Origin: Candidatus Micrarchaeota archaeon
GTDB lineage: Archaea > Micrarchaeota > Micrarchaeia > Norongarragalinales > SBBD01
DNA: 12,407 nt
Direction of reading: 5' to 3'
NCBI GenBank assembly: GCA_043813365.1
Contig: JBDRLB010000006.1
Location: 1-12,407 of the forward strand
Shown: piece by piece, positions 1 through 12,407 of the stretch
Position numbering within the stretch: the stretch's first letter is position 1
Layout: every line of letters starts with the position of its first letter
Made by a program: the position numbers and the translations under genes
The notes under the pieces: generated by a model
Database searches by the model: none
Seen by the model: only the letters and a program-made list of their open reading frames with translations
What the model was told of the DNA's origin: nothing

Positions 1-1
1 A

Positions 2-352
2 TACAGGAAAATCACCCAAAAGAGATTCGGAAAATCATATGCGCTTCTAATAGGGGATGCTGCTGGGCAAGTGAAGGCAACCAGCGGAGGCGGGGTGAAT
101 TTCGGGGCGAAGTGCGCCAAAATTGCTGCCAAGGAGGCGGAAAAGTACCTTTTCGAGGATGTGCCCCCTGAGTACGAGCATCAATGGCGCAAATCCCACG
201 GCGAAACCCTTAAATTGCACTACCTGCTTCATCGCGCATATATGCTGGTGCCGCATTGGCTTTCAGAAATCGGAGTAGGCGTCTCCCGCAGGGTCGGAAT
301 GGCCAGTTTACTGGAGAAATATGGCGACATGGATTATGTATTTAAGATGTAA
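2..352 (+). CDS. Geranylgeranyl reductase-family FAD-dependent oxidoreductase, C-terminal part (5' truncated by window edge)
   Basis: The frame is open from position 2 (YRKITQKRFGKSYALLIGDAAGQVKATSGGGVNFG...). LLIGDAAGQVKxTSGGG matches the second FAD-binding motif (GDAAGxVxPxxGGGI) of GGR/DGGGPL reductases. The track's GTG start at 71 is internal. Ends with TAA at 350-352. Confidence 0.85.
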   Translation, partial: YRKITQKRFGKSYALLIGDAAGQVKATSGGGVNFGAKCAKIAAKEAEKYLFEDVPPEYEHQWRKSHGETLKLHYLLHRAYMLVPHWLSEIGVGVSRRVGMASLLEKYGDMDYVFKM

Positions 353-375
353 GTTGTAATAATTGCGGGTATATT

Positions 376-1962
376 ATGAGCCAGAAAATCATTATGCGGC
401 CGCCTGAACTGCCTGAGGAAAAAGAAAGGCAGGAGGAGATCAAGAAAGCTGCATTGTTTTACGGTGAAAGAAAGGCATCCCATTATATTGAAGTAATGAA
501 GCTTGCAATGCAGTATGCAAACGACTGGCACCTCGCCCAAGCTGCTTTATATCATGGCGTCCCATTTTTCCTTAGGAAAAAGGTTTTGCAGGAAGGAAAA
601 GAGCTGAAGAACGAACAAATCAAAGCGGCTTTGACGTCCTTTGGTTTGAAGGGGCCAGTCAGAGACTTGATATTAACGTATGATAAGCTGCCGCGACCAA
701 AGCCGAAGGAGGGCAGGCTTTCTTCTTCTGAAGAAATAAAAGGGCTAAGCACGGTAAAACCTCTTTCGTCCGAACCAAAGGAAATTTCAGAGCTGGACCC
801 CGAATTTCTCTCAAAATTCTACTATCGAGTCGAAGAAGACCCGCGGCTTTACCTTTTACGCACACTGGACCGATTGCATGTTTTAAAATCCAACAAGTAC
901 CCTCGCGAATCATTGGGAATTGCCAGGGCTGTGAGGGAACACTATGCAAAGACTGCGCATTGGCTGAACATGTACGGCCTTGCGAGTGAACTTGAAAGTG
1001 CCGCGTTCAGGACCGAGCATCCATGGATCGCCAAACAGGTCGGATTGCTCATCAAGAAAAAGAAGGAATCAGTTAATATTAAAAACAGGAGAGCTTCCCT
1101 GATGCGCATCGCGAAAAGCTTAAGTTTTTCTTCAAAGGAACCGGTCCAAATCGAGTATAGGATAAAATCCGATGCCAGTGCCTGGAAAAAGATGAAAATC
1201 GATCCTGGTGAATTTGAAAAAATGAATTACAGGGAAAGAAAACGCATGCTAAATAGGCAATTTAAAACCGTCCGAGATGTTATTGCATTCAGGTTAATTG
1301 TGCCCGATGGGTATACTGACGGAAAACCGAACCACGAATTATTAAAAAATGCACTCCTTTCCTCAGATTTGGGATTGAAAGTATCAGCAGATTATTTCCT
1401 CAAGCCCAAGCCAAACCATTACCAGGCGTACCATCTGAAAGCTGAGGATATTGACCTCCAAATACGTACATATGGGAGCCACCAGCATGCGGAATACGGG
1501 GACGCTGGCCACTGGGGATACAAAGGCCACCCGATTTCAGGGTCGCTTGCAGTCCAGTTTGCCAATATTCGCAGTTATTATGATGCTGTGAATAAAGGCG
1601 ACTTGACAGCCAAAAAGTCAACTTTCGAAAGATGGCACGGTGTGGATTTGATGGAAGAAGGGATGATATACCGCGGCAACGAACTTTTTTCTTTCAAGCA
1701 TGTCGGCCCACCGACACCAATAGACCTCGCCCGCACTTCGGATCCTCACCAGTGGATATACCTTAAAACCTGCCTTGTCAAGCCACCTGGATCAAAATCA
1801 TGGAAAAATTTTGCTTTTTCCAAGCGAATACCATTCGGTTCAGAAACAAGGCTATTCTTTGCACCTAGGCAAACGTTAAATTCAAATTGGCTGGGATATG
1901 TTGCAAATGAAACTACGAAGGCAACAATAAGGCTTTTATTGAGGGACGCCGATTCAAAATGA
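376..1962 (+). CDS. Divergent RelA/SpoT homologue (RSH): degenerate HD domain + (p)ppGpp-synthetase-like domain + TGS-like domain, 528 aa
   Basis: Collinear RSH motifs: AALYHGV (cf. AALLHDV), LLRTLDRLH (cf. LIKLADRLHN), YAKTAHWLNMYGLASELESAAFR (cf. YAPLAHRLG...ELEDLSFR), RIKSDASAWKKM (RxKxxxSxxxKM), DVIAFRLIV, DYFLKPKPNHYQAYH (cf. DYIAxPKxNGYQSLH), DLQIRT...HAEYGDAGHWGYK (cf. EIQIRT...AEYGVAAHWxYK), TPIDLA (TGS start, cf. TPIDFA), NWLGYVANETTKATIR (cf. DWLNFVKTSKAKNKIR). Confidence 0.9.
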   Translation: MSQKIIMRPPELPEEKERQEEIKKAALFYGERKASHYIEVMKLAMQYANDWHLAQAALYHGVPFFLRKKVLQEGKELKNEQIKAALTSFGLKGPVRDLILTYDKLPRPKPKEGRLSSSEEIKGLSTVKPLSSEPKEISELDPEFLSKFYYRVEEDPRLYLLRTLDRLHVLKSNKYPRESLGIARAVREHYAKTAHWLNMYGLASELESAAFRTEHPWIAKQVGLLIKKKKESVNIKNRRASLMRIAKSLSFSSKEPVQIEYRIKSDASAWKKMKIDPGEFEKMNYRERKRMLNRQFKTVRDVIAFRLIVPDGYTDGKPNHELLKNALLSSDLGLKVSADYFLKPKPNHYQAYHLKAEDIDLQIRTYGSHQHAEYGDAGHWGYKGHPISGSLAVQFANIRSYYDAVNKGDLTAKKSTFERWHGVDLMEEGMIYRGNELFSFKHVGPPTPIDLARTSDPHQWIYLKTCLVKPPGSKSWKNFAFSKRIPFGSETRLFFAPRQTLNSNWLGYVANETTKATIRLLLRDADSK

Positions 1963-1979
1963 ACAAATAGGGATGCCCG

Positions 1980-4688
1980 ATGTTATCAAAGGATTATCTC
2001 ATAAAGGAATTCGAGAAGGAGTACAAGCAGTACTACGAGGTGGAGCTTTTCAGGAAGGAGGGGTTCCGGAGGTTCAAGTGCAAAACCTGCGGCAAGGCGT
2101 TCTGGAGCATACCAGAAACCGATAACTGCGGCGACTCCTCCCATAATGATTACGATTTCTTCAATGACCCGAAGCCAGTTTCCTCCCACCTCAACTATTC
2201 CCAATTCTGGAAGAAATACGCCTCCTTCTGGAAAAAAAACGGCCACGAGGTTCTGAAGCGTTATCCGGTGATCTGCAGGTGGAGGGATGACCTATTTTTC
2301 ACAATTGCAAGCATCGTTGATTTCCAGCGGCTTGAGAAGGGGAAAGTGGTTTTCGAATACCCCTCGAACCCATTGATGGTCCCCCAAATCTGCCTCCGAT
2401 TTGTTGACATTGCGAATGTGGGTGTTACCGGAAGGCATTTCAGCTGCTTCATGATGGCAGGCCAGCATTCATTTAATGAGAAGAAGGGCAAAGCGGAAGG
2501 GAACGCAAATTTGCAACCCAATTCATCGCCAGCTAAAAATGATCCTTATTGGAAGGACAGGTGCATAGAGCTCAATTTCAAATTCCTAACCGAGGTGCTC
2601 AAAATACCAAAAGGAAAAATCACCTATGGGGAGGATCTGTGGCACATGCCGGATTTCTCCGCATTCGGGCCTTCAATTGAGAGCTTTTCGGGCGGTGTTG
2701 AGCTGGTCAACAGCGTTTTCATGCAATACCGCGCTACTCCGGATGGGAAATTCGAGGAGCTTGACACCAAAGTGATTGATGTGGGTTGGGGATTCGAGCG
2801 GCTCCTTTGGTTCTACAACCGTACACCAACCGCATATGATTCCGTCTTCCCAACTGAAATAGAGTTCATGAAAAAAAGGAGCGGGCTGAATATCGATGCA
2901 AAATTATTCGCATCCTATTCACAGCTCGCTGCCAAGCTGAACATAGAGGAAGTGCACAACTTGAAGGAGGAAAAGGATAAAATTGCGAAGAGTTTGGGGA
3001 TAGGGCTGGAAGAGCTTGAAAGGACCATTGCCCCATTGCAGGCGATTTACGCGATTGCGGACCACTCCAGAACATTGCTGTTCGCGCTGAGTGACGGTGC
3101 ACTGCCTTCAAATTCCGCGGGCGGGTACAATTTGCGGATCCTCCTTCGCCGCGCGTTCGGCTTCATTGACGAGTACAAATTCGATTTTGATGTTTATGAC
3201 ATAATGAAATTGCAGGCAACGGGTTACAAGGGCATATTCCCCGAACTTTCGGAAAATTTTGATGGGATAAGGAAAATTTTGGAAATAGAGCGGGGGAAAT
3301 ACGCGGAGACGAAGGAAAAGGCGATGAAGCTCGCTTCGGAAGTTCTTAGAAAGGGCGAACTGAAGGCGGACAAATTACAGATGCTTTACGAATCCCACGG
3401 CGTTACCCCGGAAATACTTGACAGTGTTGCAAAAGCGCTGAAGATAGAGGCAAGCATCCCGACCGATTTCTACCGCAAGGTCACTGAGAAGCACATTATG
3501 CAGGAGAAGGCGAAAAAGGATCCCCTCCTAGATGACCCGAAATTTCAAAAACTGCAAAAAACACGGCTGGTTTACTACGAAGACCAAAATAAGCTGGAAG
3601 ATACTGCAAAAGTGCTGGCGATTTACGGCAATAAGATTGTGCTGGACCGCACCATCATCTACCCTGAAGGCGGAGGGCAGGTTGCAGATTACGGGTTTAT
3701 CGGGAAAGCTAAAGTGCTGGACGCCCAGAAAATCGACGATGTTGTTCTGCATCACGTGGAGCATCCTCATGAGCTGAAGGAAGGCGAAACGTATGATGTC
3801 AAGGTTGATTACGTGAGGCGCTGGGCCTTGAGGCGACATCATTCAGCAACGCATATCATGAACGCCTCTTGCAAGGAAATACTGGGCAACCATGTCTGGC
3901 AGGCTGGCGCAAAGAAGGAGGATGATGAGGCGCACCTCGACATTACGCATTATGAGAAGCCGACTGCAGAGTAGCTGCGGAAAATCGAGCACATTGCAAA
4001 CAAGCACGTGATGGCGAACCTGAAGGTGAAAATCAATTTTATGGACAGGGGGAAGGCGGAGAAGAAATACGGCTTTCGTTTGTACCAAGGAGGGGGCGCC
4101 ATTGGGAACATCATCCGCGTTGTTGACTATTCGGGAGTGGACGTGGAGGCATGTGGAGGCATGCATTGCGATTACACCTCCCAAGTTGGCATCATAAAAA
4201 TTGTCGGCTGCGAGCAGGTGCAGGATGGGATTGTCCGGATCCGGTACAAGGCGGGGGAACAGGCCTGGAAGTGGATACATATGCGGGAAGAATTGCTCAA
4301 GCACGCGTCAAGTGAACTGAATGTGCAGGAGGAACAGCTTCCGAACACGGTGAAGCGCTTCTTTGACGAGTGGAAAAGCAGGGGGAAGCAGCTTGAGAAG
4401 GCGCATGAGAACCTTGCGGAAGCAACTATTCATAAATTGACGAGGGAGGCAAAGGAGCAGAATAAGCATCTTGTTAAAATGGAGCTCAACTTGATGCCTC
4501 CGCTGCTGGAAAAGGTGGCTCTGGAGTTCTCGAAGCATGAGGGTTATGCGATTCTGCTCTGGAACCCCGATGGTTTTGTAGTAGCTGCTGCAAACAAGGA
4601 TAGCAAGGAGGATGCGCTTGCGCTGCTTAAAGAGAAGGGCGCAAAGGGCGGTGGCAATAGGAATTTTGCTAGGGGGAAGATGGTTTAG
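1980..4688 (+). CDS. alaS: Alanine--tRNA ligase, archaeal type, interrupted by one in-frame TAG at 3972-3974 (902 aa if read through)
   Basis: N-terminal CKTCGKAFW...CGD Zn-ribbon; RWRDDLFFTIASIVDFQ, PQICLRFVDIANVGVTGRH, IDVGWGFERL, YAIADHSRTL, GGYNLRILLRR, LDRTIIYPEGGGQ; editing motifs HSATH (3840-3854) and CGGMH (4152-4166); C-terminal GGGNRNFARG. ORFs 1980..3974 and 4008..4688 are in the same frame, joined by TAG plus 11 sense codons (LRKIEHIANKH). Confidence 0.95.
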
Positions 4689-4942
4689 TACAGCTGTTCC
4701 TTTTTCCTTAAATCTTCATTTTTTTTGACGTTTGCATTCAATGTTGAATCCGCCCTATTTTTCCTTTCCAACAGGGATTTCTCAATATTCATTCTCGTTT
4801 GTGCAGTATCGACCACGGCCGTACCAACCTTCTTGGTGGCTGGGTCATTCGGCGGGTTGACCCTATTTTGATCGGGATGCCTGAGGTGGAATGGGATCAA
4901 TATGGCAGCAGCTAAAACCGCAGCGAATTTTTTCCATCCCAT
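4685..4942 (-). CDS. Small hypothetical protein (85 aa) with signal-peptide/anchor-like N-terminus and charged helical C-terminus
   Basis: ATG at 4942 gives MGWKKFAAVLAAAILIP (basic, then hydrophobic). The track's longer start (5017) overlaps the upstream gene and translates a T-tract. Its TAA overlaps the alaS TAG (TTAG, 4685-4688). Confidence 0.55.
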   Translation of the reverse strand: MGWKKFAAVLAAAILIPFHLRHPDQNRVNPPNDPATKKVGTAVVDTAQTRMNIEKSLLERKNRADSTLNANVKKNEDLRKKEQLY

Positions 4943-4951
4943 AAAATCAGC

Positions 4952-4980
4952 AATAAAAAATAAAAGGAAAAAATAAAAAA
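4952..4980 (-). terminator. Oligo-T tract, probable archaeal intrinsic terminator
   Basis: The minus strand reads TTTTTTATTTTTTCCTTTTATTTTTTATT (24 of 29 nt are T) directly after the TGA of the 4981..5397 gene. Confidence 0.55.
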
Positions 4981-5397
4981 TCAGAGGCCGGCAGGTGCGA
5001 ATGTAAGCATCAGCCATGCGCCTATTATGTACTTGAAGATCCCTCCGACCATGTCTCCCAGAAGGAACCTTTCAGGCAGGTTCATCGAAAGCGCCAACCC
5101 GACTCTTACCGGTATTTGCGCAATGATGCCCAGGAGCGCGAAGAATATATAGTACGTTGAGAAGTCTAAATTCATTCCCGCATACACGATGATGAACATC
5201 ATGAACACGAAGAACGCTTCCACGAACGAATTCAGCACAGAGAGCATCATTACCCGGGAGCTTTCCCTTTTCACGAGCTTTTCGAAGCCCTTCTTTCTGC
5301 CCCATTTTTCCAGCATCGTGCCCGTCCCGAGCCAGCTGAATATAGCGAACCAGATGCCTAACACTACCCACGGTATCAAGAATTCCGGCGAACCCAT
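4981..5397 (-). CDS. Small multi-pass membrane protein (138 aa), DUF1761-like
   Basis: About 4 hydrophobic segments; W..KxxG loop after TM1 and PERFLLGD before the last TM resemble DUF1761. SD-like AGGTGG a few nt upstream of the ATG, with its own BRE/TATA. Confidence 0.75.
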   Translation of the reverse strand: MGSPEFLIPWVVLGIWFAIFSWLGTGTMLEKWGRKKGFEKLVKRESSRVMMLSVLNSFVEAFFVFMMFIIVYAGMNLDFSTYYIFFALLGIIAQIPVRVGLALSMNLPERFLLGDMVGGIFKYIIGAWLMLTFAPAGL

Positions 5398-5431
5398 TCC
5401 AAACCACCTTTAAAGTGTTATTTTTCCCCCC

Positions 5432-5449
5432 TATATTAACCTTTTTGCG
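5432..5449 (-). promoter_or_regulatory. Archaeal BRE + TATA box for the 4981..5397 gene
   Basis: The minus strand reads CGCAAAAAGG-TTAATATA, a purine-rich BRE followed by a TATA box about 35 nt upstream of the ATG. SD-like AGGTGGT at 5409-5403. Confidence 0.6.
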
Positions 5450-5494
5450 GGCCATTTATGCAGGTTGAATCACCGCCTTCCCTCATTTTGCTAA

Positions 5495-5510
5495 TCAAAC
5501 CATTTATAAG
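5495..5510 (+). promoter_or_regulatory. Putative archaeal TATA box for the helicase-nuclease gene
   Basis: TCAAACCA-TTTATAAG, ending 36 nt upstream of ATG 5547. The spacing favours ATG 5547 over TTG 5517 as the start. Confidence 0.5.
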
Positions 5511-5546
5511 GATTAATTGCTCATTCTTCCAAAGTGGCATCTTTTC

Positions 5547-8500
5547 ATGGATAGCGAATACTCCAAGCTGATTGACAACCTTGCGGACCCTAATTTCAAG
5601 CAGAAGGTTTCCATCCCAAAAGTGCTTGATGTTCTCCGTGACCAGCTCACTGATGTCTCAAAAACCAACCGTTCATTGCATCTGTCGCGCCTCAATATGC
5701 GCCTCCATTTCGACCTTTCCGAACTGTTCAATGAGAACAAGGAGGAGGCGCAAAGGCTCGCGAATAAAATTGAAAACAGGAGACCGTTACGGCTCGTAAA
5801 AGTGATCACTCCGGATGAGGACGACATGGCCGCTTCTTACCGCCTCACCCATTTGCAACGCGAAGCGGATTTCATAGAGAAGGAAACCGGCAATTACGAT
5901 GTTTACATAGGCTATCCTTTCGTGGAGGGAGAATTCGGCGACGGCACCCATTACAAATGCCCCCTGGTATTATTCCCCGCGATCATCGAAAAGGATTACA
6001 AAAAGCTCGAATATACCGCAAAGCCGGATGCGGAACGCGAGCCCATCCTCAATAAAACTTTTATCATCGCATACCAGAAGTTCAACCGCATAAAGTTTGA
6101 CCCGAATTACGATTTTGAAATAGAGGAAGGGAAGGACGGATTCCTTAAAGCTGCAATATCGAAATGCGAGGATCTTGGAATGAAATTTGAGAACAAAACT
6201 GTTCTCGGTAACCATATGCAGCAATACGATGCGAGGAAGGCTACACGGGGAGGGGCGACGAACAGGATAAACATCAAGAATTATGCGATCCTCGGCATGT
6301 TCCCCCAGACTTCCTCCACTGTCCTGTCGGATTATGAGGAGCTCATAAAAGCGCCCCCATCGGATGGCGCAATGTTCGATTTCTTCAACGGCGAGGCTGC
6401 AGATAAAAACGAATGGCTTAGGCCCGAGGACCACGGGAAGAGGGCGTATTTCGTCACGGATGTTGATGGCTCGCAGGAGAAGGCGATGCTTTCCCTGGAG
6501 AAGCTGAAGGGGATTGCCGTGCATGGGCCGCCAGGGACCGGCAAATCGCAATTGATCGTCAATGTGATTGCGGATAATGTGGCAAAGGGGAAGGCCATCC
6601 TGCTTGTTTGTGAAAAACGTGCCGCCTTGGACGTAGTCTACCACCGGCTGGCAGCAATCGGCCTAGGCGACATGGTCGCGTTGGTGCATGATTACAACAA
6701 GGACCGGCACACGATTTTTTCCAAAGTCGCAAAGAACATCGACGATTTCAATAATGCCGAAACGCTTCCTGAAATCACCGTTGATGACAAGGGCATGAAA
6801 TCCGAAGAGCTGCTCTCCCAGCTTGTGGAATACCACCATTCAATAAGCAGGAAACTAAGGAGCGGGACGAGCCTAAGGCACCTGTATTCCGTTGACAAGC
6901 AGCCACTTTTGCGCGTTGAAAGCCTATCCGGATTGGAAAACAGCTTTTCCTTCCTCCAGTTCGTGGATGCGATGGAGAAAATCTCCGACCTGCTGCTTCT
7001 TGTCAGGAAGGACGGGAACGGCGCATTCAAGGCTCTCCAAAATAACAAGCTGGCATCGATTTCCGAGGAAAAAAGCCGGCAGGTGGAGATCCGTTTAAGG
7101 GAGCTGCTCAGGATTTACGAGTCCCTCATCGAGCTTTCAAATGGGGCTGAATTCCAGGCATTGCAGCTGCAAAAGCACCATTCCGCTTACCCCAAATCAA
7201 TGGAGCTCGAGTCCCGGATCAGGAAGCACCCCCACAATTCCAAATCCTTCCTGAAATTCACCAATTCCGAATGGCGCAAAGCGCAGAAGTACCTTGAAGC
7301 CGTGCGTGAAAACAATAGGGAAAGCAAGCTGCCCTTTGAATACCTGCTTAGGGAATTGAACGGCGAAAGCATCAAATTCACCTCGAAAACGTTCATTTCA
7401 GTAGGGAAGCTGGCGGAATACAACAAGCTGATGCAATCCTTTGAGAACGAGGCTGCCGAGCTGCAGAGCGAGCTTGCATATGGGGAATCGGACAACACAA
7501 TTTCCTCCGAACTTGTCTCCCTTGCCTCGTTTTGCTCGGACGATTGCCAGCACCTTCTACTCCAATTGCAGAATTCCTTAAAGGCAAGGGAAAAGGGGAA
7601 GGTATTTGCGCGCCAGGTATCCGACCTTTCAGAGGAAGAGCGCACCCTCTTCGATATTGCGCAATCGGTGCTTTCGCGCGAGAAGAACCTGCAGAAAACG
7701 ATCGACATCCTAAACCACTCCTATTACTACAAGCAGATACAGCAGGCGGAAAACGAGCTTCCGGTGCTGAAGAAGCTTGACCGCACTACTTACGGGAATT
7801 ACCGGAAGGAACTGCAGTCACTGCTGAACAAGCGCAAATTGAAAAGCAGGCAGGAAGTCAGGAGGAGATGGCATGAGAACCTCTCCAACCAAAGGTACTC
7901 CAACCTGAAGGAAATGAAGTTCCAGGCGGAAAAGACGAAGCACCCGTGGAGCATCAGGAAAATGATGCGCGAGTTTGCAGACAAGGGGATTATGGATGTT
8001 TTCCCGGTGTGGCTTTGCTCGCCTGAAACCGTCTCCGCCATTTTCCCGCTCAAGAAAGGGATGTTCGAAACGGTTGTTTTCGACGAGGCTTCCCAATGCA
8101 CGCTTGAACATGCAATCCCTGCGCTCTACCGTTCCAAATCCGTTGCAGTTGCAGGCGATGAGAAGCAGCTCCCTCCTTTTGATTTATTCTCCTCCCATCT
8201 GGACATTGAGAATGCCGAGGAGGACGATTCGCCTTCAGCAAACGAATTGGTGGAGGTTGCCGGCGTCAAATCGTTCTTGCAGCTGGCAAAAAGGAGATAT
8301 CCCGAACTCCTCCTTAACTGGCACTATCGCTCAAAACGTGAGGAATTGATCGCCTTCTCCAATTTCGCCTTCTACTCCGGCAAAATTCAGACAACCACTC
8401 CTCCTGAAATGCACAAAAAAGGAACTGCAATTGAATGGATAAAGGTTAATGGTTTATGGGACAAGAGGAGGAACCGTGCGGAGGCAGAAAAGGCAGTCGA

Positions 8501-9359
8501 ACTCATCGCATCAATAATTTCAAAGCCCCATCCGCCTTCAATCGGAGTAGTCACTTTCAATTCCGCCCAGCGCGACCTTATTGAAAATTTGCTTGAGAAA
8601 AAAGCGCTCTCGGATTACAAATTTTACCAGCACTACAAGCGCGAACAGGAGCGCGTTGAGAATGAGGAGCTCCAGTCCCTTTTCGTGAAGAACATCGAGA
8701 ATGTGCAGGGGGATGAAAGGGACATGATAATTTTCAGCATTGGGTATGCTCCATCTGTTGAGGATGGAAGGGTGCTCACTCAATTCGGCACACTCAGCAT
8801 GGAAGGCGGGGAAAACCGGCTGAATGTCGCGATTACCCGCGCCCGGGAAAAAGTGATTGTGGTCAGCTCCATTGATCCCCTGCAGCTCAAAATAACCGAC
8901 GAAAGCAACATCGGCGGAAAATACCTCCGGAAATACCTCGAATATGCCAAGGCAGTCTCAGACAACAATGGGGATGAAATTTCCGCAATACTGAAAAGCG
9001 TTGGCGGGGATGCATATGAAAAATCAATGCTCTCCCAGCCATCGGCTTCGGATGCGCTTTCGGATGAGCTCTTCATTCAGCTCCAGAAAGCCGGCCTTGA
9101 AGTCAAGAAGGAGGTGGGCTACAGCAACTACGCGCTTGATCTCGCAATAATTGACAAATCCGACCAGCACCGGTTCGCTCTAGGAATCGAAATCGACAAG
9201 CACAATTATGGCGGGCTGCTCGATGCAAAGGAAAGGGATGTCTACCGCCAGAACCTGCTGGAGAGCAGGGGCTGGAAGCTTTTCCGCGTGAGCTCAAGGG
9301 ATTGGTGGAGCGATCCGGAGGAGATTGTAAGGGCAATAAAGCAGGAGTTAAAGGACTGA
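5547..9359 (+). CDS. DUF4011-like + UPF1-like SF1 helicase (AAA_11/AAA_12) + C-terminal Vsr-like/MTES_1575-type endonuclease fusion (Hhe-like putative defence protein), 1270 aa
   Basis: N-terminal LTDVSKTNRSL...EKETGNYDVYIGYPF...CPLVLFP (DUF4011-like); Walker A GPPGTGKS (6525-6548); VCEKRAALDVV; CSPETVS; Walker B FDEASQ (DEASQ at 8082-8096); GDEKQLPP; HYRS; VQGDERD; RLNVAITRAR; C-terminal YALDLAI...GIEID...ERDVYRQNLLESRGWKLFRVSSRDW. Confidence 0.9.
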   Translation: MDSEYSKLIDNLADPNFKQKVSIPKVLDVLRDQLTDVSKTNRSLHLSRLNMRLHFDLSELFNENKEEAQRLANKIENRRPLRLVKVITPDEDDMAASYRLTHLQREADFIEKETGNYDVYIGYPFVEGEFGDGTHYKCPLVLFPAIIEKDYKKLEYTAKPDAEREPILNKTFIIAYQKFNRIKFDPNYDFEIEEGKDGFLKAAISKCEDLGMKFENKTVLGNHMQQYDARKATRGGATNRINIKNYAILGMFPQTSSTVLSDYEELIKAPPSDGAMFDFFNGEAADKNEWLRPEDHGKRAYFVTDVDGSQEKAMLSLEKLKGIAVHGPPGTGKSQLIVNVIADNVAKGKAILLVCEKRAALDVVYHRLAAIGLGDMVALVHDYNKDRHTIFSKVAKNIDDFNNAETLPEITVDDKGMKSEELLSQLVEYHHSISRKLRSGTSLRHLYSVDKQPLLRVESLSGLENSFSFLQFVDAMEKISDLLLLVRKDGNGAFKALQNNKLASISEEKSRQVEIRLRELLRIYESLIELSNGAEFQALQLQKHHSAYPKSMELESRIRKHPHNSKSFLKFTNSEWRKAQKYLEAVRENNRESKLPFEYLLRELNGESIKFTSKTFISVGKLAEYNKLMQSFENEAAELQSELAYGESDNTISSELVSLASFCSDDCQHLLLQLQNSLKAREKGKVFARQVSDLSEEERTLFDIAQSVLSREKNLQKTIDILNHSYYYKQIQQAENELPVLKKLDRTTYGNYRKELQSLLNKRKLKSRQEVRRRWHENLSNQRYSNLKEMKFQAEKTKHPWSIRKMMREFADKGIMDVFPVWLCSPETVSAIFPLKKGMFETVVFDEASQCTLEHAIPALYRSKSVAVAGDEKQLPPFDLFSSHLDIENAEEDDSPSANELVEVAGVKSFLQLAKRRYPELLLNWHYRSKREELIAFSNFAFYSGKIQTTTPPEMHKKGTAIEWIKVNGLWDKRRNRAEAEKAVELIASIISKPHPPSIGVVTFNSAQRDLIENLLEKKALSDYKFYQHYKREQERVENEELQSLFVKNIENVQGDERDMIIFSIGYAPSVEDGRVLTQFGTLSMEGGENRLNVAITRAREKVIVVSSIDPLQLKITDESNIGGKYLRKYLEYAKAVSDNNGDEISAILKSVGGDAYEKSMLSQPSASDALSDELFIQLQKAGLEVKKEVGYSNYALDLAIIDKSDQHRFALGIEIDKHNYGGLLDAKERDVYRQNLLESRGWKLFRVSSRDWWSDPEEIVRAIKQELKD

Positions 9360-9386
9360 ACCCTTGCAAGTCACCGAAATGCTGGC

Positions 9387-9761
9387 TTAAGCCGGCAATA
9401 GCTCAGATCTGGCCGAGGGGAAAGGCGTTTCACAAACCAGCTGGCTGTCCTGGTTTTTGCAGGTGGCATTGCGGACCCCTCGCTGTGATGCGATTGAGCA
9501 CGGATCACCTTCCGCCTTGCCACTGCAGGCATCCGCAGCCTCCTTGAGCCTTTGGAGCTCGAATTGCACGCGTTGTTCCTCCGTCATATTGCCAAATGTC
9601 CCATTCATCCCTCCGGAAAAATTGCCCCTCCCTCCAAATTGGCCCCTTTGGCCTTGCTGGAAACCTGCGTTGCGCTGATCAGTCTGGATGCATCCAAAAA
9701 GGAAAAACATCACCAATAACGAGATCATGAGAATGTAGAACGTCAGGCCAGAATTTTTCAT
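9387..9761 (-). CDS. Small lipoprotein-like secreted protein with Gly/Gln-rich linker and 4-Cys C-terminal domain (124 aa)
   Basis: Signal MKN + hydrophobic stretch + LFGC lipobox-like motif; ACSGKAEGDPC...TC...LVC; 16-nt gap after the permease stop, containing an SD-like GGGG. Confidence 0.75.
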   Translation of the reverse strand: MKNSGLTFYILMISLLVMFFLFGCIQTDQRNAGFQQGQRGQFGGRGNFSGGMNGTFGNMTEEQRVQFELQRLKEAADACSGKAEGDPCSIASQRGVRNATCKNQDSQLVCETPFPSARSELLPA

Positions 9762-9777
9762 TGGAAAACCCCTGCTA

Positions 9778-11037
9778 TTATTCGTATCTTAATGCTTCAA
9801 CCGGCTGCAGTTTGGCTGCATTCCTTGCCGGCAATACCCCGGAAATTATTCCCACAAGCGCGGAGAATAAAATCGCACCCACAAGAAGTTCGGTAGTCAC
9901 CAGCGTAGCAACCCCAAATGTCCCGAGGACATAATTTGCAGTCAGGCTAAGTGCAATTCCAAGGACGCCGCCCAAGAAGCCGATCAGCCCCGCTTCAATC
10001 AGGAATTCTGCAGTGATTTCGCGGTCCTTCATCCCCAATGCCTTGAGCACCCCGATTTCGCGCGTCCTTTCCAGAACGCTCATGAACATGGTGTTAGCGA
10101 CACCTATAGCCCCCACAATGAGGGAAATGGCCGCTATTCCGCCCAGGAACAGGGTGAGCATTCCCGTAATGCTTGAGGAGGCATCCGCCAAAAACGAGGC
10201 GGTCGTTATTGTGAAGTCCTCCTTTCCTGCAGTGAGCCTGTGGGCGATAAGCAGTGCCTCATCCAGCTTTGCCGCAACAGCATCGGTGCTGTAACCGGGC
10301 TTGACTTTCACAAAAACCTGCCCCACATTCGTGCTTTCATTGAGAAGCTGCTTTGCCACGGTCATTGGGATGTAGACATTATTGTCAGATGACACGAACG
10401 ACCCCGATGTCTGGTTAATTGCACCTACAACCCGGAAATACGAATCGCCAATTTTAATCTGCTTATTGAGGATGTCCATGTCCTTGAATGTATTTGAATA
10501 TACCCTGTAACCCAAAACAACCGAGTACCGGTCGTTGTCATTAAGCGTTTTTCCTGCAATCATGGTGGGGTTAGCAATAGCCTTGAAAGCTGACGGATCT
10601 ATTCCCACCACTTGAAGGGATGCATTGAATCCCTTGAACTCTGTCCTTTCGCGGCCATCGATGCGGCCATCGACCTCCAATACGCCATCCACCCGCCTGA
10701 GTTTTGCCAGATCATCGAACGTGATCCTCCCGCTATCGCCGCCGAATCTGAAGCCTCCGGCTGCACCACCTCCGCCTGAAATCCGTATTTCGCCTCCTCC
10801 CCCAAAACCGCCCCCTCCGGTCCTTGTTGCTTGCTGCCCTCCGGGAGTAATTTGGATGATGTCATTCCCGAGCAGGTTAAGGCGCGAGCGCACTTGCGCA
10901 TCAACGCCAAATGCAAGCGCCAGCAAAGTGACTATGGAGGCAACTGCAATCACGATTCCAAGCACGGTCAGCCATGAACGGAGCTTCCTGCCGCGCATAT
11001 TCGCAACCGATAGCCCGAACACATCAATTAGGTTCAT
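9778..11037 (-). CDS. ABC transporter permease, MacB/FtsX family (419 aa)
   Basis: RKLRSWLTVLGIVIAVASI (TM1), a large extracytoplasmic domain, and the C-terminal signature IAAISLIVGAIGVANTMFMSVLERTREIGVLKALG...PARNAAKLQPVEALRYE. ATG at 11037 is preceded by SD GAGGAG, so it is preferred over TTG 11052. Confidence 0.95.
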   Translation of the reverse strand: MNLIDVFGLSVANMRGRKLRSWLTVLGIVIAVASIVTLLALAFGVDAQVRSRLNLLGNDIIQITPGGQQATRTGGGGFGGGGEIRISGGGGAAGGFRFGGDSGRITFDDLAKLRRVDGVLEVDGRIDGRERTEFKGFNASLQVVGIDPSAFKAIANPTMIAGKTLNDNDRYSVVLGYRVYSNTFKDMDILNKQIKIGDSYFRVVGAINQTSGSFVSSDNNVYIPMTVAKQLLNESTNVGQVFVKVKPGYSTDAVAAKLDEALLIAHRLTAGKEDFTITTASFLADASSSITGMLTLFLGGIAAISLIVGAIGVANTMFMSVLERTREIGVLKALGMKDREITAEFLIEAGLIGFLGGVLGIALSLTANYVLGTFGVATLVTTELLVGAILFSALVGIISGVLPARNAAKLQPVEALRYE

Positions 11038-11096
11038 ATCTTCTCTCCTCAAATATGCGATTATCCTGAATTTTATTTGCGTTCCTCCCGACAGCC

Positions 11097-12362
11097 CTAT
11101 TTATCATGCCTCTTTTTCCATTTGTACCCTACGTATGCTCCAATCAGGATGATCACGCCAACCAAAACCATGAATGGGTCCAGCCCGAAAATGCTGAACC
11201 CTTGCGAAGCTGGACGGCCGAATCTCTGGTTTGTTGTACCGGTTGCACCAGTAGAGTCTGCGAAGGAAGGCCTGATGCTTAGATCCAGACCAGTGGTTTC
11301 CACATGCTCAATGTTTAGTGCGTCCTTGTATGTCACGGTAATTTTCAGGATGCCCGAACTCGCATTTACGCCCCTCCTTGGAGTCATGCTTACTGACATC
11401 GATGCTGAATCGTCCAGATTAAGGGTGCCGATGAACTTGTCGTTGCCACTCGTAATGACAAAGTCGTCCGAGGATGCTTTGCCATATACTCCCCTTACGG
11501 CCGTATCGCCGACATTTGCTATTGTCACGGAAATGGAGCTGGTCCCGGCAGTATCAGTCATGGGTGCCGCGCCTTCAGTACTGACTAACAAAGAGGTTTT
11601 GGCAAGCACCTGCAAACCGGCTGTTTGTGTAATTGCAGGTTGATTTTCATGGTCGATATTGTAGTTTATGACCAAAGTTATGGGGTAAAAGCCCGGCGAT
11701 GTTCCTGCTGCTACACCTACTTTAAAACTGATCTTTTCCTTTTCGCCTGCTCCGATGGATGCAACATATTGCCTGTCCGTTCCCAATGGGATTAGGGAGC
11801 TGGTGGTGGCAAATTGCATCTGGATGAAAATATCCTCTGCGGTCTGCCTCCCCACATTGGTAAGCGTCACCTCCAGGTCTTTTGAATCGCCCGCATAGGT
11901 ATTTCCAGTTCCCGTCAATTCAGCGACGAGCAGGTTCGATTGCTGCAATTGGTTTATTGTAATTGGTATGTCCCCGACCTGCGCTTGTGTGCCTTTTTGG
12001 TCAATGATGAAAATATAGATATCGTAATTCCCGGGCTTGGCCCTGTCCGGAACCTGGAAATCCACGATCTGGTTTTTAACCTGCTTGTAGACCATGTCCC
12101 CGTAATAATAGGTCTGGGGAGCATCCAAAAAAGGAATCAATATGTTCAATTGCACCGAATTCGAGCCTTCAGCGTTGGTATTTTCCAGGTCGAATTTAAA
12201 TCTCACGCTGTCGCCGGGGAATATCCTGTCCGGCGTCTGCTCAAGGTTTGATATTTTGTATCCGGTATTTGAGAAATAGCCCGCATTAGTGATATTGAAA
12301 GTCACGGCTGCAGCTTGGCCGATAAGCAATAAAAAAATTGCCCAAAGTAACGACTCGTCCAT
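11097..12362 (-). CDS. COG1361-type S-layer-domain (Ig-like repeat) surface protein with signal peptide and C-terminal TM anchor (421 aa)
   Basis: N-terminal signal peptide; three beta-sandwich repeats (FDLENT...PGNYDI; VTLTNVG...PGFYPITLVINY; VTIANVGD...ITVTYKD); TM segment plus KWKKR tail; typical position upstream of an archaeal MacB-type permease; GGAG upstream of the ATG. Confidence 0.85.
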   Translation of the reverse strand: MDESLLWAIFLLLIGQAAAVTFNITNAGYFSNTGYKISNLEQTPDRIFPGDSVRFKFDLENTNAEGSNSVQLNILIPFLDAPQTYYYGDMVYKQVKNQIVDFQVPDRAKPGNYDIYIFIIDQKGTQAQVGDIPITINQLQQSNLLVAELTGTGNTYAGDSKDLEVTLTNVGRQTAEDIFIQMQFATTSSLIPLGTDRQYVASIGAGEKEKISFKVGVAAGTSPGFYPITLVINYNIDHENQPAITQTAGLQVLAKTSLLVSTEGAAPMTDTAGTSSISVTIANVGDTAVRGVYGKASSDDFVITSGNDKFIGTLNLDDSASMSVSMTPRRGVNASSGILKITVTYKDALNIEHVETTGLDLSIRPSFADSTGATGTTNQRFGRPASQGFSIFGLDPFMVLVGVIILIGAYVGYKWKKRHDK

Positions 12363-12407
12363 TTACTTCTCCTTCCAGGCAAGCCAGGCAAACCATCTGA
12401 CCCCGAG

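Follow-up and report, generated by a model that had tools for sequence, protein, structure and literature searches.

The Locus and Its Neighbors

The stretch of DNA analyzed here (the window) is 12,407 nucleotides long and comprises positions 1 to 12,407 of contig JBDRLB010000006.1 from a Candidatus Micrarchaeota archaeon. Micrarchaeota are members of the DPANN, tiny archaea of symbiotic type. Three genes lie side by side on the forward strand at the start of the window. The first (2..352) is a geranylgeranyl reductase gene of which the contig end leaves only the 3' part (TIGR02023, E 1.6e-9; TIGR02032, E 4.6e-8); its orthologues in relatives are full-length, 47-70% identical, and found in the identical genomic place. 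After an intergenic gap (353..375), which reads as A/T-rich right before the ATG, comes an open reading frame of 528 amino acids (376..1962; ATG start, TGA stop) that encodes a RelA/SpoT homologue (RSH). A second gap (1963..1979) separates it from an archaeal-type alanyl-tRNA synthetase gene, alaS (1980..4688). The first-pass annotation had given these gaps as 23 and 17 nt and had called the flanking genes archaeal, and it was right on both counts: the upstream stop ends at 352, the downstream start is at 1980, and the neighbors are a geranylgeranyl reductase C-terminus and an archaeal-type AlaRS. The alaS frame carries a single in-frame TAG (3972-3974), at a position where relatives have Q or E, and TIGR03683 matches the segments 1980-3974 (E 3e-196) and 4008-4688 (E 2.5e-53) in the same frame. 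No tRNA genes or Rfam families were found in the window.

The GC content over the RSH gene is 0.44-0.45, compared with 0.47-0.52 in the rest of the window. Public Logan contigs from four DNA runs that fall on positions 1-4700 (151-402 nt, depth 2-4) are all identical to the window. Both junctions (352-376 and 1962-1980) and the TAG at 3972 are left unbridged by these short contigs, and positions 3455-3925 have no coverage. The data sets listed for the stretch include no RNA run.

Domain Architecture of the RSH Protein

The window protein belongs to the RSH family and has the collinear domain order of long RSHs, in agreement with the earlier description of a multidomain RSH in an archaeal genome. 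Pfam RelA_SpoT (PF04607) matches residues 262-384 (E 1.2e-12) at 48.5 bits, above the gathering cut-off of 27, and it matches all ten sequences of a family alignment, A1, whose members are only 19-29% identical. NCBIfam TIGR00691 (spoT_relA) aligns residues 127-524 with positions 78-451 of its 687-position model (E 3.3e-24), with a score of 85.2 bits that lies far under the cut-off of 499.2 bits. In a phmmer comparison, residues 36-385 align to residues 23-349 of Bacillus subtilis Rel (E 9.8e-16). The best Foldseek match of the AlphaFold model (pLDDT 79) is 6yxa (E 5.2e-14), and VIA-align superimposes model residues 4-370 on the Rel NTD 6s2u with a Z of 23.0 (rmsd 3.4 over 301 residues). Pfam HD_4 and TGS have no match in the window protein at E <=0.1, and neither has ACT_4; over the ten sequences of A1, HD_4 matches five and TGS none. 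The model and VIA-align together delineate three folded domains. Published classifications list 30 RSH subfamilies in 2011, and 13 long, 30 small alarmone synthetase (SAS), and 11 SAH subfamilies in 2020. We considered an SAS identity for the window protein and rejected it, given that a single synthetase domain without HD or TGS would be expected there and three folded domains are present here.

The first domain (residues approximately 13-215; 412..1020), delimited by VIA-align and a motif table, has the HD fold of the alarmone hydrolases: model residues 13-215 align to the small alarmone hydrolase 7qod (Z 13.1) and to Mesh1 5vxa (Z 11.5). Of its hydrolase motifs, H36, H60, and D165 are kept. 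The dyad reads H60-G61 instead of HD, the ED pair is absent, and the Asn of the D..N motif is replaced by Val. The same pattern extends to the 24 aligned rows of the divergent clade described below, where the HD dyad occurs in one row and the ED pair in none. A bifunctional Rel/SpoT ([HS]) identity was also tried and rejected, the set of metal-binding and catalytic residues that a hydrolase requires (H, HD, ED, D..N) being incomplete. The hydrolase site is lost, and the window protein probably cannot break down its own product. An insertion at residues approximately 104-140 (685..795) is modeled largely at low confidence (pLDDT <50 at residues 112-132) and is largely specific to the window orthologue; the other nine A1 sequences have a gap there.

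The synthetase (nucleotide pyrophosphokinase) domain (1021..1530) is defined by the PF04607 match, A1, the motif table, and alignment to SAS1 (5ded, Z 12.9). The motifs R262-x-K264-xxx-S268, D301-xxxx-R306, P-K345...Y349-Q...H353, D360-L-Q-I-R-T, and A-E373-Y-G...H-W-G-Y-K383 correspond to RxKxxxS, DxxxxR, PK..YQ..H, ExQIRT, and AExG..HWxYK, whose residues we take to have the roles assigned to them in the RelSeq literature. All catalytic and substrate motifs are thus present except for the Glu of ExQIRT, which is essential in RelSeq and is a conservative Asp (Asp360) in the window protein. Over the 24 divergent-clade rows, the Lys of RxK and the Asp of DxxxxR are found in every row, the Arg of DxxxxR in 21, and the Glu of ExQIRT in 19. 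Within the window's family (f1), the Glu is replaced in four of the eight genomes that carry the gene: by Asp in the window, by Asn in G001 and G008, and by Ser in G009. Ten columns of A1 are invariant (K264, S268, D301, R306, Y349, Q362, R364, E373, G375, and K383). The window protein probably still makes an alarm nucleotide.

A linker with helices (residues 386-424; 1531..1647), modeled at low confidence (pLDDT <50 at 378-389 and 409-428), leads to a TGS (beta-grasp) domain (residues 425-497; 1648..1866) that emerges from both structure and profile alignment. Model residues 427-497 superimpose on the isolated TGS domain 3hvz over 63 of 64 residues (Z 8.0, rmsd 1.8), and residues 425-528 superimpose on residues 391-488 of Rel in 6htq (Z 11.7, rmsd 2.5). 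In hhalign, the C-terminal part matches the TGS region of 35 ordinary long RSHs with a probability of 97.9% (E 3.9e-13, 104 columns). The TGS His is important in RelA for tRNA recognition. In the usual I-H-x-x-x-G motif, this His is Asp456 in the window protein and His in four homologues (P0125, P0126, G001, and G005). Past the TGS domain, the start of the helical domain (1867..1959; W-L-G-Y-V...T-K-A-T-I) contains a conserved W-L..V....A..I helix at residues 503-518, and there the protein ends, its residue 528 aligning to approximately residue 488 of B. subtilis Rel (6htq). The remainder of the C-terminal helical domain, the zinc-finger (CC) domain, and the ACT/RRM domain of long RSHs are missing. 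Thus, of the full long-RSH series first proposed for this gene, the collinear run of HD-like, synthetase, TGS, and initial helical segments stands; the series breaks off past TGS, and the hydrolase site has degenerated.

Distribution, Synteny, and Descent

RSH homologues occur in 26 of the 67 genomes of the order and in 90 of the 300 genomes of the class. Those from the same genus and the same order bear the NCBI names Candidatus Micrarchaeota or Micrarchaeia. The heavy divergence noted at the outset is borne out by an exhaustive search of 1.84 billion representatives, in which the best relative of the window protein is only 32% identical. A word-indexed search gave 271 matches among 8000 scored candidates, mostly Streptomyces Rel at 25-30% identity.

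All seven other f1 genomes with an RSH match (G001, G002, G003, G005, G007, G008, and G009) carry the reductase, RSH, and alaS genes next to one another. The linkage to alaS is limited to this family; members in family f9 adjoin a gene for a P-loop protein. In two of the nine other f1 genomes (G004 and G006, each approximately 90% complete), RSH was not found, and no RSH frame lies beside alaS. Between f1 genomes, the RSH proteins are 22-25% identical, compared with 66-78% for AlaRS and 47-70% for the reductase. The RSH gene thus appears to evolve several-fold faster than its neighbors.

Open frames of 424-620 codons without an internal stop are found in 29 of the 30 distinct RSH ORFs of the order, the exception being one TAA in G061. 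This points to selection for an open frame, given that synonymous sites are saturated in the tested pairs: of five orthologue pairs, dS is incomputable in four, and the fifth gives a dS of 2.9 with a dN/dS ratio of 0.13, too saturated to serve as an estimate. Another assembly contains an almost identical copy on a contig of 3.5 kb, where gene calling yields two fragments, one of residues 180-350 followed by an altered tail and one of residues 426-528; the cause is a misassembly or an allele that is broken.

In a tree of 73 rows (LG+G4), 21 sequences of the order and three further sequences stand apart, with an SH-aLRT of 98, from 46 ordinary RSHs and three canonical RSHs of family f13; the search was short and prone to long-branch artefacts, with flags on six long terminal branches and on four places where long branches join, and the rows include no named RelA sequences. 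The clade that contains the window RSH roughly tracks genus and family. Together with the conserved synteny, this supports the long residence inferred from the first inspection and vertical inheritance of the gene from far back in this archaeal order. When the 27 Micrarchaeia-type rows are held together, the log-likelihood is 59 above that of the quick free tree (p-AU 0.93). A single origin with the canonical f13 enzyme is therefore not rejected by the AU test, a result of compatibility and not a demonstration of common origin.

A Stand-Alone HD_4 Protein

Elsewhere in the window's genome (G000, contig C64) there is a stand-alone HD_4 protein of 342 amino acids (E 2.7e-7), which keeps the H...HD..E signature intact. 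Among solved structures it matches the small alarmone hydrolase 7qoe best (E 1.9e-7), and the alignment includes LLHDS-x-E. The protein is found in all five other genomes of the genus, and it is a candidate for a separate alarmone hydrolase that may act together with the RSH. Pairing of the two is not strict across the order: G004 has the HD_4 protein without an RSH, and in G007, G008, and G009, which carry RSH, the C64 protein as query gave no HD_4 match.

Proposed Function and Alternatives

We favor, with moderate confidence, the reading that the window gene is a derived long RSH of Micrarchaeota, stripped of hydrolase activity and of nearly all that follows TGS, and that it encodes a monofunctional alarmone synthetase. 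Such an enzyme would be a nucleotide 3'-pyrophosphokinase that transfers pyrophosphate from ATP to GDP or GTP, yielding (p)ppGpp. For the pseudo-HD domain, only structural or allosteric support of the synthetase would remain, as in E. coli RelA. Regulation would enter through TGS alone, which might sense uncharged tRNA at its 3' end or bind a different ligand, and breakdown of the product might be left to a separate enzyme, the HD_4 protein. Without the zinc-finger and ACT/RRM domains that anchor an RSH to the ribosome, the activation route of ribosome-bound bacterial RelA is impossible for this protein. Repurposing and a part in tRNA sensing, as suggested at first inspection, may apply to such an enzyme. 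Several observations count against the favored reading: the catalytic Glu is replaced in four of the eight f1 genomes with the gene, the TGS His is Asp456 in the window protein, RSH was not found in two family genomes, a near-identical copy is in two fragments, TIGR00691 scores far under its cut-off, and the HD_4 protein does not strictly accompany the RSH.

The foremost alternative, which we consider unlikely, is that we are looking at a pseudoenzyme or a decaying gene, in which the RSH fold is kept and catalysis has been or is being lost; the protein would then persist as a scaffold for binding or regulation, such as one that binds tRNA or protein through TGS beside alaS, or be under relaxed selection. 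The low identity of RSH where AlaRS and reductase are well conserved would suit such a fate, as would the failure to find the gene in two family genomes, the fragmented near-identical copy, and the disordered insertion peculiar to the window. This alternative is harder to reconcile with ten columns, ATP- and acceptor-binding residues among them, that stay invariant over ten sequences at 19-29% identity, and with frames that are almost all open despite saturated synonymous divergence. The catalytic Glu, replaced in half of the f1 genomes that carry the gene, bears on both sides, since the Asp found in the window protein could still bind metal.

Alternatively, the enzyme might be an active pyrophosphokinase with another acceptor, making (pp)pApp or pyrophosphorylating the tRNA 3' CCA end; TGS would deliver the tRNA, and the linkage to alaS would be tRNA-centered. 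The toxic small synthetases CapRel and FaRel2 do pyrophosphorylate the CCA end of tRNA. The synthetase core aligns to CapRel (Z 10.8), FaRel2 (Z 8.2), and Tas1 (Z 9.5), but guanosine-specific enzymes score higher (Z 23 for the Rel NTD, Z 12-13 for SAS). The four residues ahead of D-Y-I-x-x-P-K, which distinguish Rel from RelA, show no conservation within the clade, a freedom that would suit a changed acceptor; the P-K...Y-Q...H block, which holds the guanine acceptor in Rel, is nevertheless kept, and its Y349 is invariant. Retention of TGS after loss of the ribosome-binding domains is in line with a tRNA substrate, and so is the tight alaS linkage, except that this linkage is confined to f1 and gives way to the P-loop neighbor in f9. 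We regard a different acceptor as very unlikely.

A bacterial RSH misjoined to archaeal genes through assembly chimerism or contamination is a practically negligible prospect, for all that the long-RSH family is mainly bacterial, that GC is slightly lower over the gene, and that no public contig on the stretch bridges either junction: the three-gene block recurs in seven further f1 genomes, no ordinary RSH exceeds 36% local identity, and the window RSH groups with sequences of its own order.

Starting from the monofunctional synthetase that we favor, it is tempting to go one step further and propose that Micrarchaeia run a ribosome-independent archaeal alarmone circuit, in which a hydrolase-dead, TGS-sensing RSH co-transcribed with alaS works with a separate hydrolase-like enzyme, and in which the rapid turnover of the RSH is adaptive (e.g., to host or virus interference) and not a sign of decay. 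We hold this larger proposal to be quite unlikely as a whole. If true, the ribosome-free circuit would give Archaea their first demonstrated stringent-type response, with an RSH activated in a way that is not known from bacteria.

Relation to Published Work

The assumption that RSHs in archaea are small and sporadic at most reflects the view of 2011 (PMC3153485) and has been overtaken by PMC8407392. The available portion of that 2021 study reports RelA/SpoT in 69.0% of Diapherotrites, 41.7% of Woesearchaeota, 21.3% of Pacearchaeota, and 19.0% of Nanoarchaeota, and predicts a bacterial origin for these DPANN genes. They share superphylum and family annotation with the window gene; Micrarchaeota are absent from the four phyla listed in that portion, which presents automatic annotation without architecture or motif analysis. 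The main and supplementary text of the 2020 RSH classification, as far as available, makes no mention of archaea, Micrarchaeota, Woesearchaeota, or Diapherotrites. One same-genus homologue already carries the NCBI name bifunctional (p)ppGpp synthetase/hydrolase. RelA/SpoT in DPANN is thus in print, and the news lies in the details and not in the existence of the gene: an apparently hydrolase-dead, TGS-only RSH, vertically inherited within a Micrarchaeota order (26 of 67 genomes), a canonical RSH in another family of the class, and a separate candidate hydrolase in the window's genome and five other genomes of its genus. The window RSH, the f13 RSHs, and the HD_4 protein are concrete proteins for tests of alarmone synthesis in archaea. 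The RSHs further form a natural gradation, with full-length and truncated forms and with Glu, Asp, Asn, or Ser at the catalytic position, that may reveal what an RSH does once freed from the ribosome.

Comparison with Known Systems

The best sequence and fold matches of the window protein (phmmer E 9.8e-16, Foldseek E 5.2e-14, VIA-align Z 22-23) are the bifunctional Rel enzymes of Bacillota and Deinococcota (B. subtilis 6yxa, 8acu, and 6htq; Thermus thermophilus 6s2u). They have in common with it the order HD, synthetase, TGS, and helical start, as well as the synthetase motifs. At 18-24% identity, the window protein differs from them in its HG dyad, in the missing ED pair, and in stopping approximately 30 residues past TGS, with most of the helical domain, the zinc-finger, and ACT/RRM missing.

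Closer to home, three canonical RSHs of family f13 (loci L039-L041, approximately 650 amino acids) come from the same archaeal class and are collinear with the window protein over HD, synthetase, and TGS. Unlike the window protein, to which they are approximately 25% identical, they have the HD dyad and strong Pfam matches throughout (HD_4, E-42 to E-44; RelA_SpoT, E-38; TGS, E-15 to E-17; ACT_4, E-10 to E-11), and the quick free tree places them among ordinary RSHs. Three short metagenome RSHs (P0136, P0138, and P0171; 483-511 amino acids) resemble the window protein in length and in truncation after TGS, but they keep the hydrolase motifs H-P, L-L-H-[DN], and D-R-[LV]-H-N and a canonical TGS. 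Their source names are "bifunctional (p)ppGpp synthetase/hydrolase" and "GTP diphosphokinase."

E. coli RelA ([hS]; 5iqr and 5kpv) may be a functional analogue, with a dead hydrolase beside a live synthetase and TGS downstream. Its structures align with Z of 21.0 and 18.9 over model residues 10-527 and 5-528. The window protein has none of the domains that keep RelA on the ribosome, and it is probably not a RelA orthologue: the phmmer match is confined to residues 339-389 (E 9e-7). Because the window clade lies apart from ordinary RSHs in the tree, the loss of hydrolase activity would have occurred independently of that in E. coli RelA.

Domain Architecture

The open reading frame at 376-1962 (forward strand, 528 codons) encodes a RelA/SpoT homologue (RSH). 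The first-pass annotation had claimed for it the domain order of a long RSH (HD-like, synthetase, TGS-like, and the start of the helical domain), and this order is borne out by the sequence, by a structural model, and by profiles. Pfam detects the synthetase domain alone (PF04607, residues 262-384, E-value 1.2e-12). The NCBIfam model spoT_relA aligns its positions 78-451 (of 687) with residues 127-524 at 85 bits, far under its 499-bit cut-off. When solved structures are searched with phmmer, residues 36-385 prove collinear with residues 23-349 of B. subtilis Rel (E-value 9.8e-16), and other Rel catalytic fragments are matched too. An AlphaFold model (mean pLDDT 79), built from an alignment of 10 family sequences, has full-length B. 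subtilis Rel (6yxa) as its top Foldseek match (E-value 5.2e-14). In VIA-align superpositions, the half comprising the hydrolase (HD) and synthetase domains fits T. thermophilus Rel with Z 23.0 (rmsd 3.4, 301 residues); residues 13-215 fit small alarmone hydrolases and Mesh1 (Z 11-13), residues ~215-460 fit small alarmone synthetases (Z 12-13), residues 425-528 fit residues 391-488 of ribosome-bound Rel (Z 11.7, rmsd 2.5, 95 residues), and residues 427-497 fit an isolated TGS domain (Z 8.0, rmsd 1.8, 63 of 64 residues).

The Pfam TGS model matches neither the window protein nor any of 10 aligned relatives, and we therefore compared the C-terminal parts profile against profile, using nine family members on one side and, on the other, the region that follows the synthetase in 35 ordinary long RSHs. 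The resulting match (97.9% probability, E-value 3.9e-13, 104 columns) spans the TGS domain and the conserved helix with which the helical domain begins. The window protein ends after that helix: the greater part of the helical domain is missing, and there is neither a zinc-finger nor an ACT/RRM domain.

Active-Site Residues

Residue states were read from an alignment of the 24 sequences of the divergent clade defined by the tree below with seven canonical RSHs; the roles of residues at the hydrolase, synthetase, and TGS sites are those we take them to have from the RelSeq and RelA literature. At the hydrolase site the window protein keeps H36 (the first His), H60 (the His of the HD dyad), and D165 (the Asp of D-R-L-H-N), while the dyad itself reads H-G, the E-D pair is absent, and the Asn is replaced by Val. 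Of the clade's 24 rows, one keeps the HD dyad and none has the ED pair. Judged by these residues, the HD-fold part of the window protein is a predicted pseudo-hydrolase domain.

The synthetase motifs are kept: R262-x-K264-xxx-S268, D301-xxxx-R306, P-K345...Y349-Q...H353, Q362-I-R364, and A-E373-x-G...Y-K383. Ten synthetase-motif columns are invariant in a 10-sequence alignment, in which members are just 19-29% identical to the window protein. The Glu of E-x-Q-I-R-T is Asp360 in the window protein, Asn in two genomes of its family (G001 and G008), Ser in a third (G009), and Asp in one member from another family of the order (f11); it is Glu in the other 19 of the 24. The TGS His of I-H-x-x-x-G is Asp456 here and His in the homologues P0125 and P0126 and in genomes G001 and G005.

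Distribution and Phylogeny

When 1.84 billion representative proteins were scanned exhaustively with HMMER, 1639 matched at E-value ≤0.001 and just two at ≤1e-30, namely a 174-amino-acid piece of the window protein from another assembly and P0125 (508 amino acids, 32% identity). After them came P0126 (30%) and P0127 (29%), and then ordinary long RSHs, none above 36% local identity. In homologues of the same genus, family, and order the NCBI source name is Candidatus Micrarchaeota or Micrarchaeia archaeon; their product names include "hypothetical protein," "HD domain-containing protein," and "bifunctional (p)ppGpp synthetase/hydrolase."

As a single query, the window protein matched 7 of 40 related genomes. 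With a family profile, 26 of the 67 genomes of the order were matched (11 of 21 high-quality ones), including 7 of 9 in the window's family (f1) and 7 of 12 in family f9. For the class as a whole, 90 of the 300 genomes sampled gave a match (high-quality: 44 of 168); this count takes in a weak match in G296, which is flagged as unpublished and has no part in any other statement here. Eight further members of the order show RelA_SpoT (7/8), HD_4 (3/8), and TGS (1/8, just under the cut-off) in Pfam. Matches in the order amount to 30 distinct ORFs (424-620 codons), of which 29 are without an internal stop; the one in G061 has a single TAA. In f13, another family of the class, 8 of 9 genomes have a match, and the three proteins scanned are canonical long RSHs of ~650 amino acids with strong HD_4, RelA_SpoT, TGS, and ACT_4 domains. 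These three (L039-L041) keep the HD dyad, and the pair that follows reads R-D in place of E-D, so that the f13 hydrolase may also be altered.

In a tree of 73 rows and 482 columns (LG+G4, short search), a branch with SH-aLRT 98 separates 21 sequences of the order plus three further short ones from 46 ordinary representatives plus three from f13. Grouping inside this divergent clade roughly tracks genus and family. Several long branches were flagged under this model and search, and the topology is therefore to be read with care. Holding all 27 Micrarchaeia-type rows together is not rejected by the AU test (p 0.93), and the tree so constrained lies 59 log-likelihood units above the quick free tree. 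The data are compatible with one origin in the class, the f13 form being near the ancestral state and that of the window's order a truncated, accelerated derivative.

Possible Function

We lean, by a small measure, towards a monofunctional pyrophosphokinase: the window protein would make a (p)ppGpp-type alarmone, take its regulatory input from the TGS and pseudo-HD domains and not from the ribosome, and leave clearance of the product to a separate hydrolase. The RSH gene is the only RelA_SpoT match in its genome (1.34 Mb, 78 contigs, completeness 88.6%). A candidate hydrolase is a stand-alone HD_4 protein of 342 amino acids on contig C64 (L046:1213-2241, forward strand; Pfam E-value 2.7e-7), whose nearest solved relative is the small alarmone hydrolase 7qoe (E-value 1.9e-7), with the H...L-L-H-D-S-x-E signature aligned and intact. 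Used as query, it matches 13 of the 67 genomes of the order, including all five others of the genus; 10 of these 13 belong to the 26 with an RSH match, and such genomes, being related, are no independent samples. The two proteins do not always occur together: G004 has the HD_4 protein without an RSH, and in G007-G009 this query matched nothing. In the window's genome, contigs C75 and C51 hold two further partial matches of HD_4 type.

The foremost alternative, that the protein is a pseudoenzyme, we regard as unlikely. It has room because the window orthologue carries Asp for both the synthetase Glu and the TGS His, because the Glu is replaced in half of the f1 genomes with the gene, because two f1 genomes (G004 and G006, each ~90% complete) yielded no RSH by profile and no RSH frame beside the alanyl-tRNA synthetase gene (alaS), and because a near-identical copy is called in pieces. 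This copy, on a 3.5-kb contig of another assembly, is 99-100% identical to the window RSH and is called as P0124 and P0274, which cover residues 180-350 with a changed four-residue tail and residues 426-528; from the two-piece call it follows that in that assembly the frame is broken near codon 350, within a synthetase motif. Less probable still is a pyrophosphokinase with another acceptor, yielding (pp)pApp or acting on the tRNA 3' end.

Genomic Context

The window is one entire contig of 12,407 nt. On its forward strand the RSH frame is preceded by a geranylgeranyl reductase gene, of which the 3' end is present (2-352), and followed by an archaeal-type alaS (1980-4688); the gaps of 23 and 17 nt claimed for it are exact on direct reading. 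Its GC content is 0.44-0.45, against 0.47-0.52 in the remaining window. That the contig is chimeric at these junctions, or a bacterial fragment mis-joined, is essentially excluded, since reductase, RSH, and alaS adjoin in all seven other f1 genomes with a profile match (G001, G002, G003, G005, G007, G008, and G009). On contig C69 of G003 (L028/L036) the RSH frame has these two neighbors as well but is encoded on the opposite strand, which suggests an in-place inversion of one gene; the G003 RSH is also among the longest branches of the tree. In f9, the three loci read (L006, L007, and L008) have the RSH away from alaS and tail-to-tail with a ~200-amino-acid P-loop protein (G-T-x-x-S-G-K-G). 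Between f1 genomes, identity is 66-78% for AlaRS, 47-70% for the reductase, and 22-25% for the RSH, which therefore evolves far faster than its neighbors; synonymous sites are saturated in the RSH pairs tested.

The window alaS, the sole full AlaRS gene of the genome, has a single in-frame TAG at codon 665 (3972-3974), after which the frame carries on to 4688. In relatives G006 and G004 this position is occupied by Gln or Glu, within unbroken frames of 907 and 968 codons. The TAG could be a sequencing error, a true nonsense allele or split gene restarting at GTG 4008, or a site of read-through; none of the public contigs that align with the window extends over it. Downstream are two overlapping reverse-strand ORFs of 110 and 138 amino acids (4685-5397) with no Pfam match; a forward-strand superfamily-1 helicase of 1280 amino acids (5517-9359; AAA_11/AAA_12) carrying at its C-terminus an MTES_1575/DUF559-type restriction-endonuclease-like domain (E-value 2e-22); and, on the reverse strand, a MacB/FtsX-type ABC permease (9778-11052; MacB_PCD, E-value 5.7e-29; FtsX, E-value 2.4e-21) adjoining a 421-amino-acid protein with CARDB/NPCBM-associated surface-type domains (11097-12362).

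Comparison with Known RSHs

The first-pass observation of a multidomain RSH, closely spaced between archaeal genes, thus stands; its interpretation, long residence and repurposing with possibly an undescribed alarmone or tRNA-sensing system, is supported in part. Our searches on ppGpp in Micrarchaeota, on the DPANN stringent response and RelA, and on archaeal long RSHs found no description of the divergent clade, and archaea go unmentioned in the main text and the supplement text examined of the 2020 update of RSH classification. The sections consulted of the 2011 superfamily survey give archaea small RSHs only, in a few of them, and count the absence of long RSHs as common to PVC bacteria, eukaryotes, and archaea (PMC3153485). 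A 2021 DPANN comparison, in the portion consulted, places RelA/SpoT in four DPANN phyla, Micrarchaeota not among them, with a bacterial origin predicted (PMC8407392). The window RSH represents a new and strongly derived form within a familiar enzyme family, one already broadly known to be present in the lineage; it is worth an enzymatic test, and not a categorical surprise.

Follow-up and report, generated by a model that had tools for sequence, protein, structure and literature searches.

The closest described counterpart of the gene considered here, the alaS of a Candidatus Micrarchaeota archaeon, is the archaeal alanine--tRNA ligase (AlaRS; NCBIfam TIGR03683), of which the Archaeoglobus fulgidus structure has been solved (3wqy, 2ztg). 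The two are colinear over their full length, have the same domain order and have the HxxxH and CxxxH motifs in common. The A. fulgidus enzyme has a Glu where this alaS has an in-frame TAG, at codon 665.

Split AlaRS is known in Nanoarchaeum equitans, as the first-pass annotation of this DNA correctly stated, and passages of PMC10036535 place the split in the tRNA-recognition domain rather than in the editing domain. The likeness is that of a DPANN archaeon with the AlaRS frame in two pieces. In N. equitans the pieces are encoded by separate genes, whereas here they are adjacent and in frame, the break falls in the editing core, some 200 residues further along, no start signal is recognisable and the break is not common to any relative. 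A mini-AlaRS of Tupanvirus, which has no editing domain and no C-Ala, is described in the same passages as charging tRNAAla and supporting growth. It ends cleanly after the tRNA-recognition domain, whereas the 664-residue product here would keep the beta-barrel and half of the editing core, and the coding sequence 3' of the stop is still intact.

Sections of Belinky et al. 2021 (PMC7918605) describe conserved prokaryotic genes as commonly carrying in-frame stops; a stop is counted there only if at least two genomes share its position, which is meant to exclude sequencing errors. The alaS stop is likewise a single nonsense codon in a conserved gene, a TAG opposite codons of the CAG/GAG type, but it occurs in one genome only. 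Pyrrolysine or amber decoding in methanogens also involves an in-frame UAG in a functional gene; in contrast, neither PylS nor, among the readable anticodons, a tRNA-CUA was found in this genome, and TAG is a common terminator in it.

The alaS gene and its in-frame TAG

The window, that is, the whole 12,407-nucleotide stretch of DNA that was analysed, is one entire contig (C6) of a metagenome-assembled genome (MAG) of 1.34 Mb in 78 contigs, with 88.6% completeness and 3% contamination. The nearest relatives of this MAG are Candidatus Micrarchaeota MAGs from groundwater. Its archaeal alaS (1980-4688, forward strand) has 902 codons when read through the one internal TAG, which stands in the context CCG ACT GCA GAG TAG CTG CGG (Table 1). 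In the ORF list the gene appears as an ORF of 664 aa (1980..3974) followed in the same frame by one of 226 aa (4008..4688, with a GTG start and an ATG at 4011).

With X placed at the stop, the read-through product scores 873.8 bits against TIGR03683 (cut-off 744.7), covering profile positions 3-884 of 902, and it aligns with A. fulgidus chain 3wqy_A over 884 residues (residues 17-900, E 1.1e-168). In whole-protein score, colinear coverage and editing zinc motifs, the read-through alaS is that of an archaeal AlaRS; the one uninterrupted reading frame of such genes is broken in this MAG by the TAG. The first-pass annotation had described a lone in-frame amber codon that splits alaS between HxxxH and CxxxH, and the sequence, the ORFs and the read-through translation all agree with that description. 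Both sides of the TAG clearly belong to one gene, and the arrangement is no chance pattern of ORFs.

The gene is single-copy in this MAG. The search for a second alaS or an alaX, proposed in the first-pass annotation, returned no second alaS, and the only further match is one free AlaX-M-like gene on another contig (C48:1202-1852), which is intact and carries both HxxxH and CxxxH. This gene scores 254 bits against NF040865, below the cut-off of 300, with 217 residues of a 249-residue frame tested. An AlaX-like match is present in 21 of 39 relatives. By this count AlaX often accompanies an intact alaS, and the gene on C48 is no special back-up.

Table 1. Features of the interrupted alaS in the window, and one-base frameshifts located on other contigs of the same MAG
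Feature	Location	Strand	Basis or remark
alaS part 5' of the stop, 664 codons: class II catalytic domain, tRNA-recognition domain, beta-barrel and first portion of the editing domain with HxxxH	1980..3971	+	ORF 1980..3974; Pfam tRNA-synt_2c residues 78-611, E 4.7e-88
HxxxH (H-S-A-T-H), first half of the editing-site zinc motif	3840..3854	+	Sequence and translation; HxxxH kept in 19/19 aligned relatives and in the free AlaX
In-frame TAG, alaS codon 665	3972..3974	+	Sequence; E/Q/D/K/M in relatives
alaS part 3' of the stop, 237 codons: remaining editing core with CxxxH and C-terminal (C-Ala-like) domain	3975..4685	+	Pfam tRNA_SAD residues 712-754; 3wqy_A alignment to residue 900
In-frame GTG and ATG, sole candidate restart codons past the stop	4008..4013	+	ORF 4008..4688
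CxxxH (C-G-G-M-H), second half of the editing-site zinc motif	4152..4166	+	Sequence and translation
Normal terminator of alaS, also TAG	4686..4688	+	Translation
MCM helicase frameshift	C29 near 11888		Only MCM over cut-off; Pfam match ends at the shift
Radical-SAM Elp3-like protein frameshift	C70:12681		
M17 aminopeptidase frameshift	C51:4156		
OPT transporter frameshift	C29:43918		
BacA frameshift	C28:2046		

Relatives, the downstream part and the restart codons

Sister genomes had been named as a check on the TAG, and alaS proves uninterrupted in 33 of the 39 relatives, whose matches span residue 665 with no internal stop; a stop at codon 665 occurs in none of these 33. One relative has alaS fragments only, which leave the site uncovered, and the remaining five, which belong to families f8 and f9 within the same order, are without an archaeal-type alaS of about 900 residues. 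Among the matches listed from the protein database, all 120 relatives are continuous proteins (best identity 76%). No same-species copy was found, the best identity being 66% in metagenome contigs, 70% in genome contigs and 76% in proteins.

The column opposite the TAG holds E in nine, Q in seven, and D, K and M in one each of 19 aligned relatives, and the codons at position 665 in four congeners are GAG, CAG, GAA and GAA. The TAG is a single substitution away from the GAG and the CAG, the codons of two of these four. The expectation that the residue is normally E/Q-like and one substitution from GAG or CAG is thereby confirmed (16 of 19 are E or Q).

The 237 codons 3' of the TAG contain no further stop and no frameshift, and their CxxxH is intact. 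Dividing the identity of the C-part to 15 outgroups by that of the N-part gives 0.783 in this MAG and 0.767-0.817 in the four congeners. By these measures the downstream part is no more diverged than that of the congeners and shows no decay, and the gene is not an old pseudogene. The 11 codons between the TAG and the GTG (3975-4007), which had been said to look still conserved, are indeed conserved like coding sequence.

The start signal of this MAG is weak and SD-like, with G enriched at -11 to -6 (572 long ORFs); GGTG is found in 92 of the 572 upstream regions, compared with 37 in shuffles. An SD-like element of this kind precedes the true alaS start, while in the 16 bases before 4008, CATTGCAAACAAGCAC, neither GGTG nor a G-rich SD-like element is present. 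Measured against the genome's own start signal, the earlier remark that no clear SD precedes the GTG-ATG at 4008/4011 holds. The TAG cuts inside the minimal editing core, in the stretch that aligns with the 157-residue AlaX-S (1v4p), and not at a domain border. A split of the N. equitans type is not what is found at this site, which has no start signal, lies outside the tRNA-recognition domain and is not conserved as a break in relatives.

Search for decoding of TAG in the MAG

The stops of 708 stop-to-stop ORFs of at least 250 codons are TGA in 344, TAA in 218 and TAG in 146 cases. In-frame pairs of long ORFs across a single stop number 58 for TGA, 43 for TAA and 26 for TAG, in proportion to stop usage. 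Under genome-wide reassignment TAG would be a rare terminator and frequent inside conserved genes, which is not the pattern found here. Since the terminator of alaS itself is a TAG, the codon must still terminate in this organism.

In this 88.6%-complete MAG the best match to the C-terminal PylS model reaches 18.3 bits, the cut-off being 178.15. The tRNA set comprises 25 model matches, 18 of them over the cut-off, with anticodons read by ARAGORN in 16 and by eye in seven. No CUA is present among the 23 readable anticodons, in a census that is incomplete, several genes having T-loop introns (at least six tRNA genes of this MAG). Two model matches are without a read anticodon, one of which had earlier been called Val-CAC. 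A low-threshold ARAGORN run for tRNA-CUA was discarded as noise, having given at least 606 calls; no 'Pyl' call in it overlaps a tRNA-model match. The single aRF1 carries the NIKS and YxCxxxF motifs usual for this factor. The checks on recoding proposed in the first-pass annotation thus gave no PylS, no CUA among the readable anticodons, a usual aRF1 and no excess of in-frame TAG.

The context of the stop is not special either, the base after it being C, which follows 29% of ordinary TAG terminators. The TAG lies in the loop of a 6-bp hairpin, which is not significant (fold z -1.89, with 7 of 200 shuffles as good) and whose sequence is not common to the congeners. Among the best 12 of 2,039 literature matches on stop-codon recoding and readthrough, Micrarchaeota are not mentioned.

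Single-base lesions of the MAG and the probable origin of the TAG

Two tests were applied to the rest of the MAG. In one, every in-frame stop flanked on each side by 150 or more open codons was taken (127 stops), and both sides were scanned separately against Pfam. Matches on both sides were obtained for 34 of the 127 pairs; in 33 of these the two sides are separate neighbouring genes, each complete, and alaS is the sole case of a single gene. This test is blind to stops outside Pfam domains, and it missed a stop on contig C44. The other test was a reciprocal tblastn of stop-to-stop ORFs against the best-assembled congener (G002; 7 contigs, 1,266,413 bases), in which the ORFs of G002 yielded 744 conserved ORFs without overlap, with 247,442 aligned columns in this MAG. 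Clean single in-frame stops with good identity on either side are exactly two in these 744, that of alaS and one at C44:25323, a TAG opposite a GAG (Glu) of G002, which lies in one of 16 matches here to a family of about 500 residues with a C-terminal PEP-utilizers mobile domain. In this MAG the two clean in-frame stops are thus both TAGs opposite a Glu of G002. In the opposite direction, with 771 ORFs, G002 has a single clean stop, a TGA aligned with Cys.

Several other candidates were rejected. Further tblastn stops, located at the 5' margin of a stop-to-stop frame or in multi-stop, junk-like text, were set aside by judgement. A relaxed filter gives six stops in this MAG, four of them in Arg/Gly-rich, low-identity matches with two to six stops each, and from their sequence these four matches were judged to be probable open non-coding frames or upstream extensions and not genes. 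A short L15e (profile positions 1-138 of 191) followed by TGA was considered as a broken gene, but the post-stop sequence is unrelated, and it was taken as a naturally short form.

Six frameshift-like junctions are found in this MAG against G002, five of which proved on verification to be clean switches of frame by one base, at short runs of bases; the frameshifted genes (Table 1) were named by a Pfam run on the G002 orthologues. G002 has three frameshift-like junctions, one of which merely mirrors the MCM lesion. Lesions are thus fewer in the better-assembled G002 (one stop and three junctions). Public read-derived contigs (Logan) supply eight pieces from four runs (groundwater and biofilm, three studies) with a word depth of 2-3.6 and no differences; they cover 3300-3542 and 3991-4700, so that none spans 3972 and the piece nearest to it starts at 3991.

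The TAG in alaS is probably a single-base consensus error of the draft MAG, or a minor allele picked by the assembler, and the dominant population would carry an archaeal alaS that is ordinary and uninterrupted, its codon 665 being GAG or CAG. The first-pass annotation had ranked a sequencing or assembly error highest, a ranking supported by the intact relatives, the lack of downstream decay and the other single-base lesions of the MAG. We infer that these lesions, the TAG included, are errors rather than biology, because it is not credible that a cell lives with its sole MCM frameshifted and its sole AlaRS truncated, while a draft with about eight single-base lesions among 744 conserved genes is. 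On most sequencing platforms homopolymer indels are commoner than substitution errors, which arise by a different process, so that the frameshifts support an error at the TAG only indirectly. That both in-frame TAGs stand opposite Glu is a small coincidence that an error model does not predict; it may reflect chance, a G-to-T error mode or biology, and two events prove nothing. Alternatively, the lesions may be true alleles in a population that is decaying or heterogeneous.

A real and recent nonsense allele of the dominant genotype, producing a 664-residue AlaRS with half an editing core and no C-terminal domain, is unlikely. Such an enzyme would keep its aminoacylation and tRNA-recognition domains; the free AlaX-M would remove mischarged Ser- or Gly-tRNAAla in trans, and a little full-length enzyme might arise from occasional readthrough by a near-cognate tRNA. 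The presence of the TAG in the assembly, the intact AlaX-M-like gene on C48 and the second in-frame TAG of the MAG are in keeping with this, as are the Tupanvirus mini-AlaRS, which works in vivo without editing domain and C-Ala according to passages of PMC10036535, and the report in sections of PMC7918605 that bacteria widely carry in-frame stops whose genes evolve under purifying selection. It is opposed by the fact that this alaS is the only copy, by the break inside the minimal editing core, owing to which the truncated domain would probably misfold, and by the occurrence of AlaX in many relatives, which makes it no special compensation. The 237 downstream codons, with no extra divergence, stop or frameshift, fit only a very recent event, and the frameshifted sole MCM of the same MAG, which is not credible as biology, points to errors. 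That the TAG is real in the dominant genotype and cuts the AlaRS in its editing domain, the enzyme being either editing-less and leaning on AlaX-M or made of two reassembling chains, is in our view decidedly unlikely.

Termination at the TAG with a restart at GTG 4008 or ATG 4011 would give chains of 664 and 226 residues, which would have to reassemble non-covalently with a working editing site. The in-frame GTG-ATG lies 12-13 codons past the stop, and split genes are known in DPANN archaea, the N. equitans AlaRS working as alpha + beta in the accounts excerpted from PMC11392972 and PMC10036535. A two-chain enzyme here is nevertheless very improbable, as neither GGTG nor another G-rich stretch stands at -11 to -6 before 4008/4011, the 11 intervening codons are conserved as coding, none of the 33 site-spanning relatives is split there, and the cut falls between the halves of the zinc motif within the editing core rather than between domains. 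Programmed decoding of the TAG, by pyrrolysine, by a dedicated amber suppressor tRNA or by context readthrough that inserts Gln or Glu, is barely conceivable. The natural residue (E/Q) could be supplied by near-cognate reading of UAG, the +4 base is C, the TAG sits in a hairpin loop and TAG is the codon at each of the two clean in-frame stops of the MAG. Against this, the PylS match is far below its cut-off, the 23 anticodons read include no CUA, the aRF1 has NIKS and YxCxxxF, and TAG ends 146 of 708 long ORFs and alaS itself; the +4 C is ordinary, the hairpin is matched by shuffles and not common to congeners, and no relative has a stop at the site.

The alaS TAG is probably best filed as an assembly artefact, and most likely no new way of making or reading AlaRS is involved. 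The MAG is a species representative, and carries about eight single-base lesions in conserved genes, its sole MCM and sole alaS included. Because of such lesions annotation pipelines will call pseudogenes or fragments in it, and completeness estimates and metabolic inferences should allow for them. Among the quality-control steps of translation, AlaRS editing is one of the most strongly conserved. Were the TAG real, a cell, whether free-living or symbiotic, in which cis-editing is lost or the editing core is split would be a useful natural experiment, and it would offer a natural case of AlaRS proofreading moved wholly to a trans factor in a cellular organism.

Genes adjoining alaS

Immediately upstream of alaS in this archaeon lies a gene for a RelA/SpoT-family protein of 528 residues. 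Residues 127-524 of this protein align with TIGR00691 at 85 bits, far below the cut-off of that model, and a PADLOC search of the protein gave no match. Downstream, beyond two small ORFs, is encoded an SF1 helicase that resembles the anti-phage candidates PDC-S37 (2.2e-167) and Hhe (1.1e-84) as well as the NCBIfam entry ProA, with all three matches falling under the equivalog cut-offs.

Features in the window and on other contigs (C numbers) of the same MAG; anticodon identities of the tRNA genes were read by eye
Feature	Location	Strand	Description
RelA/SpoT-family protein	window 376-1962	+	Pfam RelA_SpoT (1.2e-12)
Two small ORFs	window 4685-5017, 4981-5397	opposite to helicase and alaS	no family; between alaS and helicase
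SF1 helicase, 1280 residues	window 5517-9359	+	AAA_11/AAA_12; C-terminal MTES_1575 endonuclease domain
MCM (sole copy)	C29 near 11888		clean one-base frameshift
Elp3-like radical-SAM protein	C70:12681		clean one-base frameshift
M17 peptidase	C51:4156		clean one-base frameshift
OPT transporter	C29:43918		clean one-base frameshift
BacA	C28:2046		clean one-base frameshift
Sixth frameshift	C40:9317-9422		candidate only
tRNA Asn-GTT	C31:1363-1576		broken after T-loop
tRNA Arg-TCT	C62:22916-23086		broken after T-loop
tRNA Ala-GGC	C47:15759-15864	-	broken after T-loop
tRNA Met-CAT	C59:14048-14257	-	broken after T-loop
tRNA Arg-GCG	C40:37776-37950		broken after T-loop
tRNA Val-GAC	C47:15941-16095		broken after T-loop

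Interrupted reading frames in the MAG and its congener

Outside the window, five conserved genes of the MAG each carry a frameshift at a short base run, and these five look like consensus errors. In the best-assembled congener, G002, the MCM gene (C1:75442-80259, minus strand) is a 1606-codon frame that includes intein and LAGLIDADG domains (Pfam Intein_splicing, LAGLIDADG_3).

Besides the one in alaS, the MAG has another clean in-frame TAG at C44:25323 (locus L198:1840-1842), also outside the window, in a gene of ∼492 residues with a PEP-utilizers mobile domain at its C-terminal end. The codon opposite the TAG is GAG (Glu) in the G002 orthologue and AAG in the relative G004. Four relatives (G002, G003, G004 and G016) each have an uninterrupted frame in their closest homologue. 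A family of proteins of ∼500 residues with this C-terminal domain, and with an N-terminal part lacking a Pfam family, is strongly expanded in the MAG (16 matches) and its relatives (up to 31 in G004), frequently in tandem arrays (e.g. C45:7062-18110 of the MAG).

G002 itself contains an in-frame TGA (C5:201951, minus strand), facing a Cys of the orthologue in the MAG (ORF C55:1223-1966) and flanked by 65-80% identity on either side, which might reflect a nonsense error or a pseudogene, or mark a Sec-like site.

Forms of alaS in relatives

Among the 39 relatives searched, five lack the 900-residue archaeal-type alaS: G016 of family f8, and G017, G026, G034 and G038 of family f9, both families belonging to the same order. 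The first four of these encode ORFs of ∼590-630 residues with weak matches to the AlaRS catalytic, recognition and editing regions, which may represent AlaRS of a short type that lacks the C-terminal domain. In G003, the alaS match (C69:30888-33768) comes in pieces, with the last (residues 751-902) in a separate open frame of 173 aa and the rest in a frame of 859 aa, suggesting a frameshift near the editing/C-terminal junction in that MAG.

tRNA genes interrupted after the T-loop

Six tRNA genes of the alaS-bearing MAG, all outside the window, end abruptly just past the T-loop. For each, the expected 3' piece follows further along the same strand, at a distance of ∼40-140 bases, and matches the T-stem plus acceptor complement with 0-1 mismatch. 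The gaps are long introns, and their place within the T-loop is non-canonical. ARAGORN overlooks all six genes, and tRNA counts in this lineage are therefore underestimates.
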